A stretch of DNA of 64,000 bases from Escherichia virus TH15: sequence record MT446392.1. One strand, 5' to 3'. Both the position numbers and the translations under genes were made by a program. This document shows positions 1-64,000 of this stretch, one piece after another. The notes beneath the pieces are model-generated. The model saw nothing but the letters and a program-made list of their open reading frames with translations, had not been told where the DNA came from and searched no databases. How positions within the stretch are numbered: the stretch's first letter is position 1; each line of letters starts with the position of its first letter.

Positions 1-561
1 AATATGTTGATTGACCTGGAAGCAGGCCTTAAGGCGTTTGCTGACATGCCTATGCCAGATGATAATGAAGGCCTGAGCATTACAGACCTTATCGATGCCG
101 ATGATGAATTGTCTGGTGCTAAATTTGATGGTGATGATTCAGCCAAAGAAGAAGCCAAGCTCTTATTTGATGCTCCAGAAGCACCGGTTGAAGTAGTCGA
201 AGTTACCCAGGAAGTTGTTCCTGAACCAGAAGTTAAACTCGTTGAAATTGAAGTACCATTTGTCTCCAAAGACTTTGAAGAAGCTGTTGCTCAAATCATC
301 GAAGCTGAAACTCTTAAATTTACACTACCTAAAAACTTTAGCCCTAACCTGCTTATGTTGGGCAAAGCTCCTGGATACTGCACTCTCCCTTGGTGGATTT
401 ACCAGTGGATTAAAGAGACTCCAGATTGGAAAGAACGTCCTACCTCTTTTGCTCATGCAAGCGCGCATCAAACTCTGTTTAGTCTGATTTATTATATCAA
501 TCGCGATGGTTCGATTCTTATTCGCGAAACTCGCAACTCTTCTTTTGTTCGTTTAAATTAA
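1..561 (+). CDS. acidic hypothetical protein, probably 5'-truncated at window edge; position immediately upstream of hoc matches T4 inh (prohead protease inhibitor) by synteny only
   Basis: Open frame runs to nt 1 with no stop; 185-aa ORF in track; followed by terminator and hoc. Confidence 0.45.
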   Translation, partial: NMLIDLEAGLKAFADMPMPDDNEGLSITDLIDADDELSGAKFDGDDSAKEEAKLLFDAPEAPVEVVEVTQEVVPEPEVKLVEIEVPFVSKDFEEAVAQIIEAETLKFTLPKNFSPNLLMLGKAPGYCTLPWWIYQWIKETPDWKERPTSFAHASAHQTLFSLIYYINRDGSILIRETRNSSFVRLN

Positions 562-564
562 TAA

Positions 565-586
565 GGGACCCTTCTGGTCCTTTTTA
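565..586 (+). terminator. intrinsic terminator-like hairpin GGGACC-cttct-GGTCC followed by TTTTT
   Basis: Perfect 6-bp stem plus T5 directly after stop of ORF 1-561. Confidence 0.5.
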
Positions 587-595
587 GGAGATAAT

Positions 596-1723
596 ATGGC
601 TTTTATTGTATCTATTGCAGGTTCAGCCTCAATGAAAATTGGCGATAGCGCCAACTATACCGCTACTGCATCAGGAGCAGCGGTGGAAGGAACTGTCACA
701 TATGTATGGACTATTGATGGCGCCTCAAATCCAGAATCAACTAACGTTCTTCGTTATACGGGTACTGCTCCCGCGGGAAAGAAAATTTTAAAAGTAGTCG
801 CGACTTCCACACCGGCTGAAGGTGAGCCTGAAGTAGCCGAAAATACTTTTGAAGTAAATGTATCTAATAAAACTATGAGTATTTCTTTAGCTTTGGACCC
901 AGTTTCTGTATCTAAAGAAATTGGCCAATCTCAAGTTGTTACTGCTAACGTAACAGGTGCTCCTTCTGGAGCCACGATTGCTTATGTTTGGAAACGCAAT
1001 TCTAATGTAATCGCAGGTCAAACTGGTAAAACTATTACCGTAACCGAAGCAGCAGAAGCAAATTATACTTTGAACTGTGAAGTTACGGTTACTGCTCCTG
1101 AATATGATTCAGCTACTGCTACTAAAGGCGCGACGGTAACTTTTGCCAAGAAAACAATGTCAGGTGTTTCTGTTGTTTTAACACCGGAATCAATTAATGT
1201 TCCTAAAGATACACCAGCATCATTTAAGGCCGATGTAGTCGGTGCACCGAGTGAAGCATCCGGTGTTTATACATGGAAAAAAGATGGTTCTCCTGTTGAA
1301 GGTTCAACTTCCACTTTGACAATTGATACAAGTACCGAAGGTTCTCAAGTCATTGAAGTTTCGGTTGTTGTTTCTGCGCCCGATTATAAATCAGTAACAG
1401 TGACAACAACAGGTAATGTTACTATAACAGCTAAAGTTGCGCCGGAACCAGAAGGGGAACTTCCATATATTCATCCATTACCAGTTCGCAATTCAGCATA
1501 TATTTGGGCCGGTTGGTGGGTTATGGATGAGATTCAGAAGATGACTCTTGCTGGTAAAGACTGGAAAACCGATGAACCTGATAGTAATTATTATCTTCAT
1601 CGATACACTCTTGCCAAAATGCTTAATGATTATCCAGAGGTTGATGTACAAGAATCTCGCAATGGTCGAATTATTCATCGCACCGCGCTTGACGCTGGTA
1701 TTATCTACGACTACGTATATTAA
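596..1723 (+). CDS. hoc: Hoc, highly immunogenic outer capsid protein (Ig-like domains plus C-terminal capsid-binding domain)
   Basis: 375 aa; C-terminal block KVAPEPEGELPYIHPLP...WWVMDEIQKMT...YPEVDVQESRNG matches T4 Hoc as remembered; SD present. Confidence 0.9.
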   Translation: MAFIVSIAGSASMKIGDSANYTATASGAAVEGTVTYVWTIDGASNPESTNVLRYTGTAPAGKKILKVVATSTPAEGEPEVAENTFEVNVSNKTMSISLALDPVSVSKEIGQSQVVTANVTGAPSGATIAYVWKRNSNVIAGQTGKTITVTEAAEANYTLNCEVTVTAPEYDSATATKGATVTFAKKTMSGVSVVLTPESINVPKDTPASFKADVVGAPSEASGVYTWKKDGSPVEGSTSTLTIDTSTEGSQVIEVSVVVSAPDYKSVTVTTTGNVTITAKVAPEPEGELPYIHPLPVRNSAYIWAGWWVMDEIQKMTLAGKDWKTDEPDSNYYLHRYTLAKMLNDYPEVDVQESRNGRIIHRTALDAGIIYDYVY

Positions 1724-1728
1724 AAAAG

Positions 1729-1752
1729 AAAGGGCCTTGCGGCCCTTTTTTA
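1729..1752. terminator. bidirectional intrinsic terminator between convergent hoc and hoc-like genes
   Basis: GGGCC-ttgc-GGCCC hairpin flanked by A-run upstream and T6 downstream. Confidence 0.7.
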
Positions 1753-1753
1753 T

Positions 1754-2620
1754 TTACCAAACTAAATCCTTTTTACCTAAAATATATCCGTTTCTTGATT
1801 CCTGTACTTCAATATCAGGATATTTCTCAAGCATTTCTGCTATCTTAGCAAGCTCACATTTGTATTTAAATCTATCGTGCATAGGATTCTTATGCCATTC
1901 AAAGCCTTCTATCAAAGCCTCTAAAATCTCATCATGAACCCACCAGCCAATCCACATATAAACTTTATTTCGACCACCACTTAAATGACTAAGATGCTCA
2001 TACTGATTAAGGTCATGAACATAGATATCTTTACATTCTATAGTAGTAGAAGGAGGAACTAATTGAATGTCAATTAGAGCTGTTGTTTCTTTATATCCAC
2101 CATGACTAAATGCTGTAGTAGATAATGTATAAGTTCCGTAATAAGAATCATCTTCAACAGTAAGACTAAATTGTTCATCAGTTCCTATTTGAATGCCATT
2201 ACGAAGCCAAACACACTTTCTATGAACCCATGTTGGCTCTACTATACACTGAGGAGCAAAATGGACCTGGCCGCCTATAGGAACTTCTATATAAAGTCTA
2301 GTTTTAAACTGTATTGTCGGTTCTCTAAGTTCTTCGCCTATTTCTAATTGAATTCTATTAGTTCTATACATCTCCCCTGTTGACTTAACGCCTAAAAGAG
2401 CGTAATATTCTCCTTCGGCTGGATAACCGACATCCCATAAATTTAGAGTCCATGGGTTTTCAGAATCCAACTTAGGTATAAGAACTACATCTTTATACCA
2501 TGCTACGTGAATATCATCAGGATGTATATTTACAGGCAAAGAAATCTCGGATAAATCAAATGTAATATCTTGACCTATCTGAGCATAATGAGGACCATGC
2601 ATAACGGCATATAATTTCAT
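1754..2620 (-). CDS. Hoc-like capsid decoration protein paralog: divergent N-terminal domains plus conserved Hoc C-terminal capsid-binding module
   Basis: 288 aa; C-terminus YMWIGWWVHDEILEA...YPDIEVQESRNGYIL aligns with Hoc YIWAGWWVMDEIQKM...YPEVDVQESRNGRII in the same window; 9 nt downstream of collagen-like gene. Confidence 0.75.
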   Translation of the reverse strand: MKLYAVMHGPHYAQIGQDITFDLSEISLPVNIHPDDIHVAWYKDVVLIPKLDSENPWTLNLWDVGYPAEGEYYALLGVKSTGEMYRTNRIQLEIGEELREPTIQFKTRLYIEVPIGGQVHFAPQCIVEPTWVHRKCVWLRNGIQIGTDEQFSLTVEDDSYYGTYTLSTTAFSHGGYKETTALIDIQLVPPSTTIECKDIYVHDLNQYEHLSHLSGGRNKVYMWIGWWVHDEILEALIEGFEWHKNPMHDRFKYKCELAKIAEMLEKYPDIEVQESRNGYILGKKDLVW

Positions 2621-2629
2621 GGGTTCTCC

Positions 2630-3949
2630 TTAAGATGCAAATATTATAGGTATACGCCCATGATTATTATTTTTAATAACCTGAATATAGATGTCAGAAT
2701 CAACATAATCATTTAAAGACCCGGTTGGAAGCATTTTTAAAGTATACCAAAAACCTGTGGCTTTATCTATAATTTCTGCAGTTGAACCTTCTCGACACTT
2801 ATCAAAAGAAATGTTATCCCATGTTACCCATGAGCTAGTCAGGTTTAAATTATTATCTGACTTGTTTTCTAAGCCAACCGCGTCATAGTTTGTGGTTCTA
2901 CGATAAGAATATGAAGCTGGCAAAGAGTCATTAAATCTTTTGACACTGATATCAAATGTGTTTTTAGTTGTGACTTTATATTTCATAGAAATATTAGTAT
3001 CAGCTAGTTTGACCGTGGCTTCAGCATTAGGAGAAGACATTGAATTAAAGCTTAAAATAATTTCCCAATATTTCTTAGGTTCAAATGGTTTAAGCTTGTC
3101 ATATAATTCCTCTAATTGAGATTCTGTCAAGCTGCCAATATCAAGAGCAGGGCCTTGAGGGCCTTGTGCACCGTCTATACCATTTTTACCAGGGTCGCCT
3201 TTTAATCCTTGCAGGCCTTGTGGTCCTTGAGGGCCATCTGTTCCAGCAGGACCTTGGTCACCTTTATCTCCTTTATCACCCTTGTCTCCTTTTGCGCCAG
3301 CCGATGCCATTATGGCCCAATCGTCATTTGACGGCAACGGCGGAATACCGGTATGAGTCGTAAGACTAAAATAGGTAGCTCCTTGGTACGCTACGGCGTC
3401 ATTTGGTACATACTCAATAGATATATCATATTCACCTTTCCATATTAATCCTGTTGCTCCTGCGGGGCCCGGGTCGCCTTTAGGACCATCTAGACCATTT
3501 TTACCCGGGTCGCCTTTAGGACCTTGAATACCTTGAATACCTTGAGGGCCGGTAGCCCCATCAATGCCGTTAGTTCCATCAGCCCCTTTAGGACCTTGAA
3601 TACCAGGTGCACCATCCATCCCGTGTACACCTGCCAGGCCTTGGGGACCTTGTAGACCATCTATTCCAGCAGGACCTTGTGGTCCTGGGTCACCTTTTAA
3701 TCCTTGTGGGCCTTGAATGCCCTGGATACCTTGGTCGCCTTTTGGGCCTACTGCGCCATCAGAAATTCCTATAAATGTCTTTGCTTCTTCTGAAGTAGCT
3801 TTAGTTAAAAATTCTAAACTCCAATCGGTAGTTGAACTTGTCGTAATAAGGTCTTCTACTTGTTTTGTATTACCTGCCTCTGGATTTCTAATGGTTTTGC
3901 CAGAAAAGTTACCTCTACCATCATGCCCAAACAATCTTTCGTCAGCCAT
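2630..3949 (-). CDS. collagen-like protein with two Gly-X-Y tracts and a C-terminal globular domain
   Basis: 439 aa; residues ~66-167 and ~217-267 are uninterrupted G-X-Y triplets; late promoter 36 nt upstream. Confidence 0.8.
3149..3301 (-). repeat. collagen Gly-X-Y triplet tract 2 (about 17 triplets, includes [11 protein letters not shown])
   Basis: Read from translation. Confidence 0.8.
3449..3754 (-). repeat. collagen Gly-X-Y triplet tract 1 (about 34 triplets) within collagen-like CDS
   Basis: [22 protein letters not shown]... periodicity read from translation. Confidence 0.8.
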
Positions 3950-3984
3950 TGTATCTTCTCCAATTTATTTGAATAACACAATTG

Positions 3985-3992
3985 TATTTATA
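3985..3992 (-). promoter_or_regulatory. T4-type late promoter TATAAATA for collagen-like/hoc-like operon
   Basis: Plus strand TATTTATA = minus TATAAATA, 36 nt upstream of ATG at 3949. Confidence 0.7.
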
Positions 3993-4041
3993 CTGTTTAC
4001 AAGTTAAAAATTCTATGTTAGGATAGCTTCACTAACTCAAC

Positions 4042-4245
4042 ATGAGAATCATTATGGATAAGGTTAAAGTACATTTTTTACATGAATCGGGTATGACATT
4101 TATTGAAATCGCCAAGGTATTGGGCGGGACTGCTAAAGAAATGGCAAAGGCATGGGTTGATGTAGAACACGCCAAAACCAAATTTAAAGCCAAAGAGAAA
4201 GTTGTGTATCGTAAACGTTTGAATAACAAAAAGGTGAAGAAATGA
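4042..4245 (+). CDS. hypothetical small basic protein
   Basis: 67-aa ORF with ATG; position corresponds to T4 24.3/24.2 region. Confidence 0.4.
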   Translation: MRIIMDKVKVHFLHESGMTFIEIAKVLGGTAKEMAKAWVDVEHAKTKFKAKEKVVYRKRLNNKKVKK

Positions 4246-4505
4246 CATTCGCAGAAGAACTACGCCAAATGGCCAAAGAGTCACAAGATAAAGTTGCAAA
4301 TGACTTTATTGCTATATTTCGCAAAGTGGCTATTGCCGCCGCCGAGAATGGCAAAGATGCTGTTAATATGGCAGTTTCTGAAAAAGAGTATGAAGAAGGA
4401 AACCGCGCAAAGATATCTGAATTTCTGCGAGCAGAAAAATTTACATCTTTTACCTGGAATTATGACTGGCAAGATAACAAACCAATGCTGTATGTAAAAT
4501 TCTGA
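4242..4505 (+). CDS. hypothetical protein
   Basis: 87-aa ORF, ATGA overlap with upstream ORF. Confidence 0.45.
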   Translation: MTFAEELRQMAKESQDKVANDFIAIFRKVAIAAAENGKDAVNMAVSEKEYEEGNRAKISEFLRAEKFTSFTWNYDWQDNKPMLYVKF

Positions 4506-4508
4506 CCT

Positions 4509-4538
4509 TTTTGCTTCAAATAAAATTGTGGTATAATG
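4509..4538 (+). promoter_or_regulatory. T4 middle-type promoter: MotA-box-like TTTGCTTCA plus TATAAT -10
   Basis: TGCTT at 4512-4516, TATAAT at 4533-4538, upstream of rnlB. Confidence 0.5.
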
Positions 4539-4634
4539 GTTCTAGACCCTTTGAGACTATTAATTCCTTTCAGAGAAAGAAAGTATAGTGGGTCTAATTT
4601 ATAATGATATTTATAACATCAAAAGTGAGAGAAT

Positions 4635-5639
4635 ATGTTTAAGAAATATAACAGCCTTGAAAATCACTATAACAACAAGTTCATTGAAAAGATTCGCCTG
4701 CAAGGCTTCACCAGCGGTGAATGGGTAGCTCGTGAGAAAATTCATGGTACCAACTTTTCATTAATTATTGAACAAAATAATGTGACATGTGCGAAACGCA
4801 CTGGACCTATCCTACCTGCAGAAGATTTCTATGGCTACGAAATTGTACTCAAGAACTATGCAGATTCCATTAAAACTGTGCAGAGACTTTTACAGGATAT
4901 TAATTACCAATCATACCAAATTTATGGTGAGTTTGCTGGTACAGGTATCCAGAAGAATGTGGATTATGGCGACAAAGATTTCTATGTGTTTGATATCCGC
5001 GTTACTAAGGAAGATGGCTCTGAATCTGTTTTGACTGATTCATTGATGGAAGCCTTCTGTATTATCCATAAATTTAAGGTTGCCCCACGCCTGGCTACGG
5101 GTAGTTTTGAAGACTTGATTAAGCTCCCTAACGACCTGGATTCTGTGGTTCCTGATTACAATTTTACAGTAGATAATGCGGGTTTGACTACCGCGAATAC
5201 CACCGATTTTGACGCAAAGGTTGAAGGTAAAGTATTCACTGCAGAAGGGTATGTTCTTAAACCTGATACTCCTGCCTGGTTACCTAATGGTGAGCGCGTA
5301 GCGATTAAATGTAAGAACTCTAAATTCAGCGAAAAGAAAAAGTCTGATAAGCCTATCAAGGCTGCTGTTGTGTTGTCCCAGGAAGACCTGGACATTTTAT
5401 GGAAGTTTACCGATTATGTGACTGTTAACCGTATCAATAATGTTATCAGTAAAATTGGGGAAGTAACGCCAAAGGATTTTGGAAAGGTAATGGGTTTGAC
5501 TGTTCAAGATATTTTGGAAGAAGCGGGTCGGGAAGGCCTTGAATTAACCCAAACGGAAAATCCTGTTGAAGTTAAAAAGCAACTCATTGCAAATGTAAGA
5601 GATACATTAAGACATGTTTGGATTGCATTAATTAGTTAA
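4635..5639 (+). CDS. rnlB: RNA ligase 2
   Basis: 334 aa; MFKKY..LENHYN.KFIEK...[18 protein letters not shown]...[16 protein letters not shown] matches T4 Rnl2 as remembered; nucleotidyltransferase KxHG lysine motif. Confidence 0.92.
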
Positions 5640-5644
5640 TAAAA

Positions 5645-5670
5645 AAGGGCCGCAAGGCCCTTATTCTTTT
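5645..5670. terminator. bidirectional intrinsic terminator (GGGCC-gcaa-GGCCC) after rnlB (+) and gp24 paralog (-)
   Basis: Hairpin with A6 upstream and T-rich run downstream. Confidence 0.7.
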
Positions 5671-6944
5671 TCCAGTGGTGGAAGTTTAACACCAAGATAA
5701 GAACTCAATTGGCTTTGGTTAGCCATCTTATCCATATCAGCCCCATCAATAATGCGAGCTTCTTTATCGTCTTTAGCAACGGTATAAGGGTTCGCAGTCA
5801 GTGCATAACGAGCTAACAGTGCAACTGTAGGCTGTAAACTTTCAGGGTCAACGATAACCTTGAATTCCCCAACCGAGGTGTCACCCTCATCATCAACTTC
5901 ACTAAGACCTTCCGTATAAGGCGCATAATACAAAGATGCGACCGTCTGACCTTCACCCATATCGGCATTTACGCCAACAATAACATAATCGCATGGGCTA
6001 TTCATATCTGCATAAAGCGGCAAACCGTTCTTCAGAACGCCATAGGCCAATTCATCCTGGTCGTCCTTTTTCTCAACCCAACCAGAAGCTGCTAAAATAG
6101 CTGCACACCGGGAAGAGGCAACTGCATATGTACCAGCGAACGAAGTCTGACGTTGAACTGCGGAATTCATTTCGCACATATAATAATACAGGGTTCGAGC
6201 CCGGTCTTGCGCATTATCATATCTCGGGTCGGTAAGATTCAATACACCTTTTTCAGAAACACCTTGTACCTTGAAGCGGGAACTAACAGTAATAAGGGAT
6301 TGCAGTACGTCCTTATTAATTTCCTCTGCCATTTGAATGCCAAGGATATTATCAATAAAATCTGTTGCGTCGAAACCATTTGCTTCCAGGTCCTGAGCAA
6401 GCTCAACAGTTAAAGAGGTTTTCAGTTTTCTGGATTTGACTTCGGTCTGCCATTTATCGATACGGAAACCGGCTTCAGCAATTTCAGGATGACCCTGTTC
6501 AAATTTATTAGTGAAAGCTGCATCCGACATCATTCTTATATGGCCAGCAGCAATGGCTTCAGAAATAACTTCACCCAAATCAGTTTCAAGGGTCCCAGCA
6601 AAAGGAGAAGCTTCCAAAACTTTGAATACAACGCTTTCGAACTGGAACATATCGCCGACTGCATAAGCTTCGTCTTTATTTGTAAATTCTGGGATATTCT
6701 TACGCTCGAACATGCCAATCTGGCCTGCAAATGTTGCTCCACCAAGATATGTCATTTTATCATCTGGGTTCAGAACACGAACACCATACAACGCTGCAAC
6801 AGGCTGGGTAGTTTTCTGTTCGGCAACGAGTGCTTTAAAAATTCGTTTATTCGTAGCCTGGGTATAAGAAAGCAAATTAGGACGGGCGACCTGGTTGGCC
6901 GCCGTTAATGTTGATTCGTGAATTAGTGCGTTAATCTTTTGCAT
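5661..6944 (-). CDS. second gp24-like head vertex protein (divergent tandem paralog)
   Basis: 427 aa; shares NKWxxxVKSRKLKTxLTVELAQDxEANGF and INKDVLQSLITVS blocks with adjacent gp24; start ATG abuts gp24 stop (TAAATG). Confidence 0.8.
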   Translation of the reverse strand: MQKINALIHESTLTAANQVARPNLLSYTQATNKRIFKALVAEQKTTQPVAALYGVRVLNPDDKMTYLGGATFAGQIGMFERKNIPEFTNKDEAYAVGDMFQFESVVFKVLEASPFAGTLETDLGEVISEAIAAGHIRMMSDAAFTNKFEQGHPEIAEAGFRIDKWQTEVKSRKLKTSLTVELAQDLEANGFDATDFIDNILGIQMAEEINKDVLQSLITVSSRFKVQGVSEKGVLNLTDPRYDNAQDRARTLYYYMCEMNSAVQRQTSFAGTYAVASSRCAAILAASGWVEKKDDQDELAYGVLKNGLPLYADMNSPCDYVIVGVNADMGEGQTVASLYYAPYTEGLSEVDDEGDTSVGEFKVIVDPESLQPTVALLARYALTANPYTVAKDDKEARIIDGADMDKMANQSQLSSYLGVKLPPLEKE

Positions 6945-8225
6945 TTACGCCTCATAAATGATTGGCGGAAGTTTAACACCGAGCAGATAAGACATATTGC
7001 TCTGGCCGGCCATTAAATCCATATTAGTTGCATCGATAATACGAGCTTCTTTGTCGTCTTTAGCAACGGTGTAAGGGTTAGCTGAAAGTGCATATCGAAC
7101 CATCAGGGAGATAGATGGCTGCAAGCTGTCTGGGTCCACAATGACCTTAAATGCACCTACGTGTTCTTCATCATCTAAGTCCAGGCCTTCGGTATAAGGA
7201 GCATAGAAGATTGAGCCTACGACTTCGTTTCCGCCATAATTTTCTTTAACGCCAACGGTTACATAATCTAATGGACTGTTAACATCACAGAATACAGGAA
7301 GACCATTAATCAAATAACCATACGCGGTTTCCGGGAGCCATTGTTCATCTTCAGGTTTATGTTTCAACCAACCGGAACCGGCGAGCATCGCGGCCACACG
7401 ACTTGAGGCAACAACGAATGTACCAGAGTAAGATGTAGTTTTCTGAATTTCAGAGTTCATTTCGCACACCAGTTCGTACAGTTTACGTGCGCCTTCTGGA
7501 GCTGAATCATATGTCAAATCGATGAAACCTTTATCAGAAACGCCAGTGACTTTATAACGCTTGGAAACGGTAATCAGAGACTGAAGAACATCTTTGTTAA
7601 TTTCATCTGCCATAGTAGTTGCAAGCAGGTCTTCCAGGAAAGCAGGAGCATTAAAACCGTTTGCTTCCATATCCTGTGCAAGTTCAACAGTCAGTGCAGT
7701 TTTCAATTTACGGGATTTAACAGGAGCATTCCATTTATTAACCTGGAATACAGCGTTACTAATTTCAACATCACCAGCTTCAAATTTCTCGGTGTGTGCA
7801 GCATCAGGAACTAAACGAATAGTCGATGCAATAAGACCTTCTTGCAGAACATCAGATAATACTGTTTCTGTAGTCGTTGCAAATGGATTATCCACCAGAG
7901 CTTTGTAAACGATATTTTGATATTTTACATATTCGCCTTTAGCAACAGGTTGAGTAGCTGTAGCTAATTCTGGAATAGTTGTACGGTCTTTAGAACCGAC
8001 TTCACCACCATAAGTAGCACCAGTCTGGAAACTGAATTCATTATCAGGAGTAAGATATTTAACACCGTACAGCGCAGCAACAGGCTGGTTAGTACGTTGT
8101 TCAGCGATGATATCGCGGTAAATCAATTTAGTTGTAGCGCGGGTCAAAGCAACAAGATTCGGGCGGCCTAATGAGTTGCTGGATGTAGTAGTTGACTCGC
8201 GCAGCAGTTCGTTAATCTTTGCCAT
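6945..8225 (-). CDS. 24: gp24 head vertex protein
   Basis: 426 aa; N-terminus MAKINELLRESTTT...GRPNLVALTRATTKLIY matches T4 gp24 as remembered. Confidence 0.9.
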   Translation of the reverse strand: MAKINELLRESTTTSSNSLGRPNLVALTRATTKLIYRDIIAEQRTNQPVAALYGVKYLTPDNEFSFQTGATYGGEVGSKDRTTIPELATATQPVAKGEYVKYQNIVYKALVDNPFATTTETVLSDVLQEGLIASTIRLVPDAAHTEKFEAGDVEISNAVFQVNKWNAPVKSRKLKTALTVELAQDMEANGFNAPAFLEDLLATTMADEINKDVLQSLITVSKRYKVTGVSDKGFIDLTYDSAPEGARKLYELVCEMNSEIQKTTSYSGTFVVASSRVAAMLAGSGWLKHKPEDEQWLPETAYGYLINGLPVFCDVNSPLDYVTVGVKENYGGNEVVGSIFYAPYTEGLDLDDEEHVGAFKVIVDPDSLQPSISLMVRYALSANPYTVAKDDKEARIIDATNMDLMAGQSNMSYLLGVKLPPIIYEA

Positions 8226-8250
8226 TGCGCTTTCCTTTTGTGATATACTT

Positions 8251-8258
8251 TATTTATA
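8251..8258 (-). promoter_or_regulatory. T4-type late promoter TATAAATA upstream of gene 24
   Basis: Minus-strand TATAAATA 26 nt upstream of ATG at 8225. Confidence 0.65.
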
Positions 8259-8264
8259 AAAGTT

Positions 8265-8294
8265 GTTTACACTCTAGTTGAACTGAGTTATAAT
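8265..8294 (+). promoter_or_regulatory. early-type promoter (GTTTAC -35, TATAAT -10) for homing endonuclease gene
   Basis: GTTTAC 8265-8270, 18-nt spacer, TATAAT 8289-8294. Confidence 0.5.
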
Positions 8295-8318
8295 TTTGAT
8301 ATTAGAGGAGACTAAATT

Positions 8319-8978
8319 ATGCATTATTTAATTTACAAAATAACTAACTTGATAAATCATAAAATTTATATTGGGGCGCACGCCACAGAAAACGTGTATG
8401 ACTCCTATATGGGGTCGGGAGTCAACATTGTCAAATCCATCAAAAAACATGGTATTAAGAACTTTAAAAAAGAAATTTTGTTTGTTTTTGATACTTCATA
8501 TGAAATGTATGAGAAAGAAGCTGAACTTGTTAATGAACAATTTGTGCTTAGAGCTGATACATACAATGCAGCTATTGGCGGCAAGGGAAATCCAATTATT
8601 GTTAAACTACAAGACCCTTCATACAGAAAAATGATTTCAGAAAAGACAAAAGCAGGTATGACCGTAGAAGTAAAGCGGAAAATATCAATAGCAAAAACAG
8701 GAGTCAAACAGTCACAAGAGCTTATTGATAAACGTACGGCGGGTGTCAAAAAATATTTAGAAACACACCAGCATCACAACAAAAATAAACCAATAAGCGA
8801 TAGCCACCGCAAAGCAATTTCAGAAAAATTAAAAGGGATTAAAAAACTTATTAAGATTTCAATCAAAGGTAAGACTTTTGATAACCCAGATTTTGCTGCT
8901 GAACATTTTGGCGTTTCTCCAAAAACAATACGCAATTGGATAAATTCAGATAAACACCCAGACTGCTTCAAACAATAA
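8319..8978 (+). CDS. GIY-YIG homing endonuclease (Seg-like) with NUMOD3-type DNA-binding repeats
   Basis: 219 aa; N-terminal [19 protein letters not shown]...GSG GIY-YIG-type motif; inserted between genes 23 and 24 on opposite strand. Confidence 0.8.
8319..8978 (+). mobile_element. free-standing homing endonuclease gene insertion between 24 and 23
   Basis: Same as CDS; opposite strand to flanking late genes. Confidence 0.6.
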
Positions 8979-9002
8979 AAAAGGGACTCCGAAGAGTCCC
9001 TG
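8975..9002 (-). terminator. intrinsic terminator downstream of gene 23 (GGGACTC-cgaa-GAGTCCC)
   Basis: 7-bp stem; T7 run on minus strand. Confidence 0.7.
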
Positions 9003-9016
9003 AAATTTATTAAGGA

Positions 9017-10576
9017 TTAAATTCCCTTAACATATACACGTCTAAAGTAACCGTTCAAGCCGAGGCTGTTAACGATGTCCGGCATACCGTTTTGAATACG
9101 CTTGGTCGGAGCCTGAGCTGCCGGGTCAGCGAACGGGTTAATACCGATACCGTAACGGGTTTTGAAGCCCATAACCGGCTGGAAGTTTTTCGGGTCAGAG
9201 CCACGCAGCGGTGTCAGTGCAACATATGGTGCGTAGTAGATACCAGCATCCATTTCGTTAGCACCTTTGTAACCGATGGTGAAGTAATCTGCGCGAGCAT
9301 ACTGGTCGATATAGACACGGTATTTGCCACCCAGAACACCAGCGAACACAGCTTTAGTGGTGTCAACGTTGAAACCTTTACCCAGACCCTGAGCAGCATA
9401 AGATACGGAGGTATCAACTGCAGCCAGTACGTTAACTACGTTACGGGAAGCGATGATGAAGTTACCTGCACCACGACCGGTCTGACGAGCGATTTCAGCA
9501 GCTTCTTTGTCAATCTGGAACAGTAAAGCTTTGAAGCTTTCACCAGCCCAACGAGCGCCACGGATATCAATCGGGTCCTGGAAGTCAAACACACCAGCTT
9601 TAGCGCCAACGGTGTTGGTCATACCAGATTTACCAACCTGTGCGGAGTAGTTAATCCAATCGATAACTTCGCGGTTGATTTCCAGCATAATTTCAGTAGC
9701 CAGAATACCACTCAATTCAGCATCAGCGTCCATACCGTGAACAGCGCGCAGGTCCTGTGCCAGTTCGATAGAGTAGCTTGCTTTCAGCTGACGGGATTTA
9801 GCTTCGATAACTTGTTTATCGATGCGGAAGCCCATTTCGTTCCACGGGTTATCCTGAGAACCGTTGAAACCTTCCTGCAGTTCGGCGATAGAGGTAGCCA
9901 TACCTTCAGCGATTTCTGCCAGTTTACCAGCTTCGAGCAGTTTGGTAACTTCAGCGTCAAGTTTAGCAGCATCAGTAGCGGCGGCATCAACGGTTACAGC
10001 TTCAACAGCCTGGTAGTGTGCGGAACCGGTTGCTTCGAAGAAGTGAGAATAAATTTTACCAACGGTAAGAACTTTGCTTGCAGCCAGAGCTTCGAAAGCT
10101 TCAGCAGCGCCCTGACCGGAGAACATAGCGTTCGGAGCATACATCGGGTGGAAAGCTTCTTTAGCACCAGCAGCTACAGGGTCTTTACCGTAAACTGCAC
10201 GCAGGGCAAATACCTGGCCAGTCGGGTTGTTCAGAGGCTGGACGCCACAAATATCAAACGCAATCAGATGCGGGATAGCACGACGAACCATACCCATAAC
10301 TGCCGGCCCAATCTGAGTTACTGCACCAGAGGTCTGGCCAGCAGCGATATTGGTAGCATCATAACCATGGTCACCACCGATTTCAGCTTCGGTCAGGAAA
10401 GAACCAAATGCTTCGGAGATTTTTTCGTCACGGTATTCTGGAGCGGTCAGGATATCTTGTTCCTGGTTTTCAAAGATTTTAGCGATGATAGCTTGTTTAG
10501 AAGCACCAACGATTTCAGGAAGAGCTTCATTTTCCAGCAGAGCGGACCATTTTTGTACTAATGCATTCTTTTTCAT
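9017..10576 (-). CDS. 23: gp23 major capsid protein
   Basis: 519 aa; long blocks matching T4 gp23 as remembered (AIIAKIFENQE, GPAVMGMVRRAIP, NPWNEMGFRIDKQVIEAKSRQLKA). Confidence 0.97.
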   Translation of the reverse strand: MKKNALVQKWSALLENEALPEIVGASKQAIIAKIFENQEQDILTAPEYRDEKISEAFGSFLTEAEIGGDHGYDATNIAAGQTSGAVTQIGPAVMGMVRRAIPHLIAFDICGVQPLNNPTGQVFALRAVYGKDPVAAGAKEAFHPMYAPNAMFSGQGAAEAFEALAASKVLTVGKIYSHFFEATGSAHYQAVEAVTVDAAATDAAKLDAEVTKLLEAGKLAEIAEGMATSIAELQEGFNGSQDNPWNEMGFRIDKQVIEAKSRQLKASYSIELAQDLRAVHGMDADAELSGILATEIMLEINREVIDWINYSAQVGKSGMTNTVGAKAGVFDFQDPIDIRGARWAGESFKALLFQIDKEAAEIARQTGRGAGNFIIASRNVVNVLAAVDTSVSYAAQGLGKGFNVDTTKAVFAGVLGGKYRVYIDQYARADYFTIGYKGANEMDAGIYYAPYVALTPLRGSDPKNFQPVMGFKTRYGIGINPFADPAAQAPTKRIQNGMPDIVNSLGLNGYFRRVYVKGI

Positions 10577-10597
10577 GTGTTGTATAACCTTATTAAA

Positions 10598-11416
10598 TTA
10601 AGAAATTCGTGATGCTGCGAGAGCAGACAAGTCCGCGAAGGACAGGGTAGGCTTGGCGCCTTTTTCTTCAACTGCTTCTGAAATGTAATTCAGTGCCGCA
10701 GCATCGTCTACATTTTTATTTATAGCGGCTTCGGTGATTGGTTTTTCGGTGGGTTCTACCTGACCTTTAACCATTTCAACAATAGCGCCAATTTTGGTAC
10801 CGAATGCATCAGAGTAATCCATGCCTTCTACCAGAGAACCAACTTTTTCTTTCTGAGATTCAGTCAGGTCTTTGGTTGCTTCAGTCAACGCAACTTCACG
10901 TTGGACATAATTGATATAAGCATCACGCTTAGAAACTTCTTCGAACAGACTAGCGGTTTCTTCTTTCTGTTCAGCCAGTTCTTCCTGCATTTCTGCAACA
11001 ACATCAACAGATTCTTCTGGAACAACAACGTTGTGCTCAACGAACAGTTCTTTCATGCCGGTAAACATGGATTCGAACAGGTCAGCTTTAATGCCACGGT
11101 CGACAGCCAGTTTGTTTTCAGCAAGCCATTCTTTAGCAACGTGGTCCAGGAATTTAGCTGCAGATTCTTTCAGTTTTTTCTCTGCTTTTTCGTCGGATTC
11201 TTCTTTATTCTTTTCGACTTCTTCTTCAGCTTTTTCAGCGATGGCGTGAATGTGAGATTCTGCCAGTTTGATGGCGTGTTGCTTGACGGTAGCTTCGAAT
11301 ACAGTGCCGAAGGTAGCTTTCGCTTCCGGGGACAAATTAACTGATTCGAAAATACTATCAAGAGCAACGGAAGCATCGATATTCTGAGCTTCAGAAATGA
11401 GTTGTTCTTTAAGCAT
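10598..11416 (-). CDS. 22: gp22 prohead core scaffold protein
   Basis: 272 aa acidic coiled-coil protein between 21 and 23; T4 synteny. Confidence 0.88.
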   Translation of the reverse strand: MLKEQLISEAQNIDASVALDSIFESVNLSPEAKATFGTVFEATVKQHAIKLAESHIHAIAEKAEEEVEKNKEESDEKAEKKLKESAAKFLDHVAKEWLAENKLAVDRGIKADLFESMFTGMKELFVEHNVVVPEESVDVVAEMQEELAEQKEETASLFEEVSKRDAYINYVQREVALTEATKDLTESQKEKVGSLVEGMDYSDAFGTKIGAIVEMVKGQVEPTEKPITEAAINKNVDDAAALNYISEAVEEKGAKPTLSFADLSALAASRIS

Positions 11417-11445
11417 TTTGTAGTCCTGTTGTTAAGATATACATT

Positions 11446-11453
11446 TATTTATA
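11446..11453 (-). promoter_or_regulatory. T4-type late promoter TATAAATA upstream of gene 22
   Basis: 30 nt upstream of ATG at 11416. Confidence 0.65.
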
Positions 11454-12087
11454 ACGTCTTTAAAGCCTCTGCGAGAGCCATAAAGGCGTCATCGGCACTG
11501 GTATCGGCTTCCGCCGTTTGTGATTCTGTAATCTGCTTCGGTTTGACCCAAGCGTCCGGAGCACTCGGCCCCCATACTGCATCCACTCCAACCGTCAATT
11601 TAAAACCTTCGTTGACGATACTATAACCTTTGGCTGATTTAGTCAAGGAACCAAGTCCACGACTAGATACACCCGGAATCCAACCTGCTCTTATATTTGC
11701 GGCAAGTTTATCACCTGGGCCATGGTCGCCTTCAATAATTCGTGCACGTCCATATACATCATTTCCTTTCCACCACATTTCTTCAATAATAATTGCGGCT
11801 TGCATAGGGTCGACGTTCGCACGGGGTGGATGGTTTAATTCTCCAAGTGACTGCTTGGTTTCAACCTGTTCGGCGATATAATCCGCAACGGCTTTTTCCA
11901 AAATATGTTTAGGATAAAGTCGTTTATTACGGTTGACAACTTCAGCTTGTAGGAAAATCCCTTCAATATAAAGTCCAGGTTTTAAACCGCTGCCAGAACC
12001 ATCATGTGATTCCAGCATCGGTACACCATCTTTAATTTCGCCCGGTTGACCCCAGTGTTCGATTAGTAACTCTGGTTTCTGTTCCAT
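11449..12087 (-). CDS. 21: gp21 prohead core protease
   Basis: 212 aa; LLIE.WGQPGEI.DGVPMLESHDG...LGELNHPPRANVDPMQAAIIIE matches T4 gp21 as remembered. Confidence 0.95.
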   Translation of the reverse strand: MEQKPELLIEHWGQPGEIKDGVPMLESHDGSGSGLKPGLYIEGIFLQAEVVNRNKRLYPKHILEKAVADYIAEQVETKQSLGELNHPPRANVDPMQAAIIIEEMWWKGNDVYGRARIIEGDHGPGDKLAANIRAGWIPGVSSRGLGSLTKSAKGYSIVNEGFKLTVGVDAVWGPSAPDAWVKPKQITESQTAEADTSADDAFMALAEALKTL

Positions 12088-12515
12088 TAATTCAGTCCGA
12101 ATGCTTTACGCTTAGCTCGAGCTTTTTTGCGCTTGCGCTCTGCTCTGATTTGCGTTGATGGGTTTGCACGTTTGGTTTTAGTAGCTTTACGGGCAATTTG
12201 ACGACGTTTTGCTTTAGAAAGACCGGTTGTCTGGAAAGCGTTACGGCTACGAGTAGCACGGTCTTTTGTGCGGGTTAATTCACCGCGGGACGATACATGT
12301 TTAACGATAAATTCGTCAAGCTGAATATCTTCATTCAGTGCACCGATAACGATTGCTTTTTCAATCTCACCGTTGGCAAACATGTTTTCTACAATAATAT
12401 TTATATCGTCCGTTTCTAAGGCTTCGGATAATGAGTCAAATTGTCCCTGAGCTGCTTCTGAAATACTTTCGATATTTTCAAGAGTTAATTCGTAACCTTC
12501 AGGGAGAATAAGCAT
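12087..12515 (-). CDS. 68: gp68 prohead core protein
   Basis: 142 aa, basic C-terminus; position between 67 and 21 as in T4. Confidence 0.75.
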
Positions 12516-12778
12516 TATTCGTCGTCCTCATCGTCTTCATCATCGTCGTCGCCTTCATCGGCATCGTCAGAATCTTTTTTATCTTTCTTCTCGTCCTTGG
12601 TATCTTTATCGTCTTCATCATCTTCTTTAGGCTCTTCGCCTTCAATCATGATGGAACGTGCAATTTCAATCTTACGTTCTTGAATCAAACTACCGCATAC
12701 TGGGCCAATGTTTTCAGCAAAATATTTGCGAACGGCTACGAGGTCGTTTGATTTAATGGCTTCAAATAAATCATCCAT
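12515..12778 (-). CDS. 67: gp67 prohead core protein (acidic C-terminal tail)
   Basis: 87 aa with poly-D/E tail; position between 20 and 68 as in T4. Confidence 0.75.
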
Positions 12779-14352
12779 TAGAAATCCTCTTCTTCTTCTT
12801 CAGGGTTTTGGAAACGAGCCTCTTTGGACTCCAACTCAATTTGCTTAGCTTCTTGGTTGATTTCTTCATCAGACATTTGGAGGAAATCCTTCATTGCAGT
12901 TTGATGCGAAATATATTTACCGATAAACGGTTCAGCCATTGTTAGCATATTGATTCTGCGTTCCATGATTTCTGCGTCTTTCATTTCGGTGAAATAGCTA
13001 TCACGGTTGAACGTAACTTTAATATTATTTAGTTCCTTGTCCCACTCATCCTCTGTGATAACTTTCTTAAGGATAAGGTTTGTTTTCAATGGGTCAAGGA
13101 AAACTTCTTCAAATTTATTCTGGAGCTGACGAATCCACTTAGCAAAATTCAACTCATCACGAGTAATTGTTGCCCCGGCATCAAACATAACACCACTGTT
13201 TTGGTCGTTAGGGATACGAGATAATGGAATTCTCAAGGCTTGATATAGGTTGTTCTTAAACCAGCGAACATCGTCCATATCCGACATACCTTGCGCACCT
13301 GGCAATGTATCAACTTCGGTGACTGCTTTACCATCACGACGTTGTAACCAATAGTCTTCTGTCATAGACATGTTATGTTGTTGGTTTTTGATTTTACCTG
13401 TGGTTGCATCATATACGACACGGTTTTTCATCGTGTTCATAATATGTTGCATGTGTGCTGCTGCCTTACGAGACGGCATGTTTCCTGTGTCGATATAAAA
13501 TACACGACGGTCTGGAGCACGAGTAATACGGTAGATAACTAATGCATCTTCTAATAGTTTTAATTGGTTTGCAGGTTTGATTGCTCGTTGCAGGTATCCG
13601 ATGATATTCTTACCGCAACGATCAAGTAATCCGGAATGCGCATATACAATTGCCGCACGAGGAATTTTTATTTTTGTACCTGCTTCATATATACGACCAT
13701 CGGCACAATAACTTTCATGACCTGTATCGTATACAAAATATTCTCTGTAACCGTCAACAATTTTCGTACCATTTTCCATGCGTGTAACGATTTCACGGAT
13801 GAACTGGATTTGTCTTGGGTCAAGGCGACGAAGTTCTTGAACGCCTTCTTTAATTTTTGAAGGGTTGATAATTTTGTGGAAGAAAATTCGAGAATCCACA
13901 TACCAACGTTTAAAATGGTCAGAGCCTTTACGTTCGAAATTAAGGAGGTTATTCACTTCCAAAAATTCTTCAAGGATTCTATCTTTAATATTCTGACTAA
14001 ATTCAGTAGCATCAAGGTTAAGAGCTACAACATCTTTACCGTCTTCAAATACGATGGCATCAGACACAATCTCTTGAACCGCGTTATCAACTTCATAATT
14101 ATTTAGTAGGTTGCGGTATGTGTCAATTAATTCCCTGGTGTTTTTTACTTCCGGTTCGTTGCTCCCGAACATCTGTTGCATCAATGCATTATACGGGACG
14201 TTTTGTTCTTGTGACTCAATTTCGCGAGCCCCATCATCAAACTTCGGCCCGGTCATTGACTCTAAATTATTTTTTTCTTGTTGCTTATATTCTTGTTCAT
14301 CTTCTTTAGCCCAAGGCTTAAGAAAATTTAGTATTGTATTAAAACCTGCCAT
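12778..14352 (-). CDS. 20: gp20 portal vertex protein
   Basis: 524 aa, same length as T4 gp20; synteny. Confidence 0.93.
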
Positions 14353-14400
14353 TAGAGTCTCCGAAGTTTGGGAAATGAGGCCGAAGCCTCATAATAACTT

Positions 14401-14408
14401 TATTTATA
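14401..14408 (-). promoter_or_regulatory. T4-type late promoter TATAAATA upstream of gene 20
   Basis: Minus-strand TATAAATA about 49 nt upstream of ATG at 14352. Confidence 0.6.
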
Positions 14409-14409
14409 C

Positions 14410-14901
14410 TTATTCCCACCAGTCAATTGCAAACGTAGTTTCGAATGTCTCAATCTCATTATTCGAATCCCAATCCATCTGAACTTCCCCAACGTTAGTT
14501 GGCCACATGCCGGTGATAACAACTTCTTTAGTAACGGTCTTGCCATCACGATGGAACTGGCGAACAGTAGCGGTTTTCTTATAATCAGCAGGAGCTGCAC
14601 CGGTAATTTCGTTGGTCATACCGTGACACATATTTTGCCAATCAACAATTGCTTGACGAACTTTATGAGCATCGTCGTTATAAATCGTAATAGTCCAGTC
14701 ATCAAATGTACGGTCTCCCGCAACGTTGATTTTACGGTTCATGTAACCAACTGGTACTTTTTCTACAATGCCTGCTGGCATCGGGGCTGCTTTACAATGG
14801 AAAGCAAAGTTTTTACCCAGGAATGGGATTTCGACTTCGAACAGGTTAGGGCGAGCAAAGTCACCGGATTCGAAAGCGCGTGTGATATCGGTCAACTCCA
14901 T
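14410..14901 (-). CDS. 19: gp19 tail tube protein
   Basis: 163 aa from ATG at 14901 (MELTDITRAFESGDFARPNLFEV matches T4 gp19 N-terminus); track start at 14952 rejected. Confidence 0.93.
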   Translation of the reverse strand: MELTDITRAFESGDFARPNLFEVEIPFLGKNFAFHCKAAPMPAGIVEKVPVGYMNRKINVAGDRTFDDWTITIYNDDAHKVRQAIVDWQNMCHGMTNEITGAAPADYKKTATVRQFHRDGKTVTKEVVITGMWPTNVGEVQMDWDSNNEIETFETTFAIDWWE

Positions 14902-14953
14902 TAAGGAATCCTCTTTATAGACACAGGTCGCGCGTACGCGTCCCTGATGCATG

Positions 14954-14961
14954 TATTTATA
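14954..14961 (-). promoter_or_regulatory. T4-type late promoter TATAAATA upstream of gene 19
   Basis: 53 nt upstream of ATG 14901. Confidence 0.6.
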
Positions 14962-15019
14962 CTAGGTAATATGATTCATCATCTCAAGATAATGGCTTCC
15001 CAGAATCAACCACAGGAGC

Positions 15020-15070
15020 CCGTAGAACCGATTATGCTTTTATTTATAACACTGTATAATGGTTCTACGG
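15020..15070. repeat. 10-bp perfect inverted repeat CCGTAGAACC / GGTTCTACGG with 31-nt spacer in 18-19 intergenic region
   Basis: Read directly; spacer contains TATTTATA and TGTATAAT. Confidence 0.7.
15041..15048 (-). promoter_or_regulatory. second TATAAATA late promoter motif in 18-19 intergenic region
   Basis: Exact octamer inside loop of inverted repeat. Confidence 0.45.
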
Positions 15071-15106
15071 TTTTACTGCTAATTAATTCTTTCTAAGCGA
15101 TGATAA

Positions 15107-17086
15107 TTATTGTGGCCCAATCAGCTCATCAAAATCAGCACCAGTGCTTGTGGCTACGAAATTAAGCGTGATGTAGTTGATGCTGCGCGCAGGTTTAAAA
15201 TAAATGCTAGCAACAAACTCATTTCGGTCTATGACCGACGGGGTGTTGTTAGTAGTATCACAAACCACACGACCTTCATAAATGCCACCAAGCGCGCGAA
15301 TACCATCCAAGTATTGAGAAGTTTCCATACGGAATGATGCACGAGTGAAGTTATCGTTAAGCTCAAACAGTTTATATTTGGATGCGTCACCGATATTTTT
15401 CTTCAGCATATTCGTAAGACGGCGAACGTTAATATGGTCCATCGGAGATGGAACTTTAGTTGCAGTCTTATCACCATACAGAACAAAACCATCACCACCT
15501 GCGAAACCAACAACCGGGTTGATAGCTTCTTGATACATGCGGTCACGCTGGGTCTGACGAGGTTCAACAGCCAATTTCAGAACGTTCAAAATCTGACCAC
15601 GGTTATAACCAGCCGGAGACATCCAAGGCTGAGAAACATCATCAGTACGAGCACACAGACCAGCCATATCAGCTGCCAGAGGAACCCAACGGTTAACGTC
15701 GTTATATTTATCATACTGATATTTATAGTTGCCATCAATCGCTGCATAAGTCGTGCTGATATTCATGTTATCAGTATCGAATGTACCACCGCCTGTACGC
15801 CAGTCAATCAGGTTATCCACTGCACGGGTCAGAGGAACATTAACCAACAGCCCTTTCGGAGGAGAAATGAATGCCAGACAATCCTGACGTTCGTCAGCAA
15901 TAGAAACTACGTGCTTCTGAACAGTGGAAGCAGTTGCATCACCTTCACCAGCTACTGCACCAGCAATAAGCAGGTTAATATGCAGAGCTTCACGGTCAGC
16001 GAACAGGTCCCAACCTTGCATCAAATCACCAGCAGTAATCTTATCGTTTGCAGAAATACCACCCGACAGATTGATAATACCGCTGAAGCCTACAGGCCAG
16101 TTACGAGATGTTGCATAGATGTAGTTGGAAGTACCTTTTGCAAAGTAGTCATCCAGGTAAATATTATTACCGTAAACATCTTTTTCGCCCTGCTTAGTAG
16201 ATAGAACAACGTTTTCGACGATTGCACCATCACGGCGAACGATAATTGCATATTGGTTTTCGGACTGGGGTCCATAGTTAAACAATGCACGAGCTACAGA
16301 AGCACGCGTACCACCACCAGGGAAAATATCCAGATTTGTAGTTGCACCTTTTTCGAATTCAGCTTTAGATACGATTTCAACTTCCAGAGTCGAACCAATT
16401 TCACCAGGATAAAGAGCAACAACACCTGGCATTGCATATTTGGCTAAAGATGCCTGGAATTCCAGAGAAGTAATTACTTCTTCACTGTTTTCTGCTTCGG
16501 TCAACAGAATACCTGAATCGGTAACAATTTTACCTACAGTGATTGTACCGGATACACCAGAAGAAGTGGTCGTAACTTCTGCAGTCCACGCACTACCCAA
16601 ATTAGGATACTGATTAATAGTTTTAGCAAATGCAATAATCTTATTGGTAGGAATAAAGATTGCCAGAATTTTACCATCAACATCAACCTTGGTCACACGG
16701 CCAGCTGGTTCAACGACCGTCTGGTTATGCTTAACCTGGATAACATCACCAACGGCATAGTTTGTACCCGCAGTAACGATGGTAGTTTCAATATTGCCGG
16801 CAACAGGGGATGCGTTTTTAGCTTCGTCGCGGTTAACAACACGTACAGTACGAAGGTCGTTACCATATTGCAGGAAGTTCATCCCACTCATAAAGTAATC
16901 TGCTGTTTCATTATTCGGACCACCAAACAAATCAACAAGTTCAACTTCGTTTGTAATCTGAGTTACCTGGAAAGCTGGGCCCCACTGGAATTTACCAACC
17001 AGCGCCGCACGACCCGTCGCGTTACGAACAACAGTGCTTTGGACCGTTGTTTCTTTGAGCTCAATGCCCGGGGATAATAAAGCCAT
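15107..17086 (-). CDS. 18: gp18 tail sheath protein
   Basis: 659 aa, same length as T4 gp18; synteny. Confidence 0.95.
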   Translation of the reverse strand: MALLSPGIELKETTVQSTVVRNATGRAALVGKFQWGPAFQVTQITNEVELVDLFGGPNNETADYFMSGMNFLQYGNDLRTVRVVNRDEAKNASPVAGNIETTIVTAGTNYAVGDVIQVKHNQTVVEPAGRVTKVDVDGKILAIFIPTNKIIAFAKTINQYPNLGSAWTAEVTTTSSGVSGTITVGKIVTDSGILLTEAENSEEVITSLEFQASLAKYAMPGVVALYPGEIGSTLEVEIVSKAEFEKGATTNLDIFPGGGTRASVARALFNYGPQSENQYAIIVRRDGAIVENVVLSTKQGEKDVYGNNIYLDDYFAKGTSNYIYATSRNWPVGFSGIINLSGGISANDKITAGDLMQGWDLFADREALHINLLIAGAVAGEGDATASTVQKHVVSIADERQDCLAFISPPKGLLVNVPLTRAVDNLIDWRTGGGTFDTDNMNISTTYAAIDGNYKYQYDKYNDVNRWVPLAADMAGLCARTDDVSQPWMSPAGYNRGQILNVLKLAVEPRQTQRDRMYQEAINPVVGFAGGDGFVLYGDKTATKVPSPMDHINVRRLTNMLKKNIGDASKYKLFELNDNFTRASFRMETSQYLDGIRALGGIYEGRVVCDTTNNTPSVIDRNEFVASIYFKPARSINYITLNFVATSTGADFDELIGPQ

Positions 17087-17115
17087 TTTGAGTCCTCTAA
17101 TAGTTTGCTTTACTT

Positions 17116-19422
<2,307 letters not shown>

Positions 19423-19426
<4 letters not shown>

Positions 19427-20298
19427 AATGGTACCTTATTTTGTCGCGGTGCTGGGGGTGCCGGGTCAACCGGTACAGGAATATCCTGCGAATATGTTTG
19501 AATGGATTCACCTTGCCAGTCTTCTTGGTCAACGCCTCGTGGAACGGCTTCCGAGTCAACAGATTCGAAATTACCTTCCGGAGCAAGCTCTCTGGAATTT
19601 GCAAAGAAGTCAAGATAGATAGTACGGATTTCTCCGGCCACTTCTTTAACCGGTGGATATAACCAGCCGTTAACTTCGAACATAATAGACCATTCGAGTC
19701 TACGACGAGTCATTGCATCACCTTCAATTTGCTCATCCATAGCAATGGACTGAAGCACGATTCTTATATCACGTTCGAATGTAATTTCATTCGTGTAAAG
19801 TTCGGTGATAGTTGTATTAAAATGTGGCTGGAAGTATGGCATGATTTGTTCGATAATCTGGAACATATCATCTTGGTGCCTTGTATATATCCCAAGCTCA
19901 AAAATCATTTTGACCGGTACAGGAGAATATTGAGATATCTGCTTGCGAGGGTCGTTATTAGCAAATCGCGCCTGTGTGTGATTCTGGAGAGCCGTTTTAT
20001 ATTGCCCGTTATACATCAAGTCAACAAGATGTAAGTTCATACGGGGCAATACGGTCTCGATTTTAGCCTTCTGAGCAGCACGTTCTTGTGGTGACATGTC
20101 AGGAGTCGGTGTATTCTGAATTGCGGTCCATTTTCCAAGCTGCATCATGAATTTTTCTTTTGATGCATAGGAAATAGGGACCTTAATATATTTAAGTCCA
20201 GTGTCTTCTCTGGTTCTGGCCACTTGTACATGGGAAAATAAATCGCCCATTAAAACGATATAGCGACGCAGAGACGAATTATAAAAATGCCCAAACAA
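19423..20298 (-). CDS. 15: gp15 tail sheath stabilizer / tail terminator
   Basis: 291 aa; MFG.FYNSS.RRY..LMGDLFS matches T4 gp15 N-terminus. Confidence 0.92.
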
Positions 20299-20341
20299 AG
20301 TAACCTCCAGGCGCCCAGTTCGGGCGCATTAATAAATGTAT

Positions 20342-21127
20342 TTATTCATCAAAGAAACTATCGTCAAAGCTATCCTGTTTTGCCTTAGGCGGTGACTCGA
20401 GCCCTCGTCCATTCTGCACAAAATATGGTTTAACATATTCAGCTGCTTCTGCATTAATCTCATCAGATTCTGCATAAGGGATATCACTGATATCTGTAAG
20501 GCCATCGATATTGTGGATTGGTTGCAAATCGAGCTCACTGAATTCTGGAATATTAATACCTTCATTTCGTTGCAATTCAGGTTTAAGCTCTTCTCCGGAG
20601 TAAATGTATTTGCTCGCGGTGATTTTACGGATGGCGTTTTGACCTACCTGATAGAACGGGTCATAAGGCTGTACCCAGGTTATTTCGAACAGACTGTTAT
20701 CGAGAGGGAAATAAATCAAATCCCCTGCAATAGGTTCGGTGCCGTTGCATTGATGTTTAAACAGATTAGGGTTAATCGACACTGTGATTTCATCATTCAC
20801 AGTCATACCAAATTTACTGAAGATGGAACCATCACCCTGATAAGCATCGAACGTATCCAGATAACCAGCAAATTTCCATGCTTTATCAAATTTGCTCTGG
20901 AGGTCTTCGCCGAATAACAAATCTGGTTTAACGAATTGTCTTGGGATGTAATAGAGAGACATTCCGCGCATCTGAATACTTTCAGCAACAATAGCATCGG
21001 CTAAAGTCTGGGTATTTTCATGATGCATAAAGTTTACATAAGGGTTCAATATCTCTGTGGCATTGGTATTGTCATACCCGGTCCCGTCTTCGAGCCGGGC
21101 GAATAAGTTCGCGTCATATGTAGCCAT
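20342..21127 (-). CDS. 14: gp14 neck protein
   Basis: 261 aa; synteny between 13 and 15. Confidence 0.88.
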
Positions 21128-22065
21128 TAGCCCACCAATATAGGAGTCGGTGCATCCAGCAGGTCAAGTTCTTCGCGGAGACGTTCTTTTTCCATACGAG
21201 CTTCTTCGATTAAACGAACACCATCGACCGTAACTCCACCTGGCATCATCATCCCTTGGTGTTTAGCCAATACGTTGCCGTTAACTTCCTTAACAAGCGC
21301 CGTGGCATAGTCTTTCACCCAACGGTTGTTATATGCACCATCTTGAAGCCCAAGGTCCTCGCCAGCTCTCATACCGCTTATTCTGCGTGCCGGGTTATCC
21401 CACTGTGCACCGGCATTCCACGGATTATCACAATCAGCCGAGGTAAAACCATAACCAGCTGTATTGCCAACCATTGAATCCACACCGTTATATGATTTGG
21501 TATAAACTTCAATTACAATCACATCCCCTTGACGGAAGTTGCCCATAATTTTAAGTTGTTCGGTATCATCGTTATACCAGTAATCCGGAAGCGGAACCAT
21601 CAGGTCTTGCATCATCGAACGATATTGCATAAGCTGTGTAAAATAACCAAGGTCTGCACCAAAGGCATTTGGACCAAAGCTATTACATGAGCTACCCATC
21701 CCACCGTTAATCCCGGCAAGTCCCAGAACGAAATCTGTAAACCATGGATATGTGGCTTGCCCGTCCATTGAAGTTAATGAACCGACGTTAGTACGAATAA
21801 TCTGCGTTACTGCAAAAATATTACGTCCTTTTAAATCGAAAACACCATCGCGGAATTTCTGTTGTGAAACTTCATCATGACCGATATAAAAAGCCTGATA
21901 ACCTTTGTTATATCCATTATAATGATATTCACCGTATAATTCTAATGCACGCTGGATGCAATCATAGACTTGGTCGGTCGTAACTTCGATATTCGTGATT
22001 GGAGCACCAAGACGACGAAGGATTGCATCTTTTAATTGTTTCGGGTTGTATGATTCAGTTGCCAT
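21127..22065 (-). CDS. 13: gp13 neck protein
   Basis: 312 aa; [32 protein letters not shown] matches T4 gp13. Confidence 0.93.
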
Positions 22066-22083
22066 ATGTTTTCCTCTTTACTG

Positions 22084-22091
22084 TATTTATA
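22084..22091 (-). promoter_or_regulatory. T4-type late promoter TATAAATA upstream of gene 13
   Basis: 19 nt upstream of ATG at 22065. Confidence 0.6.
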
Positions 22092-22093
22092 CG

Positions 22094-22118
22094 AAAAAAG
22101 GGCCGAAGCCCTTTTGTT
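22094..22118 (-). terminator. intrinsic terminator downstream of wac (GGGC-ttcg-GCCC plus T6 on minus strand)
   Basis: Hairpin read on minus strand directly after wac stop. Confidence 0.65.
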
Positions 22119-24141
22119 ATGGTCCAACAGTCACGAATGTAGACAAAAGAACCCATGCATTATCAACAAGCACGTAAGGGAGACCATCAGCCGCAGGAGC
22201 GACAGGAGGCCTTTTGGTGAGCTCTGTTTCCAAGGCTGATACTTTACCTTCCAAAGTAGTTATCTTCGTCTCGGCTGCATCCAGGCGACCAGGGAGCGGA
22301 GTTACTGTACCTTCAAGAGTTGTCACACGATCAGTTAACGGTGTAATTTTTGCAGTATCGAGTTTAATTGCAGTGATTTCCCCTTCCGCCGAAGTCATTC
22401 GACCGGTCAAGGTTACCAAACCGCCTTTGTTTGTTTCGATATTTGCTTTAATGGTAACCAGCTCACCTTCAACATTGCTAACGTCTAAAGCTAAAGCAGT
22501 GACATCATCATCGGTCGTAGATGTTTTAGTTTCCAATGCGGTTATTTTACCATCAACAGTCGTATCCTTCGTTTCTAATGCAGTAATTCGACCATCTTGT
22601 TCCGTATCTTTATTTTGCAGAGCGAGAACATCTGCCTTAATATTCGTAACGGAAGTGTTCAATGCACCATAACGAGTATCTAACGAACTGATTGCCGTAT
22701 CATTATCATCGACACGACCAGTTAATGTTGTTACGCGTCCATCAGTTGTTACCAATGAAGCTTTAACTGCATCAACTTCGGTTGTGGAATCGATAATTTC
22801 AGACCAGGCACCTTGCTTGCGACCGTATAACTTGTTGTCCAATGGCGCATCGTTCAACTTGGATGCCATCAACATATCCAAGTTAATTACGACTGGAAGA
22901 ACACCACGTTCAGCCACAGTAGCACCGTTAGGGTTAGTCCCGTTCATCTGGCTAGTTAAAGTCAAAATAGAACCTTTCATACCAGTGCTATTTGTACCAA
23001 TTTCAGCCTGCACATCCTGAAGACCTGATGCAGTTTCATTAGCCAGCGTAGTGGTTGCATTCAACTTATACGTGATGGTGTTTGGCTCCGGAGATTGCTC
23101 TGTACCGATTCTCTGAGAAAGCCATGCAGTGGTCCCGCGTAAACCGGAGCTTGAATCCTGACCAACAACAGCCTGCAATCCATTAACATCCGAGCGCAAA
23201 GCACTGATTCGACCATTAATTGTTAATGGTTCCAGAGCGGTGCCGATATCAGCTTCGACCTTAGTAAGTCTTGGTTTGATATTCGCAATATCTGTTTCAT
23301 TGACCGAAACACGCCCACCAAGATTTTCAACGCGAGTTGTAATTGCAAGCCCGGTACCAAAACCGATAGCTTCTTGAATATTGGTAATATCTTCGTCAAT
23401 TTCGACTACTTTGTCATCAAGAGTATTCAGTCGAACAAATACAGCCGGTTTACCTACTGCTAAAGTCGACTCACCCAATTCTTCGCGAATTTTAATTACT
23501 TTTACGTTAAGAGAACCAACATCAGAATCATGGTAATTATCCTCAAGAGTCTTAATACGAACTCCATGGGCAACAATAGCCGAACTGTTATCGAGGATAC
23601 GACGTTTCATGCCTTTTGACGGATTACCAATAACCTGTAGACCATTTATATCCTGGTCAACATACTGACCCAATTCATTTTTAATCCATACAAGGTCATT
23701 ACGAACTGTGCGATAATACGAATCGGTTAACGGGTCATAAACACCAACATCTTCTTTTAACTTTGTAAGACCTTCGGATGTTTCGCTTGACAGCAATTCG
23801 GTATTAAATTGACGTTCATCAAGGTCAAGAATATCCGTACGGTTTTTTTCAATTTGCTTAACAACTTCCGTGTTAGTTGTTATATCCAAAGCTTCCTGGA
23901 TATTATTGACGTTATCAATAATTTCATTGATTTTTTCTTTAGATGTATTTGAGTTGTCGTCGAGTGTATCTACGTTTATTTGAACGCCAACCGCGGCGGC
24001 GTTCAAATTACCATCATGACCATATTTGGTACTGGCCGCAGTCATACAATCGCCGTTTTGTATCCAACGAATTCTCTGTTGACCTTCGTCTGGAATACCG
24101 ATGCTATACGGCAGTTCTTTGAGACTGAGTTTATTAATCAT
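22117..24141 (-). CDS. wac: fibritin (whisker/neck fibre), long coiled coil with C-terminal foldon-like end
   Basis: 674 aa; heptad-rich; C-terminus GLPYVLVDNAWVLLSTF resembles T4 foldon; synteny 12-wac-13. Confidence 0.88.
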   Translation of the reverse strand: MINKLSLKELPYSIGIPDEGQQRIRWIQNGDCMTAASTKYGHDGNLNAAAVGVQINVDTLDDNSNTSKEKINEIIDNVNNIQEALDITTNTEVVKQIEKNRTDILDLDERQFNTELLSSETSEGLTKLKEDVGVYDPLTDSYYRTVRNDLVWIKNELGQYVDQDINGLQVIGNPSKGMKRRILDNSSAIVAHGVRIKTLEDNYHDSDVGSLNVKVIKIREELGESTLAVGKPAVFVRLNTLDDKVVEIDEDITNIQEAIGFGTGLAITTRVENLGGRVSVNETDIANIKPRLTKVEADIGTALEPLTINGRISALRSDVNGLQAVVGQDSSSGLRGTTAWLSQRIGTEQSPEPNTITYKLNATTTLANETASGLQDVQAEIGTNSTGMKGSILTLTSQMNGTNPNGATVAERGVLPVVINLDMLMASKLNDAPLDNKLYGRKQGAWSEIIDSTTEVDAVKASLVTTDGRVTTLTGRVDDNDTAISSLDTRYGALNTSVTNIKADVLALQNKDTEQDGRITALETKDTTVDGKITALETKTSTTDDDVTALALDVSNVEGELVTIKANIETNKGGLVTLTGRMTSAEGEITAIKLDTAKITPLTDRVTTLEGTVTPLPGRLDAAETKITTLEGKVSALETELTKRPPVAPAADGLPYVLVDNAWVLLSTFVTVGP

Positions 24142-24149
24142 TTTGGTCC

Positions 24150-25700
24150 TTAATAGTGAACTTTAATAATATAGTTTAAAGACATATTCCAAGGTCTTGT
24201 TTCATATCCGATAAGGCCTTCACGGTTTAACGTTCCGAGAGAATCACGACCACCACCTAATTCAAATCCATCATTTGTGAAATACGAAGCATTATCCCAG
24301 TCTGAATATTTTCTGGTACCAAGATAACCTTGATAAACTGACGCACCAAATGGAGCTTCATTGCGTTGATATTCGCCCCAACCTCCGGCGTGTTTGTGAT
24401 AAGACATCTGCTGAGCTTGTACACCACCGACCCAAGAACCATCACAACCAACACCCAAGCGGTCTTTACCATAACCATCTTGACCCCGGTTATTCAGAAT
24501 ATGACCGCCTGTACCTGCGCCACGAACGAATAAGCCGCGCATATCAGGAACGCCAGGGTTATTCCAGTCACCACCAAAACGAGCCCCAACAGTATTTCGA
24601 TAGTCAGGGAATTGGTCGCCATTAACAGTACCACCATGACACATAATCCAACCAGGAGGAGCGCTATCACCTGCAAACATCATCACGGTTCCGACAGGAA
24701 CACGTTCGGAAGCATAACGCTGTGTAGAAAGTAATTGACCGCCCATATGAGCCGTAGTGGAGTCAAAATTGCCAGTGGAAATATAATCTAAAGAAAGACT
24801 TCCATTAATTCGTTGACCACCTCGAGTGTTAATTACATCTGCGTTCCAAGCCAGGGCTCCAGCTCCATCACCACCAGGAGCAATCCCAGCCTGAGTAGTT
24901 AATCTAACGACGCCACGAATATCGGTTGTAGCACCACGACCATTAAGAGTTGCACCAGTTACCGCAACACCATCAGCACTGTTATTGATTTCTGACTGAT
25001 TACCCAGACGAATAATCCCTGCGCGGTCTTGTGTTGCTGTACGAGCATTTAAACCAGCCGGAGAAATCGCCACGCCGTCACCCAGAGTTCCTGCTTGTAC
25101 TTCAGCATTTGTAGCAATTCGCACTAAACCGGAAACAGTTTGTGTAGCAGTTGAATAAGTCGGAAGAGCGGCGGTTGCTTTACCAATTGCCAGAGCAACT
25201 TTCAACGGAGACATGGCGGTTGTGTCGTCTGTACCAGCTAAAGCTGCATCTTCGGTGCTAATACGAAGAACACCCAGATTATTTTCGGTACCGACACGAA
25301 CAGTAAAAACATCATCAATTGTTGCTTTTAATGAAGATGGAACAATAGCTGCATCGGTTACTGTCCCTGCTATTGCTTCGGCATTAGTTGCATAACGGGT
25401 AATACCTACATAAGTTTCGGTAGCTTGTGTAGGGATGTCTAAACGAGCTTTTAAGGTCGCCGGAGTAACAGCAGAGTCTGGACTAATACCATCAATAACT
25501 TCTTGTGTGGTGGCTAGTCTGATGAGTCCTGCGGTCGTTTCGGAAGAGGCTGGGATATATCCATCTAACGCAATTTTATTAAGAGACCCCAAAGCCTCTT
25601 GTACGTTGGTAACAGTCGACGGGAAAGCTGTTCCCGTCGGGTCGAATGTTTTATATTCGGATTTATCGCTAATGTGTTTTAGCGTGTTAGTCGTTGTCAT
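24150..25700 (-). CDS. 12: gp12 short tail fibre
   Basis: 516 aa; synteny 11-12-wac. Confidence 0.9.
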   Translation of the reverse strand: MTTTNTLKHISDKSEYKTFDPTGTAFPSTVTNVQEALGSLNKIALDGYIPASSETTAGLIRLATTQEVIDGISPDSAVTPATLKARLDIPTQATETYVGITRYATNAEAIAGTVTDAAIVPSSLKATIDDVFTVRVGTENNLGVLRISTEDAALAGTDDTTAMSPLKVALAIGKATAALPTYSTATQTVSGLVRIATNAEVQAGTLGDGVAISPAGLNARTATQDRAGIIRLGNQSEINNSADGVAVTGATLNGRGATTDIRGVVRLTTQAGIAPGGDGAGALAWNADVINTRGGQRINGSLSLDYISTGNFDSTTAHMGGQLLSTQRYASERVPVGTVMMFAGDSAPPGWIMCHGGTVNGDQFPDYRNTVGARFGGDWNNPGVPDMRGLFVRGAGTGGHILNNRGQDGYGKDRLGVGCDGSWVGGVQAQQMSYHKHAGGWGEYQRNEAPFGASVYQGYLGTRKYSDWDNASYFTNDGFELGGGRDSLGTLNREGLIGYETRPWNMSLNYIIKVHY

Positions 25701-26365
25701 TACGATACTCGCTTATAATGGTAAAGTGAAATTGCGCCATTTGCTGTGCCACCGGATAATGTCTGGGTTGAAGTTCCAAGATATTCCCAGGAACCATAAC
25801 CACCACGCGGTTGCTGTGTAATAGTCTGGCTAAGCGTACAACCATATTGAGCGAAAGGCGCAAAATTATGGTTTTGATAGTCGTTATATGTAATATTTAA
25901 TATAGACTGGTCCACACTATCAATTGCAGAGCTTGACACGATTAAACTATCAGCAACAGCCGTCAACAAAGCATCGTTAACCTTGGAAGCGACCAATACA
26001 GCTGAATCCCCAACAATAACCTCAACAGGAATACCAAAAATGAAAAATAAAACAGTATCACCGACCCCGGCACCAGAAATAGACCCGGTGAATTTAATTT
26101 TATCCGACTGGCTGATTGCTGCCGGAGAAAGGTTATTTGTATTAGTAATTACACTACCAACCGGAAGCTCATATCGAAACGCAATATCATCTATTGCGCT
26201 CTGAACTGTTGGGTAAAAAATACCTTCGGTTGTCTGTGTTGCGGATGGCCCACCGATTGCTCGTTGGCCCATCACAGCCGTAATATTTTTTGATGTATTT
26301 TGAAATTCTAAGTAACTAGCATGGCGGGAAATTACTCCAGCCTTTTTATTCGTTAATGTTTTCAT
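25700..26365 (-). CDS. 11: gp11 baseplate wedge / short tail fibre attachment protein
   Basis: 221 aa; NKKAGVISR N-terminus like T4 gp11; synteny. Confidence 0.9.
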   Translation of the reverse strand: MKTLTNKKAGVISRHASYLEFQNTSKNITAVMGQRAIGGPSATQTTEGIFYPTVQSAIDDIAFRYELPVGSVITNTNNLSPAAISQSDKIKFTGSISGAGVGDTVLFFIFGIPVEVIVGDSAVLVASKVNDALLTAVADSLIVSSSAIDSVDQSILNITYNDYQNHNFAPFAQYGCTLSQTITQQPRGGYGSWEYLGTSTQTLSGGTANGAISLYHYKRVS

Positions 26366-28176
26366 TAAGCAATCCTTACCCAGCGATGAGCAATCAAATA
26401 TGGAGGCATTGTATAAACCGGTTGAGCTTGAGGGTCTTGTGCCTGATTAATGGTGGCTTTATCTTCTCTGTATTTGGTATAAGCTGGACCTTGTGCATCT
26501 GGGTCTACCTGACAACCACCGACGACAATTGGACCATTATCATCAACAACCAAAACTTTCTCATCAGTTTCAAGTTTAGGTACATTTATATCTTTAATAT
26601 GAACTTCAACGCTACCGCCTGTGCCACCTGCCGTCGCTTGTGGGTTACCACCAGAATCCAGGTCGTTATTGTTTGTATGGAAGTTTGAGGCAGGGTCATC
26701 CGACCAGGCAACAATTACGCGTTCTTTAAGACGTTTCCATGAACCAAACCCCATATAAGTAACCGGGTTATTTGGGTTAACCGTATTTTCGTAAATTGTA
26801 CCAACAGGGTAGAATAATTCAAAGATAGCACCAACAGAAGATGGAACAACTTCTTGAAGACCAACTGGCTCAACGTTCGGTGCAAATGGATTATCAAAAT
26901 CTGTAATACGTACACGACCGGTTAGGCTCAATGTATTTCCCTGAGAAACATAAAGAGTATCAGTCTCATCACGGATTTCATCCATGGTCATAGTTGTGCC
27001 GATATCGTTATTGTACCAAATGACCGACAGAATATCACCGTCTTCAAATTCACGATAAATGCTAATACCTTCAATACGGTTGTCATCATCAAATTGTAGC
27101 AAATAATCCTGGGTTGATTCGGACCAACTACCACCATTCGCACTACATTCCGCAGCAGTAGAACCTTGTGCACCTTCACAATAAAATACTGGAGTTCCTG
27201 CAGTACCGGCTTGATGTTGTAAAATACTGTTAATGAATACCTGACATGCGTTTGGGTTAATTGGACTACCTGGAGAAATACCAAGTTCTTCAATTGTAAA
27301 TGTGTGTTTGGATGTCAAATCTGTAACAATCAAAGAACCATTAATTGTTGTTTCTTTAGTCCTGTCCTGGCTACGAACAAGTACATCACGGCGGTTATAT
27401 GAACTACGCCATTGAGCAATACCATCATTAAATGTTCGGATGATAACCGTATCACCTTCAGCACATGGCATTTTTAGACGGATACTTTTACCGTCAAGCG
27501 CAACAATTTCACCGGGGTTTGCACCCGGGGAACCGAATTCAGCATTCGCCGGGTCAAAAATATCGTCTTTACCATAAAACAAGTCGTTACCACGATGTTT
27601 GACTTCTAAGTTCGATACACTATACGGAATAGCACCAAAAACGTTGATAAAGTCAGTTTGACCTTCAGTTGCAATAAACTGTTGGGATGCAACTGTGGCA
27701 ACGTCGTTATTTGAAATTTTATCGACTTGTTTATTATCAATATATTCCCAGCGACCTGGTGAACAATATACAAGTTCGAGGTCAGCCAAGTTGCGTTTAA
27801 TTTCTACTGGGTTTGGTGAGCCTTTAATTGTATCCCCGACTGCAGGAACAATTGTCACTGGGTTGATTTGCCATGTAGCAAACACATCACGCAAACGAAT
27901 TACATAATTGTATTCTTGAGTTGTCCCTTTCGGAAGGACAACTCGAACTGCGCCAGCTGATGTATCGATGGTATAGCTTCGACCCATAACAGCAGACAAC
28001 TCGGTGCCTTCTTGCGTAGTCCAGGTTTTCCATGCCCCGGCCGCGTGAGGATTTTCACCGTCACCCAGCTGATAATAAAGGTCATCAAAGTTATTGTTTA
28101 TTTTTTGACCACCGAGACGAAGGTAATCACCAGTACCATCATCAACCATATTGCCAATTTTTAAATTCTGTTTCAT
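26365..28176 (-). CDS. 10: gp10 baseplate wedge protein
   Basis: 603 aa (T4 602); synteny. Confidence 0.92.
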   Translation of the reverse strand: MKQNLKIGNMVDDGTGDYLRLGGQKINNNFDDLYYQLGDGENPHAAGAWKTWTTQEGTELSAVMGRSYTIDTSAGAVRVVLPKGTTQEYNYVIRLRDVFATWQINPVTIVPAVGDTIKGSPNPVEIKRNLADLELVYCSPGRWEYIDNKQVDKISNNDVATVASQQFIATEGQTDFINVFGAIPYSVSNLEVKHRGNDLFYGKDDIFDPANAEFGSPGANPGEIVALDGKSIRLKMPCAEGDTVIIRTFNDGIAQWRSSYNRRDVLVRSQDRTKETTINGSLIVTDLTSKHTFTIEELGISPGSPINPNACQVFINSILQHQAGTAGTPVFYCEGAQGSTAAECSANGGSWSESTQDYLLQFDDDNRIEGISIYREFEDGDILSVIWYNNDIGTTMTMDEIRDETDTLYVSQGNTLSLTGRVRITDFDNPFAPNVEPVGLQEVVPSSVGAIFELFYPVGTIYENTVNPNNPVTYMGFGSWKRLKERVIVAWSDDPASNFHTNNNDLDSGGNPQATAGGTGGSVEVHIKDINVPKLETDEKVLVVDDNGPIVVGGCQVDPDAQGPAYTKYREDKATINQAQDPQAQPVYTMPPYLIAHRWVRIA

Positions 28177-29045
28177 TATACCGGTACTCCGATTGTTTGG
28201 GCGGAAATTACTTTAATAGCGAGCTTCATGGCAGTGGGTGAGCTTATAGCCGCCTGGATGATGTCCTGATTATCAATTCTAAAATCGATGGCGTATATCT
28301 CATCTTCTTCACTAGCTTGTCCACGTCTGATTACAGCGTATTCTGTGCTATATACCTTGCGGTCTTTAAGGTCGATATAAAGTAATATTTCTGATGCTTT
28401 GTATTTAGTTTCGTCTGTTGAAATAGCTGTCAGCATCAATTTTATAGTTTTATAATCTGCACGGAAAGCGATTGGAATATCACGAACAACCGAGCTCATA
28501 TTATATGTTTTGTCGAGCAATACAGATTGGTTGCCAAACATACTTTCGATTTTGTAGTCCCAGGTCCCTACGCCGTTGGCATCGTCAATACACCACAATG
28601 TAATTTTTGTATAAGGTTGGGTAAATTTCATTTTGTTTGTTGCAGCGGTCAGGAACGAATCTGTGCCTTGCAGTTCAACTTCCAGTGGCATCGAGGTAGA
28701 TAATGAACCGTTGGAGTTAATAAAGATAATGCCTTCACCCGCTTTACCTTTTGCAATTCTTGCAGTAACAACTCCTTCTGCAGTATTGACATCACGCATA
28801 GAGCCGAGAGCAACAGTTGAGTTCCATTCGATGATATTTGTAGCTTTTTGATAGTAGCCAGTCGCATGAAGTACCTGGGAGTTTTCTCCATTGTTCACAG
28901 AGTACAGACGCTGGTCACCGAATGTATTATACAAACTGTCTAAATCCACGTTCAGTTTACGACCGCCTTCATATAGAATATCACCGGTGCTGGCGTTACC
29001 AATCTCGCCGATGTCTACTAATAATTTTGGGGTTTGATTAATCAT
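28176..29045 (-). CDS. 9: gp9 baseplate wedge, long tail fibre socket
   Basis: 289 aa (T4 288); synteny. Confidence 0.92.
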   Translation of the reverse strand: MINQTPKLLVDIGEIGNASTGDILYEGGRKLNVDLDSLYNTFGDQRLYSVNNGENSQVLHATGYYQKATNIIEWNSTVALGSMRDVNTAEGVVTARIAKGKAGEGIIFINSNGSLSTSMPLEVELQGTDSFLTAATNKMKFTQPYTKITLWCIDDANGVGTWDYKIESMFGNQSVLLDKTYNMSSVVRDIPIAFRADYKTIKLMLTAISTDETKYKASEILLYIDLKDRKVYSTEYAVIRRGQASEEDEIYAIDFRIDNQDIIQAAISSPTAMKLAIKVISAQTIGVPV

Positions 29046-29072
29046 AGGTAAGCCTCGTTATTGATATAGCTA

Positions 29073-29080
29073 TATTTATA
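29073..29080 (-). promoter_or_regulatory. T4-type late promoter TATAAATA upstream of gene 9
   Basis: 28 nt upstream of ATG at 29045. Confidence 0.65.
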
Positions 29081-29083
29081 AAA

Positions 29084-29106
29084 TAAAAAAGGGACCCGAA
29101 GGTCCC
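29084..29106 (-). terminator. intrinsic terminator downstream of gene 8 (GGGACC-ttcg-GGTCCC plus T7)
   Basis: Hairpin and T-run on minus strand between genes 8 and 9. Confidence 0.65.
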
Positions 29107-29109
29107 TTG

Positions 29110-30114
29110 TTAGAATTCAAAAATAATATTAACTTCTTCTGTCTGGTCCATTGCACGGATAATCGGCGGACGGTTTTCCATGTAAATCATTTCCCCAGAA
29201 TGACGGTCCAAATCAATCGCATCATAGTATTCTTTGATTGCTTTGATATTTGGGTCATTAGGGTGAACTTTTACTTCCAATGGGTTAGCAATAATCGACA
29301 GCTGACGGAAACCTTTGTTACCTGGTAAACTAAATTCCGGGAAGTAAATGGAATCCATGAATGCTTTAAATCGAATCGTATAACCTTTAATTCGATAAAT
29401 CAATCCATAATCATTTTGCTGCCAGCTGATATTGTCTGCATATCCCCAACGAACAGGGTCTTCCTCAATTTCTTCCGGCCATGGAACAACGATATATTCG
29501 TTTGTGCATCGGTTGATAGACACATCCGGTGGAATCTCATACAAATATTCCCACAGATAACCATCGCCCATATCAACTCTTCCTTCGGTATCACCTGTAC
29601 CTGCGGGGGCACGGGTTGAGTTAAATTCTGCAGTCCAGCGACCACCGAGTTTTAAGCATTCTTCTTTATTGATAATTGAATAAATGGAGCAAGTACCAAC
29701 ATCCGGAACATCAACACAACGATAAACCATCCAACCTTTACCAACATCTGTTCGGTTATATGGTGCGCTGTTAGCTACAACAATTTCACCGACTTGGAAG
29801 TTCAACGGATTAGGATATCTTATATCACCCCAGTCTTTGCGAGGGACAACACAGTCAAGCATTGATTTGTAAACCTTAACGGCGCCCATCATATTTGTCC
29901 ATGTATCTTCAACACCTTGCGCTGTATCAACAGGATAAGGAGGGGCGAACCCCGGGTCATTCTCATTCGATGCCCAGGGTTCAGCGCGACCGAACGTCAC
30001 ATACATAGTGTTTTCGTCCGGTTCGTTGCCAATCATTTTATAGAAATTATACATTTTTTCCGTTCGAAATTTGGAGGTAATTATCGAACGGTAAACTACA
30101 GTTGAATTATTCAT
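29110..30114 (-). CDS. 8: gp8 baseplate wedge protein
   Basis: 334 aa; long blocks matching T4 gp8 (GEMIYMENRPPII, NRCTNEYIVVPWPEE). Confidence 0.95.
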   Translation of the reverse strand: MNNSTVVYRSIITSKFRTEKMYNFYKMIGNEPDENTMYVTFGRAEPWASNENDPGFAPPYPVDTAQGVEDTWTNMMGAVKVYKSMLDCVVPRKDWGDIRYPNPLNFQVGEIVVANSAPYNRTDVGKGWMVYRCVDVPDVGTCSIYSIINKEECLKLGGRWTAEFNSTRAPAGTGDTEGRVDMGDGYLWEYLYEIPPDVSINRCTNEYIVVPWPEEIEEDPVRWGYADNISWQQNDYGLIYRIKGYTIRFKAFMDSIYFPEFSLPGNKGFRQLSIIANPLEVKVHPNDPNIKAIKEYYDAIDLDRHSGEMIYMENRPPIIRAMDQTEEVNIIFEF

Positions 30115-33100
30115 TTACTTTTACCTGTGTCGGGTCTCTAGGGTCACGTGGATTTCCAATATCATCCTTAAGACGTTGATTAACCAAATTGCGCCAGTTA
30201 GAAAATGTAACCGCAGACTGGTCAAACAATGGACTGTACTTTTTACGACGTTCAGAAGGAAGAGTTCCATGGAAATCCGAGAAATCGTTTTCTGCATCGT
30301 AATCGGCCGGTAATGGGAACGGCAATCCAGCATTAGGAGCAATATTATATACTGCTTCACCAGTGACTGGGTTTTTCTCAATATTACCATCAACACCGAT
30401 AACTGCGATACGGTCGCACCATTCAGACGGAATACCAGACGACCAACGATAGTTGTTCAATTTGTTGATGATTGTCTCAGTGTGTTTTAATGACAAACCC
30501 GCGTTAACAAACATCGTCAATAATGTAATTCCAACAAATCCAAATCCAACCGGATGCACAAAACGCAAAACGTCATTGCGATAACGGGAGGTAGGCAGAC
30601 TTGATTTAATAGTCATCACATAATAAGAACGATTTCGGTTGATATAGTCAATATTGTTGCTTAACAATTCTTTACCGCGAACACCCTGAACAATCATACC
30701 TTCGAAAGAAGTTCGTTCGGATTTAATTTCTTGACCGACAATAAAGCGTCCAAGCAAGTTATGGATTGTTATACGCCATCTCAATTTACCCTGTTTATAG
30801 TCACGCTCCATATAAGTTACGTTACTACGGCCAGTTGGGGTGTAAATGGTTTGCCCTACGATATCTTCACTGATATTATCAGATTCAACAATTATGTCGT
30901 ATTCGGTTCCATTCTTGGATTCGATATCAATTTCAACGTCTTCATTGTACAACAATTTAAACAAGAATTTGTAAGACGCTTCAGTCCCCTTGGTTGCCCA
31001 GAAATCTGATTGACGGGCTTCGAAAAACCTTACAACTTCATCACGCTTGGTTTTTGACAAATAAATGTTTCTTTTGTACATCTCACTCCACAAGTATTCC
31101 CATGCATCTTCTTCACGAGGATATTGGTTGCGGATAAGATTTAAAAGGTTGTTGTAATACGTACCAGAGCCATCACTGATAAACTGCAAATAGTATTCAC
31201 AGAATTTTTCAAAGTTGGAATCTTGTAGCAAGTAACTATCCGGTACCATTTTAGTTAACAACGGGCGCAAGTCCGGGTCTTTTTCCTGATTATCATTATC
31301 AGGAGTCCATGGAATATCGTGTTCCTGGTTTTGTAATTCAGCAGTGAACATAATTTCTTTTGGTTTCCAGATAAGGCGAACTTCATCACGCATACGATAG
31401 TCGAATTCAAAATAACCAATAAGTTCCCCTGTATTTTTATGTAACATAATACCGGAAGCATATTTTTTAAAGCCATTAAATTCGATGTTAGGCGCTGTTA
31501 CTGTTACTTGACCTTTGTTCCAATATTCATGCACAATACGTTCCGGGGATGAACCGCCGAATGTATCGATAATTTTTTGATACAACATATCGTTGTACAC
31601 AACCAGAGCTCGGTCAGAAGTCGTAATCCAACAACGAGTATCATCGCGTCTTGACCAGTTGAAAAATGGTTCAGCGTAATAAGTCATTCGACCTGGTTTA
31701 AATTCTTCCCAGCCTGAATCTTTATTTGACCTAAAACTCATCATCAAATAATGCTTGTCATGTATCCATTGTTCGTCGTACACATATTTGACTGCGCTAT
31801 TAACTTCATCAGGGTATTTTTCAGGTAATGCAGTATCTGGTTCCACGGAATAATGGAAGTTACTTGAACTGATAAAAAGTTCAATTCCATCAGTTGACAT
31901 GCTTGTGTAACCATGTTCAATACGGCGACGTTCGTCTTCTGTGTTACCAAAAACTCGTGTCCATGTATCGGTATCAGTATTTAATTTATAAACGCCCTTC
32001 GATAGTGAATCGACAACGTTTTCAGGTTTAGTCGGGTCTTGACGTTCTTCTTGTACTTCACCTGTGATTAATGCAAACACTTCACCATCAATTGAATCCA
32101 TCTTATAACAAACAGCTTTTGGGTTGCCGCTTATTGTGCTAAAACCAGCTTCAAACAATTTTTCACCAAACGTTGGAGAGTTAGGGTCATTATCAATCGG
32201 AGCATCAGAAGATTTAGCTTTGTACACGCGGTCACGGCCAGAAACGTAAATCATGGAATCAGTCGTAGTAATTGCTTCAGCAATTGTTGAGATATAAGCA
32301 GGGAGTCTTGCATACGTGCCAAATATTTCAATATCGAATCCGAGATTGATATCCGAACCAATTTTTGCAAATGTTATATCCTGAGAACTGAATCGAACAT
32401 CATCAGCAGACCATCTTACGTCACTTGATTTACGACCGTAAAAAATTCGGTCATACCCGAGCACATAAGTTGTCGTATCTGATTGATAATAAATTGTGCG
32501 CGATACGGGGTTGCCGATACGGTCATTAAACAATTTCACATAATACCAGTTCTGTCCTTTATCATTGGAGACTTTGACAGTTGTCTGGAATCGTTCAAAC
32601 AAATACAACACGCCACCAAGTTCAGCAATCATCGTACGATTAACATCGTTACACACTGGCTGAATGCTACCCTGAATTTCGTGATATTGGTCTTCCTTTA
32701 ATACATAGTTTGAAATTGAAGACAAATGAGAATATGCAGGAGTAAAGCTAAAATCTTCGGACATCAACGATGCCGTAATCGCATCATTATTAAAGTTAAT
32801 ATAAGCCTGGTTGTTGTTTGCGAATTTTTCTTCAATGAATTTATTTGTTAATGTAAACTCACGCATGTGTTCAAATGTGTATGCGTTAGTTGCAAAGGTT
32901 TCAAATTCTTCGGTATAAACCCAATCAGATTGCTCAAAACCCATTGCTGCAACGGCAACACGCATTTTGTAAAATGATACTGGACGAATAAAATCTTGTT
33001 CGAACCATTCATTGTCTGGAGTATAACCTAAATTCCTCCATAACAGATTTTCTTCTGGAATAGCAACACCATTTTCTTTTGTCGGAGCAATCTCAACAAA

Positions 33101-33205
33101 ATAATAAAAGTTGGCGCCAACATTATCCCATTTTATGCTAACCTGGTTAGCAGATAGTTTATCAATCCGTAAGCTGGTTACATAAGGGGCTTTAACACTC
33201 ATCAT
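30107..33205 (-). CDS. 7: gp7 baseplate wedge initiator protein
   Basis: Start re-set to ATG at 33205 (MMSVKAPYVTSLRI.KLSANQV matches T4 gp7 N-terminus); 1032 aa equals T4 length; SD AAGGAAA. Confidence 0.93.
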   Translation of the reverse strand: MMSVKAPYVTSLRIDKLSANQVSIKWDNVGANFYYFVEIAPTKENGVAIPEENLLWRNLGYTPDNEWFEQDFIRPVSFYKMRVAVAAMGFEQSDWVYTEEFETFATNAYTFEHMREFTLTNKFIEEKFANNNQAYINFNNDAITASLMSEDFSFTPAYSHLSSISNYVLKEDQYHEIQGSIQPVCNDVNRTMIAELGGVLYLFERFQTTVKVSNDKGQNWYYVKLFNDRIGNPVSRTIYYQSDTTTYVLGYDRIFYGRKSSDVRWSADDVRFSSQDITFAKIGSDINLGFDIEIFGTYARLPAYISTIAEAITTTDSMIYVSGRDRVYKAKSSDAPIDNDPNSPTFGEKLFEAGFSTISGNPKAVCYKMDSIDGEVFALITGEVQEERQDPTKPENVVDSLSKGVYKLNTDTDTWTRVFGNTEDERRRIEHGYTSMSTDGIELFISSSNFHYSVEPDTALPEKYPDEVNSAVKYVYDEQWIHDKHYLMMSFRSNKDSGWEEFKPGRMTYYAEPFFNWSRRDDTRCWITTSDRALVVYNDMLYQKIIDTFGGSSPERIVHEYWNKGQVTVTAPNIEFNGFKKYASGIMLHKNTGELIGYFEFDYRMRDEVRLIWKPKEIMFTAELQNQEHDIPWTPDNDNQEKDPDLRPLLTKMVPDSYLLQDSNFEKFCEYYLQFISDGSGTYYNNLLNLIRNQYPREEDAWEYLWSEMYKRNIYLSKTKRDEVVRFFEARQSDFWATKGTEASYKFLFKLLYNEDVEIDIESKNGTEYDIIVESDNISEDIVGQTIYTPTGRSNVTYMERDYKQGKLRWRITIHNLLGRFIVGQEIKSERTSFEGMIVQGVRGKELLSNNIDYINRNRSYYVMTIKSSLPTSRYRNDVLRFVHPVGFGFVGITLLTMFVNAGLSLKHTETIINKLNNYRWSSGIPSEWCDRIAVIGVDGNIEKNPVTGEAVYNIAPNAGLPFPLPADYDAENDFSDFHGTLPSERRKKYSPLFDQSAVTFSNWRNLVNQRLKDDIGNPRDPRDPTQVKVNE

Positions 33206-33233
33206 GGTTTCCTTAAAAAGCCTCCGAAGAGGC

Positions 33234-35180
33234 TTATAGTGTAATTGGTTCGAGGTCAATCTTTGTATATTGGGGACGAAGGTCATTCTCAAATACAATC
33301 AGCGAACCATCTTGCGTGTATATATTATCTTGGTTAGGACTTGCATAAAGTTCGATTGATTGAACCTCAAAGCGGTCGGAGGTCAATCCAATCGCAGCGA
33401 TATCCCAAAAAATATAATCAGAATAATAGTCAATTTCGCCGATTGCGTAATAAACTGTTTGGTCAGCCGGAGCTTCCATTTTATTAAAGTCATCTTGTAG
33501 ATAAGGCTGGATGTTTACGTTTTCGATAACATCGCCTTGACGGAATGGACCAATTACCATTTTACCATCACCACGAGAATCTTTATCGGTTGCAACAATG
33601 CGAACGTTATAGGCTTCACCTGTGGTCGGAACAAATTCAAATTCACTTGATTCGACAGAACGGTTGCCATACTGGTTATAGTATTTAATGCCGGATTCTG
33701 GTGTCTTAAAGAAGTTCAGGACTTCACGCACCATCGAAATAGTTGCAGACGAACCAAGAATACTATGATCAGTATTATCAACATATGTGAGCATTTTTGA
33801 CTTAGCAAAACTTCTGTTAAAGATTTCGACTTCATCGATATAATAACGGTCAATTTGATTAATGATTTGCGCTTGCAACCATTGTTCAGATTCTTGTAAT
33901 TTGTTCAGCGCATAAGATACTTTGATATTATGTCTAAGGAACAAATAATCTGGAGAAATAACCGATGGTGTAATTGTTGATACGTTGAAATCCGCCAGGT
34001 AGTTCTGTATGTCCTCACGCTGCACTGCAGTGAGATATAGGCCCGATTTAGGCTTAACTGATATAAACGCATACCCAGGTTTATTGGCGTCCGTAAACGT
34101 CTGTACGGCTTGCACGATTGAGCCGAATCTTTCAGATACGAAGGTATCATAATCCGTTCCGGTGACAGCACGCATCTGCGCTTCACGTTTAACAACAGCC
34201 AGTTCACGGATTCGTTCGATATCTTCCTGGTCCCCGCCACCATCGGCACCGACATAATCAGGGTCGTCATTGTAGTTTTCGGTAATCTTATCCACTGTGA
34301 TATAAGACAACGTATCAGCATAACTGAAATCTACTGCACCGTTAGCATCCGCTCCTGATGTACGAAGATACTCAATAACAATTGTCGAATCTTGTACAGG
34401 TTTAAGACCGCCAATATAGTTGGCTTCCATAACGCCGCCGGCTACAGATTTAGTAGATTCACCTTCACCGAAGAAAAATTCCGTATAACCATCGATTGTT
34501 TCACGCATATAAAATATGGTGGAAGTCGAACCAGCGTGAACCATTGATTTGTTCGTCCAGTCAACCCACTCAACGCCGTTCACGTATAACTTAACTTCTT
34601 TGCGGTCGATATCCGGGTCACGAATAAGAATAGGTTGTTTCGGGTCATATAAAAGTTCTGTACGAATAATACGACCTTGTGCCAGAGATACAATCGGAAG
34701 GTATTGGTTGTTAATATCTTTAACTGCGATAACATTTTCAGTGGTAACAAAAACATAAGGGTCAGCTGATGTATCCCGAGCATAAGCCAGGAACTTAGTT
34801 CCACGAGGTATTTCAATATTCGATGGTTGCAGAGCATGGGAACACGTCAACATAACAGAAGTCTTTGCAGCTGAGCGAGAAGATGGAAGATAGCCATTAT
34901 CCTGTGCCGCCTGAACAACCGAAGACCTTAAGTTTGCAGTTCCGATGAATGTTTCATAAACCGCTGTATTAGCAAACTGCTGCATATACAATGTATTATA
35001 TGCAAGCATATCAATCAGGATGTTCATTCGCGAACCTACGAAATCATAATCCTTAAATTCATCCTGGCTTGATAACCAGTCGATGATGTTCTTTTTAATT
35101 TCTTCAAACGTAGCTCCCACAAATACTTTTGGGATAGCGTTAACGGTTCTTGTTAATTGGTAATTCGTAGGAGTAGCCAT
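33234..35180 (-). CDS. 6: gp6 baseplate wedge protein
   Basis: 648 aa; synteny between 5.4 and 7. Confidence 0.9.
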   Translation of the reverse strand: MATPTNYQLTRTVNAIPKVFVGATFEEIKKNIIDWLSSQDEFKDYDFVGSRMNILIDMLAYNTLYMQQFANTAVYETFIGTANLRSSVVQAAQDNGYLPSSRSAAKTSVMLTCSHALQPSNIEIPRGTKFLAYARDTSADPYVFVTTENVIAVKDINNQYLPIVSLAQGRIIRTELLYDPKQPILIRDPDIDRKEVKLYVNGVEWVDWTNKSMVHAGSTSTIFYMRETIDGYTEFFFGEGESTKSVAGGVMEANYIGGLKPVQDSTIVIEYLRTSGADANGAVDFSYADTLSYITVDKITENYNDDPDYVGADGGGDQEDIERIRELAVVKREAQMRAVTGTDYDTFVSERFGSIVQAVQTFTDANKPGYAFISVKPKSGLYLTAVQREDIQNYLADFNVSTITPSVISPDYLFLRHNIKVSYALNKLQESEQWLQAQIINQIDRYYIDEVEIFNRSFAKSKMLTYVDNTDHSILGSSATISMVREVLNFFKTPESGIKYYNQYGNRSVESSEFEFVPTTGEAYNVRIVATDKDSRGDGKMVIGPFRQGDVIENVNIQPYLQDDFNKMEAPADQTVYYAIGEIDYYSDYIFWDIAAIGLTSDRFEVQSIELYASPNQDNIYTQDGSLIVFENDLRPQYTKIDLEPITL

Positions 35181-35188
35181 TTTATTTC

Positions 35189-35482
35189 CTATTTTATAAA
35201 GACTTTTGATGAGGCTTGAGCCACAGTATCACCACATGAAATCGGGTCTGCCATCTGGACGGCCTTTTTGCCTGTAACATACACCTTTGATGTTCTAGGT
35301 TGGGTTACTCCACCATGGGTTTCATATGGTTTTTTAATTTCTGTATGTTCGGTAATAGGGTCCCCGGCAACTAACACAGGAATTCCCCCTGTGAATACTT
35401 TACCTTGGGTTGCATTGATTACAGTCGGCGGCCATGCTTCGTGACCTGCTGTAACACATTGATTAAAACTTAATCCAGCCAT
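35189..35482 (-). CDS. 5.4: gp5.4 PAAR-repeat spike tip protein
   Basis: 97 aa, same length and position as T4 gp5.4. Confidence 0.88.
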
Positions 35483-36040
35483 TTAATCCCTCGCGTATAC
35501 GTATGAACGCAATTTATCTGCACATCGGCTCCAGTTACCGACGATAGTTTTTGTGTAAACTTTTGTCATTGTCTTTCTTACTGGGGCCGGAGGTGGGTCT
35601 GTCTCGTTGCCTGCCCGACTATTACTACCACCAGAGTTCCCTGTGTCTCCTCCAGAGCTCTCTTCTTGAAAGTCATAGGTTAGGGTTACTGTGTATGAAA
35701 AGACCTTCTGGAGGCTCGCTGGGGCCCTCCAGAGATACAATTGAGTGCTCTTATCCACAGGAAGTTCTTCCCATGAAGCAGCAGTTTTGAATTCATCATC
35801 AAGCCGATATTTAAGTGCATCATCTGCAAATCCGAACACGGATTCATAAACACCATAAAGATGATTGCCCTCAACATTAACGCCAGGGGTGGCCTCATAT
35901 TCAGTTATATTTATTTCGACTAATGTTTCGTTTGTTTCTAATTGAGCTGTAAACGTAACATCGATTGAGGCTCCTTCCATGGAGTCTCCTAGGTCAGTGC
36001 TCATTGGGGTTATATTAGCCAATGTCAATCCTCGAACCAT
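35483..36040 (-). CDS. hypothetical protein in the 5.1/5.3 position; start uncertain (track ORF begins at non-ATG 36064)
   Basis: ORF between gene 5 and 5.4; first ATG at 36040, another at 36004. Confidence 0.5.
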   Translation of the reverse strand: MVRGLTLANITPMSTDLGDSMEGASIDVTFTAQLETNETLVEINITEYEATPGVNVEGNHLYGVYESVFGFADDALKYRLDDEFKTAASWEELPVDKSTQLYLWRAPASLQKVFSYTVTLTYDFQEESSGGDTGNSGGSNSRAGNETDPPPAPVRKTMTKVYTKTIVGNWSRCADKLRSYVYARD

Positions 36041-37757
36041 CAATAGTATATTGTCCAGATGCAATAGAACTCATTGAAGCCATAGTCTCGGACCAAGCAC
36101 CTGCACAAGTCCAAGATACAGTACCATTTACAGTCCAGTTTAAATTACCATTAGTCGTGCGAGTTTCATTACCTTCTACTAAGGTAGTCGCATCACCCTT
36201 AACAGTAACATCAGCATTTCCTTCAACAATAACAGTAACGTTGCCTTTAACTCTGAGTGTTCCATTACCTTCTACAGTTTTCTCTTCGTTACCACGAATA
36301 TGGATGGTTTCGTTTCCATCGGTCTGACGACGAACGTTAGCCATATTGTAATAGGTTTCATCACCGCCAACGTTGACTTTATTATTACCACCGACATAAG
36401 TACTCGAATCGCCCTGGGTCATATAATAACCATCGGCTACCGTCTTCGAAGTCTTACGACCATCTGGTGCAACTTCCTCGTAGGAGCCAGTCGGGTGAAT
36501 CAGTCGATAACGTTCTTGCCCTGGAGTGTTATCGAATTCCTGAATATGTCCGCCTTCGGTTTGCATTGTCTGCACATAAGGATATTCGCCCTTGTAACTT
36601 GATTCTGGCTCTTTAAATAGAATCCTCGTATCTTCTGGAGTCCACGGGTCGGCCGGGTCAGAATTTGTAGGGGCCGCAAAGGTTTGAATCATCCTATATG
36701 AACGCCCTTTAAATTCCATTTCTTTAGGGGCCATTATACCATATGATTCCATATTACCGGTAAGGATAATCATTGATACCCTTGATGCACGCCCTTTAGT
36801 TTGGTTAAACCATACTGAATTACGAGCTTCCTCAAATGCCTTTTTATAATCGCCTATTAACATTGCACTAAGCATTCCACGGAATTTAGCAAGTCCACCT
36901 AATCCCATTTGGAAAGCCATGTTTTCAAGAGCCATTTGTCTCGAACGGTTTTCTTTATTGTAAACCGGACCTACAACACTATGCCTACCTATATCACTTT
37001 GTACTTTCTTAAGGTCTTCCTGGAATAATTTGGAAGCCTCGTCCATTGATATTGCGCCAGGGTTACCTTTAACTTCACGGCCTATTTGATTAGATAATAT
37101 TTTGTTTATCTGATTCATATCTCTAATAGGTTGTGGTGTAATAAGGTGGCCAATCCCGACAGTCGGATAACCTTCGGTGTCCCAATATACTTTCAGACGA
37201 AGCCCCTCATCACGGTGAAGCATATTTTCAATTGTGAAATTAGGGTTATCGTCTGGCTTAACCTGACTTAAATCAAGACCATCAGGGTTAATACCCAAAT
37301 CAAGGTTTGAATCCTGGATTACGTTTGAAGTGGCATCATAACCAACTTCACCCCCTCGGTTAAGCGCTGCAGCATCATTACCGACATAAAGTGGGTATTG
37401 TCCTGTGGGGTCAGAGAAACCTTCGTTAGGATTTGCTTTTTGCCTTGAGGCTGAACCGTATGTACCAATGACAAGACCGTTGAGCTTCCACTTGTCTAAA
37501 AAGTGACCATACACCTGAGTCCCTGGTACCATACCAGTCATGGCAGTTTGAATTCCAGAAACCGACGCAGATGATGTTGGCATCAGCACAGACATCCATG
37601 GTAGGTCTTCAGTTCTGATACCTTTTACAGGCCCTTGTGATTTCTCATATGGATGCATACCCCATACACGAACACGGACTCTACCTTGCTGAAGCGGGTC
37701 CATTCGGTCTTCAACCACACCGACGAACCAGCTTACACTATCTGACATATTAATCAT
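36015..37757 (-). CDS. 5: gp5 baseplate hub / cell-puncturing device with lysozyme domain
   Basis: 580 aa; internal lysozyme block YWDTEGYPTVGIGHLI similar to e lysozyme; C-terminal beta-helix repeats VxGN. Confidence 0.95.
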   Translation of the reverse strand: MINMSDSVSWFVGVVEDRMDPLQQGRVRVRVWGMHPYEKSQGPVKGIRTEDLPWMSVLMPTSSASVSGIQTAMTGMVPGTQVYGHFLDKWKLNGLVIGTYGSASRQKANPNEGFSDPTGQYPLYVGNDAAALNRGGEVGYDATSNVIQDSNLDLGINPDGLDLSQVKPDDNPNFTIENMLHRDEGLRLKVYWDTEGYPTVGIGHLITPQPIRDMNQINKILSNQIGREVKGNPGAISMDEASKLFQEDLKKVQSDIGRHSVVGPVYNKENRSRQMALENMAFQMGLGGLAKFRGMLSAMLIGDYKKAFEEARNSVWFNQTKGRASRVSMIILTGNMESYGIMAPKEMEFKGRSYRMIQTFAAPTNSDPADPWTPEDTRILFKEPESSYKGEYPYVQTMQTEGGHIQEFDNTPGQERYRLIHPTGSYEEVAPDGRKTSKTVADGYYMTQGDSSTYVGGNNKVNVGGDETYYNMANVRRQTDGNETIHIRGNEEKTVEGNGTLRVKGNVTVIVEGNADVTVKGDATTLVEGNETRTTNGNLNWTVNGTVSWTCAGAWSETMASMSSIASGQYTIDGSRIDIG

Positions 37758-38356
37758 AGCGACTTCTCCATCTCACGAATAAGCGCCGAAATAAAAGATT
37801 CGATATCGTTAGGGTCGATTATCTTTATTTCTCGTTTGTATTCATTTTTGCGAATAGCATCTTCATAGATATCCACTGCGGCTAATGGACCTTCGTATTG
37901 TGGGTATAATTTGTTTTTATCGCCTTTATCGTACCAGGTGTATGGATTATCAGGATAAGAAACAAGGTTCCAGAATTTTTCACCATCTTCATTTACATGA
38001 TAAAGAACCTGATTGCCCCCGACATTCGAATATTTCTGAATTGATGCTTGATAAGATGCTTCTTGGGTACAAAGCCAACCATAATACGGGTCATAGATAT
38101 CATTGAGCATAAGGAGAACCCAATAGAGCTGAGTGTTGCCGTATAGCTGATATGCTAATTCTTCCGGGCGCGGAGCTCCGGCAATGTAATAGGTTTTTGG
38201 TGTATAATTGGCCGCGACTCTATCAAAGTAAGCACGATAATTTCTGAAGATGTCTGTCATTGGAATGCTTAAGACGTCTTCTTTCGTTAATGATGCCGAG
38301 TTTTTTCTGATTGTTTTAGCATCATAATCAATTGGGTTAAAAAATGAAAAAAGCAT
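37754..38356 (-). CDS. 53: gp53 baseplate wedge protein
   Basis: Start re-set to ATG 38356 (MLFSFFNPIDY..KT matches T4 gp53 N-terminus); ~200 aa. Confidence 0.9.
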   Translation of the reverse strand: MLFSFFNPIDYDAKTIRKNSASLTKEDVLSIPMTDIFRNYRAYFDRVAANYTPKTYYIAGAPRPEELAYQLYGNTQLYWVLLMLNDIYDPYYGWLCTQEASYQASIQKYSNVGGNQVLYHVNEDGEKFWNLVSYPDNPYTWYDKGDKNKLYPQYEGPLAAVDIYEDAIRKNEYKREIKIIDPNDIESFISALIREMEKSL

Positions 38357-38368
38357 AAAGCCTCCATT

Positions 38369-38376
38369 TATAAATA
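38369..38376 (+). promoter_or_regulatory. T4-type late promoter TATAAATA for gene 4; near-consensus TATAAATG on the opposite strand for divergent gene 53
   Basis: Exact octamer 29 nt upstream of gene 4 ATG. Confidence 0.65.
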
Positions 38377-38404
38377 AGTATATCAATATTTATTAGGAGG
38401 CTAT

Positions 38405-38854
38405 ATGGCGTACTCCGGGAAATTTAAGCCCACTAATATAGAAAAATATAAGGGCGACTGGAAGAAAATACAATACAGGTCAAGTTGGGAGGCTTGGTTG
38501 ATGAGATGGCTTGACAACCATCCGAACGTTGTTCAATGGGGTTCTGAGACTGTTATCATCCCTTACTTTAGCAATGCTGATGGTAAAAAGCGCAGGTATT
38601 ATATGGATTTCTGGGTTAAGTTTGATACAGGACAACAGTTCTTTTTCGAAGTTAAGCCATTAAAAGAAACAAGGCCTCCAGCCAAACCGGTTAATAATAC
38701 CGCCGCGAGTAAAAAGAGATTTATTAACGAGATGTACACCTGGAGCGTTAACTCTGACAAATGGAAAGCTGCACAAGCTACCGCGGATAAGATGGGTATA
38801 ACGTTCAGGATAATCACTGAAAACTCACTGAAAAAATTAGGATGGAAAGGATGA
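38405..38854 (+). CDS. 4: gp4 head completion protein
   Basis: 149 aa; MAYSGK....N..KY.GD.KKI.YRS.WE matches T4 gp4. Confidence 0.92.
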
Positions 38855-39675
38855 GTATTTTTACATTTATCAATGAATCTGCAGATAAACCGGGTCCGAA
38901 ACCCAGTAAATCCGAACAACAATGGGTTGAGATAGGGGTTGAATTTTATACAGCAAAAGAAAAGGGAATGACCTCGAAGAAGTTTGCTGAAGAGAAGGGA
39001 ATCAACTATTCAACCTTTACCAAAAGCATGTCAAGATATCATTCGAGAATTCAGACTGCTTATAAAGTATCCAAACTCAAAAAGAAACCTGCTGGTAAAC
39101 TTACAAAGGCTGAACGCCAGCTGATAATGGTGAATAGCTTTAGGAAGAGCATAAGAGATAAAATTGCTAACGAAGGTGCTGCAAGCAACACCAAATCTGC
39201 CAGATGGTTCGCTGAGACAATTAAGAAAGCTGTCAGAGGGCACGTAACGGCTAAACCTCAACCAGGTAAGATTTATGCTTATATCTATGATGCAAAGCAT
39301 AAGGATACTCTTCCGTACTGGGACAAATATCCATTAATCATTTATCTTGGGTTAGGTAAGCACAATTTGATGTATGGTTTGAACTTGCACTATATTCCAC
39401 CGAAGGCACGTCAAGAGTTCCTTGAGGAACTTCTTAAGCAATATGCTAATACTCCTACGATTACGAACAAGACTCATCTGAAGATTGATTGGTCAAAGGT
39501 GAAGGGATTTAAAGGGGCTGACCAGATGATTAAAGCATATATACCTGGTAATATAAAAGGCACTATCACTGAAATCAAGCCCAGCGACTGGGCAAATGTG
39601 GTATTACTCCCCCTCCAACAATTTATGTCGAAAGGCAAAAGATTCTCTTCACAAAAAGTATGGAGAAATTCATAA
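38842..39675 (+). CDS. 2: gp2 DNA end protector protein (alternative start at 38851 overlapping gp4 stop)
   Basis: 277 aa; synteny 4-2-3-1. Confidence 0.85.
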
Positions 39676-39760
39676 TCTATTATCGGTCAGTGTTATTGGT
39701 AAGGACAAAAGGTCTAGAACCATTATAACACTGATTGGTTTAAAGCAAACAAGGTGCACT

Positions 39761-40360
39761 ATGTCAGGTTTATATAATCAAACTAACACGACTAACTTTA
39801 TATTAGAGGTAAGCGATTCAAACCTCACACAGACTTTTAAACTCAACGTTCAAGACGTTACCCTCCCAGGAGTTCACATCCCTGTTACAGATGTCCCGGG
39901 TGGAACACAAGGCATAAATCGCTCCAGTCTTCCTGGTAGTACAATAGAATTCGACCCGCTGATTGTTAACTTTCTGTGTGACAAAGACCTAAGGGCATGG
40001 CTTGATATCTATAAATGGATGCTCTCGCTTAACAACTACATCACACACGAATCAAAGGCATGGCATCCAAAGGGTCGTCCCGAAGCGGTCACGCTTCATA
40101 TCTTAGATAACAACAAGGACAAAATTGTCATGTCAATCCATTACTATGGAGCATGGCCGTCCGACCTGTCAGAGATTCAGTATTCATATAAAGAAGATTC
40201 TGACCCTGCTATCAACGCAACAGCAACTTTTAACTTTAAGTCTTTTGCTGTGGAAATTGATGGTATAATAATAGAAGGTAGACCACAGATTGATAGTAAT
40301 GCAGCAATGCAACAGGAAATCAGGTCTAAGTCAATGCATCCATCTATGAGAAACGTATGA
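39761..40360 (+). CDS. 3: gp3 tail completion and sheath stabilizer protein (start set to first ATG with SD)
   Basis: ~199 aa; position between 2 and 1. Confidence 0.7.
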   Translation: MSGLYNQTNTTNFILEVSDSNLTQTFKLNVQDVTLPGVHIPVTDVPGGTQGINRSSLPGSTIEFDPLIVNFLCDKDLRAWLDIYKWMLSLNNYITHESKAWHPKGRPEAVTLHILDNNKDKIVMSIHYYGAWPSDLSEIQYSYKEDSDPAINATATFNFKSFAVEIDGIIIEGRPQIDSNAAMQQEIRSKSMHPSMRNV

Positions 40361-41033
40361 AATTAATTGCGATTGTGGGTAAAAAACGCAGTGGTAAAGA
40401 TACGACTGCTGATTATGTTATTAGTCAAAACGGAACAAAGTGGCAACTTGCTGGTCCAATTAAAGAAGCGCTTTATAAAGCGTGGGTTCGTCAAGACCTG
40501 CCACACAATTTGACCCTGGAAAATTTTGATGGACAAGGTTATGACCGTGAAAAAACATTGATAATGAACAACACCGAAGCTCATATTCTTCTGGTTGATG
40601 CTCTTGAATGGTTAAAACAACAATATAATCTTGACCTTCCGAATCCAGATATGGTTCGTAAAATCATTGAATTTCACACACTAAATAATGTTGAGCCCTG
40701 GACAGTTAGACGTTTCATGCAGACCCTTGGAACTGACATCGTTTGTACAGAGTTCGACAGCATGTTTTGGATTAAAACTTTTGCATGCGATTATCTTGAC
40801 AACCTCTATTCTGGATATAAATATTACGTTGTCCCAGATGTTCGCCAAAAGAACGAACTTGATTCGCTTCGGGCGATGGGTGCTACAATAATCTTTGTAG
40901 AGCGCGATGAAGCAAATCATTCTACTGATACACACATTACGGAAGCTGGACTTCCACCACTAGCTAGTGACATTGTTATTAAAAACGATGGCACACTCGA
41001 AGAACTTTTTGATAAAATTAATAAGGTAATATA

Positions 41034-41034
<1 letters not shown>
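40357..41034 (+). CDS. 1: gp1 deoxynucleoside monophosphate kinase
   Basis: 225 aa; P-loop GKKRSGKDTTADY like T4 gp1. Confidence 0.92.
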
Positions 41035-41723
<689 letters not shown>

Positions 41724-41725
<2 letters not shown>

Positions 41726-41762
41726 TGTACAAATGAGTGTAGGTGCAGTATTATGTTCCTAC
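41724..41762 (+). promoter_or_regulatory. early promoter (GTGTAC -35, TATTAT -10) with -10 inside inverted repeat GTGTAGG/CCTACAC
   Basis: Read directly upstream of first internal-protein-like gene. Confidence 0.5.
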
Positions 41763-41785
41763 ACCAACGAACAAACGGAGTTAAA

Positions 41786-42118
41786 ATGAACATCAAGACT
41801 TATAACGAGTTTTTAGTCGAATCCGCCATCAATGAGACCAAATCAATTGATGATAGTGAAGGCTCTCTGAAATTTGGTTTATCCAAAAATGCAGATGGTG
41901 TTTTCTTTCAGATTGGTAATGAACGTTTTCAAACGTCCAAATATTCCAAAGCTGCAGTTGAAGCTGTCCTGAAATCTGGTGGCAAGTGGAAAGGCAAAGA
42001 AGGTACTAAAGAAATTGGTATCGCTGTTGACGGCGGTATGGCTTATTTCAAAATTGGTGATGAACAATTCATTATGTCTGCTCGCGGACGTAAAGAACTT
42101 GCAAAACTTTATAAATAA
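41786..42118 (+). CDS. internal-protein-like capsid-targeted protein (N-terminal CTS-like MNIKTYNEFLVE)
   Basis: 110 aa from ATG 41786; N-terminus resembles T4 IP capsid targeting sequence MKTYQEFIAE. Confidence 0.65.
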   Translation: MNIKTYNEFLVESAINETKSIDDSEGSLKFGLSKNADGVFFQIGNERFQTSKYSKAAVEAVLKSGGKWKGKEGTKEIGIAVDGGMAYFKIGDEQFIMSARGRKELAKLYK

Positions 42119-42126
42119 GGTTTCTT

Positions 42127-42399
42127 ATGAAAACTTTCAATGAATTTTTCAACGAGTCCCAACTGAATGAAGAAGTAAAAATTAGTAAATCAGTCAAAGC
42201 TATGATTGACAATATCAATCACCTGTATAGCATTGACTTAACTGACCATATAACAATTGGCAACAAACGCAACTTTTTCGCGTTTGACATTTCAGAACTT
42301 GACCAGAACCAAATTAATAACATTGAGCGTTTTGCCAATGATAAGGGTCTCCGCCACGAGACAGCTGGTTATAAAAAATATGCAATTTATCTAAAATAG
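42127..42399 (+). CDS. internal-protein-like protein (CTS-like MKTFNEFFNE)
   Basis: 90 aa. Confidence 0.65.
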   Translation: MKTFNEFFNESQLNEEVKISKSVKAMIDNINHLYSIDLTDHITIGNKRNFFAFDISELDQNQINNIERFANDKGLRHETAGYKKYAIYLK

Positions 42400-42407
42400 G
42401 ATTTCAA

Positions 42408-42707
42408 ATGCAAACTTTTCATGAATTTTTGGTAGAAAACAATTACCTGGCGGAAGCAAAAACCTGGCCTCTGGGCCTTCAGAAGAAAAACACCTACAAA
42501 TGGGTTGACTTCAAAGGCAAAGGCGACGCTGAAGACTTTGACCAGCTGCGTAAAAATGGTTATACCTTCCTTGACTCTAACTATAATAAAATTACCTCAT
42601 TTGGTCAGAAATCCAGCATCGCATATATTGAAACTGGTAAAAACACCCCTAAGAACATCACTGACGACTTCGCAGCTTATGGCGTGATTCGCGGTTCAAA
42701 AATGTAA
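42408..42707 (+). CDS. internal-protein-like protein (CTS-like MQTFHEFLVE)
   Basis: 99 aa. Confidence 0.65.
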   Translation: MQTFHEFLVENNYLAEAKTWPLGLQKKNTYKWVDFKGKGDAEDFDQLRKNGYTFLDSNYNKITSFGQKSSIAYIETGKNTPKNITDDFAAYGVIRGSKM

Positions 42708-42742
42708 TGTACATGATGGGATAACTGCAGTATAATTATCCC
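42708..42742 (+). promoter_or_regulatory. early promoter with -10 TATAAT embedded in inverted repeat GGGATA/TATCCC (PeSL-like cassette)
   Basis: TATAAT at 42731-42736; conserved leader TATCCCATCAACTACTGGAG follows. Confidence 0.5.
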
Positions 42743-42762
42743 ATCAACTACTGGAGCTACTA

Positions 42763-43041
42763 ATGAAAACTTATCAAGAATTTATTAACGAATCAATTAG
42801 TCACCCGGATATGCTGGAAGACCTGAAAGGACATCTGATGGTTAAGGCCAAACCGGTTGATGGTGGCGCATTTGAGTTGTTTCTTGTTAAAGGCGAAAAC
42901 GGTCCTGATAACAAGAAAGTTTCAGCAATGATGTTGACTAAAGGTTACAAAGTCAGTTCTTCCTGGAATGCTCCATTCACTTACGCGGTAAGCCCTCGTG
43001 AACTGAAAAAAGTTAAAGCTGGACAATATACAAAAATTTAG
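42763..43041 (+). CDS. internal-protein-like protein (CTS MKTYQEFINE)
   Basis: 92 aa. Confidence 0.7.
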   Translation: MKTYQEFINESISHPDMLEDLKGHLMVKAKPVDGGAFELFLVKGENGPDNKKVSAMMLTKGYKVSSSWNAPFTYAVSPRELKKVKAGQYTKI

Positions 43042-43076
43042 TGTACGTGATGGGATAGTTGCAGTATAATTATCCC
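43041..43076 (+). promoter_or_regulatory. early promoter GTGTAC / TATAAT within GGGATA/TATCCC inverted repeat (PeSL-like)
   Basis: Near-identical to 42708-42742 cassette. Confidence 0.5.
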
Positions 43077-43096
43077 ATCAACTACTGGAGCTACTA

Positions 43097-43351
43097 ATGA
43101 AAACTTATCAAGAATTTATTAACGAAGCCGCAGATGCAAAAGTTGAGTTTGCTTACGTTGGTTCCCCGCGCGGCAGTTTTTCTAATGAAGAATTCCGTCG
43201 TTCACTGGACAATTTCATGCAGTTAAGTGCTGAAGTATCGCATGATGGCCGTTATGACATCGTTACTATTAGCGGTTCTGAAGACCTTATCAAAAAGTGG
43301 TACAAGCAGAAAGATGTTGAGATGCGTTACTATCGTATCCCTAAAAAATAA
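43097..43351 (+). CDS. internal-protein-like protein (CTS MKTYQEFINE)
   Basis: 84 aa. Confidence 0.7.
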   Translation: MKTYQEFINEAADAKVEFAYVGSPRGSFSNEEFRRSLDNFMQLSAEVSHDGRYDIVTISGSEDLIKKWYKQKDVEMRYYRIPKK

Positions 43352-43386
43352 GTGTACATTTGAATGGGATAGCGTATAATTATCCC
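43352..43386 (+). promoter_or_regulatory. early promoter GTGTAC / TATAAT within GGGATA/TATCCC inverted repeat (PeSL-like)
   Basis: TATAAT 43375-43380. Confidence 0.5.
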
Positions 43387-43408
43387 ATCAACTACTGAGG
43401 AGAATAAA

Positions 43409-43594
43409 ATGAAACGTTGCGAATTAATTAGAAATGTTACTGCCATTGTTGCTGTTACCGCTTTTGGTTTTAGCATGTTTGCTGGCTTTATGTTGAATAT
43501 GCTTTCAACTTCTGAGAATATAATCTCTTTAGTAGTGGCATTCTTAATTGGTTCAATCTCTTTTGTTATGGATAAAATCTCTAAAGGTGAGTAA
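43409..43594 (+). CDS. small membrane protein (two predicted hydrophobic helices)
   Basis: 61 aa; hydrophobic stretches. Confidence 0.5.
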   Translation: MKRCELIRNVTAIVAVTAFGFSMFAGFMLNMLSTSENIISLVVAFLIGSISFVMDKISKGE

Positions 43595-43595
43595 A

Positions 43596-43976
43596 ATGTA
43601 TAAAGTGTACGCGGATTATCAGGCAAACCCATCTGACAAACCAGAATGTCAAATTGGGTGGGCGCATGACACCCTGCTTGAAGCGGTAGATAACGCCCAG
43701 AAATTAGGATATAGTTACGTAGATATTGTTCAACCATCTGGAACGGTTATTACTCTTGAAGAATTCAAGAATATCAAAACAAACTTTTTACTCTTTGCTG
43801 GCGATAGCTATTATCCCCGGGGCGGTTATGCAGACCTAATCGCAAAAGCCGCTACCGAAGATGAACTGCGTGATATCATTAAAGAAAACGAGAATAAGCC
43901 TCAATATGGTTCTAACCGTTTTGACTGGTGGCAGATTGTTAATGCCAATACTCATACTATTGTTGATGAAGGTTGA
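43596..43976 (+). CDS. hypothetical protein
   Basis: 126 aa from ATG 43596 with SD AAAGGTGAG; ATGA coupling to next ORF. Confidence 0.55.
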   Translation: MYKVYADYQANPSDKPECQIGWAHDTLLEAVDNAQKLGYSYVDIVQPSGTVITLEEFKNIKTNFLLFAGDSYYPRGGYADLIAKAATEDELRDIIKENENKPQYGSNRFDWWQIVNANTHTIVDEG

Positions 43977-44455
43977 TTATGAATATTAAATTTGGTCAGA
44001 CCATCCCTAAAGGTTATGTGATTGAAATTGAAACCTGGGAAAATGATGGTGACAACTATAAAACCCAGACAATATTTGGTGTAGAAGAACAAGAAATCCA
44101 GCAGTACAAATATATCCTGGAACTTTTTCAAGGCTCTCATTGTAACTATCCAGATAAATGTGGTAATTCAGAATGGGACGTAGTTAAAGACTTTCTTATC
44201 GCACACATTGAATCTGGTGTAAAATCTGGTCAATTAACTCCTGAATTCATTAACAAAACACTTTGTATTGAAAATCTGGAAAACCTGGTTGAAGGTGACA
44301 ACGGCCAGGAATTTGAATTATTGTGTTCTCTCCAGGAATTGCTGGGCGAGCCGGTGGAATATGATAGCGTTTTGCGCGTAGTTTCGTGGGTAAAATTATA
44401 CATCATCGAAGAAGAAATCCAAATACCAAACGTTAAAGCACTTAATATGCTTTAA
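43973..44455 (+). CDS. hypothetical protein
   Basis: 160 aa. Confidence 0.55.
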   Translation: MIMNIKFGQTIPKGYVIEIETWENDGDNYKTQTIFGVEEQEIQQYKYILELFQGSHCNYPDKCGNSEWDVVKDFLIAHIESGVKSGQLTPEFINKTLCIENLENLVEGDNGQEFELLCSLQELLGEPVEYDSVLRVVSWVKLYIIEEEIQIPNVKALNML

Positions 44456-44533
44456 GAGTTATGTGTTATTATTAATAAGTACCCTCTATTACCAAAGGTT
44501 CTTCCCTCAAAGAACCTCTCATAATAGAATTAA

Positions 44534-44607
44534 GGCCCTGTAGCTGGACGGTCAAGCGAGCGACTCATAATCGCTGGATGGTGGTTCGATTCCACCCAGG
44601 GCCACCA
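44534..44607 (+). tRNA. tRNA with anticodon CAT (Met, or Ile if lysidine-modified as in T4 tRNA-Ile), encoded CCA
   Basis: Manual fold: acceptor GGCCCTG/CAGGGCC, anticodon stem AGCGA/TCGCT, loop CTCATAA, T-arm GGTGG-TTCGATT-CCACC. Confidence 0.8.
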
Positions 44608-44741
44608 AACTTATTTTAAATTATCATGGCGATAGGTATTGTAGATGCGGTTCGATTCCGTCCGGGGTAAGTGCCCTAGCATGCTTGGAGCATGAGTGAC
44701 TTAATATTGGTGGTTCGAGTCCACCCCGCTATGAACAAACA
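44608..44741 (+). other. tRNA-like remnant or small stable RNA candidate (two T-arm-like motifs, no canonical cloverleaf found)
   Basis: GCGGTTCGATTCCGTC and GGTGGTTCGAGTCCACC present; acceptor pairing not found by hand. Confidence 0.3.
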
Positions 44742-44817
44742 CGAGGCATAGCTCAGAAGGAAGAGCAAGGACCTTCTAAGTCCTAGGTCGTAGGTTCGAT
44801 TCCTACTGTCTCGACCA
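44742..44817 (+). tRNA. tRNA-Arg (anticodon TCT), encoded CCA
   Basis: Manual fold: acceptor CGAGGCA/TGTCTCG, D-stem GCTC/GAGC, anticodon stem AGGAC/GTCCT, loop CTTCTAA, T-arm GTAGG-TTCGATT-CCTAC. Confidence 0.85.
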
Positions 44818-44989
44818 AACAAGAAACCGGGTCGCTACCGGTAAGTCGTCGGACTGAAGTTCCCTGTTTAAGGACTGACATTAATAAATCTTTATGTTTT
44901 GTTAATGACCCCTTATCTCACAGCTGAAACGGCGCACCTAATTATCGATTCGAGGAAATATCTTTGCCGTAAGCCGAGTGGCGTTTTTG

Positions 44990-45085
44990 ACGGAACGTTC
45001 GGATATGGTCGAGATATGGCCTTTTAAAAATATTGAGTAGCGTCAACTACTTGATAACCGGGTTCGAATCCCGGCGTATCGTACA
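44990..45085 (+). other. tRNA-like element or stable RNA candidate with canonical T-arm CCGGG-TTCGAAT-CCCGG
   Basis: T-arm seen; matching 5' acceptor not found. Confidence 0.25.
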
Positions 45086-45132
45086 AACACTTGCCTAGCA
45101 GGTGGAACCCCGACAAGGTTACCCTAGGTTAA

Positions 45133-45162
45133 AGCCCCTCCCGAAAGGTTGGGGCTTTTTTA
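45133..45162 (+). terminator. intrinsic terminator closing the tRNA cluster (AGCCCC...GGGGCT plus T6)
   Basis: Hairpin 45133-45156, T-run 45157-45162. Confidence 0.75.
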
Positions 45163-45168
45163 TAAATA
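45161..45168 (+). promoter_or_regulatory. T4-type late promoter TATAAATA on plus strand
   Basis: Exact octamer 27 nt upstream of ATG 45195. Confidence 0.6.
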
Positions 45169-45194
45169 TAACGTACCCATAACTAAGGAAATTT

Positions 45195-45749
45195 ATGAAA
45201 CTTTTAAAATATCTAAGCTGGATTCTGTTAGTGCCACTGGATTTCATTTCAATGATTCTGGCTGTTATCCTTGCACCATTTGTAGTGCCGTTCCATAACA
45301 AAAAGACTGGTAAGCTTCCGTTCGGATTTGACTGGATGATGACATACGATAATCCAATTGATGGTGACCGTGGTCATGTTAAACGTTGGGAAAAAATCAG
45401 AAAATGGCCGTTAGGTGTTTACTTCCAGCGAGTGGCCTGGCTCTGGCGAAATAAAGCCTACAATTTTGCTTATCATAAGCTGGGTCGCGATTGCGATTCT
45501 AAATTCCATTATAAAGGTAATCCTGATGTTGAATCGGGCTCCCCGGATAAAGCTCACCATGGCTGGCTCTGGATGTGGAATGATAATGCATGGGGCGTGT
45601 TCGCTTCCGTACCTTATCTTAAAGTTGGTGGAATCACCTTTTATCTGCGCGTGTATTGCGGTTGGAAGCTCAAAAGTCTTCTGTCCCGTCCTATCCCGAA
45701 AGCTATGTTAGCCTTTCATATCAATCCCTTCCGTTTTTATAAGAACTAA
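45195..45749 (+). CDS. hypothetical membrane-anchored Trp-rich protein, apparently late-expressed
   Basis: 184 aa; N-terminal hydrophobic segment; late promoter upstream; terminator downstream. Confidence 0.55.
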   Translation: MKLLKYLSWILLVPLDFISMILAVILAPFVVPFHNKKTGKLPFGFDWMMTYDNPIDGDRGHVKRWEKIRKWPLGVYFQRVAWLWRNKAYNFAYHKLGRDCDSKFHYKGNPDVESGSPDKAHHGWLWMWNDNAWGVFASVPYLKVGGITFYLRVYCGWKLKSLLSRPIPKAMLAFHINPFRFYKN

Positions 45750-45754
45750 TCGAA

Positions 45755-45778
45755 CCCGCTCCGGCGGGTTTATTTTTA
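45755..45778 (+). terminator. intrinsic terminator (ACCCGC-tccg-GCGGGT plus T-run)
   Basis: Read directly. Confidence 0.6.
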
Positions 45779-45796
45779 ATATTTCTTCAAAAAGTA

Positions 45797-45826
45797 GTGT
45801 ACATCCGGATTGACCGGGTGCATAAT
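45797..45826 (+). promoter_or_regulatory. early promoter GTGTAC / CATAAT
   Basis: 18-nt spacer; leader CCATACTGAGTTAC shared with 46345 and 46876. Confidence 0.45.
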
Positions 45827-45876
45827 GATTCCATACTGAGTTACACACTGAATCACAAAAACTTTGGAGAAATAAA

Positions 45877-46302
45877 ATGAACTTTCTGACCCTGACCTCT
45901 GCATTCTCTGTTACCCGCATCACTAACAAAATGGTTGCTGATGAAGTATGTGAAATCTGCATTCGTGAAGATGCACTTATCCATCTGACTTCAACCCAAA
46001 TTGTTGCCATCGCCAAGTCCCTTAATTCTGAACTGAAGGTAAACACCAAACAGTCAAAAGAATCCATCATTGAATTAATCCAAGCTGAAATGATTGAATT
46101 CCCAATTGAAGAAGTTAAAGAAGAAAAAATCCAGTCCAAATCTGGTAACGCCCGTGACATTTGCTTCCAGGCATTTGCAGAAATTGATATGAATGATAAT
46201 GCAGCTCGTCGCGCTCTGATTGATGACCTGGTTACTACCCATGATATCAAAAAGACTGTTGTTCAGTCTTATGCTTCCAACTTCCGCAAAGCTCAAAAAT
46301 AA
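45877..46302 (+). CDS. hypothetical protein, paralog of 46386-46829 (shared C-terminal motif QSYASNFRK)
   Basis: 141 aa. Confidence 0.55.
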   Translation: MNFLTLTSAFSVTRITNKMVADEVCEICIREDALIHLTSTQIVAIAKSLNSELKVNTKQSKESIIELIQAEMIEFPIEEVKEEKIQSKSGNARDICFQAFAEIDMNDNAARRALIDDLVTTHDIKKTVVQSYASNFRKAQK

Positions 46303-46313
46303 TTGAGAAAAGT

Positions 46314-46350
46314 GTTTTACTTCCAAGTGGGATAGTGTATAATTATCCCA
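46314..46350 (+). promoter_or_regulatory. early promoter with TATAAT inside GGGATA/TATCCC inverted repeat (PeSL-like)
   Basis: TATAAT 46338-46343. Confidence 0.5.
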
Positions 46351-46385
46351 TACTGAGTTACCAAATAAACAAACGGGATAATAAA

Positions 46386-46829
46386 ATGAAAACTTCAAAA
46401 CTGGTTAAGTACGTTAAACTGGCATTAAACAACTCTTCTGAAGCTGAAGCGCAATCCGCAGCGCGTATGTTCTTCAAACGTCTGACAGCTGAAGGTATTT
46501 CATTTAACCCGGCAGTATTTGGTATCACTCGTGGCGAAGCTGCTAAACTGGCAACTCTGGCAGGTAAAATTTTTAAAGGTCTGAATGATGGACAGGTTAA
46601 ACCAGAAGTTAAACCTACTCCTAAAGCTGAACCAAAAGCTGAGTGTAAGGCACCTAAACGCTCCGGTATGAGCAACAAAGATTTATGCTATGATATGTTC
46701 AAAACTGTTAATATGTCTAATGGTGCTGCTCGCAGAGCTGTTATTGATATGATTGTGCGTGAGTTTGGATTCAACAAAGCATCAGTTCAATCTTATGCTT
46801 CCAACTTCCGCAAAGAATTTGAAATTTAA
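46386..46829 (+). CDS. hypothetical protein, paralog of 45877-46302
   Basis: 147 aa from ATG 46386; C-terminus ...ASVQSYASNFRKEFEI. Confidence 0.55.
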   Translation: MKTSKLVKYVKLALNNSSEAEAQSAARMFFKRLTAEGISFNPAVFGITRGEAAKLATLAGKIFKGLNDGQVKPEVKPTPKAEPKAECKAPKRSGMSNKDLCYDMFKTVNMSNGAARRAVIDMIVREFGFNKASVQSYASNFRKEFEI

Positions 46830-46841
46830 TTCAAAAAGGGG

Positions 46842-46871
46842 GTATACAAGCCCCCTGCTTTAAGGCATAAT
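46842..46871 (+). promoter_or_regulatory. early promoter GTATAC / CATAAT overlapping a G5/C5 hairpin
   Basis: Read directly. Confidence 0.4.
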
Positions 46872-46910
46872 GATTCCATACTGAGTTACCAAATAAAACT
46901 GGAGAATAAA

Positions 46911-47216
46911 ATGAAATTCATCATCAACCTGGCGCTTGTTGACTTTGATAAAACTGGTAATTTCGCATCTGCTGAAAATATGATTCGCAACACTAAGTTC
47001 AAAGTGCAAGTCCAGCAGGCGGTAGCAAAAGAGTTCTTTACTGATAAATTAACCCACGTTGTCAATCACCTGAATGTGCAAGTTAAATTCACTCGTAAAG
47101 CAGAAACTACAGTTGAATTTGATTTTGAATGTCGTTACCATGATGAATATGTTCGCCGCATCCTTAATATTGTATCTGATGAACTTTACTATGGTGTGCA
47201 GGAAAACAAAATCTAA
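46911..47216 (+). CDS. hypothetical protein
   Basis: 101 aa. Confidence 0.5.
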   Translation: MKFIINLALVDFDKTGNFASAENMIRNTKFKVQVQQAVAKEFFTDKLTHVVNHLNVQVKFTRKAETTVEFDFECRYHDEYVRRILNIVSDELYYGVQENKI

Positions 47217-47220
47217 ATCA

Positions 47221-47256
47221 GTGTACGCTTTAACGGGAACATGATAGTATGTTCCC
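47221..47256 (+). promoter_or_regulatory. early promoter GTGTAC / TAGTAT with -10 inside 8-bp inverted repeat GGGAACAT/ATGTTCCC
   Basis: Read directly. Confidence 0.45.
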
Positions 47257-47292
47257 TGGATAATAAAACATTAACCAACTGAAGGAAATACC

Positions 47293-47886
47293 ATGAATAC
47301 TTTAAAGAAACTTGTTGAATTCATCCGCTCCAAACTGGGTACTGCAATGGCACAAAACCTGTCTATTGAAGACCAATATACTAAAGCGGCAACAACCCTG
47401 ATTGACAAGATTACTGAGCTCCAGACTGCCCACGTTAAGTCTGTTAATGAAGAAAAACGCATCCGCGAGTTAGCGAATGAAAAAGACCAGCTCGCTGCTT
47501 CAAAAGAGCGTGAAATCCGTAAACTGATTGCTGATGGTGCTGATGTTCAGGTCCATGCTAAACTAGGTCTCCTGTATCGCCACACGGCTAAACAACTTCG
47601 TAAGAAGGCAGATGATTATGTTGAAATGCGTAATGAAATTAAATTGAAAGTTAAAGAGCTGGATGATTCTCGTCAGGAACTAGCTGTTAAACTGGAATAC
47701 ATCCGCGAAACTCGTAAGGTATCTGCCCTGGGTATTGCGACTGCAGATGATGTTGTTGAAATCGCTGCATTGACTAAGATTGATATTGAAGACACTCTGA
47801 TGCGTGTTGAAACCTTCAAAGGCCCACAGGTTGGTGTGGATACCACATCCGCTGACATTGAAGAATACATCAATTCACTTAAGTAA
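47293..47886 (+). CDS. hypothetical coiled-coil protein
   Basis: 197 aa, charged heptad-rich. Confidence 0.55.
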
Positions 47887-47929
47887 GATAAAAGGGGGCT
47901 TTGCCCCCTAATTGGGAGAGGAGAATATT

Positions 47930-48484
47930 ATGACTTCATACGATAATCTTATATCAAATGTAGAATGGTTTGGCGGCAGTGGTCTTGCCACTGAAACTAA
48001 TACAGTTCTTTATAGAATCCGTGGTGACCTAGGTTATTCCAATGATTTCTTAAGAAGAACAACTAGTCGGGGCGATACTACCAAATTACCTTTTATTTTT
48101 GCTTTGGCTGAAGACCTTTCTTTCGCAGATGCCTTGGAAATTATTGACGTGAATCTGGGCATTCAACGAGTGGAATTCGCTGGACTACGTTATTCAGTGT
48201 ATGCATTAAACGACCCTAGCGATTATAGACAACTTATTGATGCAGACGATGATTATCATTTAGTGTGTTATTTGATGTTAGAAAATGGTGACCACTTTGG
48301 AATGGTTGACCGCCGTCCAACTTACTCTGATATTAAAAATTATGATAAAGATGAGCTTACTATTTTGGCTGCTGAGTATACATCAGAGAGTCGTAAGCAA
48401 CAACGGAAGCTTAATCGTTTTATTACTGAATGTCGTGAATATGCTAAAGGGGTTCAAAATGCGAACGCTATATCTGCCAAGTAA
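47930..48484 (+). CDS. hypothetical protein with C-terminal F-I-x-E-C motif
   Basis: 184 aa from ATG 47930, SD GGGAGAGGAG. Confidence 0.5.
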   Translation: MTSYDNLISNVEWFGGSGLATETNTVLYRIRGDLGYSNDFLRRTTSRGDTTKLPFIFALAEDLSFADALEIIDVNLGIQRVEFAGLRYSVYALNDPSDYRQLIDADDDYHLVCYLMLENGDHFGMVDRRPTYSDIKNYDKDELTILAAEYTSESRKQQRKLNRFITECREYAKGVQNANAISAK

Positions 48485-48818
48485 ACCAGAAAAATTTGTA
48501 TACGCGGACAAGATTGATAAAGACCTTATGCCTCCATTTGGAGCTTTGTCCATGTGCATCGTTGGGGTTATAATGATGGTGCTTTGTGGGGATATGGATA
48601 TCATTAGTGTCGGAGTCGCCTGGACACTAATAATCGCAACTCCTTTTATTACAGTCCTGAGTATGATTTTGATAAATGTGTGGCATCAAAATCATATGAA
48701 TAAAGGATATCGTGGACGAGTTAAAGAGTGGGAACAAAAATGTGTTTCCCTACAAAAAGAGCACAAAATTAAATGTGCAGAAGAATTTATCAAGGAGGTT
48801 CGCAATGGAACGGCCTAG
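48459..48818 (+). CDS. small membrane protein (F-I-K-E motif at C-terminus)
   Basis: 119 aa from ATG 48459; hydrophobic helices. Confidence 0.5.
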   Translation: MRTLYLPSKPEKFVYADKIDKDLMPPFGALSMCIVGVIMMVLCGDMDIISVGVAWTLIIATPFITVLSMILINVWHQNHMNKGYRGRVKEWEQKCVSLQKEHKIKCAEEFIKEVRNGTA

Positions 48819-49158
48819 TCTTGCACTACATGTTTATCAATTGGCTGAATATGATATTGGTGCCAATTTATTATTAGGGATTGTTACCGCTATGCTCGGG
48901 GGCTTGGTTGGCCTGGTAATGACCACAGTTATGGCTGCAATCGAGGGAGTCATGCCTATTGAGATGGGCTTCTTTATGATAATTGCTCCGGCTGTTGTAG
49001 CCTATTTTATCCCGGTTGTGTATGATATCTGTCACACAAACACCTTGAATGCTCCCATCCGTAAGAGATACGCTTTGGCAATGGCTGAGTATAATAAGTT
49101 CCTGGACAAAACAAAACGTAATGAACTTGAAACCTTTATTAAGGAATGTAAATCATGA
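48805..49158 (+). CDS. small membrane protein ending FIKECKS
   Basis: 117 aa from ATG 48805, SD AAGGAGG. Confidence 0.5.
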   Translation: MERPSLALHVYQLAEYDIGANLLLGIVTAMLGGLVGLVMTTVMAAIEGVMPIEMGFFMIIAPAVVAYFIPVVYDICHTNTLNAPIRKRYALAMAEYNKFLDKTKRNELETFIKECKS

Positions 49159-49445
49159 ATAAAATTGAAATCGCTATCCCTAAGTATTATGATGAGAAAT
49201 CTGCAGAAAAAGCTATCTATTCTCTTCTAAATAAGACTTCTGAAATTGAAACACATTGTGAAGAAATCGCTGATGAATATGGCATTGAATTCAGCACCGG
49301 CGATTACGGCACAGGTCGTACATACCACCCAGTCGGTTATGAATGCTCTGAATGGTTTACCCATCATATTGAAGCCAATGGCGGTCGGGTTGAAAATGGT
49401 GTTGTTACCGTTGGTGCTTGGGTCTCCTCTTCTGAGATGTGTTAA
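49155..49445 (+). CDS. small acidic protein, member 1 of tandem W-x-SS-x-x-C family (ends WVSSSEMC)
   Basis: 96 aa. Confidence 0.55.
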   Translation: MNKIEIAIPKYYDEKSAEKAIYSLLNKTSEIETHCEEIADEYGIEFSTGDYGTGRTYHPVGYECSEWFTHHIEANGGRVENGVVTVGAWVSSSEMC

Positions 49446-49454
49446 GGAAATGGT

Positions 49455-49736
49455 ATGATGAACGATTACAGTAAAAATAAAGAACTGGCCAACGCAGTAA
49501 ACGAAATCCATAAAGCTATTCGGCGCGCCGAGGAAATTGCAGACAAATATGAGACTCATTTTAATATATACCCTGCTCGCGGTATGGGCGGTGACTATTA
49601 TTCTCCTGGCGCCTTGAAAGCTGACCTTGCTCATTGGGAAAACTACGGTGAAGCCCAATACGCCATTGTTAACCAACATGACTACACAACGGACCTTGAA
49701 AAAGGTGGTTGGGTTTCCTCTTCTTCTGAATGTTAA
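49455..49736 (+). CDS. small acidic protein, family member 2 (ends WVSSSSEC)
   Basis: 93 aa. Confidence 0.55.
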   Translation: MMNDYSKNKELANAVNEIHKAIRRAEEIADKYETHFNIYPARGMGGDYYSPGALKADLAHWENYGEAQYAIVNQHDYTTDLEKGGWVSSSSEC

Positions 49737-49744
49737 GGAATTAT

Positions 49745-49942
49745 ATGTCCCGTGAATTAGATTGTGCAATCCGTACTGCTGCGGCAGCTATTGAAAACGT
49801 TATCCAGATTTGCAAAGAAGAACGCGAAGAAGCTGATATCTATATTGACGGTCAGCGTAATCTGGAACAACATATTACGCTTTATAATGGTTGTATTACT
49901 ATTAGTGGTACCTCTTGGGTGTCCTCCTCTTACGAATGCTAA
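49745..49942 (+). CDS. small acidic protein, family member 3 (ends WVSSSYEC)
   Basis: 65 aa from ATG 49745 with SD TAAGGAA. Confidence 0.5.
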   Translation: MSRELDCAIRTAAAAIENVIQICKEEREEADIYIDGQRNLEQHITLYNGCITISGTSWVSSSYEC

Positions 49943-49950
49943 GGAAATAA

Positions 49951-50178
49951 ATGACTACTAAAACTGTTAAAGAAATTGAAGACCAAATCCGTGCACTAAT
50001 CTGTGAAGGTGAACAGCTGGCCGATAAAACTGGTGAATACTTTCATGTATATGCTGACAGTCTTCAACGATATATTCCTGCGGGCTGTCCAGAATATGAA
50101 GAATATGACTGGATTCGCGGTGATTATGGTATCCCAGAAGGTAAAGGTTTCTGGTACACCTCCTCTATGTCTTGCTAA
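49951..50178 (+). CDS. small acidic protein, family member 4 (ends WYTSSMSC)
   Basis: 75 aa. Confidence 0.55.
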   Translation: MTTKTVKEIEDQIRALICEGEQLADKTGEYFHVYADSLQRYIPAGCPEYEEYDWIRGDYGIPEGKGFWYTSSMSC

Positions 50179-50187
50179 GGAATAAAA

Positions 50188-50412
50188 ATGTCTGATATTA
50201 ATGAATTAGAAAAAGCAGCTCTTGAACTGGCTGCGCTGTATAAGAAAGTTAAAGATATGGCTTCTGCTCAAGATTTCGGTATTGAGCTCGATGATTATGA
50301 TGGCGAAGTTCGTCTTGAAGACTGGTTGAACAGCTCTTGTTATGGTGAAGAAGCTGGTCGAACCTTCGTTGCTCACCCGGATGGTAAAATCTGGTACCCG
50401 AGCAGCTGCTAA
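50188..50412 (+). CDS. small acidic protein, family member 5 (ends WYPSSC)
   Basis: 74 aa. Confidence 0.55.
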   Translation: MSDINELEKAALELAALYKKVKDMASAQDFGIELDDYDGEVRLEDWLNSSCYGEEAGRTFVAHPDGKIWYPSSC

Positions 50413-50514
50413 AATTATCACAAGGATGTGATAGGAGGACTTATGCACAAGATTTAGTATACAAGTCTAAAGAAACATAGTATCATTATCTCGTCAACTA
50501 ATGAGGAAATCAAT

Positions 50515-50745
50515 ATGTGGTATTACGCCCCAATGGCTGATGAGCCTGTGAAAATTAGTCGCGCTAAGTTTACAAAGATTTACGGCCTCGTTTATAAGAA
50601 GTCTGATTACGGTGTTCGTTTTGAAGATGCACACTGTATCAACGACCCTTATAATGAAGACCTCTATGGCAAATTGGTTCCTATCGTTAAGGGGTCCGCC
50701 TCTGAGATGATAGATGAATCTAATATCTCTGCTGCTGAAATTTAA
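50515..50745 (+). CDS. hypothetical protein
   Basis: 76 aa. Confidence 0.45.
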   Translation: MWYYAPMADEPVKISRAKFTKIYGLVYKKSDYGVRFEDAHCINDPYNEDLYGKLVPIVKGSASEMIDESNISAAEI

Positions 50746-50763
50746 GTTACTGAGGAAAATATT

Positions 50764-51723
50764 ATGATGTTAGTTATTGGCTCTCGCGCATTACATAACG
50801 CCGGTCTGATTGAAAGTAAGAAAATTGAAAACTCTGATTGGGATTTTATCGCTGACCAGGGTTCCTGGAACAGCTTTAAAACCCAGATGATGGGGCAGCA
50901 TGTTCATGTGGATAACCCAGATGTGCAAGCTTTTAAATGTATGCACAATGGTAAAGAAACTTATTTTGAAGCGTACATCGTCCGCGCACTGACAAGTGTT
51001 CGTGAGTTGACTGATGAGTTGCAAGAGGAAGATTTTACTTCCAGTTATCGTCTGCTCAAATATGCAAAGGCAAATATTCAGAAAGACCGTCTATCTGGTT
51101 TTTACTGGGCGACCCCTGATATTTGTCTGGCAATTAAATTGTCTCATCGTTACCTGAAGAACAATCCATTCTTCCTGAAGACAATGAGCCATATTAATTA
51201 CCTTCGTAATAAGGGTGTTGTTCTTAATGATGAACTACAAAAAATCATGCAACAACGACAGGCAGAAACACTGTCATATAGTCACCCTAAACTAGACGTG
51301 GGCAAGAAAACTTTCTTTAATGATACAATCTATACCCTTGACCATGACTCCATCCACGAGGCCGTGGCGCTTGCTGATAAGCCTGCATATAAGTTCTATA
51401 TGAAGGATGATTCAGAAGTCATGACCTCACGTGAAAAATTTGAAGCACTCCCTGATGTTATTAAACTGGCAGGGGTTTATGAAGAAGCATGTGTGCTCGC
51501 TCTGGAGCGTTCGCAGGTTCCTAACGAGTTTAGTATCCCGGCCAGTCATAGCTTCCATATGGCTCTGGAAAAAGTCTGCACCTCCATTACTTCTGGATGG
51601 TTTCGTGAGTATGCCTGGGAACATTACCAGGATGTGGTTAATATGTACAACACCCTGGGTCGCGAAGACTATGTTAAACGTTTCAAGGCTAACCAGCATT
51701 TAATTCGTCCTTTTTCAAAATAA
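50764..51723 (+). CDS. hypothetical protein (largest uncharacterised early ORF; weak GS...DxD nucleotidyltransferase-like motif near N-terminus)
   Basis: 319 aa; motif VIGSRALH...SDWDFI. Confidence 0.55.
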   Translation: MMLVIGSRALHNAGLIESKKIENSDWDFIADQGSWNSFKTQMMGQHVHVDNPDVQAFKCMHNGKETYFEAYIVRALTSVRELTDELQEEDFTSSYRLLKYAKANIQKDRLSGFYWATPDICLAIKLSHRYLKNNPFFLKTMSHINYLRNKGVVLNDELQKIMQQRQAETLSYSHPKLDVGKKTFFNDTIYTLDHDSIHEAVALADKPAYKFYMKDDSEVMTSREKFEALPDVIKLAGVYEEACVLALERSQVPNEFSIPASHSFHMALEKVCTSITSGWFREYAWEHYQDVVNMYNTLGREDYVKRFKANQHLIRPFSK

Positions 51724-51725
51724 GT

Positions 51726-51755
51726 GTGTACAACCAAATGGGGCTATGACATAAT
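51726..51755 (+). promoter_or_regulatory. early promoter GTGTAC / CATAAT
   Basis: 18-nt spacer. Confidence 0.4.
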
Positions 51756-51782
51756 GGTCCCACAATCAATGAGGAAAATATT

Positions 51783-52469
51783 ATGAACGGTCCTAAAACT
51801 TTTAATAGTCAAGCTCGTGCAGTTGGTGGTTTTGCACATAACGTACAAAATGACCAAATCAAAAATGAACCAATGTTCTTTAACTGTGATTTGAGTTTTG
51901 CTTGGGATAATGGTGGTCCAATCACTCGTAGCTTTATTGCCAATCTCCCAATTGATTGGACTAATCAACATGTTGTGTTTGATTCACGTGCGCATATGTT
52001 AATGCCAGGTTGGTATCCAGCTATCCCTGGCTATCATCATGATGATGTTCCTCGTCCACCCATTCCAACAGGACAACATTTTATTACTGCAGGACAACCT
52101 GATTATGACAATCCTCGCTATTTGTCTGAACACATTCTTGGTCTTGTTAACGCTGATGTGTGCCCTACCCATTTTGCTACAGGCGAAGCCACCTTTAGTG
52201 AAATCCCAGAAGGTGAACTGATTTATCGCCAATGGCATAAAGAAGTTCTGGCTAAAATTGAATCAGGTGAATTAGAGCAATGGGAAGCTCCTGACCGCAC
52301 ACTCCTGCAGTTTAATTGTCATACCTGGCATACTGGTTCCCAGACAGTGCGCAATGGCTGGCGTTGGTTTGGTCGTGTATCTCGTAACACTGACCGTGTT
52401 AAAAATATTACCAATGAAATCCGCGTTAATGCCCAAGTATATCTGGAATTCCCTATGGAGGGATGGTAA
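51783..52469 (+). CDS. hypothetical protein
   Basis: 228 aa. Confidence 0.55.
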   Translation: MNGPKTFNSQARAVGGFAHNVQNDQIKNEPMFFNCDLSFAWDNGGPITRSFIANLPIDWTNQHVVFDSRAHMLMPGWYPAIPGYHHDDVPRPPIPTGQHFITAGQPDYDNPRYLSEHILGLVNADVCPTHFATGEATFSEIPEGELIYRQWHKEVLAKIESGELEQWEAPDRTLLQFNCHTWHTGSQTVRNGWRWFGRVSRNTDRVKNITNEIRVNAQVYLEFPMEGW

Positions 52470-53044
52470 TGATGTATGAACCCGGTTGCATGGGTGATAT
52501 GAAAGGTCCACAAGGATGTGCAGGTATTCCAGTTCCAAGAGATGAATTTATGATTACCAAAAGATATTGGGCAAACCTTGATGATGGTGATGAAGGAATC
52601 AAGGTGGAAAACGTTGATTGGTCGCACTGTAACCGTCATATGAAAGAGCTTTTGATTGAGGAATATAAAATGAAGCACATCGTTAAAGGTTGGCAACCAG
52701 AACCACATAAAGAACAAACACCTGACCCATTGATTTGTTATAGTGAAAAATATGGTTTTCGTACATGGAGCGATGAATATGACAAGTTGGTGTGCTCCAG
52801 GTTCTATGTTTGGATGGGAATACTATTTTTTCCAATCCTGTGGTTTTTCCTGACAACGAAAAATGACTTGCCAATTTGCGTATTCGGGGCAGCAGTATCT
52901 GCGGCCATTGCAGGTATTATCGCATCATTTTTGTGGACCTCTGTTATTGAAGTACCTTTTCGTATTTCTAAAGTTAAAAAGGTATATGACAATATCACAA
53001 AGAAAAATACATTAAACTCTTTTATTGAGGAATGTCGTAAATGA
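52463..53044 (+). CDS. hypothetical membrane protein ending FIEECRK
   Basis: 193 aa; C-terminal hydrophobic helices. Confidence 0.5.
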   Translation: MVMMYEPGCMGDMKGPQGCAGIPVPRDEFMITKRYWANLDDGDEGIKVENVDWSHCNRHMKELLIEEYKMKHIVKGWQPEPHKEQTPDPLICYSEKYGFRTWSDEYDKLVCSRFYVWMGILFFPILWFFLTTKNDLPICVFGAAVSAAIAGIIASFLWTSVIEVPFRISKVKKVYDNITKKNTLNSFIEECRK

Positions 53045-53277
53045 GTATTGCAATTTATATTAAATCAGAGTCATGTGATTCTTACCTGTATTCCTATGAT
53101 AAAGGTACGCCCGAAGTTGAAATCAAAGATGATTTAGAAATTGACCTGGACTTGTTCCGCCCGATTTCTGAATACAGAGTTCAAACTTCTAGTAGTGAAT
53201 CGCCATCAACAGAAACACGTATTGAAATTATTATGGCCGAAATCTTTAAAAAATCTTGGGAACGTGATGATGAGTAA
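53041..53277 (+). CDS. hypothetical small acidic protein
   Basis: 78 aa; ATGA overlap upstream. Confidence 0.4.
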   Translation: MSIAIYIKSESCDSYLYSYDKGTPEVEIKDDLEIDLDLFRPISEYRVQTSSSESPSTETRIEIIMAEIFKKSWERDDE

Positions 53278-53728
53278 GAAAAACGTGGTGAAAGAATTAT
53301 CTGCTGGCATTATTTTCATGACTGAAGATAAAGAGTTATTCATGGGTCGTGTGACTGGTTCTCGCAAACCGGGTATGCCTGCACATAAATGGGATATCCC
53401 TAAGGGTCATGTTGAAGCCGGCGAATCCCCGATTGAAGCGGCTATGCGTGAATGTGAAGAAGAAACAGGCTTTACCCAGTATGACCCGGCATTCTTAAAA
53501 GACCTAGGCGAGTTCCGTTATTCAGATAACAAAAACCTTCACCTGTTTTTGTACACGGTCCCGGTCGAGCATGAGCAATTCAGACATAGTAAATGCTCCG
53601 CATATCATACATTCCCGGATGGTAGTTCGGTCCCAGAGTTTGATGCATTTGCTCTGATTAAACCGAGTCAATGGCAATACGTAATGGGTAAATCGATGTA
53701 TAAGGTTTTGACTCAAATTTTCGGATAA
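53267..53728 (+). CDS. nudE: NudE Nudix hydrolase
   Basis: Nudix box GHVEAGESPIEAAMRECEEETGF; precedes e as T4 e.1/nudE. Confidence 0.8.
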   Translation: MMSKKNVVKELSAGIIFMTEDKELFMGRVTGSRKPGMPAHKWDIPKGHVEAGESPIEAAMRECEEETGFTQYDPAFLKDLGEFRYSDNKNLHLFLYTVPVEHEQFRHSKCSAYHTFPDGSSVPEFDAFALIKPSQWQYVMGKSMYKVLTQIFG

Positions 53729-53739
53729 TAAATACACAT

Positions 53740-54495
53740 ATGAATTATCTAAAAATATATGAATCTTTAATAGTATCTGCTATTAAAAGACCTCTTACAC
53801 AAGGATACACCGAAAAACATCATATTTTACCGAAATCGATGGGTGGTAATGATTCTATTGATAATTTAGTTACCCTTACCGCCCGTGAACATTTTATTGC
53901 ACACTTATTATTGGCAAGAATTTTTAAGAATCGCGAAATGTGGTCCGCTGCATATATGATGGCTTCAACAAGTCTAACTAACTCGGATAGACATAGATGC
54001 TCGTCACATTTATATGAATTATTGCGTAAACAAGCGTCGGTATATAATTCAGGTGAAAATTCTCCAAATTGGGGAATAAAACGTTCTGAAGAAACACGAT
54101 TAAAAATGTCAATTTCAAAAATGGGTATCAGGAATCCAATGTACGGTATTCCACAATGTTTGGAACACTCTCATAAAATTAGCCTTGGTGTTACCGAAGC
54201 TTTTAAAAATCCAGAAATGAAAGAACGCCACCGTCAAAGTGTTTCTGGAGAGAATAATGGGTTTTATGGAAAAAAACATTCCGAAAAAAGTTTGGAAAAA
54301 CAGCGGAATACAAAACGGAAAGGATTTCCTTGGGACAATTATTTGGAATTGTACCCAATTTGGGTTTCATTAAATTGCCCCAAGCATCCAACATTCACAA
54401 ATGAACTTGTTAAATTGGGATACCCCAAAAAGAAGCTTGTTCGAATAGTGGAAGAGTTTAAAAATGAATATATTCGAAATGCTACGCATAGATGA
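53740..54495 (+). CDS. HNH homing endonuclease (Mob-like) with NUMOD3 repeats
   Basis: 251 aa; [34 protein letters not shown] motif; ENSPNWG / NPMYG / [11 protein letters not shown] repeats; overlaps e start by 32 nt. Confidence 0.8.
53740..54495 (+). mobile_element. free-standing HNH homing endonuclease gene inserted between nudE and e
   Basis: Same as CDS. Confidence 0.6.
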
Positions 54496-54952
54496 AGGTT
54501 GTAAATTAGATTTGTATAAAGATACCGAGGGGTACTATACCATTGGTATCGGGCAACTGATAACTAAGAACCCATCGAAAGATGTTGCTCGTGCCGAGCT
54601 CGACAAGCTCATGGGTCGCGTCTGTAATGGTCGCATAACCCAGCACGAAGCTGAAACATTGTTTAACCGTTCGGTCGAAAAAGCTAAAGCCGGAATATTG
54701 AGGCATCCTGTCTTAAAACCTGTTTATGATGTACTGGATGAAGTTCGTCGTTGTGCACTCATTAATATGGTATTCCAGATGGGTGTTGCCGGGGTTGCTG
54801 GTTTTCCTAAGGGACTGCGATTGCTCAAGGCCAAATCGTGGGAAGCTGCTGCTAAGGAACTGGCGGACTCAAGATGGTATAAAGTCCAGACTCCAAACCG
54901 GGCCAAACGAGTTATTGAAACTTTCCGTACTGGAACTTTTGACGCTTATTAG
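54464..54952 (+). CDS. e: endolysin (T4 lysozyme)
   Basis: 162 aa; [12 protein letters not shown]...[13 protein letters not shown]...[12 protein letters not shown]...NRAKRVI.TFRTGT.DAY matches T4 E. Confidence 0.97.
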
Positions 54953-54989
54953 TTTACATCTCCAAACGATAGGGTTATAATGACCCTAT
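54952..54989 (+). promoter_or_regulatory. early promoter GTTTAC / TATAAT with -10 inside inverted repeat ATAGGGT/ACCCTAT
   Basis: Upstream of denV. Confidence 0.5.
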
Positions 54990-55007
54990 CAACTACGGAG
55001 AACAAAC

Positions 55008-55424
55008 ATGACTCGCATTAATTTAACCCTGGTATCTGAACTTGCTGACCAACACCTTATGGCTGAATACCGCGAGCTTCCTCGCGTGTTTGGTGCTGTT
55101 CGTAAGCATGTGCAAAATGGTAAAAAGGTGTCTGACTTTAAAATCCCATCATCTTTTCTTTTAGGAACTGGTCATGTCACCTTCTTTTATGATAAGCTTT
55201 TGTTCCTTAAAAACCGTCATCAAGAACTTATTGCTGAATGTTTAAAGCGAGGGTTTAATATAAAAGATATTTCTACCCAAGATTTAAATGATATTCCTGA
55301 TGAATGGAAGAATGATTATCAACCATCAATCTGGTCAATTGAAATCAGTCAATCCAGACTGAATGAGAAAATTTCTCAAAAGCCTACCTGGTACAAATAC
55401 TATGGGAAAGCTGTGTACGCTTAA
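55008..55424 (+). CDS. denV: DenV endonuclease V (pyrimidine dimer DNA glycosylase)
   Basis: 138 aa; [34 protein letters not shown] matches T4 DenV nearly throughout. Confidence 0.97.
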
Positions 55425-55442
55425 CTAAAAAGGTTGTATAAT
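55413..55442 (+). promoter_or_regulatory. early promoter GTGTAC / TATAAT
   Basis: Overlaps denV 3' end. Confidence 0.45.
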
Positions 55443-55472
55443 GATTTTATCAACCAAACAATGGAATATAAA

Positions 55473-55736
55473 ATGAAAACTTATCAAGAATTTATTACTG
55501 AATCTGCCAAAGCTCCTGCTGGTTCCTTTAAAGTCCGTGCCTTCGCTGGTGATGCTGAAGACTTTGGCTCACTGAAGCGCAACGGTTATTCTTTCTTTGG
55601 TGGTGATGGTAAAGAAATTGTTACCTATGCAAAACGTCGCGAAATCGCATTCGTGGTTGCTGGTAAGAAAGTATCCCCAGAAGATATTGAAGTTGACTTT
55701 GAGACCTTTGGTATTGTTTCTGGCGGTAAAGCTTAA
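55473..55736 (+). CDS. internal-protein-like protein (CTS MKTYQEFITE)
   Basis: 87 aa from ATG 55473. Confidence 0.65.
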   Translation: MKTYQEFITESAKAPAGSFKVRAFAGDAEDFGSLKRNGYSFFGGDGKEIVTYAKRREIAFVVAGKKVSPEDIEVDFETFGIVSGGKA

Positions 55737-55738
55737 CT

Positions 55739-55767
55739 GTTTACTTTATGATGGGATAGTGTATAAT
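55739..55767 (+). promoter_or_regulatory. early promoter GTTTAC-17-TATAAT whose -10 box contains the ATG of the next IP-like ORF
   Basis: GTTTAC 55739-55744, TATAAT 55762-55767. Confidence 0.45.
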
Positions 55768-56065
55768 GTTAACTTATCAAGAATTTATCACAGAAGCCAA
55801 AGTTCCTAAAGCATTTCAAATTGGGGTTCAAGGCAATTTAGACCAACAATATGTTGATGCTATTGTAGCAAGCCTCGGTAAACAAGGGGTGCAAGTGGAT
55901 TTGGTTGATTTTACCAAAGGCAATACTTTTAATATTGTTACATCTAAAGGTTCTTTAGCTAAAGTTAAAAAGGCCTTTGGCGTAGCACAAGCATACGAAA
56001 TCGACCATTCTGAATTCGAAAATAAAGGTCGCCAGAACACAATTAAAGGCTCTGGTTCTTTTTAA
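55766..56065 (+). CDS. internal-protein-like protein (degenerate CTS MLTYQEFITE); expression context unusual
   Basis: 99 aa; only possible ATG lies inside promoter -10. Confidence 0.45.
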   Translation: MLTYQEFITEAKVPKAFQIGVQGNLDQQYVDAIVASLGKQGVQVDLVDFTKGNTFNIVTSKGSLAKVKKAFGVAQAYEIDHSEFENKGRQNTIKGSGSF

Positions 56066-56229
56066 TAAAGGCAAACCGACCCTCTCCTCATGAACGTCGT
56101 GTCCTCTGAGTGATGGACCTTTCCCTACCTGTAATAAGGTCGAGCCCGAGTGCGGTAAGGGGTTTACATTCGGATACATGGATGAATTAATGTGCCAAGG
56201 AATGGCCCCAAAACCTTAAGAGAAACAAT

Positions 56230-56775
56230 ATGAGAACTTTTTTAACTGGACCTTATCTATCCCTGATGAATGCTTTTACCCACCATTCTGATGCTCGAAT
56301 AGAAGAACTTTGTAAGACCGATTGTTATATTCCTCCAATGGAAGTCTTGCTCAAAGAATACTGCACACTCCGTATGGATGGCGGGCGACAATCAGGTAAA
56401 TCTACTGCAGTAACTAATTTTGCTGCTAACTGGATTTATGACGGAGGTACAGTAATTGTCCTGTCTAATACCTCGGCTTATGCAAGAATTTCATCCGATT
56501 CTATCAAAAATGATTTTATTCGTTTTAGCGCGGAAGATATTCGTTACCGGCTTTTCCATGATTCATTACGTAGCTTTATCGGTAATAAAGGTTCTAAATT
56601 CCGTGGCCTTGCGCTTTCACGCGTATTGTATATAATTGATGAACCTATTAAAGCTCCTGATATGGACAAGATTTACGATATCCATATGAAAACTGTACAA
56701 CACTGCTGCCATGCTCATTGTTTTAAAACGGGTGAAACAGTTCGTCCTCAATTTTTTGTGATTGGAATGCAATGA
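56230..56775 (+). CDS. small P-loop NTPase-like protein (Walker A GGRQSGKST, Walker B LYIIDE)
   Basis: 181 aa. Confidence 0.5.
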   Translation: MRTFLTGPYLSLMNAFTHHSDARIEELCKTDCYIPPMEVLLKEYCTLRMDGGRQSGKSTAVTNFAANWIYDGGTVIVLSNTSAYARISSDSIKNDFIRFSAEDIRYRLFHDSLRSFIGNKGSKFRGLALSRVLYIIDEPIKAPDMDKIYDIHMKTVQHCCHAHCFKTGETVRPQFFVIGMQ

Positions 56776-57128
56776 TGAATACTATCGAAGTTTTTGAATA
56801 TTGTTATAGCAGCTCCGCTTGTAATAAAAAGGCCCTCGTAGAAAACTATGAGATATTCCATTTTAAACCTAAACGGTATCGTTTGACTAAAGGTCCATTC
56901 AAGGGACAACAGGTTCTCTGTACCGCACCAAATGAACGTCTGATGAATATCATTCCATATTTCAAAATGGAATTCATTGGCAGACGTTATAAAGGGCTAA
57001 TCACTCAAAGCCTGATGGCTTATGGCTCTGATCCGATTTTGATGGAACAAACCGAATTTAAAAAGTTTTATACAGGTTCAGCCGTTTTAGCTGAACCTAA
57101 AGGCTTTACGGTGGCCCATCATGGCTAA
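56772..57128 (+). CDS. hypothetical protein
   Basis: 118 aa, ATGA overlap. Confidence 0.45.
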   Translation: MMNTIEVFEYCYSSSACNKKALVENYEIFHFKPKRYRLTKGPFKGQQVLCTAPNERLMNIIPYFKMEFIGRRYKGLITQSLMAYGSDPILMEQTEFKKFYTGSAVLAEPKGFTVAHHG

Positions 57129-57339
57129 ATTGATTATCGAAGGTTCTGATGAAGCCTTGAAAAGATTCGTTGAATGGTTTAATGGCCCGGGCGAACAAGA
57201 CTTTCTGGAAGTCTGGGACGGTGGTCAATGGAATGGTAAAGAAATGGTTTACCCAACTACCTATATCTCCGTGCAAGGGTGGACTGACAGACTTCGTTTG
57301 GTAGAATATGATATCGCAACTGGCGAGGAAGTGAAATGA
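57121..57339 (+). CDS. hypothetical protein
   Basis: 72 aa. Confidence 0.45.
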   Translation: MAKLIIEGSDEALKRFVEWFNGPGEQDFLEVWDGGQWNGKEMVYPTTYISVQGWTDRLRLVEYDIATGEEVK

Positions 57340-57599
57340 TTGAAGATATCAAAGGTTACAAGCCACATACCGACGATAAAATCGGTAAAGTGAACGCTAT
57401 TAAAGATGCAGAAGTTCGTCTTGGATTGATGTTTGATGCTCTGATTGAAGAAGCATATATCTTGAAAGAAAATGAAACAGAGCAACAAACCAAAGAAGAT
57501 ATGGATGCAGTGCAGGCTCTTAAGTATGCTAAGCAACATCTAAAAGAAGCCAGCATGTGGGCATGTCGTGCAGTATTTCGACCCGAGGAAAAATACTAA
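57336..57599 (+). CDS. hypothetical protein
   Basis: 87 aa. Confidence 0.45.
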
Positions 57600-57904
57600 T
57601 GGCGCAGATTAATTCTGGTTTTGGTTATGAGTTATCAACCGCTTCTCATCGCCGCATAAATGATTCCAATCCGTTTGGATTCACATCGAAACAGCCAAAA
57701 ATTCAAAGTCTAGACGATTTCCAGGAAGTTATTCGTAAGGCCTTTCAGGACTACGGGAACTATCTTAAAGAAGATTCAAACGACTGTCTTGAAGAAGATG
57801 AAATTGCTTACTACGAGCAACGCCTTGAACAGCTTAAGAATTTGCACGCTGTTCGTGCCGAAGTCTCACAATCATTAAATAAGCTAATTCGTTTTAAAGA
57901 ATAG
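57599..57904 (+). CDS. hypothetical protein (start at ATG overlapping upstream stop)
   Basis: 101 aa. Confidence 0.4.
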
Positions 57905-57940
57905 TGTACAAGCAGGTTGAAATGAGTTATGATTATCCCA
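57904..57940 (+). promoter_or_regulatory. early promoter GTGTAC / TATGAT followed by TATCCCATCAAAC leader
   Basis: Read directly. Confidence 0.4.
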
Positions 57941-57960
57941 TCAAACAAAAGGAGATAATC

Positions 57961-58419
57961 ATGACTACTATCGATTCAAGTGTTTACATTCGCCGCAATA
58001 AACTTCGTCGTATTTTTGAAACGGAGTTCCTCAAAATTAATAATGCTATCAACAAGGCTTGTAAAGAAGCAGGCCTTGAAGCATTCTTCATTAAGTACAG
58101 TCCACACCTGTTGGACCGTGCAATCCAACGTGAAATTGACGAACAATATGTTTTTGACTTGTTTGGAAAAATCACACCACATGTAAAAGAAATTGTTGAA
58201 TTCCTGGAGATGAAACCACTCCCGGAAGTTGAAGCACAAATTGACCCGAATGTGAACTACCGTCCACTTCGTCTGGAAATCACAGACAAGAACCTATGGT
58301 TAGGAATGACAGTTAACCCAGCTCTTCCTGGGAAGTCTCCAACCATGTGTTGTCGTATGGCGTTTGTTAACTCTAATCGTCTGGAAGGAAAAATTAGCAC
58401 AAAAGTGATTTATATCTAA
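57961..58419 (+). CDS. hypothetical protein
   Basis: 152 aa from ATG 57961, SD AAGGAG. Confidence 0.5.
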   Translation: MTTIDSSVYIRRNKLRRIFETEFLKINNAINKACKEAGLEAFFIKYSPHLLDRAIQREIDEQYVFDLFGKITPHVKEIVEFLEMKPLPEVEAQIDPNVNYRPLRLEITDKNLWLGMTVNPALPGKSPTMCCRMAFVNSNRLEGKISTKVIYI

Positions 58420-58429
58420 TGGGGAATTC

Positions 58430-58972
58430 ATGAAAAAAGTAATAGCCACTTTACTATTGACAGTTAGTATGTCTGCCCATAGCGTAGAGCCTACTTTCAG
58501 TAATGAACAGATGGAAAATCTTCAATATGCGTATGCATTTGGAGAACAGTTCCAGAAAAATGGTAAGTACAAAGAAAATCCGCACCAACATAATGGTTTG
58601 GGATATATCATGGCTGGATTAACCTGGCAGGAAAGTTCTGCCGGGGTTAATACAGGATTAAATAAAGATAAGCATCATGCATATGGTATATTCCAAAATT
58701 ATCTTCCAACCGTGCGCGAGCGCGTAAAACAGGTTGGGTGGACAATGACAGATAAAGAAATAATCAAGATGATAAGCAAGAGAGAGAACAGTGCACGCTG
58801 GGCTTATATTGAGCTTTCATACTGGTTGAACATTCACAAGGGGGACATAAGAAAAACACTATCATCATATAACGCAGGGTGGAATGTGAAAGCTGGAAAT
58901 ACGTATGCTTCACAGGTCCTAGAAAAAGCTAACTACTTAAAATCACGAGGCCTATTAAAAACGGTGGATTAA
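58430..58972 (+). CDS. secreted lytic transglycosylase-like (SLT domain) protein with signal peptide
   Basis: 180 aa; N-terminal signal MKKVIATLLLTVSMSAHS; motifs QESS, YGIFQ, SYNAG typical of SLT family. Confidence 0.55.
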   Translation: MKKVIATLLLTVSMSAHSVEPTFSNEQMENLQYAYAFGEQFQKNGKYKENPHQHNGLGYIMAGLTWQESSAGVNTGLNKDKHHAYGIFQNYLPTVRERVKQVGWTMTDKEIIKMISKRENSARWAYIELSYWLNIHKGDIRKTLSSYNAGWNVKAGNTYASQVLEKANYLKSRGLLKTVD

Positions 58973-59332
58973 ATGGTAAGAGTCATAACTTTAGCCATAG
59001 GGTTAGTATTCAGCACGGGAGGAATAGCTTCAGTACAGAGCGATGATAATAATAGCATCATAGAATATGCAACGAGGACGGCCAAAGATTATTGTGCATC
59101 AAGCAATGTGGATTGTGTAATCCAGTTTAGTGCCAAACTCACTGCTGCATATAAAGACGGTCAAAATGATGTTGAACACACTCTTATGAAAAAGAGTATT
59201 TTATCCAACAAATATGAAAAGAAACTATTTGAAATGGATTGTATTCTGTCGAGTGCCAAATATAAAGCGGCCTGCACCAGTATGGTTGACAGGTTAGTCG
59301 ATTCCTATAACAGAGGATTGAACTCTAAATGA
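58973..59332 (+). CDS. small secreted protein (signal peptide, 4 Cys)
   Basis: 119 aa; translationally coupled to upstream gene. Confidence 0.45.
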   Translation: MVRVITLAIGLVFSTGGIASVQSDDNNSIIEYATRTAKDYCASSNVDCVIQFSAKLTAAYKDGQNDVEHTLMKKSILSNKYEKKLFEMDCILSSAKYKAACTSMVDRLVDSYNRGLNSK

Positions 59333-59793
59333 TTGTTAACTATATTAAGGGCGATATTGTCGCCCTTTTTCTCGAAGGAAACATCATAGCTCATGGCTGT
59401 AATTGTTTCCATACAATGGGTTCAGGCGTTGCTGGCCAACTGGCAAAGGCTTACCCAAAAATTTTAGAAATGGATAAGACATCAACTGAATACGGTTCCC
59501 GAGAAAAACTCGGTGATATGTCTATCGTTTTTAAACATAAACCAACTGGATTTGGTATGTGCTATAACCTTTATACCCAGTATGAACCGGGTCCAAATCT
59601 GGATTATGGTGCTTTAGTAAATTGCATGATAGAATTAAATCGACAAGCAGAATCCCTTTTGTTCAAGCCTGTGATTTATATTCCCAGGATTGGATGTGGT
59701 ATTGCAGGTGGTGATTGGGATAAGGTTTCCCGGTTAATTGATATGTTTACTCCTGACATTGATTTGATAGTGGTGGATTATGAGTCAAACTAG
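59329..59793 (+). CDS. TARG1/OARD1-like macro domain protein (ADP-ribose processing)
   Basis: 154 aa; blocks YIKGDIVA, IIAHGCNCFHTMGSGVAGQLAKAY and IPRIGCGIAGGDWDKVSRLIDMF resemble TARG1-type macro domains as remembered. Confidence 0.65.
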   Translation: MIVNYIKGDIVALFLEGNIIAHGCNCFHTMGSGVAGQLAKAYPKILEMDKTSTEYGSREKLGDMSIVFKHKPTGFGMCYNLYTQYEPGPNLDYGALVNCMIELNRQAESLLFKPVIYIPRIGCGIAGGDWDKVSRLIDMFTPDIDLIVVDYESN

Positions 59794-59986
59794 TATTCTT
59801 AAAAATGCTCACTGTGAAAAGTGTAAATGGCCAGTTGTTTTTGCTTTATGCAACGATGAAATGATATGTGATTTTGATTATTGGTGCTATTGTTCTAATA
59901 AAGGGTGTGTGAATCATGCAGGCGCCGGTTTCTATTCCGGGTTTCAACCGTATCCAGACTTTGTAAAACAAGGTGAACCGAAATGA
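59780..59986 (+). CDS. small Cys-rich (putative zinc-binding) protein
   Basis: 68 aa with 8 Cys. Confidence 0.45.
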   Translation: MSQTSILKNAHCEKCKWPVVFALCNDEMICDFDYWCYCSNKGCVNHAGAGFYSGFQPYPDFVKQGEPK

Positions 59987-60168
59987 GTTTAAGTATTAGT
60001 CAGAAAAGTAGATTGTTTGAGCTTATCCATGAGCTTTTGGACGAGCATACGGAAGCGAACGCTTTTTATGATGAATACGGCCCGATAGATGCCGAACATC
60101 AGGAAGAATTTGCTAATCGGTTTGATGAGAAAGAAAACGAATTAATTGCTTATGTGAATACTCTTTAA
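59983..60168 (+). CDS. hypothetical small acidic protein
   Basis: 61 aa. Confidence 0.4.
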   Translation: MSLSISQKSRLFELIHELLDEHTEANAFYDEYGPIDAEHQEEFANRFDEKENELIAYVNTL

Positions 60169-60177
60169 GAAGGTGAT

Positions 60178-60750
60178 ATGGCGAGTTTAATTTATCATTA
60201 CGCAGCAATGAATGCAGGCAAAACAGCTTCATTGCTGACTGCAGCTTATTCCTATAAAGAGCGTGGAATGAGTGTGCTTTTGCTAAAACCTGTTATTGAT
60301 AATCGGGACTCGGAATCTGAAATTAAATCACGTATTGGTATTAGCCAGGAAGCAAACCTGGTAACGGCCGACATGAACCTGTTTGAATTCTATAAATGGG
60401 CCGAGTCTCAAAAGGATATCCATTGTGTCCTGGTTGATGAAGCTCAATTTTTGTTACCAGAGCAAATTGACCAGTTAGCACGAGTGGTTGATAATTACAA
60501 TATCCCCGTTATGTGTTACGGGTTAAGAACAGATTTTCGGGGTCAATTATTTCCCGGTTCAGCCAGACTTCTGGCTATTTCGGATAAACTGGTTGAATTA
60601 AAGGGCGTCTGCCATTGCGGCCGGAAAGCAACCATGACCGCTCGAGTAATCGACGGTGCTGCTGTAAAGGACGGCGAGCAAGTGTTAGTCGGTGGGAATG
60701 AATCGTACGTATCTTTATGCAGGAAACATTGGCTCGAATTGACAAGCTGA
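60178..60750 (+). CDS. tk: thymidine kinase
   Basis: 190 aa; MASLI..YAAMNAGK.ASLL.AA..YKERGMSVL.LKP.ID.RDS matches T4 Tk. Confidence 0.96.
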   Translation: MASLIYHYAAMNAGKTASLLTAAYSYKERGMSVLLLKPVIDNRDSESEIKSRIGISQEANLVTADMNLFEFYKWAESQKDIHCVLVDEAQFLLPEQIDQLARVVDNYNIPVMCYGLRTDFRGQLFPGSARLLAISDKLVELKGVCHCGRKATMTARVIDGAAVKDGEQVLVGGNESYVSLCRKHWLELTS

Positions 60751-60757
60751 GGTCCTT

Positions 60758-61033
60758 ATGATATATAAGATTTGGACGTATATCTCTATTTTTGTTATTG
60801 CTGGAATTGCATTTATCCCCACACAAACAGATAGCGAGAGATATGAAAGGGAAATTGAAATAGTAGCAAGCACGTACCATTCTGTTAATAAAGAATGCCC
60901 GAATAAAAATGGAATAAATTTACAAAAAGCACATTATATGCTGACTGTTACTAGCCCAGTGCAAAGAATATGGGTTGATAGACATTTTTCTGATTTATTT
61001 GCAATATATTGTTTCAAGTTTAAAAGATTATAA
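60758..61033 (+). CDS. hypothetical small membrane protein
   Basis: 91 aa, N-terminal hydrophobic helix. Confidence 0.4.
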   Translation: MIYKIWTYISIFVIAGIAFIPTQTDSERYEREIEIVASTYHSVNKECPNKNGINLQKAHYMLTVTSPVQRIWVDRHFSDLFAIYCFKFKRL

Positions 61034-61036
61034 ATA
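61029..61036 (+). promoter_or_regulatory. T4-type late promoter TATAAATA on plus strand
   Basis: Exact octamer 72 nt upstream of lipoprotein ATG 61108. Confidence 0.45.
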
Positions 61037-61107
61037 CAGTTACTAACTAGTATTCCGCTATGTTAAGGCTGCAAAGCGTAATCATGACCAACAATAAGGA
61101 GTCCTTT

Positions 61108-61404
61108 ATGGACCTTATTCGAGGACTTTCTCTAAGTCTATTACTAATGGGCTGTTTAGGCCCAAATCTGTCCTCTGCTACAGATGGTAAATTTACCCAG
61201 TATGCAGATAGTGCGATGCAAATCTATTCGCAATTCAAAGAACCCAGCGTCGAGCAGTCCGAACAATTTTGGGCTTTTATTAAAACCGAATGGAACAATA
61301 AGAGTCAATGTGTAAATGAAATCACATGTCAAATTGATGGCCGGGCTGCTGCAGTCGAATACGCTAAATTAATGAAGGTAAAATTGGAAGATGAAATTCG
61401 ATGA
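61108..61404 (+). CDS. putative lipoprotein (lipobox LLMGC)
   Basis: 98 aa from ATG 61108 with strong SD TAAGGAG; signal plus Cys. Confidence 0.5.
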   Translation: MDLIRGLSLSLLLMGCLGPNLSSATDGKFTQYADSAMQIYSQFKEPSVEQSEQFWAFIKTEWNNKSQCVNEITCQIDGRAAAVEYAKLMKVKLEDEIR

Positions 61405-61774
61405 TTTCGTAACAGGTCGTGGGTCTGAGGTGGATTCATACATTGGGTGGCTATTAACCTCTTTAGCATATTTTAAGTCCGCCCATCTTGAAACCAAAAG
61501 TTACGCCCGCCATAAAGCTTATGATTTCTACTTCACAGAAATCCAAGGTCCACTCGACCAGTTCAGTGAGCAATGGTTAGGTTACAGCGGGAAACAATAC
61601 AAAGCTGCATTACCGTCCGCCTCGGACTTGCCGAAAGATACAATTTTGTTTTTAGATGAAATGATTAAAAGCTCGGAAAGAGTCTATAAAGTTGTACCCA
61701 AGGCTATTCAATCGACTCTGGACGATATCGTTGGAGTTTTCTTTCAGACTAAGTATCTGTTAACACTAGAGTAA
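61391..61774 (+). CDS. hypothetical protein
   Basis: 127 aa. Confidence 0.5.
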   Translation: MKFDDFVTGRGSEVDSYIGWLLTSLAYFKSAHLETKSYARHKAYDFYFTEIQGPLDQFSEQWLGYSGKQYKAALPSASDLPKDTILFLDEMIKSSERVYKVVPKAIQSTLDDIVGVFFQTKYLLTLE

Positions 61775-61780
61775 TTCAAA

Positions 61781-61808
61781 AGGTCTGCCTTCGGGTGGAC
61801 CTTTTTTC
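61781..61808 (+). terminator. intrinsic terminator (GGTC...GACC hairpin plus T6)
   Basis: Read directly. Confidence 0.6.
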
Positions 61809-61816
61809 ATTTAGGG

Positions 61817-61852
61817 GTTTACATCCTCATAAAAAGGGTGTACTATTATCCC
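61817..61852 (+). promoter_or_regulatory. early promoter region (GTTTAC, GTGTAC) with TATCCCATCAACTACTGAGG leader
   Basis: -10 assignment ambiguous. Confidence 0.35.
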
Positions 61853-61874
61853 ATCAACTACTGAGGAGAACACA

Positions 61875-62078
61875 ATGAGAATTAAAAATATCAAGATTGA
61901 TGCAGTTAATACTGGTGATGAGGTTGTTATCTATCTTAATGATTATGCAATCTTTATGGACAGTGCCACTGATGAAGAAGTGGTTGAACTCTTACAGAAA
62001 GCTCCATTTGAACTGTGTGAAGAAGATGCTACTCATCTTTCATCAGCAATTTTCTCATTATCATATGTGGTGGAATAA
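61875..62078 (+). CDS. hypothetical small acidic protein
   Basis: 67 aa. Confidence 0.45.
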   Translation: MRIKNIKIDAVNTGDEVVIYLNDYAIFMDSATDEEVVELLQKAPFELCEEDATHLSSAIFSLSYVVE

Positions 62079-62314
62079 TGAAACTTACAAATACCATGGT
62101 TTCATTGGAATATGAAACCAATAATCATATTCTTGAAATTAAGATATTTGATGACAGAAGCATATTTGCTGATTACAGGGGGTACAGAATCCGCTTGGAA
62201 AAGGAACAGCTTAAAGATGTTGAGCTTTTTAAAGAAACATTAAAAAGTTGCGGGTGTAAACTGAAAAATACTCAAGTCCAAGAATTAATTTCTACCATTA
62301 TCAAATACTGGTGA
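62078..62314 (+). CDS. hypothetical protein
   Basis: 78 aa. Confidence 0.45.
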   Translation: MKLTNTMVSLEYETNNHILEIKIFDDRSIFADYRGYRIRLEKEQLKDVELFKETLKSCGCKLKNTQVQELISTIIKYW

Positions 62315-62317
62315 TAT

Positions 62318-62500
62318 ATGATTACTTTAGAACAAATTGAAAAAATTATTAAACTCGCTCGCGATATTGAAATTGACTCATATGAACTAGCTGTTGAACA
62401 TTGCGAAGGATATTCATATTCTGGGATAGAGCAGTGCAAACGTGATTTAAATGGTTCTAAAGAAAAATTAGTCGCTTATCTAAACGAGTTGAAAGCATAA
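62318..62500 (+). CDS. hypothetical protein
   Basis: 60 aa. Confidence 0.4.
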   Translation: MITLEQIEKIIKLARDIEIDSYELAVEHCEGYSYSGIEQCKRDLNGSKEKLVAYLNELKA

Positions 62501-62757
62501 TGGCTGTTGGATTTGCAAAAGATGGTGCTGAACAGTTAGAGATGGAAGCGGTTGTACAAGCCGCTATCACCCATGCGAGAGCACAGGTTTCAGTTGAAAG
62601 GGAGTCTGCTAAATTCTGTTTTGACTGCGATGAAAAAATTCCTGAAGCGCGGAGACAAGCGATTAAAGGTGTGATATATTGTGTTGGTTGCCAATCAATG
62701 CATGATAAAGTTTTTAAACGTGAGCCACGTAACTGTTGGCATAGGAGCATGAGATGA
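62500..62757 (+). CDS. TraR/DksA-like C4 zinc-finger protein
   Basis: 85 aa; CFDC...17 aa...CVGC. Confidence 0.5.
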   Translation: MAVGFAKDGAEQLEMEAVVQAAITHARAQVSVERESAKFCFDCDEKIPEARRQAIKGVIYCVGCQSMHDKVFKREPRNCWHRSMR

Positions 62758-62848
62758 TTTACTATCTTGAACCTTGGGCTTGGTTAATAATGGCTGTAGG
62801 GCCTGTTTTAATTGGTTTATTCTTTTCATGGTTAGCGAGGAAACTGTA

Positions 62849-63064
62849 ATGTTATACGACCCTAGTGGTAATTCTGAAAATGGTGTGATTGTTCTGGAGC
62901 CTGAGCATCCGACTGGTGATGTATACCGTACCGTTGAAGTGTGTGAATGTAATTTCGTTGAAGGAAATACCGGTGGGATTTCCATTGAGCAAGATGATGA
63001 TGTTATTTACCTGGATGCAAGCCAAGTAGAAGCTCTTTATAGTATTTTAAAACATAACCGTTAA
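62849..63064 (+). CDS. hypothetical small acidic protein
   Basis: 71 aa from ATG 62849 with SD GAGGAAA. Confidence 0.45.
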   Translation: MLYDPSGNSENGVIVLEPEHPTGDVYRTVEVCECNFVEGNTGGISIEQDDDVIYLDASQVEALYSILKHNR

Positions 63065-63076
63065 GAGGAAATTAAA

Positions 63077-63631
63077 ATGATTATTGAAAAATCTGGGTTG
63101 TTTGGTGACCTGACTGCCGATGTAATTGATAATGCAATCGTGCTTAAACAAGAAGATGATACAGTCGTTTTGACCATTCAAGATATTCAGAACCTGTACG
63201 AGTTGTCTGTTATTGATGCAGAGCAGTATATTCGAACTCGTAATCGTGTCTTTAAAATTAACGATGAAGTTGTGGCTTGGTTGTATCGAGGTGAAAATGG
63301 CTTTAATCTGGAAACCGAATGGGCTTGTTTATCCATTAAAAACCGTTCAGAATTTTTAGAGAAAATTTTTAAACTCTTCCAAGAAGAGTGTGTACCTGAG
63401 CTCGAATGGAAAATCCCCGGTTGTGATGCTATTATACATTCAAGCGAAACCTTTGAAGGTGATGAAGAAGGTGATTATAATACTGAATTCAGTGTCTACC
63501 AATATCAAGGTCGCGATATGTTATCTATCATCCAGACCCACGGTGGTGAAGCTGAAGTAGTATTCACTAAAGACGAATTAAAAGTTCTGGTAAAATACCT
63601 GAACACTGTTATCCCAACTATGAACCCTTAA
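63077..63631 (+). CDS. hypothetical protein
   Basis: 184 aa. Confidence 0.5.
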   Translation: MIIEKSGLFGDLTADVIDNAIVLKQEDDTVVLTIQDIQNLYELSVIDAEQYIRTRNRVFKINDEVVAWLYRGENGFNLETEWACLSIKNRSEFLEKIFKLFQEECVPELEWKIPGCDAIIHSSETFEGDEEGDYNTEFSVYQYQGRDMLSIIQTHGGEAEVVFTKDELKVLVKYLNTVIPTMNP

Positions 63632-63641
63632 GGAAAATATT

Positions 63642-64000
63642 ATGATTATCAATACAAACTCTTGGCACGCTAAATTACACGACCGTTTTTATGACCGTCA
63701 TTCTCGACCACACTCTTTGTGTGCTTACTTCTGGAAAATTGTATGGGCCTGTTTTGTTTGTGCAGGTTTTATTGGCAGTACAGTCTTCTGCTTAACTGTT
63801 GCAGGTGCTGGTGTATTGGAGCAGTTCTTTGTATTAAGTATTCCGGTTGGTTTAGGGCTAGGGTTTATTTTAGGACTGGCTACAATGGCTATTATTCTGG
63901 CGGTAGTATTTGGTTTAATGTATGGTCTAATGAATTTATGGTCCTGGTATGATTTACGTAAAGAAGAAAAAGAATGGGAACGAATTAAAGCTGGGCGTGA
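63642..64000 (+). CDS. hypothetical membrane protein, 3'-truncated at window edge
   Basis: My own translation from ATG 63642 gives MIINTNSWHAKLH... with two hydrophobic helices and no stop to window end; not in ORF track. Confidence 0.45.
   Translation, partial: MIINTNSWHAKLHDRFYDRHSRPHSLCAYFWKIVWACFVCAGFIGSTVFCLTVAGAGVLEQFFVLSIPVGLGLGFILGLATMAIILAVVFGLMYGLMNLWSWYDLRKEEKEWERIKAGR

Follow-up and report, generated by a model that had tools for sequence, protein, structure and literature searches.

Hoc, the highly immunogenic outer capsid protein of phage T4, is the standard T4 display platform and the leading candidate for the factor that lets phages adhere to mucus. The T4 protein, which serves as the reference throughout this work (PDB 5VF3 and 8T1X; Fokine et al. 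2023, PMC10385173), consists of 376 aa, with three Ig-like domains preceding a capsid-binding (anchor) domain at residues ~281–376, and its late-expressed gene lies downstream of inh. In the virion, each expanded gp23* hexamer binds a single copy at its centre, and the protein is dispensable. Second, short Hocs have been described in other phages (PMC10385173, section 3.6; 2023), including that of Serratia phage Muldoon, with two Ig-like domains and an anchor in 314 aa, and that of Enterobacter phage PG7, with 233 aa. Two further decoration proteins of hexamer centres are relevant here: T5 pb10, a monomer that combines a capsid-binding domain with an Ig-like domain (PMC5292684), and SPP1 gp12, a collagen-like trimer (Zairi et al. 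2014, as summarized in PMC5292684 and PMC7602432).

Here, we analyse a 64,000-nt stretch of the Escherichia virus TH15 genome (MT446392.1; hereafter, the window), in which the resident hoc gene faces a second gene, hoc2. We consider it probable that hoc2 functions as a late gene and encodes another, shorter capsid decoration protein of the Hoc family, which represents an old lineage with a distinct, type-2 anchor and would compete with Hoc. The gene is less new than first supposed, as homologues are already annotated and second short Hocs have been published. What appears to be new, judging from the loci that we compared, is that a collagen-like fibre gene and a short hoc2 form a conserved two-gene cassette.

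Like T4 Hoc, Hoc2 has predicted Ig-like domains N-terminal to the anchor, is acidic (pI 5.1) and is encoded by a probably late gene. Unlike T4 Hoc, it has only 288 aa, with two predicted Ig-like domains; its type-2 anchor has an extra loop behind the YVH strand and a further 2-residue insertion, lacks the C-terminal tail and carries a conserved Cys pair; and its gene comes second in the cassette, on the opposite strand. The Muldoon and PG7 proteins, likened to Hoc2 by description, follow the same idea, and the annotated homologues in Aeromonas phage 65, CGG4-1, ABTNLsp5, JS10, IME08 and VR7 share its family and domain plan. T5 pb10 parallels Hoc2, for which binding is predicted, as a monomeric protein of hexamer centres, but its domain order is reversed, with the anchor at the N terminus, and its anchor fold is unrelated. 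SPP1 gp12 provides a precedent for a collagen-like trimer on a phage head and is thus relevant to the fibre gene, with no sequence relationship claimed; gp12 binds the capsid unaided.

The second hoc gene of TH15

The protein-coding features of the two hoc genes and of their predicted binding partner are, in window coordinates:

596..1723, plus strand: hoc, the resident 375-aa Hoc with a type-1 anchor (PHROG 1149, E=2.5e-109; T4 contact residues)
1754..2620, minus strand: hoc2, a 288-aa short Hoc-family protein (open reading frame, PHROG 1149, full-length homologues, dN/dS)
2330..2620, minus strand: predicted Ig-like domain 1 of Hoc2 (distal), aa 1–97 (all-β AlphaFold2 (AF2) model, Foldseek)
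2051..2329, minus strand: predicted Ig-like domain 2 of Hoc2, aa 98–190 (all-β AF2 model, weak titin matches)
1757..2035, minus strand: C-terminal capsid-binding (anchor) domain of Hoc2, aa 196–288 (BLASTP, T4 Hoc match, contact residues, AF2)
9017..10576, minus strand: gp23, the major capsid protein and predicted binding partner of both Hoc proteins (PHROG 138, E=7.5e-174)

A preliminary description of this DNA had reported a 288-aa open reading frame here, and the gene is present on the minus strand with an ATG start and the sequence given there; the computed mass is 33.5 kDa. The PHROG 1149 profile ('Hoc-like head decoration') spans aa 5–286 of the protein (E=1.3e-43), which is also matched by PHROGs 21694, 14282 and 11091. 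The literature on Dhakavirus-like phages yielded no proteomic or cryo-EM data for any Hoc2, and the Petrov 2010 review does not mention Hoc.

Capsid-binding domain of Hoc2

The reported likeness between the C termini of Hoc2 and the neighbouring Hoc is significant: in a single BLASTP comparison, residues 217–286 of Hoc2 align with residues 298–365 of Hoc with 30 of 71 positions identical (42%, E=4e-16). A phmmer search of the whole PDB likewise matched the Hoc2 anchor to residues 297–365 of T4 Hoc (chain 5vf3_Z, E=1.6e-12), and the two E values together rule out a chance similarity. The AF2 model of this region (block pLDDT 85–91) places strands at 201–203 and 219–224, helices at 226–237 and 254–266 and a strand at 269–274, followed by a short strand and a helix; the succession of strand, strand, helices, strand, strand is the order described for the T4 domain. 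The gene hoc2 is a genuine second Hoc-family gene with a homologous capsid-binding domain.

The residues through which T4 Hoc touches gp23* have been listed (PMC10385173, section 3.4), and we used the 16 listed residues as a reference for mapping contacts. Thirteen of them are unchanged in the alignment with Hoc2: R300 (R217 in Hoc2), Y304 (Y221), W306 (W223), W309 (W226), W310 (W227), D313 (D230) and the contact loop Q354-E-S-R-N-G-Y360, which corresponds to Q273..Y279 and contains E274-S-R-N-G278. Y293 and H295 of T4 Hoc are matched to Y200-V-H202 by the YVH motif (in IYVHDL), and H299 aligns with Gly216 in the HMMER alignment. The resident Hoc retains 14 of the 16 residues, the exceptions being H299 and Y360. 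The partner surface is similarly preserved: gp23 of TH15 is 85% identical to T4 gp23, and its Hoc-binding segment (residues 326–344) is identical at 18 of 19 positions, D336 and R344 among those retained.

The type-2 anchor differs from that of T4 Hoc in four respects. It carries an insertion of roughly ten residues between the YVH strand and Arg217, modelled by AF2 with low confidence, within a variable loop (aa 204–216; pLDDT <50 at 213–215); a 2-residue insertion precedes the KYKCE helix; the C-terminal tail of about ten residues (ALDAGIIYDYVY in Hoc) is lacking; and a Cys196/Cys255 pair is invariant. Given these differences, the footprint or site preference of Hoc2 could differ from that of T4 Hoc.

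Predicted Ig-like domains of Hoc2

Beyond the anchor, the best BLASTP segment between Hoc2 and the resident Hoc has an E value of 0.28; in pairwise sequence, the N-terminal part is thus unrelated to Hoc, as the preliminary description had found. Its view that these are different N-terminal domains is not supported at the level of predicted structure, for which it had itself raised the question of an Ig-like fold. The AF2 model of Hoc2 (mean pLDDT 87.6) contains two all-β N-terminal domains with block pLDDT values of 88–96 (domain 1) and 86–95 (domain 2), and its best Foldseek match is the N-terminal part of RB49 Hoc (3SHS, E=6.9e-11), followed by many Ig-domain proteins. Domain 2 additionally shows weak sequence matches to titin Ig domains in the PDB search. 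The RB49 Hoc domains are the best structural match to the Ig-like part, yet they share only 14% sequence identity with it, and the TM-scores are low (0.28–0.29) because the relative orientation of the domains differs. By prediction, the N-terminal ~190 residues of Hoc2 thus fold into a pair of Ig-like domains, the unit from which Hoc is also built, and they lie within the span of the PHROG 1149 profile. The conserved motif 'YDVGYPAEGTYYA' in domain 1, considered as a partner-binding surface, was set aside as structural because it resembles D-x-G-x-Y-x-C, the standard Ig strand-F consensus.

Expression signals around hoc2

The non-coding elements and the gene upstream of hoc2 are:

1729..1748, strand not assigned: GC-rich hairpin on which hoc and hoc2 converge, putatively an intrinsic terminator that acts in both directions (folding, terminator scan)
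2626..2631, minus strand: Shine-Dalgarno sequence AAGGAG for hoc2 (read from the sequence)
2630..3949, minus strand: collagen-like fibre gene (439 aa), which opens the two-gene cassette (Pfam Collagen, PHROG 5073)
3985..3992, minus strand: T4 late-promoter consensus TATAAATA, starting 43 nt upstream of the fibre-gene ATG

The hoc stop codon ends at 1723 and that of hoc2 occupies 1754–1756, so the spacer is 1724..1753, and the two genes converge from opposite strands across 30 nt, as originally described. The spacer holds the hairpin AAAGGGCC-TTGC-GGCCCTTT between an A-run and a T-run, which folds on both strands (−17.2 kcal/mol, z=−3.9 on plus; −14.8 kcal/mol, z=−2.5 on minus) and is terminator-like on the minus strand in a terminator scan. 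The single bidirectional terminator of the preliminary description is thus confirmed as a shared hairpin, whereas its action as a terminator is predicted. A GC-rich hairpin lies 3′ of hoc2 in nine of the ten loci examined, and the stem sequences differ, which argues for a conserved element.

At the other end of the gene, the Shine-Dalgarno sequence is strong: AAGGAG stands 5 nt from the ATG and overlaps the fibre-gene stop codon (junction ...TCTTAAGGAGAACCCATG). TAAGGAG junctions between fibre gene and hoc2, with gaps of 8–9 nt, also occur in ABTNLsp5, CGG4-1 and one cassette copy of contig L009 (L009a); the other copy (L009b) has a similar TAAGGAT. The window contains 19 copies of the late-promoter consensus TATAAATA, where 5.4 are expected, and they cluster by strand in the way that real late promoters would. 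The consensus is also found at the equivalent position upstream of the fibre gene in ABTNLsp5. An exact copy lies within 120 nt in only 5 of the 12 cassettes examined, and none was found in the upstream stretches examined in JS10 and IME08; the promoter evidence is specific to TH15 and a few relatives. On this sequence evidence, hoc2 is probably expressed late.

Predicted placement of Hoc2 on the head

Hoc2 consists of a predicted pair of Ig-like domains, followed by a variable loop and a Hoc-type capsid-binding domain of ~90 residues, and hoc2 is the second gene of a unit with the T4 late-promoter consensus in front and the hairpin behind. In the reading that we favour, a single Hoc2 monomer would dock after prohead expansion exactly like T4 Hoc, its ESRNG loop contacting the middle of a gp23* hexamer. 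The hexamer centre would accommodate one anchor only, in which case Hoc and Hoc2 would compete for the same sites (155 in T4); binding at hexamer centres in competition with Hoc is the most likely behaviour of Hoc2. Heads would then bear a mixture of long and short fibres with different surface specificity, since Hoc, judged by its similarity to T4 Hoc, has three Ig-like domains and Hoc2 is predicted to have two. The role of Hoc2, as for Hoc, would presumably be adhesion or dispersal rather than capsid stability. Two or three Hoc paralogues in one phage could make its surface heterogeneous and allow it to bind several kinds of ligand. As the literature already recognizes, this is relevant to traits that do not depend on host range, for example the gut retention of therapeutic phages.

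A collagen-like fibre gene travels with hoc2

The fibre protein consists of a conserved N-terminal domain (GHDGRGNF), G-x-y repeats, a CBM5/12-like insert and a C-terminal β-sandwich domain. It matches Pfam PF01391 (Collagen) over three stretches (E=3.2e-26) and PHROG 5073 (E=1.4e-56). A full-length search was dominated by the collagen repeats and recovered seven true homologues; the C-terminal domain alone gave no matches in a word-indexed protein search, and Pfam holds no family for the N- or C-terminal domain. The C-terminal domain was modelled by AF2 with a block pLDDT of 64–87. Foldseek comparison of the fibre model with the PDB returned nothing at E <1e-3, only weak lectin, MATH-like and generic β-sandwich matches, and comparison with BFVD returned unannotated homologues only.

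We defined the cassette as a gene with the N-terminal GHDGRG domain directly upstream of a short hoc on the same strand. TH15 shows this arrangement, with a gap of 9 nt; elsewhere the gaps are mostly −11 to +11 nt, with 127 nt in VR7. The cassette occurs in Dhakavirus and relatives (ABTNLsp5, CLB_P2, dhaeg, dhabil, Ec2-ASingh and JS10), in other Tevenvirinae (VR7 (Gaprivervirus), CGG4-1 (Gelderlandvirus), Cronus and IT22, and FBB1), in Aeromonas phages (65, 65.2, AS4, GomatiRiver_11 and AhFM11), in Pantoea phage Phynn and in four metagenomic contigs. In TH15 it lies between hoc and 24.3, and in Cronus directly after two gp24 genes; in phages 65 and Phynn its neighbours are either thymidine kinase (tk) and hypothetical genes or genes for NAMPT and RNA ligase. 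Contig L009 carries it duplicated in tandem. The GHDGRG domain of the fibre protein and domain 1 and the anchor of Hoc2 are constant. The collagen length and the CBM-like insert vary, as do the C-terminal domain of the fibre, which is swapped in JS10, and the second Ig-like domain of Hoc2, which Cronus lacks. The 166-aa Cronus homologue keeps Ig-like domain 1 as its sole Ig-like domain.

This fixed pairing, a less expected point than the second hoc gene itself, suggests that the function of Hoc2 may not be that of a stand-alone Hoc. Hoc2 could be an adaptor, with its anchor on the hexamer and its distal Ig-like domain holding the N-terminal domain of the trimeric collagen-like protein, to give long head fibres with exchangeable tips. 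Consistent with such a two-component fibre, the two genes adjoin across genera, move as a unit between differing genomic contexts and are duplicated together; the N-terminal domain of the fibre stays constant together with domain 1 and the anchor of Hoc2, while the other parts vary; and SPP1 gp12, as reported in the two papers cited above, sets a collagen-like trimer at hexamer centres. We nevertheless regard the adaptor as unlikely. Adjacency and joint transfer indicate linkage, not contact, and a monomeric anchor joined to a trimer would create a symmetry mismatch without a known example in the family. The homologues of the fibre gene are annotated only as 'tail fiber', although we found no experimental localization of the family to the tail, and the C-terminal domain has no significant match to a solved fold. 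Furthermore, IME08 retains an intact 288-aa hoc2 beside a 24-codon remnant of the fibre gene, for which reason hoc2 appears to be independent of the fibre, and PspYZU05 retains an intact hoc2 adjoining a fibre gene truncated to a 49-codon N-terminal open reading frame. It is similarly doubtful that the cassette as a whole is a mobile, late-expressed two-part head appendage that has been acquired, duplicated and sometimes half-lost in T4-like phages of several genera and two subfamilies.

The pairing could matter more than the second hoc itself. If Hoc2 and the fibre protein act together, they would provide a modular mounting of long trimeric fibres on heads and a natural template for engineering, and a head appendage of this kind would be an undescribed way to attach a foreign trimeric fibre to a Hoc site. 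If they act separately, the cassette would still clearly illustrate how a late-gene unit complete in itself can move from one T4-like genome to another.

Lineage of Hoc2

Hoc2 homologues stand in public records as hoc, hoc-2 or Hoc I in JS10, IME08, VR7 (ORF197w), Aeromonas phage 65 ('hoc-2, second copy of the hoc gene') and CGG4-1. The closest record is that of ABTNLsp5, annotated 'Hoc I' as in CGG4-1 and 84% identical to Hoc2, with the other phage records listed at ~43% or less. These identities mark TH15 hoc2 as a divergent allele of an already annotated family, in which all three parts of the protein are conserved over its full length (30–84% identity). In a neighbour-joining tree of anchor domains, the Hoc2 proteins of TH15, ABTNLsp5, IME08 and CGG4-1 cluster apart from their co-resident Hocs and T4 Hoc. 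We therefore read Hoc2 as a paralogue lineage of long standing that has an anchor of type 2 and has been passed on as a cassette with the collagen-like fibre gene upstream of it.

The preliminary description had read the locus as a module swap, a display domain set onto a capsid anchor. In its strictest form, the resident hoc anchor would recently have been copied onto an unrelated N-terminal display module in the TH15 genome, in keeping with the proximity of the two genes and with a pairwise BLAST similarity confined to the last ~71 residues. We judge this highly improbable: the 288-aa layout recurs across several phage genera, the predicted domains at the N terminus are of the Ig-like type found in Hoc, and the anchor, only 42% identical to that of the resident Hoc, is visibly closer to other Hoc2 anchors, forming a separate, older clade that contradicts a recent copy.

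Coding constraint on hoc2

Pairwise comparison with ABTNLsp5 gave a dN/dS of 0.095 for hoc2 at a dS of ~1.1, with values below 0.18 in each domain (0.043 in Ig-like domain 1 and 0.175 in Ig-like domain 2), and an alignment of 15 full-length Hoc2 homologues contains 43 invariant columns. The gene is under strong purifying selection. That hoc2 is an unexpressed relic or pseudogene of a duplicated hoc, the alternative that the preliminary description had itself named, hardly merits consideration: the dN/dS value leads us to reject it, the open reading frame is intact, the invariant columns span its homologues, and a strong Shine-Dalgarno sequence, a late-promoter consensus and a hairpin are all present. 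By the same evidence hoc2 is very probably functional, and the phage therefore probably has two decoration proteins for the same type of site, in line with the two different decoration proteins first proposed. Real decay in this cassette looks otherwise, as illustrated by the fibre-gene remnants of IME08 and PspYZU05.

Gene organization of the hoc region

At its left end, the window holds a T4-like phage hoc region with the following genes:

4..561 (+), inh, 5′ end cut
596..1723 (+), hoc, 375 aa
1754..2620 (−), the 288-aa ORF examined here, denoted hoc2
2630..3949 (−), collagen-like gene, 439 aa, here denoted the fibre gene
4042..4245 (+), 24.3-like
4242..4505 (+), 24.2-like
4635..5639 (+), rnlB
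5661..6944 and 6945..8225 (−), two gp24 paralogues
8319..8978 (+), segD-like GIY-YIG-type homing endonuclease (PHROG 314, E=8.7e-50)
9017..10576 (−), gp23

In T4, 24.3 directly follows hoc on the same strand, without intervening genes, and hoc2 and the fibre gene thus represent an insertion relative to T4. The nearest entry in the phage collection, Salmonella phage vB_SalM_ABTNLsp5 (Dhakavirus), shares this gene layout, and its Hoc2 homologue (84% identity) is annotated as ‘outer capsid protein Hoc I’. The exact Hoc2 protein is also present in NCBI, encoded on a 171.6-kb contig. Tandem paralogues (n=2) of the vertex protein gp24 also occur in IME08, VR7, Cronus and ABTNLsp5; T4 has one. The segD-like gene lies between gp24 and gp23, the position of segD in T4.

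Domain architecture of Hoc2

The preliminary description viewed Hoc2 as the capsid-binding C-terminal domain of Hoc (here the anchor, residues 196–288) joined to different N-terminal domains by a module swap. Pairwise alignment bears out the C-terminal likeness: BLASTP between the two proteins matched Hoc 298–365 to Hoc2 217–286 with 42% identity (E=4e-16) and found no further significant segment, and the C-terminal stretch of Hoc2 also matched the solved T4 Hoc chain (E=1.6e-12). The N-terminal part, however, is predicted to be Ig-like, as in Hoc. PHROG 1149, the phage Hoc profile, extends beyond the C terminus to span residues 5–286, and an AlphaFold2 model built from 15 homologues (mean pLDDT 87.6) features two all-beta domains (Ig1, residues 1–97; Ig2, residues 98–190) followed by a C-terminal alpha/beta domain, with a poorly determined region at about 190–218. 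The top match of the model among solved structures is RB49 Hoc, which has three Ig-like domains (E=6.9e-11), followed by many Ig-domain proteins. The profile span, the model and this match together indicate that the N-terminal part is the usual Hoc building block, in two predicted copies rather than three, diverged past pairwise detection.

Cys196 (~2033–2035) and Cys255 (~1856–1858) are invariant in all 15 aligned homologues and may form a disulfide within the anchor. Some Hocs with a T4-type anchor (CGG4-1 gp209) have cysteines at matching places; T4 Hoc has none there.

Hoc2 belongs to a lineage of second Hocs

Besides the ABTNLsp5 protein, full-length homologues with 30–47% identity are present in several groups: Dhakavirus (IME08, JS10, dhabil, dhaeg and CLB_P2), other Tevenvirinae (Gaprivervirus VR7, Gelderlandvirus CGG4-1, which carries three Hoc genes, and Erwinia phages Cronus, IT22 and FBB1), Pantoea phage Phynn and Aeromonas phages 65, AS4, AhFM11 and GomatiRiver_11. 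Several of these records already annotate a second hoc gene; the label in phage 65 is ‘hoc-2, second copy of the hoc gene’. Serratia phage Muldoon has a second, shorter Hoc made up of two Ig-like domains and the anchor, as predicted for TH15 Hoc2, and Enterobacter phage PG7 has a pair of Hoc-like proteins (Fokine et al. 2023, PMC10385173); these authors also propose the anchor as a means of displaying other ligands. TH15 Hoc2 is therefore of a known kind, a divergent instance of the second short Hocs of its relatives.

A tree of anchor domains separates a T4-type group (YYLHRYTL and a C-terminal ALDAGIIYDYVY tail) from a ‘type 2’ group (RFKYKCE, two additional residues and no tail). In this tree, the Hoc2 of each phage sits with other Hoc2 proteins, apart from the Hoc of the same phage, and between TH15 and IME08 dN is 0.13 for Hoc versus 0.56 for Hoc2. 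By this grouping and the dN contrast, hoc2 is an old paralogue, perhaps exchanged horizontally, rather than a recent fusion built from the neighbouring hoc; neither the module swap nor the different N-terminal domains of the preliminary description are supported. Anchor type is not tied to protein length, as the 944-aa CGG4-1 Hoc has a type-2 anchor. Hocs of this length occupy the ordinary hoc position in both CGG4-1 (L003:5374-8208) and MN01 (L015:1006-3840).

Capsid-binding residues

Of the T4 Hoc residues in contact with gp23* listed by Fokine et al. 2023 (section 3.4, PMC10385173), 13 are kept in the Hoc2 alignment (R300, Y304, W306, W309, W310, D313 and Q354-ESRNG-Y360), Y293 and H295 have counterparts in the conserved IYVHDL motif, and only H299, aligned to Gly216, is lost. 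The Hoc-binding gp23 segment 326–344 of TH15 is identical to that of T4 at 18/19 positions, including D336 and R344. In T4, the ESRNG loop lies at the exact hexamer centre and contacts all six subunits (PMC10385173), so that one hexamer cannot take two anchors. The simplest inference is that Hoc and Hoc2 compete for identical sites, and this phage likely has two decoration proteins for them. Our literature search turned up no experiments on a Hoc2 protein, so presence in the virion is presumed throughout the group.

A conserved fibre–hoc2 cassette

Almost all phages with hoc2 carry a fibre-family gene upstream of it in the same orientation, and the two genes mostly lie −11 to +11 nt apart. VR7 has 127 nt between them, and its fibre N terminus resembles the conserved domain only in part. 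The two genes also adjoin in four metagenomic contigs (cassette loci: window 2630–3949 (−) and comparison loci L001, L003, L005–L010 and L012–L014). The pair spans several T4-like genera and has at least three genomic settings. In TH15 it lies between hoc and 24.3, and in Cronus it immediately follows the gp24 pair; in phages 65 and Phynn, and probably in AS4, where flanking genes are mostly unannotated, it is remote from the head genes. One 118.9-kb metagenomic phage contig (L009:2526-7495) carries two tandem pairs (488 + 278 aa and 586 + 286 aa), followed by a converging 932-aa gene.

The fibre protein comprises an N-terminal domain (M-A-D...; conserved GHDGRG), G-x-y repeats, a CBM5/12-like insert, a helix and a beta-sandwich of ~140 residues. 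Its N-terminal domain and the Ig1 and anchor of Hoc2 are constant across loci; collagen length, the distal fibre domain and Ig2, which Cronus Hoc2 lacks, vary. In the JS10 fibre (L014:470-1477), everything up to and including the CBM-like insert (N-terminal domain and collagen repeats) is retained, but the C-terminal domain is unrelated; the distal end is thus exchangeable. These comparisons strongly support a two-gene cassette; for a shared function, they are suggestive. Hoc2 does not seem to depend strictly on the fibre, because the hoc2 ORF is intact beside decayed fibre genes in IME08 (a 24-codon remnant, MPDNPLYGHDGRGVSLELTSESTF, L002:4402-4476, retaining MPDNPLYGHDGRG and C-terminal ...STF) and Pseudomonas phage PspYZU05 (a truncated 49-codon N-terminal ORF just upstream, L018:3780-3929). 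IME08 has a further, unannotated copy of the N-terminal motif (record positions 108206–108277) ahead of the collagen-like gp169.

The fibre C-terminal domain had no significant match among solved structures, and relatives are labelled simply ‘tail fiber’. In SPP1, gp12 is a collagen-like trimer at hexamer centres (PMC5292684, PMC7602432), which makes a head location conceivable for the TH15 fibre. We found no published description of the cassette, which offers a concrete, testable hypothesis.

Selection and expression signals

Relative to its ABTNLsp5 homologue, Hoc2 has a dN/dS of 0.095 at a dS of about 1.1 (Ig1, 0.043; Ig2, 0.175; anchor, 0.093), a constraint at least equal to that of hoc (0.12–0.18). 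The feature is real, and hoc2 is a functional-looking second Hoc paralogue. Its ATG is preceded at 5 nt by AAGGAG, overlapping the stop codon of the fibre gene, and the exact T4 late-promoter consensus, TATAAATA, starts 43 nt upstream of the fibre gene ATG (3985–3992, −). With these two signals, the fibre gene and hoc2 look like a single late transcription unit ending at a hairpin shared with hoc.

This GC-rich hairpin (1729–1748), flanked by A and T runs and foldable on both strands, lies inside the 30-nt spacer between the hoc and hoc2 stop codons. An equivalent with another stem sequence is found 3′ of hoc2 in 9/10 compared loci, which marks it as a conserved element and, most simply, a putative terminator. 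The preliminary description had the two genes converge on one bidirectional terminator; the spacer and the two-way folding agree with this, and the terminator role is a prediction.

In the window, TATAAATA occurs 19 times (5.4 expected) and is strand-clustered: the first 14 copies (to 29 kb; for example, 3985–3992, 4608–4615 and 8251–8258) lie exclusively on the minus strand, and the remaining 5, from 38 kb onwards, are confined to the plus strand, a pattern that looks like a late-promoter map. Inside the window, no plus-strand copy precedes hoc, which is therefore probably co-transcribed with inh from outside it. Between inh and hoc, a short GC-rich hairpin (566–580; GGACC-AGAAG-GGTCC on the minus strand), with a T-run after it on the plus strand, could attenuate read-through into hoc.

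Follow-up and report, generated by a model that had tools for sequence, protein, structure and literature searches.

A collagen-stalk fibre gene paired with a second Hoc paralogue in Escherichia virus TH15 and other T4-like phages: a candidate capsid-tethered fibre

T4-like phages are the reference for capsid decoration, and their Hoc protein is widely employed for phage display and figures in the mucus-adherence model. Appendages of the capsid, trimeric or filamentous, raise host attachment in phage phi29, whose gp8.5 head fibres form a supercoil of alpha-helices and carry their own base for binding the capsid, and in the flagellotropic phage 7-7-1, whose capsid fibres mediate the first contact with the host. 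A collagen-like counterpart is found in the Bacillus siphophage SPP1. Its gp12 is small and non-essential, with a collagen motif at the N-terminus and an alpha-helical C-terminal part; it binds directly to the capsid as a collagen-like trimer at the centre of hexamers and has been proposed to act as an adhesin (PMC7602432, PMC5292684). For collagen shafts the best documentation comes from tail fibres. Lateral tail fibres with such shafts (phi24B gp61, lambda-like Stf variants, collagen-like proteins of E. coli prophages) combine an N-terminal anchor, a long flexible shaft and a small receptor-binding globular domain at the C-terminus. They are encoded in tail modules and seen on tails. A collagen-like shaft also underlay the tail-fibre hypothesis in PhiM9.

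The window analysed here is the whole stretch of 64,000 nucleotides from Escherichia virus TH15 (MT446392.1), in which a gene for a collagen-like fibre precedes hoc-2, a second paralogue of hoc. The analogy of this fibre with SPP1 gp12 is functional only: unlike gp12, the TH15 protein, 439 residues long, combines two long collagen tracts with a CBM knot and a tip folded as a beta-sandwich, and apparently needs a separate Hoc-type adaptor. It would share with the fibres of phi29 and 7-7-1 a role in raising host attachment; no homology to these head fibres was found, save a sub-threshold match to Phage_head_fibr in one family member, P0132 (E = 0.0099). The succession of anchor, long flexible shaft and small globular domain is that of the collagen-shaft lateral tail fibres, but the TH15 fibre is encoded among head genes and coupled to a predicted capsid-binding protein, and no homology of its tip to those fibres was detected. 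Its true homologues are proteins of VR7, JS10, CGG4-1 and other members of PHROG 5073, encoded at the same position upstream of hoc-2. Comparative evidence suggests a fibre attached to the capsid, and not the "tail fibre" of the databases.

Anatomy of the fibre

The fibre gene lies on the minus strand at positions 2630-3949, stop codon (2630-2632) included. From the N-terminus, its product is composed of a domain of type A (residues 1-64; 3758-3949), a first collagen tract (residues 65-169; 3443-3757) of 35 Gly-X-Y triplets, or 34 if the last one, GLI, is left out, an insert of 48 residues (170-217; 3299-3442), a second tract (218-268; 3146-3298) of 17 triplets and a tip of 171 residues (269-439; 2633-3145). 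The sequence-only reading had described this ORF in very similar terms, with tracts of about 34 and 17 triplets, an insert of about 50 residues and a C-terminal domain of about 170. The tracts stand far above chance since the match to Pfam Collagen (PF01391; E = 3.2e-26) scores 91.3 bits for a cut-off of 27.2. Matches to the NCBIfam adhesins Lcl, Scl1 and Scl2 were discarded, being confined to the collagen repeats and far under their cut-offs. Collagen has a standard rise of 0.286 nm per residue. Multiplied by the number of residues, this gives predicted triple helices of ~30 nm for the first tract and ~15 nm for the second. That the fibre is a trimer is deduced from the collagen repeat, the structure predictions being of the monomer only.

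The N-terminal domain joins a family-specific anchor peptide of about 30 residues (about residues 1-30; 3860-3949) to a single unit of a generic repeat of trimeric fibre shafts. Among 1.84 billion representative proteins, a profile of the domain matched just 31, in each case at the N-terminus. Its second half resembles tandem repeats of large fibre proteins, and the shaft repeat is also present in proteins bearing an endosialidase-chaperone domain. The 64-residue version is a shortened form common only to TH15, ABTNLsp5 and P0001. At least two types of anchor are distinguished, A with the motif GHDGRG, which is invariant in alignment A2, and B with GEKEGVFYGY. Scanning IMG/VR with the anchor motif returned Cronus and CGG4-1 again and no others.

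The fold of the insert between the collagen tracts is that of CBM5/12, a small antiparallel beta structure known from chitin-binding domains, and is recognised here for the first time. The insert itself scores 18.8 bits against PF02839 (E = 1.7e-3), below the cut-off of 26.2, and homologues exceed this cut-off with 30.4 (P0001), 39.1 (P0004), 37.8 (P0008) and 28.5 bits (P0129); the insert of P0001 is 85% identical to that of TH15. The insert is a putative glycan binder and may just as well act as a structural knot for registration inside the stalk. Phages 7-7-1 and Pa193 have CBM5/12-like knots in their tail fibres.

The tip is made of a conserved neck helix followed by a 10-strand beta-sandwich without known relative, also a new finding. 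A clear assignment of this domain to a tail fibre or to an unrelated family had been set beforehand as the outcome that would speak against a capsid role; no match to a tail-fibre tip or to any other known family was found. Used as sole query in a word-indexed homology search, the domain gave no match, and homologues were retrieved only with the full-length fibre. The C1q/TNF fold, the jelly-roll trimerisation domain of BclA and C1q-TNF type, was tested for and is absent. The exact 439-residue sequence has no copy among 15 billion proteins, the nearest database match having 59% identity across 60% of the length, and on this basis we regard the TH15 allele as new. The same 439-aa gene is carried by a Logan contig (L018).

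The two-gene unit and the Hoc-2 protein

The fibre gene and hoc-2 are surrounded by head genes (inh, hoc and two copies of gp24). The canonical hoc, here hoc-1 (596-1723, plus strand; 375 aa; PHROG 1149, E = 2.5e-109), converges with the cassette, and a GC-rich hairpin flanked by T-runs (1729-1748) forms a bidirectional terminator for both. Upstream of the fibre gene are found 24.3 (DUF2774; 4042-4245), 24.2 (4242-4505) and rnlB (4635-5639, plus strand). The sequence-only reading was right in placing the fibre gene on the strand opposite to hoc and rnlB. It had assigned the gene to the slot where T4 has only the small ORFs 24.2 and 24.3; this needs correcting, as hoc and 24.3 flank the cassette and both small ORFs are kept.

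An exact T4-type late promoter motif, TATAAATA, is present at 3985-3992 on the minus strand, 35 nt 5' of the fibre ATG at 3949 (36 nt had been announced), and a Shine-Dalgarno GGAG (3958-3961) precedes the ATG by 8 nt. The window has 19 TATAAATA sites, ten of them within the ~9% of non-coding sequence, an about ten-fold intergenic enrichment. Most intergenic sites are 18-48 nt 5' of a start codon on the same strand, a geometry shared by the site at 3992. Among relatives, the exact motif precedes the fibre gene in ABTNLsp5 (at -34) and Phynn only; five have variants with one mismatch near the gene and five others have none nearby. The fibre stop codon (2632-2630) is separated from the hoc-2 ATG (2620) by a 9-nt gap containing AGGAG. 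No terminator occurs before the end of hoc-2, 3' of which a hairpin is found in every relative, so that the two genes form one unit, as their spacing had led the earlier reading to propose. The unit would be transcribed as a whole, and probably late, from this promoter, which would depend on gp55/gp33.

Hoc-2 (1754-2620, minus strand; 288 aa; PHROG 1149, E = 1.3e-43) appears to be a dedicated Hoc paralogue that has kept the capsid-binding domain of T4 Hoc next to an Ig-like region of its own. Residues 214-284 (1769-1981) align to T4 Hoc 297-365 (E = 1.6e-12), as found in the capsid cryo-EM entries 5VF3, 8T1X, 8T9R, 9MKB and 9MOF; the C-terminal domain of T4 Hoc has a role in capsid binding (PMC5292684). 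Resemblance to Hoc-1 is limited to the C-terminal ~70 residues (42% identity), the Ig regions being unrelated in sequence. As to the putative Ig-like character of the rest, the PHROG 1149 alignment spans residues 5-286, a match to titin Ig is weak (E = 0.23) and Pfam gives no hit; the orthologue on the P0009 contig has a faint Ig_2 match. Like T4 Hoc, for which adhesion has been proposed, Hoc-2 is predicted to be a late, non-essential, Ig-like protein. Unlike Hoc-1, which varies from 178 to 944 aa, it has a near-constant length of ~285 aa and is always accompanied by a fibre gene, whose product is itself no Hoc. Shorter forms, with roughly a single Ig domain, occur in Cronus (166 aa) and contig L020 (195 aa). 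A protein identical to TH15 Hoc-2 (P0148) is encoded on a 171.6-kb NCBI contig.

Distribution and modularity in T4-like phages

The fibre gene is not peculiar to TH15 and belongs to an already annotated family, whose members are labelled "hypothetical" or "tail fiber protein" in RefSeq and PHROG 5073. They include VR7 ORF196w, VR25 gp248, JS10 EpJS10_0176 (annotated 'tail fiber-like protein'), CGG4-1 gp212, Cronus gp244 and Aeromonas phage 65 ST65p147, annotated 'similar to collagen-like proteins' and adjoining 'hoc-2'. No proteomic, structural or transcript data on family members were found in the literature, and published accounts of Kosakonia and Serratia T4-like phages held nothing relevant to the cassette. 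Fibre and hoc-2 are neighbours on the same strand in VR7, VR25, ABTNLsp5, CLB_P2, JS10, CGG4-1, Cronus, FBB1, Phynn, Kosakonia 305, GomatiRiver_11, Aeromonas phage 65, and the metagenomic contigs L010, L011, L020, L022 and that of P0009. The pairing survives relocation of the cassette (Cronus, phage 65, Phynn) and a reversed gene order (L020). The cassette is absent from T4 and from the close relative VR20, in agreement with the claim that it is an accessory insertion. Because VR20 has two gp24 copies but no cassette, we rejected the idea that cassette and gp24 duplication are strictly linked.

This dispensability, together with a degraded copy in IME08 and a GC content of 0.32-0.38 in the non-collagen parts of the TH15 gene against 0.41 for the window, would fit a gene whose product is no virion component, either a moron-type collagen-like adhesin that is secreted or released by lysis or a decaying accessory gene. 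We hold this to be very improbable: ORFs are intact and the conserved anchor is kept over at least eight genera of two subfamilies, a late promoter motif is present in TH15 and the partner is a structural protein.

The family is modular, which had not been noticed before: behind a conserved N-terminal anchor come a stalk of anything from 0 to ~104 triplets and an exchangeable tip, of which at least three types are shuffled independently of the type of N-domain. Most PHROG 5073 homologues have the type A anchor and a collagen stalk with the CBM5/12 knot, mostly with the same tip fold as TH15. VR7, VR25 and Kosakonia 305 have the type B anchor and tips unlike that of TH15. Contig L022 has two tandem cassettes, first one in which fibre and Hoc-2 are both of type A and then one in which both are of type B, an arrangement first reported here.

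The database label raises the possibility that the protein is an accessory fibre of the tail, neck or baseplate, with its N-terminus on a tail component and Hoc-2 as an unrelated head decoration sharing the transcript. The match to phrog_5073 'tail fiber protein' is strong (E = 1.4e-56, residues 2-268), lateral tail fibres, phi24B gp61 among them, use collagen-like shafts, such a shaft was taken as a sign of a tail fibre in PhiM9, and both the shaft repeat shared with endosialidase-chaperone-domain proteins and the knots of the 7-7-1 and Pa193 tail fibres point the same way. However, no experimental basis was found for the label. The gene is never inside a tail or baseplate module, and a Hoc paralogue adjoins it in all loci examined, even when relocated. 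The genome with two fibres has two matched hoc-2 genes, and the Ig region of Hoc-2 follows the fibre anchor, not the genome background (see below). A tail location is therefore unlikely.

Co-variation of the fibre with Hoc-2 and its attachment

Co-variation was computed over 14 loci, a set of phylogenetically non-independent taxa that fall largely in two clades. The fibre N-domain and the Ig region of Hoc-2 vary together (rho = 0.84; Mantel p = 2e-4), a relation not described before, and still do so when the tip is controlled for (partial rho 0.78). The corresponding value for the tip is 0.19, although tip DNA sits between the two. The N-domain does not follow the genome background (rnlB -0.14, gp24 0.06, Hoc-1 0.00). 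The C-domain of Hoc-2 is correlated with gp24 (rho 0.52, p = 0.012) and with the Hoc-1 C-domain (0.41, p = 0.049), for which the Ig region gives 0.03 and 0.16, respectively. Hoc-2 is thus two-faced: its C-domain follows the capsid genes and its Ig region follows the fibre N-domain. Exchange of whole cassettes combined with tip-only swaps could account for part of this co-variation without physical contact.

A small dedicated partner encoded after a fibre gene is the classic layout of fibre chaperones (T4 gp38/gp57A, lambda Tfa). Hoc-2 could on this model be an assembly factor of the fibre and not its attachment site, which would agree with the cognate pairing on L022. We find it improbable: fibre chaperones work on the C-terminal tip, and the idea is disfavoured because Hoc-2 follows the N-domain (0.78 against 0.19); moreover a chaperone would have no reason to conserve a capsid-binding domain varying in step with capsid genes. 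Alternatively, the fibre might bind the capsid directly, as SPP1 gp12 does at the centre of hexamers and phi29 gp8.5 at quasi-3-folds, with Hoc-2 a separate decoration that is co-expressed, or that modulates binding or competes for sites. This model has a precedent in a collagen-like trimer that binds the capsid, agrees with the head-gene neighbourhood and avoids the mismatch between a trimeric fibre and Hoc, which binds as a monomer. Direct binding leaves unexplained why the anchor co-varies with the Hoc-2 Ig region rather than with capsid genes (rho 0.06 with gp24) and why the second fibre type has its own Hoc-2, and we judge it rather doubtful.

We privilege the hypothesis that Hoc-2 is a capsid-bound adaptor displaying a trimeric adhesin fibre of roughly 45 nm, to which, with its location on the virion, we give about an even chance. 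The Hoc-2 C-terminal domain would seat on gp23 hexamers and its Ig-like region would grip the N-terminal anchor of the fibre, and long flexible fibres would therefore stand on the capsid, each with its collagen stalk broken by the CBM5/12-fold knot and ending in a variable beta-sandwich. The putative CBM-like knot and the exchangeable tip may bind surface glycans or other ligands and so aid the initial encounter with host cells, mucus or particles, for which the capsid fibres of 7-7-1 are a precedent. The sequence-only reading had advanced a fibrous capsid decoration or adhesin. This link to the capsid gains from the conserved pairing with a Hoc paralogue bearing a capsid domain, the anchor/Ig co-variation and the dual cassette of L022; the documentation of collagen shafts mainly in tail fibres and the lack of conservation of the exact promoter weaken it. 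The adaptor hypothesis is further favoured by the constancy of the anchor amid varying stalks and tips, the surrounding head genes, the fitting geometry of the late promoter and the precedents of SPP1 gp12 and 7-7-1. Also against the adaptor are the symmetry mismatch, the shaft repeat common in tail fibres that makes up the second half of the N-domain, the shortened Hoc-2 of Cronus and L020, and the 'tail fiber protein' label in PHROG 5073 and RefSeq.

A broader proposal, which we make tentatively and put slightly short of an even chance, is that of an unrecognised two-component head-fibre system. The Hoc-2 Ig region would capture the ~30-residue anchor with at least two orthogonal specificities, A and B, able to share one virion, stalk and tip would be freely exchangeable, and the family would be mis-annotated as tail fibres. 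If so, many therapeutic and environmental T4-like phages own an overlooked second organelle, on the head, for binding to the host or the environment; the "tail fiber protein" label, wrong for the whole family, misleads predictions of host range; and a kind of capsid fibre hard to see by electron microscopy gains a molecular identity. The A and B anchor/Ig pairs could also serve as an orthogonal plug-and-socket for trimeric cargo on T4 capsids. Hoc-2 may also act alone, which counts against the adaptor role, because IME08 retains hoc-2 while its fibre gene is relocated and has lost the N-domain.

Anatomy and transcription of the fibre gene

The fibre gene (2630..3949, minus strand) codes for a 439-aa protein composed of an N-terminal domain of 64 aa (aa 1-64), a collagen tract in which 35 Gly-X-Y triplets follow one another without a break (aa 65-169), an insert of 48 aa (aa 170-217), a second tract of 17 triplets (aa 218-268) and a C-terminal domain of 171 aa. 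The sequence-only reading described this collagen ORF accurately; the Pfam Collagen model matches it with 91 bits (cut-off 27). The exact protein sequence is absent from a collection of 15 billion proteins. Its best relative has 59% identity across 60% of the length, and the same 439-aa gene is called on a Logan assembly. The window is a T4-like straboviral genome whose nearest relatives are Gaprivervirus and Dhakavirus phages (VR20, VR7, VR25, ABTNLsp5). The gene family and its position beside "hoc-2" are already present in public annotations, and the window ORF is therefore a new allele of a known, uncharacterised family.

At its start the N-terminal domain bears the motif L-[YF]-GHDGRG, which is invariant. 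When 1.84 billion representatives are searched exhaustively with a profile, the domain turns up in only 31 proteins, always at the extreme amino terminus. Its second half resembles a shaft repeat that large fibre proteins carry in tandem copies, one of these proteins also having an endosialidase-chaperone domain, so that the family-specific part is the first ~30 residues.

A TATAAATA late promoter motif (3992..3985, minus strand) lies 35 nt upstream of the fibre ATG, and GGAG is found 8 nt upstream of the start. The motif occurs 19 times in the window, 10 of them within the ~9% of non-coding sequence and mostly 18-48 nt 5' of a same-strand start. This intergenic enrichment and typical spacing make the 3992 site resemble a genuine T4-type late promoter, as had been claimed. 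We propose that the cassette is transcribed late from this site. The caveat to late expression is that the exact promoter is kept only in ABTNLsp5 and Phynn among the relatives; in some others a near-consensus variant or read-through of the gp23/24 transcript would drive the cassette instead.

The second gene, hoc-2 (1754..2620, minus strand, 288 aa; Hoc-like PHROG 1149, E = 1.3e-43), starts 9 nt past the fibre stop codon with AGGAG in front. The sole terminator-like hairpin of the cassette (1729-1748) is 3' of hoc-2 and is common to the convergent canonical hoc (hoc-1, 596..1723), a layout that bears out the two-gene operon suggested earlier. The insertion slot had been placed between hoc and rnlB: the cassette is indeed beside hoc, but its other neighbour is 24.3 (DUF2774), which is retained with 24.2 at 4042-4505. 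A second TATAAATA is found at 4608-4615 (minus strand) in the rnlB-24.2 intergenic region, 658 nt 5' of the fibre ATG and antisense to 24.2/24.3. The exact distal motif is also present in VR7, VR25, Kosakonia 305 and contig L011, at -703 to -776. It may serve either as a distal late promoter that has been conserved or as a source of antisense transcripts for the early genes.

Pairing with hoc-2 and modularity of the family

The loci examined, from twelve phages (two subfamilies, at least eight genera) and five metagenomic contigs, all have the fibre gene adjoining a same-strand Hoc paralogue of about 285 aa, with a 2-30-nt gap or a stop/start overlap at the junction and a hairpin after the pair; IME08 is the one exception. 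The pairing is kept after relocation right after gp24 (Cronus, FBB1), beside tk (phage 65) or to an isolated position (Phynn). VR20, a congener of VR7 and VR25, has neither gene. In contig L020 (2904-5159) the pair is kept with its order reversed: a 195-aa Hoc-2 made up of roughly one Ig domain and the capsid-binding domain comes first, followed after 9 nt by a fibre with yet another tip type. Fibre-family genes are never within tail modules at these loci, which argues against the product being a tail fibre, as the database label "tail fiber protein" would have it; collagen shafts are known best from tail fibres, and a literature search turned up no experiments on any member of the family and no experimental basis for the label.

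The metagenomic T4-like contig L022 (3501-8493) carries two complete tandem cassettes. The first has a type A fibre then a type A Hoc-2, and the second a type B fibre and a type B Hoc-2, 73% and 88.5% identical to their VR25 counterparts, respectively. Duplicating Hoc-2 with each fibre would not be needed for generic decoration. The exception, IME08 (L009 2285-3472 and 4986-5852), has a local rearrangement that splits the genes: the collagen gene, moved between gp24b and rnlB, has no N-domain and its annotated start is a non-ATG codon, while hoc-2 stays in its original slot. The rearrangement looks to have uncoupled the fibre, perhaps inactivating it.

Two anchor types are distinguished. Type A, marked by GHDGRG and 64-86 aa long, occurs in the window, ABTNLsp5, CLB_P2, JS10, CGG4-1, Cronus, FBB1, Phynn and the Aeromonas phages; type B (GEKEGVFYGYSLYDL) is short, at 33 aa, and belongs to VR7, VR25 and Kosakonia 305. 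Stalks range from zero triplets (Phynn) to ~104 (VR25). The related proteins P0121 (410 aa) and P0122 (281 aa) are near-identical apart from the loss of stalk and CBM knot in the latter, and in the 239-aa Phynn member (L012 3276-3995) and P0138, which have no collagen tract, the anchor is fused straight to a neck helix and beta-sandwich tip. The C-terminal tips, of which at least three unrelated kinds exist, are combined with anchors independently; JS10 joins a type A anchor to the tip of VR25, whose own anchor is type B. To judge from these sequences, such modularity is the pattern of a fibre whose proximal attachment is conserved and whose distal end, presumably ligand-binding, can be exchanged, the two being separated by a spacer.

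Co-variation of Hoc-2 with the fibre anchor

Hoc-2 residues 214-284 align to T4 Hoc 297-365 of capsid cryo-EM entries (E = 1.6e-12), which is the C-terminal fragment of T4 Hoc implicated in capsid binding (PMC5292684). The remainder of Hoc-2 has no sequence relation to Hoc-1. Hoc-2 as a whole has an identical match on an NCBI contig of 171.6 kb. Hoc-2 length is near constant, at 272-290 aa, the exceptions being Cronus (166 aa) and L020; Hoc-1 has 178, 264, 367, 375, 470 or 944 aa among relatives, a spread implying gain and loss of Ig domains.

Across 14 loci the fibre N-domain co-varies with the Hoc-2 Ig region (rho 0.84, Mantel p = 2e-4; partial rho 0.78 once the tip is controlled for) and not with rnlB (rho -0.14), gp24 (0.06) or the Hoc-1 C-domain (0.00). 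Despite its DNA position between the N-domain and hoc-2, the tip correlates weakly with the Ig region (rho 0.51; partial rho 0.19 once the N-domain is controlled for). VR25 and the window are 99% similar in rnlB and gp24 with unrelated anchors (0.09) and Hoc-2 Ig regions (0.04), and JS10 and VR25 have a common tip (0.57) with differing anchors and Ig regions. Whole-cassette exchange combined with tip-only swaps could in principle create this co-variation without physical contact; the taxa are also largely confined to two clades. The Hoc-2 C-domain follows gp24 (rho 0.52, p = 0.012) and the Hoc-1 C-domain (rho 0.41, p = 0.049), to which the Ig region is indifferent (rho 0.03 and 0.16, respectively). 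Hoc-2 is in this respect two-faced, its C-domain co-varying with capsid proteins as expected for a part fitting the resident capsid. A role as chaperone for the fibre is disfavoured because it is the N-domain, not the tip, that Hoc-2 tracks, and because Hoc-2 retains a capsid-binding domain.

We favor a model in which Hoc-2 sits on gp23 hexamers via its Hoc domain and its Ig region grips the N-terminal peptide of the fibre. The fibre would trimerise into two triple-helical segments, which the usual rise of collagen would make ~30 and ~15 nm long. Three CBM5/12-fold domains would form a knot between them, and three beta-sandwich tips would cap the end. The outcome would be a capsid bearing long flexible adhesin fibres, with precedents in SPP1 gp12 and in phage capsid fibres such as those of 7-7-1. 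The anatomy, the folds, the operon layout, the pairing and the co-variation are direct results of the analysis; trimerisation, timing of expression, Hoc-2-fibre contact, virion location and ligand are inferences. Caveats to the adaptor role are the symmetry mismatch of a trimeric fibre on a monomeric attachment, the reduction of Hoc-2 to about one Ig domain in Cronus and L020, and the hoc-2 that IME08 retains alongside a degraded fibre gene. The literature searched appears not to describe the obligate pairing of each fibre with its cognate, dedicated Hoc paralogue, the existence of two anchor/adaptor types or the implied two-component head fibre.

Genomic surroundings of the cassette

Outside the collagen tracts, the cassette (hoc-2, tip) and the 24.2/24.3 region (1601-3200, 3801-4800) have a GC content of 0.32-0.38 versus a window mean of 0.407; in the collagen tracts GGN and CCN codons raise it to 0.50. 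This composition is consistent with the cassette being an accessory segment that is exchanged horizontally. The inh ORF (prohead protease inhibitor; 4-561, plus strand) is cut by the window start, leaving 185 aa versus 226 aa on the source contig L018. A second bidirectional GC-rich hairpin terminator (5645-5662), between convergent rnlB and gp24, has the motif AAGGGCC-GCAA-GGCCCTT, nearly equal to the terminator at 1729-1748. The capsid vertex protein gene gp24 is present as tandem paralogues (5661-6944 and 6945-8225, minus strand; 427 and 426 aa), and an exact TATAAATA at 8258-8251 precedes the upstream one (6945-8225). Two gp24 copies occur in every Tevenvirinae relative with the fibre cassette; VR20 has two without the cassette, and the link is therefore not strict.

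What the first reader, a model, noticed from the sequence alone, without database searches (positions are those of the whole stretch)
5661..8225. Tandem divergent duplication of the head vertex gene 24
Two ORFs of 426 and 427 aa lie head to tail with stop and start abutting (TAAATG). The upstream copy is close to T4 gp24; the downstream copy shares long blocks but is roughly half identical by eye. Only the upstream copy has an obvious late promoter, so they are probably co-transcribed. Two vertex paralogs could form mixed or alternative pentamers.
Basis: partly seen in the sequence, partly recalled or inferred. Interest (0 to 1): 0.6.

Follow-up and report, generated by a model that had tools for sequence, protein, structure and literature searches.

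The report
Known tandem pair of head-vertex genes
This T4-like phage carries two adjacent, co-transcribed genes for the protein that caps the corners of its head; the pair is real and both copies are kept by selection, but it is a standard feature already annotated in about a hundred related phage genomes, and what the second copy does is still untested.

Summary
24a (6945-8225, 426 aa) and 24b (5661-6944, 427 aa) abut as TAA|ATG. One late promoter lies upstream and one terminator downstream. 24a is 71% identical to T4 gp24. 24b is 55-56% identical to both 24a and T4 gp24.

The window is a Gaprivervirus (VR25/VR7-like). The same pair is annotated in JS98 (24a/24b), VR7 (24(1)/24(2)) and VR25 (capsid vertex protein I/II). 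About 90-106 phage records carry it, across Dhakavirus, Gaprivervirus, part of Kanagawavirus, and Roskildevirus/FBB1. The arrangement is therefore already known.

New here:
- 24b is an ancient paralogue lineage, not a recent local duplicate. Support for 24a and 24b grouping together without the single-copy gp24s is 0%.
- The two copies have diverged in step (Mantel r 0.86).
- Both are under strong purifying selection (dN/dS 0.02-0.10).
- Both keep the gp21 cleavage motif.
- Conserved differences between them are concentrated in the N-terminal arm.
- Phage AnYang has 99.6%-identical gp23 but a single foreign gp24, so the pair is not structurally obligatory.

Most likely both are processed vertex proteins forming separate homopentamers. 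I found no proteomic or structural test of this.

The parts
8251..8258 (-). T4-type late promoter core TATAAATA upstream of 24a
   Evidence: Exact match found. It is the only one in or beside the pair. The first 46 nt upstream of 24a are 100% conserved in VR7/VR20/VR25/VR26.
6945..8225 (-). Gene 24a (426 aa): orthologue of T4 gp24 head vertex protein
   Evidence: ORF listed. It is 71% identical to T4 gp24 and 99.8% to VR25 'capsid vertex protein I'. Pfam PF07068 E 3e-99. N-terminus is MAKINELLRE|STTT, as in T4.
6950..6953 (-). GAGG Shine-Dalgarno-like motif for 24b inside the end of 24a, followed by the TAA|ATG junction (6942-6947)
   Evidence: Read directly from the sequence. An equivalent tight junction with a purine-rich motif is present in all other pair-bearing loci read: L004-L007, L020, L021, L023.
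5661..6944 (-). Gene 24b (427 aa): ancient gp24 paralogue
   Evidence: ORF listed. It is 55% identical to 24a and to T4 gp24 and 99.3% to VR20 'capsid vertex protein II'. PDB gp24 chains 1yue/7vs5/5vf3 match at E 1e-148. The AF2 model matches in-capsid gp24* at TM 0.79-0.81 against 0.53-0.57 for gp23. dN/dS is 0.02-0.10.
5645..5662 (-). Intrinsic-terminator-like hairpin plus T-run ending the 24a-24b transcript. It is bidirectional and also follows rnlB on the + strand.
   Evidence: Found in the scan. Fold energy is -13.3 kcal/mol, z = -2.6.
9017..10576 (-). Context: gene 23 major capsid protein (519 aa), followed by its own terminator-like hairpin at 9001-8982(-)
   Evidence: gp23 is 99.8% identical to VR7 and 85% to T4.
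4635..5639 (+). Context: rnlB RNA ligase 2, convergent with 24b, as in T4, JS98 and VR7
   Evidence: plus the annotations seen.

Best explanation
The locus is the known bicistronic late operon 24a-24b of JS98/VR7-type T4-like phages.

Shown:
- One late promoter, two abutting ORFs with a conserved coupling junction, and one terminator.
- 24a is the orthologue of T4 gp24.
- 24b belongs to a separate, old gp24 paralogue lineage. In every context I read, it is found only as the second gene of such a pair.
- Both copies are kept by strong purifying selection and have diverged in step across at least four genus-level groups.

Inferred:
- Both proteins are made late in a fixed ratio by translational coupling.
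- Both enter the prohead and are trimmed by the gp21 protease after Glu10.
- Both serve as pentameric vertex capsomers in the same gp23 lattice.
- Their conserved differences concentrate in the N-terminal arm. In T4 this arm pairs with the I-domain linker of the neighbouring subunit in the same pentamer. They therefore most likely form separate homopentamers (24a5 and 24b5) shared out among the 11 non-portal vertices, rather than mixed pentamers.
- The second vertex type is adaptive rather than architecturally required, because a near-identical head module works with a single gp24 in phage AnYang.
For: - Anatomy of the operon.
- Identity and annotation in relatives.
- gp24-type rather than gp23-type: PDB E 1e-148 against 1e-12; fold TM 0.79-0.81 against 0.53-0.57.
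- Selection: dN/dS is 0.02-0.10 in both copies over eight orthologous comparisons. Synonymous sites between the paralogues are saturated (pS 0.65-0.69). The longest shared nucleotide run is 17 nt, so there has been no recent gene conversion.
- Co-inheritance: the 24a and 24b clade topologies mirror each other. Mantel r is 0.86 (p 0.0002) over 18 genomes/contigs, and within-genome a-b identity is constant at 52-57%.
- Tight stop/start junction with an SD-like motif in all loci read.
- L(L/I)xE|S motif present in every 24b. E10 and S11 are invariant in 47 sequences. T4 gp24 loses 10 N-terminal residues to gp21 (PMC9546572).
- The P-domain/spine and C-terminal segments are the parts most alike between the copies (67-69%).
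- 8 of 22 'conserved-but-different' sites fall in T4 residues 25-57 (Fisher p 0.0055). In T4, residues 26-29 beta-pair with the I-linker of the adjacent gp24* (PMC9546572).
- AnYang: gp23 is 99.6% identical to ABTNLsp5, and gp22/rnlB/Hoc are 96-98% identical to JS98, yet it has one gp24 that is only 68%/53% identical to 24a/24b.
Against: - I found no direct evidence that 24b is in the virion. Ten full-text searches found no proteomics, genetics or cryo-EM on the pair. The JS98 genome paper (PMC2168658) is not held, and I did not try to retrieve the VR7 genome paper.
- Cleavage, pentamer formation and homopentamer preference are inferred from T4 and from sequence patterns only.
- Eight of the 18 a/b partner assignments rest on the two proteins sharing a longest-contig length, not on a read locus.
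- Trees are neighbour-joining on corrected distances, so long-branch effects on the position of 24b cannot be excluded.
- In T4 all 55 gp24* subunits are conformationally alike, so there is no known structural need for two vertex types.
Confidence: 0.6

Rival explanations
1. Recent, lineage-specific tandem duplication of this phage's own gene 24, followed by rapid divergence of the downstream copy (the reading implied by the finding's title).
For: The genes are adjacent and of the same length, with shared conserved blocks. 24b carries more fixed changes at otherwise conserved sites than 24a (23 against 4), which looks like asymmetric divergence.
Against: A 24a+24b clade is never recovered (0% of 200 bootstraps, under four column/distance schemes). 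24a groups with single-copy T4, Moonvirus, Karamvirus, AnYang and PEi26 gp24s at 95-98%. 24b shares only 1 of 11 substitutions private to 24a. The pair already exists, with the same roughly 55% a-b identity, in the deepest 24b lineages such as Erwinia phages FBB1 and Cronus. Acceleration changes a branch's length, not where it attaches.
Confidence: 0.05
2. Origin by horizontal acquisition: 24b came from a distant T4-like phage (branching near Jiaodavirus/Tegunavirus) and was inserted behind the resident gene 24, then spread as a two-gene cassette.
For: 24b is closer to Jiaodavirus gp24 (63-64%) than to its neighbour 24a (55-56%). Its position relative to Jiaodavirus/Tegunavirus is unresolved. 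Vertex alleles clearly are exchanged: the AnYang replacement, the a-allele swaps in contigs c20182 and c80268, and single- and double-copy members within Kanagawavirus.
Against: No single-copy 24b-type gene was found. The 24b-type genes in all 13 loci read sit second in a pair. Eight more share a longest-contig length with an a-type protein. With only the better-conserved C-terminal 60% of the protein, 24b comes out as sister to the crown clade in 52% of bootstraps. That fits an old duplication at the base of the crown followed by losses.
Confidence: 0.2
3. The two proteins co-assemble into mixed (hetero)pentamers at every vertex.
For: Translational coupling should give a fixed ratio of the two proteins in the same place and time. 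The A-domain core is moderately conserved between the copies (55%).
Against: A five-fold ring cannot hold two subunit types symmetrically. Paralogue-specific conserved changes cluster in the N-arm segment that in T4 pairs with the neighbouring subunit of the same pentamer, which suggests self-matched interfaces. This is inference only.
Confidence: 0.12
4. 24b is not a mature vertex component. It could act as an assembly factor or prohead-only protein, occupy another special lattice position, or serve as a decoy or back-up against a host defence that senses or targets the vertex protein.
For: The pair can be replaced by one gp24 in a near-identical head module (AnYang), so 24b is not needed to close the lattice. 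The surface I-domain and N-arm are the most diverged parts.
Against: The full-length gp24 fold is retained, with a better match to in-capsid gp24* than to gp23. The protease motif is invariant. The lattice-facing P-domain segments are conserved. Selective constraint is as strong as, or stronger than, on 24a (mean p-distance 0.22 against 0.26; dN/dS).
Confidence: 0.12
5. 24b is a decaying or redundant pseudogene-like copy.
For: None beyond its divergence from T4 gp24.
Against: The ORF is intact in all genomes read. dN/dS is 0.02-0.10 with saturated dS. There are 160 sites conserved in both clades. About 106 phage records hold a copy at least 80% identical.
Confidence: 0.01

Closest known systems
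Genes 24a/24b of Escherichia phage JS98 (EF469154), 24(1)/24(2) of vB_EcoM-VR7 (HM563683), and 'capsid vertex protein I/II' of VR25/VR20/VR26/VR5
   Same: Same two genes in the same order between gene 23 and rnlB, with the same abutting junction. The window proteins are 99.8% (24a against VR25) and 99.3% (24b against VR20) identical, and 90%/95% identical to JS98 24a/24b.
   Different: Nothing of substance within the pair. This phage differs next to it: a GIY-YIG homing-endonuclease gene replaces the small ORF found between genes 23 and 24 in VR7 and JS98.
T4 gp24 head vertex protein (PDB 1YUE, 5VF3, 7VRT, 7VS5)
   Same: 24a is 71% and 24b 55% identical. They share the length, the N-terminal L-x-E|S processing motif, the HK97 fold with I-domain, the genomic position after gene 23, and late-promoter control.
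   Different: T4 has one copy and builds all 11 vertices from it, whereas this locus has two. 24b carries 23 fixed substitutions at positions at least 90% conserved in other Tevenvirinae gp24s, mostly in residues 8-72.
The gp23/gp24 paralogy itself (vertex protein derived from the major capsid protein; gp24-bypass mutations in gene 23)
   Same: It is another round of duplication and specialisation within the same capsid-protein family (PF07068). As with gp24 in bypass mutants, the extra paralogue is dispensable in principle (PMC3012670 and PMC9546572; AnYang).
   Different: gp23 and gp24 share about 21-23% identity and have clearly different roles (hexamers versus pentamers). 24a and 24b share 55% identity, and both look like pentamer-type proteins.
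Tandem pairs in Erwinia phages Cronus (Roskildevirus) and FBB1, and in some Kanagawavirus Enterobacter phages (CIP9, MY742)
   Same: Same 23 - 24a-type - 24b-type order with 0-2 nt between stop and start. The 24b orthologues are 69-82% identical.
   Different: In the Erwinia-type loci, a collagen-like 'tail fiber protein' gene and a small structural-protein gene follow 24b directly. In the window the homologous collagen-like gene lies 1.7 kb further on, behind rnlB.

Membership tests
T4 gp24 head vertex protein family (gp24 branch of Pfam PF07068) | Significant match to the Gp23/Gp24 capsid-protein profile | tested here: met
   PF07068 E 3.4e-99 (24a) and 9.4e-98 (24b), both far above the gathering score.
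T4 gp24 head vertex protein family (gp24 branch of Pfam PF07068) | Closer to gp24 than to gp23 in sequence and fold | tested here: met
   24b against PDB: gp24 chains E 1e-148, gp23 chains E 1e-12. The AF2 model (pLDDT 74.7) matches 5vf3_a gp24* at TM 0.79/0.81 and 56% identity, against gp23 at TM 0.53-0.57 and 23% identity. 24a is 71% identical to T4 gp24.
T4 gp24 head vertex protein family (gp24 branch of Pfam PF07068) | About 427 aa with a short N-terminal propeptide removed by the gp21 protease after Glu10 | tested here: inconclusive
   The motif is present: 24a reads LLRE|ST and 24b reads LIHE|ST. E10 and S11 are invariant in 47 homologues, and the motif is kept in all 18 24b sequences. 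Actual cleavage cannot be tested with these tools.
T4 gp24 head vertex protein family (gp24 branch of Pfam PF07068) | Late gene located directly after gene 23 and before rnlB | tested here: met
   Order is 22-23-(HEG)-24a-24b-rnlB. TATAAATA lies 26 nt upstream of 24a.
T4 gp24 head vertex protein family (gp24 branch of Pfam PF07068) | Forms pentamers at the 11 non-portal vertices of the mature head | not testable with these tools
   This needs virion proteomics or cryo-EM. No such data for pair-bearing phages were found in ten literature searches.
Annotated 24a/24b (vertex protein I/II) pair of Dhakavirus/Gaprivervirus | Two gp24 ORFs in tandem between gene 23 and rnlB, with orthology of each copy to the annotated genes | tested here: met
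   Nucleotide identity is 95.8% to VR25 over the whole pair. Each copy falls in the corresponding 100%-bootstrap clade with JS98 and VR7 24a or 24b.

The most novel reading that the evidence does not exclude
The two paralogues may encode a positional or functional code for the vertices of the prolate head. 24a pentamers and 24b pentamers would occupy different symmetry classes of vertex (one apical, five distal-ring, five portal-proximal). Alternatively, 24b vertices would offer a distinct outer surface that anchors a vertex-specific decoration, such as the collagen-like late protein whose gene directly follows 24b in Erwinia phages Cronus and FBB1. A corollary is that the single gene 24 of T4 is a secondary loss from a two-vertex-protein ancestor.
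Probability: 0.12. Interest if true: 0.7.

Novelty: already known. Interest (0 to 1): 0.3.

Why it matters
T4 is the reference model for prolate capsid assembly, and its vertices are built from one protein. A sizeable natural group of close relatives has kept two vertex proteins under strong selection, apparently for as long as the T4/JS98/Erwinia-phage lineages have existed. That suggests the vertices do something beyond closing the shell, such as stability, decoration or interaction with the environment. The arrangement is already in the databases, so the finding is not a discovery. It does mark an open and testable question, and phage AnYang offers a natural one-gene control.

Tried and rejected
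1. Literature. Ten full-text searches and targeted reads found no discussion, proteomics or structure of the double gene 24. The papers read were PMC2771037, PMC5384007, PMC13600099, PMC8056088, PMC2993671, PMC10580926, PMC9785759, PMC8307508 and PMC3622015. The JS98 genome paper (PMC2168658) is not held, and I did not try to retrieve the VR7 genome paper. 'Not characterised' therefore means 'not found in this library'.

2. Recent gene conversion between the copies: rejected. The longest identical run is 17 nt and pS is 0.47-0.92 in all 30-codon windows. pS is only mildly lower at the extreme C-terminus.

3. Pseudogene: rejected by dN/dS.

4. A synapomorphy count to place 24b inside or outside the crown clade was inconclusive: 4 derived against 5 ancestral states. 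The derived ones cluster at the termini.

5. Exclusive link between 24b and the collagen-like protein: rejected. Homologues also occur in Aeromonas phages next to Hoc-like genes, and I saw no second gp24 in those phages. JS98 has no collagen-like gene annotated in the locus I read.

6. Internal promoter for 24b: there is no late-promoter core. The sigma-70-like matches inside the genes are at shuffle level (13 found against 9.2 expected).

7. The structure prediction added only confirmation of the fold. The N-arm (residues 1-33), where the interesting differences lie, is modelled at low confidence.
Full report
**1. What is there**

The window holds two ORFs on the minus strand. 24a is at 6945..8225 (426 aa) and 24b at 5661..6944 (427 aa). 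On the coding strand the junction reads GAGGCG-TAA-ATG, so the stop of 24a abuts the start of 24b, with a GAGG motif 5 nt ahead of the ATG. Upstream lies gene 23 (9017..10576). It is followed by its own terminator-like hairpin and by a plus-strand GIY-YIG homing-endonuclease ORF (8319..8978). Downstream is the convergent rnlB (4635..5639).

The only T4-type late promoter core near the pair is TATAAATA at 8251-8258(-). None lies within the two genes. There is no terminator-like site between the copies on the coding strand. A GC-rich hairpin with a T-run sits on the 24b stop codon at 5662-5645(-), with fold energy -13.3 kcal/mol and z = -2.6. The anatomy is a bicistronic late operon.

**2. Identity of the two proteins**

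- 24a is 71% identical to T4 gp24.
- 24b is 55% identical to T4 gp24 and 55% to 24a.
- Both match Pfam PF07068 at about E 1e-98.
- 24b matches the solved gp24 chains (1YUE, 7VRT/7VS5, 5VF3, 8GMO) at about E 1e-148, and gp23 chains only at about E 1e-12.
- An AlphaFold model of 24b (mean pLDDT 74.7) superposes best on in-capsid gp24* (5vf3_a, TM 0.79/0.81). It superposes on gp23 at only TM 0.53-0.57.

24b is therefore a gp24-type protein, not a gp23-type protein.

**3. It is a known, standard arrangement**

The 3-kb region is 95.8% identical to Escherichia phage vB_EcoM_VR25 and 93-94% identical to VR7, VR20 and VR26 (Gaprivervirus). 89 phage records cover at least 80% of it. GenBank annotates the pair as follows:

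- 24(1)/24(2) 'capsid vertex protein' in VR7;
- 'capsid vertex protein I/II' in VR25, VR20, VR26 and VR5;
- 24a/24b 'gp24 head vertex protein' in JS98.

By tblastn, about 91 records hold a 24a at 80% identity or more, and about 106 hold a 24b at 80% or more. Some 1,400-1,500 records have a full-length gp24 match. I read pairs in:

- Dhakavirus (JS98, ABTNLsp5, dhabil);
- Gaprivervirus (VR7, the window);
- Enterobacter phages of or near Kanagawavirus (CIP9; MY742, whose record carries no genus assignment);
- Roskildevirus (Erwinia phage Cronus);
- metagenomic contigs of the Erwinia phage FBB1 type.

Ten full-text searches and nine paper reads found no functional, proteomic or structural study of the double gene. 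The JS98 genome paper is not held, and I did not try to retrieve the VR7 genome paper.

**4. Origin: not a recent local duplication**

I built a neighbour-joining tree of 27 gp24s with 300 bootstraps. The 24a and 24b clades are each monophyletic at 100%, and their internal topologies mirror each other. 24a nests at 100% with the single-copy gp24s of T4, Merlin, Karamvirus, AnYang and PEi26, to the exclusion of 24b.

I then added the deep FBB1-type pairs and varied the distance correction and the columns used. The results were:

- 24b stays monophyletic at 100%.
- The clade of all a-type plus single-copy 'crown' gp24s excludes 24b at 95-98%.
- A 24a+24b clade appears in 0% of replicates.

Other observations agree. 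24b shares only 1 of 11 substitutions private to 24a. It is closer to Jiaodavirus gp24 (63-64%) than to its own neighbour.

A database search with 24b found a graded 24b-type clade down to 66-70% identity, including FBB1. In all four loci of that deep branch that I read (three metagenomic contigs and phage Cronus), the 24b-type gene is again the second of a 23-24a-24b array, with 0-2 nt between stop and start.

Across 18 genomes or contigs the pairwise distances among a-copies and among b-copies are correlated (Mantel r 0.86, p 0.0002). The within-genome a-b identity is constant at 52-57%. Eight of those partner assignments rest on the two proteins sharing a longest-contig length rather than on a read locus.

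The simplest reading is one old event, either a duplication at or below the base of the crown Tevenvirinae or an early acquisition. Long co-inheritance, several losses and some allele swapping followed. Where 24b sits relative to Jiaodavirus and Tegunavirus is unresolved. With only T4 residues 166-427, it is sister to the crown in 52% of replicates. These are distance trees, so long-branch artefacts are not excluded.

**5. Both copies are functional**

Nei-Gojobori dN/dS over eight orthologous comparisons is 0.02-0.09 for 24a and 0.02-0.10 for 24b. Synonymous differences between the paralogues are saturated (pS 0.65-0.69). The longest identical nucleotide run is 17 nt, so there is no recent gene conversion. 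24b is, if anything, slightly more conserved than 24a (mean p-distance 0.22 against 0.26).

Every 24b keeps the L(L/I)xE|S motif at residues 7-11, and E10 and S11 are invariant in a 47-sequence alignment. In T4, gp21 removes the 10 N-terminal residues of gp24 inside the prohead (PMC9546572).

**6. Where the paralogues differ**

Identity between the copies is lowest in the I-domain and its linkers (38-48%). That region is also the most variable within each clade, so its divergence is general surface variability. Identity is highest in the P-domain/spine segment (T4 residues 166-240, 69%) and in the C-terminal P-domain segment (67%).

Sites conserved within each clade but different between them number 22. 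Eight of them fall in T4 residues 25-57 (Fisher p 0.0055). In the narrower set, 24b has 23 fixed changes at positions at least 90% conserved elsewhere, against 4 for 24a, and 15 of the 23 lie in residues 8-72.

In the expanded T4 head, residues 11-20 of gp24* reach onto the neighbouring gp23 hexamer. Residues 26-29 beta-pair with the I-domain linker of the adjacent gp24* in the same pentamer (PMC9546572). I infer that the two paralogues share lattice-facing surfaces but have different intra-pentamer and arm contacts. That favours separate homopentamers over mixed rings. This step is inference.

**7. A natural control**

Phage AnYang (Dhakavirus anyang) has gp23 that is 99.6% identical to ABTNLsp5 and 97.9% to JS98. 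Its gp22, RnlB and Hoc are 96-98% identical to those of JS98. Yet it has a single gp24 between the same flanking genes, only 68% identical to 24a and 53% to 24b. That gp24 groups with the gp24 of Edwardsiella phage PEi26, a Kanagawavirus that also has one copy.

A practically identical gp23 lattice can therefore be closed with one vertex protein. The two-protein state is maintained by selection but is not architecturally obligatory, and vertex alleles move between phages.

**8. Verdict**

What remains open is the function of the second vertex protein. My best estimate (0.6) is that both are gp21-processed vertex capsomers made in a coupled ratio and forming separate homopentamers. Rivals are heteropentamers (0.12), a non-vertex or decoy role (0.12) and a pseudogene (0.01). 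On the separate question of origin, horizontal acquisition of 24b rates 0.2 and a recent local duplication 0.05.

The most novel reading not excluded is a positional or decoration code for the vertices, with T4's single gene 24 being a secondary loss. I put this at about 0.12.

Noticed in passing
window 8319-8978 (+), with a sigma-70-like promoter at 8266-8294 (+): A 219-aa GIY-YIG (SegE-type, Pfam PF19835) homing-endonuclease ORF sits between genes 23 and 24a. This is the position segD occupies in T4, and VR7 and JS98 have only a small hypothetical ORF there. Megablast finds no match to it in 50,697 phage records. Only the first 46 nt (the 24a leader) match, so the insertion appears specific to this phage at the nucleotide level.
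   Followed up: partly
window 2630-3949 (-), late promoter core at 3985-3992 (-): A 439-aa collagen-repeat late protein (Pfam Collagen E 3e-26). Its non-collagen N-terminus ([14 protein letters not shown]) and C-terminal domain are homologous (E 1e-47, 35% identity) to the gene lying directly downstream of 24b in FBB1-type contigs. By position and size this corresponds to the 'tail fiber protein' annotated right after the pair in Erwinia phage Cronus. Its C-terminal domain has no close match in any phage record, VR7/VR25 included (best hit 44% to ABTNLsp5). Homologues also sit next to Hoc-like genes in Aeromonas phages, so it may be a head-decoration fibre. The link to 24b is not exclusive.
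   Followed up: partly
window 1754-2620 (-) and 596-1723 (+): A 288-aa ORF directly after the collagen-like gene lies at the position of VR7 ORF197w, which is annotated as 'similar to Hoc'. It has no Pfam hit here. A 375-aa ORF on the other strand lies at the position of hoc in VR7 and gives only a sub-threshold Ig-domain hit. This phage group seems to carry an enlarged set of head-decoration genes beside the vertex pair.
   Followed up: no
L024 (Escherichia phage AnYang, MK234886) 4145-5425; L010 (Edwardsiella phage PEi26): Single-copy gp24 occurs within genera that otherwise carry the pair. AnYang keeps a Dhakavirus head module (gp23 99.6% identical to ABTNLsp5) but has one foreign gp24 allele that groups with PEi26. 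Within Kanagawavirus, PEi26 has one copy and CIP9 two. The vertex module is exchanged between phages.
   Followed up: yes
contigs behind P0013/P0036 (80,268 nt) and P0015/P0082 (20,182 nt): In these two metagenomic contigs the 24b-type copy is close to those of contigs c44063 and c172845 (p-distance 0.17-0.18), but the a-type partner is very different (0.34-0.35). This suggests replacement of the a-allele alone next to a resident 24b. The pairing is inferred from shared contig length only.
   Followed up: no
window, whole: There are 19 exact TATAAATA late-promoter cores against 5.4 expected. All 14 up to position 29,080 are on the minus strand, and all 5 from 38,369 onward are on the plus strand. 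This marks a switch in late-gene orientation somewhere between about 29 and 38 kb.
   Followed up: no

What the first reader, a model, noticed from the sequence alone, without database searches (positions are those of the whole stretch)
8265..8978. GIY-YIG homing endonuclease with its own promoter wedged between genes 23 and 24
A 219-aa Seg-like GIY-YIG ORF with NUMOD3-type repeats lies on the opposite strand to the flanking late genes, preceded by an early-type promoter and followed by a hairpin that doubles as the gene 23 terminator. It marks a mobile insertion inside the core capsid gene block.
Basis: partly seen in the sequence, partly recalled or inferred. Interest (0 to 1): 0.45.

Follow-up and report, generated by a model that had tools for sequence, protein, structure and literature searches.

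The report
segD homing endonuclease gene, T4-like phage
This is the well-known T4 gene segD, a selfish DNA-cutting enzyme gene sitting backwards between two capsid genes. Here it is found in a phage lineage whose deposited relatives carry a different small gene, or nothing, at that spot, so it is real but ordinary.

Summary
ORF 8319-8978 (+, 219 aa) lies between late genes 23 (9017-10576, -) and 24(1) (6945-8225, -).

- **Identity:** it is 72.5% identical over its full length to T4 SegD, which occupies the same slot in the same orientation. Profile and fold comparisons give the I-TevI plan: an N-terminal GIY-YIG domain and a C-terminal helix-turn-helix.
- **Promoter:** an 11/12 sigma-70 / T4-early-type promoter (8266-8294) precedes the gene. 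Its -35 half belongs to the slot, not to segD. T4, VR7 and the Dhakaviruses keep the same TTTACA at the same place whatever gene follows.
- **Terminator:** the hairpin at 8982-9001 is mainly the gene 23 terminator (UUCG loop and U-tract on the - strand).
- **NUMOD3:** the motifs are sub-threshold in this protein.
- **Mobility:** the slot is polymorphic. About 26 deposited Gaprivervirus records carry a 93-aa ORF there instead, TH57 is empty, and IME08/UP19 carry that ORF plus segD. The window has VR7-like flanks, but 8272-9044 is of another lineage (19/19 versus 22/116 informative sites). That pattern is a ~0.8-kb conversion patch.
- **Selection:** the alleles are under strong purifying selection (dN/dS 0.05-0.11).

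Verdict: already known kind, low interest.

The parts
8251..8258 (-). T4-type late promoter octamer TATAAATA for gene 24(1). It lies back-to-back with the early promoter, 7 nt from its -35 hexamer.
   Evidence: 19 TATAAATA sites against 5.4 expected, with strand following gene orientation. Conserved in VR7, IME08, JS98 and T4.
8265..8294 (+). Early-type sigma-70 promoter: -35 (G)TTTACA at 8265-8271, 17-nt spacer, -10 TATAAT at 8289-8294. The -35 half is shared with all slot variants. The -10 half lies in the lineage-specific patch.
   Evidence: for the window. Searches (T4: TTTACA-17-TATTAT; VR7: TTTACA-17-CATAAT). Alignments.
8305..8310 (+). Shine-Dalgarno GAGGAG, 8 nt upstream of the ATG.
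   Evidence: Read from the sequence.
8319..8978 (+). segD coding sequence, 219 aa plus stop.
   Evidence: ORF. (72.5% aa identity, 100% coverage, to T4 SegD). (T4 SegD cluster P0007 is the best outside hit, E 2.8e-94). (phrog_314 homing endonuclease, 8.7e-50).
8319..8588 (+). N-terminal GIY-YIG catalytic domain (aa 1-90): Y6, Y17-I-G19, E67, N83.
   Evidence: 1mk0, E 0.005; 1mk0/1ln0, prob 1.00, TM 0.65.
8616..8843 (+). Helical linker with NUMOD3-like units (aa ~100-175, e.g. 116-128 and 160-173).
   Evidence: NUMOD3 E 0.37, sub-threshold. (14/31 homologues match NUMOD3). (aa 156-175 align to I-TevI HSDITKSKISEKMKG).
8850..8957 (+). C-terminal I-TevI-type helix-turn-helix DNA-binding domain (aa ~178-213).
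   Evidence: 1i3j, E 1.1e-7 with profile A1. (1i3j, prob 1.00). (HTH_17 0.004; I-TevI_DNA-bd 0.039).
8972..9001 (-). Gene 23 intrinsic terminator: stem 8982-9001 with a C(UUCG)G loop on the - strand, followed by U-tract 8981-8972. The U-tract overlaps the last two codons of segD (CAA TAA). On the + strand the tail is only GAAATTTATT.
   Evidence: The same arrangement occurs in T4, where it scores as a terminator only on the gene 23 strand.
8272..9044 (.). Recombinant patch of L007/L009/TH57-type sequence inside VR7-type flanks. Crossover intervals are 8227-8271 and 9045-9091. It includes the last 28 nt of gene 23.
   Evidence: 19/19 informative sites in 8979-9044 are non-VR7, against 22/116 in the flanks (Fisher p 4e-12).

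Best explanation
The ORF is the orthologue of T4 segD, a free-standing GIY-YIG homing-endonuclease gene built like I-TevI: an N-terminal nuclease, a helical linker with NUMOD3-like units, and a C-terminal helix-turn-helix. It sits in the variable 'early-gene slot' between late genes 23 and 24(1) of a Gaprivervirus-like phage. It is transcribed rightward, against the late genes, from the slot's conserved early-type promoter. Transcription is stopped by the hairpin that mainly terminates gene 23. Shown here: identity, architecture, expression signals, presence/absence polymorphism, purifying selection, and a ~0.8-kb patch of foreign sequence exactly spanning the gene, the terminator and the last 28 nt of gene 23 in an otherwise VR7-like backbone. 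Inferred: the enzyme is made early and cuts a long asymmetric site in or near the 23-24 region of a co-infecting relative that lacks it. The break is then repaired from the segD+ genome, copying segD and a few tens of bases of flank in place of the resident 93-aa ORF. I rate the identity as near certain (~0.97). I rate the patch being the footprint of nuclease-driven homing, rather than ordinary recombination, at roughly 0.5-0.6. The confidence given here is for the whole statement, including that inferred step.
For: - **Orthology and synteny:** 72.5% aa identity over 100% of the length to T4 SegD. T4 has the same order, 24 (-) / segD (+) / 23 (-), and PMC2988022 lists segD between 23 and 24 in the opposite orientation.
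- **Fold and domains:** profile A1 hits the I-TevI DNA-binding domain (1.1e-7) and catalytic domain (0.005). The AlphaFold model (pLDDT 85.6) matches 1i3j and 1mk0/1ln0 with probability 1.00. 30/31 homologues match SegE_GIY-YIG.
- **Invariant residues:** Y6, Y17, G19, E67 and N83 are invariant.
- **Expression signals:**
- **Polymorphism:** no DNA match to the ORF in 50,697 phage records. About 26 Gaprivervirus records match only the flanks. VR7 has ORF190c instead, TH57 has a 79-bp empty slot, and IME08/UP19 have that ORF plus segD while JS98 has the ORF only.
- **Patch:**
- **Same allele elsewhere:** two other lineages carry it in the same slot.
- **Selection:** dN/dS 0.05-0.11, like genes 23 and 24.
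- **Composition:** GC is 33% against 43-49% in the flanking genes.
Against: [quoted passage not shown] 2018, Virology 515:215). I could not read that paper. The statement is as cited in PMC9523250 and as given by the title in PMC10448857.
- No cleavage site is known to me, so none could be looked for.
- These phages are mosaic everywhere: 22 of 116 flank sites already switch parent. A short patch can therefore arise without a nuclease.
- The direction of the swap (segD in, or ORF190c in) is inferred only from ORF190c being the majority state.
- The I-TevI Arg27 equivalent is not visible in the alignment, although this holds for the whole SegD subfamily.
Confidence: 0.55

Rival explanations
1. 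Same gene and same enzyme, but, like T4 SegD as reported, it does not drive its own inheritance. The cassette is exchanged passively by the very frequent general recombination of T4-like phages. It is kept because the nuclease does something else useful, for example cutting competitors elsewhere, or DNA processing.
For: Sokolov 2018, as cited. Background mosaicism of the flanks. Strong purifying selection comparable to essential neighbours. The segD divergence between lineages (dS 0.18-0.27) is similar to that of genes 23 and 24 (0.15-0.32), so it has been resident for a long time in some lineages.
Against: Both crossovers lie within about 45 and 75 nt of the heterology. That is tighter than expected for unselected general recombination and is typical of break-initiated co-conversion. 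The distribution across genera is sporadic.
Confidence: 0.3
2. Reverse polarity. segD is the older occupant of this backbone, and the VR7-type phages acquired the ORF190c cassette. TH57 then shows simple deletion of segD.
For: TH57 has L007-type flanks and keeps CAATAA, the last 6 nt of segD, plus the segD-type terminator, which looks like a deletion derivative. T4 has segD alone behind the same promoter.
Against: ORF190c/orf173 is present in essentially all Gaprivervirus and Dhakavirus records seen. In the Dhakaviruses segD is an add-on downstream of it. The retained nucleotides are also explained by the stop codon lying within the terminator U-tract.
Confidence: 0.1
3. The protein has lost nuclease activity and survives as a sequence-specific DNA-binding protein or repressor.
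For: No clear Arg27 equivalent. The Pfam GIY-YIG model (PF01541) is only sub-threshold (E 0.017). I-TevI is known to double as an autorepressor (PMC2988022).
Against: All residues invariant in the family, including T4 SegD, are kept. Purifying selection acts on the whole gene. The N-terminal domain is modelled with pLDDT 88-95 over residues 1-80 and matches the I-TevI nuclease fold.
Confidence: 0.04

Closest known systems
T4 SegD (NP_049788; gene segD between genes 23 and 24)
   Same: 72.5% aa identity over the full length. Same slot and same antisense orientation. Same TTTACA -35 with 17-nt spacing upstream. The same UUCG hairpin immediately follows the stop codon.
   Different: About 28% of residues differ and DNA identity is only ~60-77%. 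The host backbone is a Gaprivervirus with two gene 24 paralogues. The start codon is 3 codons downstream of the annotated T4 start and has a better-spaced Shine-Dalgarno. The -10 hexamer is a perfect TATAAT.
IME08 / UP19 SegD (Dhakavirus)
   Same: Same slot, orientation and architecture.
   Different: Only ~59% aa identity (P0017). There segD lies downstream of the resident 93-aa ORF and shares its promoter. Here it replaces that ORF.
I-TevI (group I intron GIY-YIG endonuclease; PDB 1mk0, 1ln0, 1i3j)
   Same: Two-domain plan: a GIY-YIG nuclease, then a NUMOD3-type linker helix, then a C-terminal helix-turn-helix.
   Different: segD is free-standing, not intron-encoded. It has no zinc finger in the linker. 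There is no obvious Arg27 equivalent. Catalytic-domain identity is about 22%.
Other T4 free-standing Seg endonucleases (SegA, B, C, E, F, G)
   Same: GIY-YIG N-terminal domain of the SegE_GIY-YIG Pfam type. Intergenic insertion next to conserved genes. Presence/absence polymorphism with co-conversion of flanks (PMC2988022, PMC2330249).
   Different: Those genes are co-oriented with their neighbours and use middle or late promoters. segD is antisense to its neighbours and sits behind an early-type promoter.

Membership tests
SegD orthologous group | Full-length sequence similarity to T4 SegD, higher than to any other protein group | tested here: met
   72.5% identity at 100% coverage. The T4 SegD cluster P0007 is the best non-self hit, E 2.8e-94.
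SegD orthologous group | Location between genes 23 and 24, transcribed opposite to them | tested here: met
   PMC2988022.
GIY-YIG nuclease superfamily | GIY and YIG motifs 10-11 residues apart | tested here: met
   L4-I5-Y6 and Y17-I18-G19. Y6, Y17 and G19 are invariant in 31 homologues and align to I-TevI Y6, Y17 and G19.
GIY-YIG nuclease superfamily | Conserved Arg (I-TevI R27) after the YIG motif | tested here: inconclusive
   No Arg in residues 20-34. The whole subfamily instead has the invariant motif H21, T23, D28, Y30, G32-S33-G34. I-TevI R27 falls in an alignment gap.
GIY-YIG nuclease superfamily | Catalytic Glu (I-TevI E75) and Asn (N90) | tested here: met
   E67 and N83 are invariant. 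N83 aligns to N90, and E67 aligns one residue from E75 in HMMER. hhalign instead pairs E73 with E75, so the exact register of the Glu is uncertain.
GIY-YIG nuclease superfamily | Alpha/beta GIY-YIG fold | tested here: met
   AlphaFold model with pLDDT 88-95 over residues 1-80. Foldseek to 1mk0/1ln0: prob 1.00, target TM 0.65-0.66, 96 columns.
NUMOD3-containing endonucleases | Significant match to the NUMOD3 motif (PF07460) | tested here: not met
   E 0.37, 11.2 bits against a cut-off of 20.4. Homologous positions do match in 14/31 relatives, so the units are degenerate here rather than absent.
I-TevI-type DNA-binding domain | C-terminal helix-turn-helix homologous to I-TevI residues ~170-245 | tested here: met
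   Profile against 1i3j, E 1.1e-7. Foldseek to 1i3j, prob 1.00. The single sequence alone is sub-threshold.
Free-standing homing endonuclease gene (functional definition) | Presence/absence polymorphism among close relatives at one site | tested here: met
Free-standing homing endonuclease gene (functional definition) | Co-conversion of flanking sequence with the gene | tested here: met
   19/19 informative sites in the 66 nt to the right of the gene travel with it, against 22/116 in the flanks.
Free-standing homing endonuclease gene (functional definition) | Site-specific cleavage of the gene-less allele and biased inheritance in mixed infection | not testable with these tools
   Needs enzyme assays and phage crosses. 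Reported negative for homing by T4 SegD (Sokolov 2018, cited).
T4-type early promoter | -35 GTTTAC, ~17-nt spacer, -10 TATAAT | tested here: met
   (3 sites in 64 kb, all + strand, 0.07 expected). Activity was not tested.

The most novel reading that the evidence does not exclude
Unlike T4 SegD, which is reported not to home, this divergent Gaprivervirus allele may be an actively homing enzyme. On this reading, the tight ~0.8-kb patch (crossovers within ~45 and ~75 nt of the gene) would be a natural footprint of a recent homing event that displaced the resident 93-aa ORF. More broadly, the 23/24 intergenic region would be a conserved early-promoter 'socket' in which cargo genes are swapped between T4-like genera.
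Probability: 0.3. Interest if true: 0.4.

Novelty: already known. Interest (0 to 1): 0.15.

Why it matters
It matters little beyond annotation, because segD and its odd antisense position between the capsid genes have been described for T4.

Three points have modest value:
- It is a clean natural example of a homing-endonuclease cassette replaced within near-identical flanks, with crossovers mapped to tens of bases.
- A strong early-type promoter is conserved at this slot in T4, Gaprivervirus and Dhakavirus. A 2010 review states that no segD promoter could be found in T4.
- segD is under purifying selection as strong as that on the capsid genes. This is relevant to the open question of what SegD is for if it does not home.

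Tried and rejected
- **Sokolov et al. 2018 (the SegD paper).** I tried to read it to obtain the cleavage site, but it is not held. Two further literature searches gave no site, so no target-site search was possible.
- **PDB search with the single sequence.** It found only the I-TevI DNA-binding domain at E 0.014. A 31-sequence profile was needed to reach the catalytic domain.
- **IMG/VR scan for close relatives of this allele.** None found.
- **Other seg-like genes in the window.** tblastn of the protein against the window found no paralogue.
- **Is the promoter part of the mobile unit?** Rejected. The -35 hexamer and its spacing are shared by all slot variants, and Dhakavirus segD has no promoter of its own.
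- **Is the hairpin a symmetric bidirectional terminator?** Only weakly. The U-tract and the UUCG tetraloop are on the gene 23 strand. The T4 counterpart scores on that strand only.
- **Does ORF190c (phrog_6003) resemble SegD?** No. It matches a family of unknown function and no nuclease family.

Full report
**What is there**

The window carries the head-gene block of a T4-like phage on the - strand. In order along that strand it holds a prohead protease (11449-12087), a scaffold protein (10598-11416), gene 23 (9017-10576, 519 aa), gene 24(1) (6945-8225, 426 aa) and a second gene 24 paralogue (5661-6944, 427 aa). An RNA ligase 2 gene follows on the + strand at 4635-5639.

Between 24(1) and 23 lies a 791-bp spacer (8226-9016). 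It holds a single + strand ORF, 8319-8978, ATG start, 219 aa.

A 24-kb stretch of the window is ~93% identical to Gapriverviruses such as TH44 and UPEC01. The locus examined (5661-11416) is identical to a contig assembled from SRR11772944. The exact protein is on record from NCBI on a 171.6-kb contig.

**Checking the observation**

- **Promoter.** TTTACA-17-TATAAT at 8266-8294 matches 11 of 12 positions. The T4-early form GTTTAC-N17-19-TATAAT occurs only three times in the 64 kb, all on the + strand, against 0.07 expected by chance.
- **Ribosome-binding site.** GAGGAG lies 8 nt before the ATG.
- **Hairpin.** The 8-bp stem at 8982-9001 starts 4 nt after the segD stop and ends 16 nt after the gene 23 stop. 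It folds at -16.3 kcal/mol on the - strand and -15.0 on the + strand, far better than shuffles.
- **Strand preference of the hairpin.** On the - strand the loop is the extra-stable C(UUCG)G tetraloop, followed by UUUUUUAUUG. On the + strand the tail is only GAAAUUUAUU. It is therefore first of all the gene 23 terminator. The T4 counterpart scores as a terminator only on the gene 23 strand.
- **Overlap with segD.** The U-tract overlaps the last two segD codons (CAA TAA).

**What the protein is**

tblastn against 50,697 phage records gives T4 SegD as the best match, at 72.5% identity over the whole length. The next tier is at about 59-63%.

In T4 the gene order and orientation are the same: 24 (-), segD (+), 23 (-). 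The 2010 review of T4 mobile elements lists segD as the free-standing GIY-YIG gene between 23 and 24, and as the only T4 endonuclease gene oriented against its neighbours (PMC2988022).

Domain evidence:
- Pfam gives SegE_GIY-YIG just above threshold (E 1.5e-5), sub-threshold GIY-YIG and I-TevI_DNA-bd hits, and several helix-turn-helix models at residues 193-211.
- A 31-sequence alignment of full-length homologues (A1) hits the I-TevI DNA-binding domain (1i3j, E 1.1e-7) and catalytic domain (1mk0, E 0.005).
- An AlphaFold model built on A1 (pLDDT 85.6) finds exactly these two I-TevI structures as its only convincing PDB matches (probability 1.00; TM 0.65 for the catalytic domain).

Y6, Y17, G19, E67 and N83 are invariant in the family and present here. 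No equivalent of I-TevI Arg27 is visible, but that is true of the whole subfamily, T4 SegD included.

NUMOD3 is not significant in this protein (E 0.37). It is significant in 14 of 31 homologues at the same positions, and residues 156-175 align to the I-TevI segment HSDITKSKISEKMKG.

**Is it a mobile insertion?**

The ORF has no DNA match at megablast sensitivity in the phage collection. Only the first 46 nt and the last few nt of the spacer match. With flanks included, about 26 Gaprivervirus records align at 92-97.5% but cover only 61-63% of the query.

The slot takes four forms among relatives:
- **VR7 and most Gapriverviruses:** a 93-aa ORF of unknown function (VR7ORF190c, phrog_6003).
- **TH57:** only 79 bp.
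- **Dhakaviruses:** JS98 has the small ORF alone. IME08 and UP19 have the small ORF followed 3 nt later by segD.
- **T4 and its relatives:** segD alone.

This segD allele occurs in the same slot in two other lineages assembled from other samples, L007/L008 and L009/L010. These are 92-98% identical in the gene.

**Recombination footprint**

In genes 24(1) and 23 the window is 97-100% identical to VR7. I scored sites where VR7 differs from the TH57/L007 lineage.

| Segment | Window matches VR7 | Window matches TH57/L007 |
|---|---|---|
| Flanks (116 informative sites) | 94 | 22 |
| 8979-9044: terminator plus last 28 nt of gene 23 (19 informative sites) | 0 | 19 |

The difference is significant (Fisher p 4e-12). 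The crossovers lie in 8227-8271 and 9045-9091. The window is thus a VR7-like backbone carrying a ~0.8-kb patch that brings segD, the terminator and the tip of gene 23.

The small ORF is the majority state in both genera, so the simplest reading is that segD displaced it here. The reverse polarity is not excluded.

**The promoter belongs to the slot**

The sequence TATTTATAAAAGTTGTTTACA is shared by the window and VR7, and with minor differences by IME08, JS98 and T4. It contains the gene 24 late promoter TATAAATA on the - strand (8251-8258) and the -35 hexamer of the early-type promoter on the + strand.

A -10 element follows 17 nt later in every variant: TATAAT here, CATAAT in VR7, TATTAT in T4. 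In IME08 and UP19, segD has no promoter of its own. The unit that moves is therefore essentially the ORF, up to the edge of the terminator.

The segD-less alleles keep the last nucleotides of segD (CAATAA in TH57, TATAG in JS98). I attribute this to the stop codon being part of the terminator U-tract complement; that is an inference.

The 2010 review states that no segD-specific promoter could be found in T4. The conserved site seen here is a candidate.

**Selection and composition**

Between the three sampled alleles, dN/dS is 0.05-0.11. This equals the values for gene 23 (0.07) and gene 24(1) (0.06), and all copies are intact at 219 aa. GC content is 33%, against 49% in gene 23 and 43% in gene 24(1). 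The gene is maintained, not decaying.

**How it most likely works**

Shown: an intact I-TevI-like GIY-YIG enzyme gene, with early-type expression signals, in a polymorphic slot, carried on a tight conversion patch.

Inferred: early expression; cleavage of a long asymmetric site in or near the 23-24 region of a co-infecting relative; and repair from the segD+ genome, copying the gene and a few tens of flanking bases.

[quoted passage not shown] 2018). I could only access this through citations. Ordinary recombination in these highly mosaic genomes could also produce the patch.

I put nuclease-driven homing at about 0.5-0.6, passive exchange of a non-homing nuclease at about 0.3, and an inactive DNA-binding remnant at under 0.05.

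**Verdict**

It needs these corrections: this is the known gene segD; the promoter is a shared feature of the slot; the hairpin serves gene 23 first; and NUMOD3 is sub-threshold. Novelty: already known. Interest: low.

Noticed in passing
window 5661-6944 (-) and 6945-8225 (-): Two tandem gene 24 (capsid vertex) paralogues, abutting with no spacer between them and only 55% identical in protein sequence. VR7, IME08 and JS98 annotate the same pair as 24(1)/24(2) or 24a/24b. T4 has a single gene 24.
   Followed up: partly
window 54952-54981 and 55739-55767 (+): These are the only other exact matches in the 64 kb to the T4-early promoter pattern GTTTAC-N17-19-TATAAT. Both are on the + strand (0.07 matches expected by chance).
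   Followed up: no
window, 19 TATAAATA sites (e.g. 3985, 4608, 8251, 10717, 11446 on -; 38369-61029 on +): The late-promoter octamer is 3.5-fold over-represented. Its strand switches from - (up to 29 kb) to + (from 38 kb), marking a change in late-gene orientation somewhere between 29 and 38 kb.
   Followed up: no
L004 (T4 NC_000866.4) 2443-2471 and 2492-2503: T4 has TTTACA-17-TATTAT with a TG extension upstream of segD, although a 2010 review says no segD promoter was found. The annotated T4 start codon is 3 codons upstream of the start shared by the window, IME08 and other orthologues, which may explain the odd 2-nt Shine-Dalgarno spacing noted in that review.
   Followed up: partly
L002 (TH57, MT446422.1) ~2027-2105: The 23-24 spacer is only 79 bp and lacks the early promoter. 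The gene 24 late-promoter octamer is changed to AATAAATA. The last 6 nt of segD and the segD-type terminator are kept, so it looks like a deletion derivative. The record is flagged UNVERIFIED, so an assembly artefact is possible.
   Followed up: partly
L001 (VR7) 2132-2413; L003 (IME08) 2113-2394; L012 (JS98) 928-1194: The alternative occupant of the slot is a conserved ~90-aa ORF (phrog_6003, unknown function) behind the same promoter. Its last codons differ between IME08 (segD+) and JS98 (segD-) right at the segD junction.
   Followed up: partly
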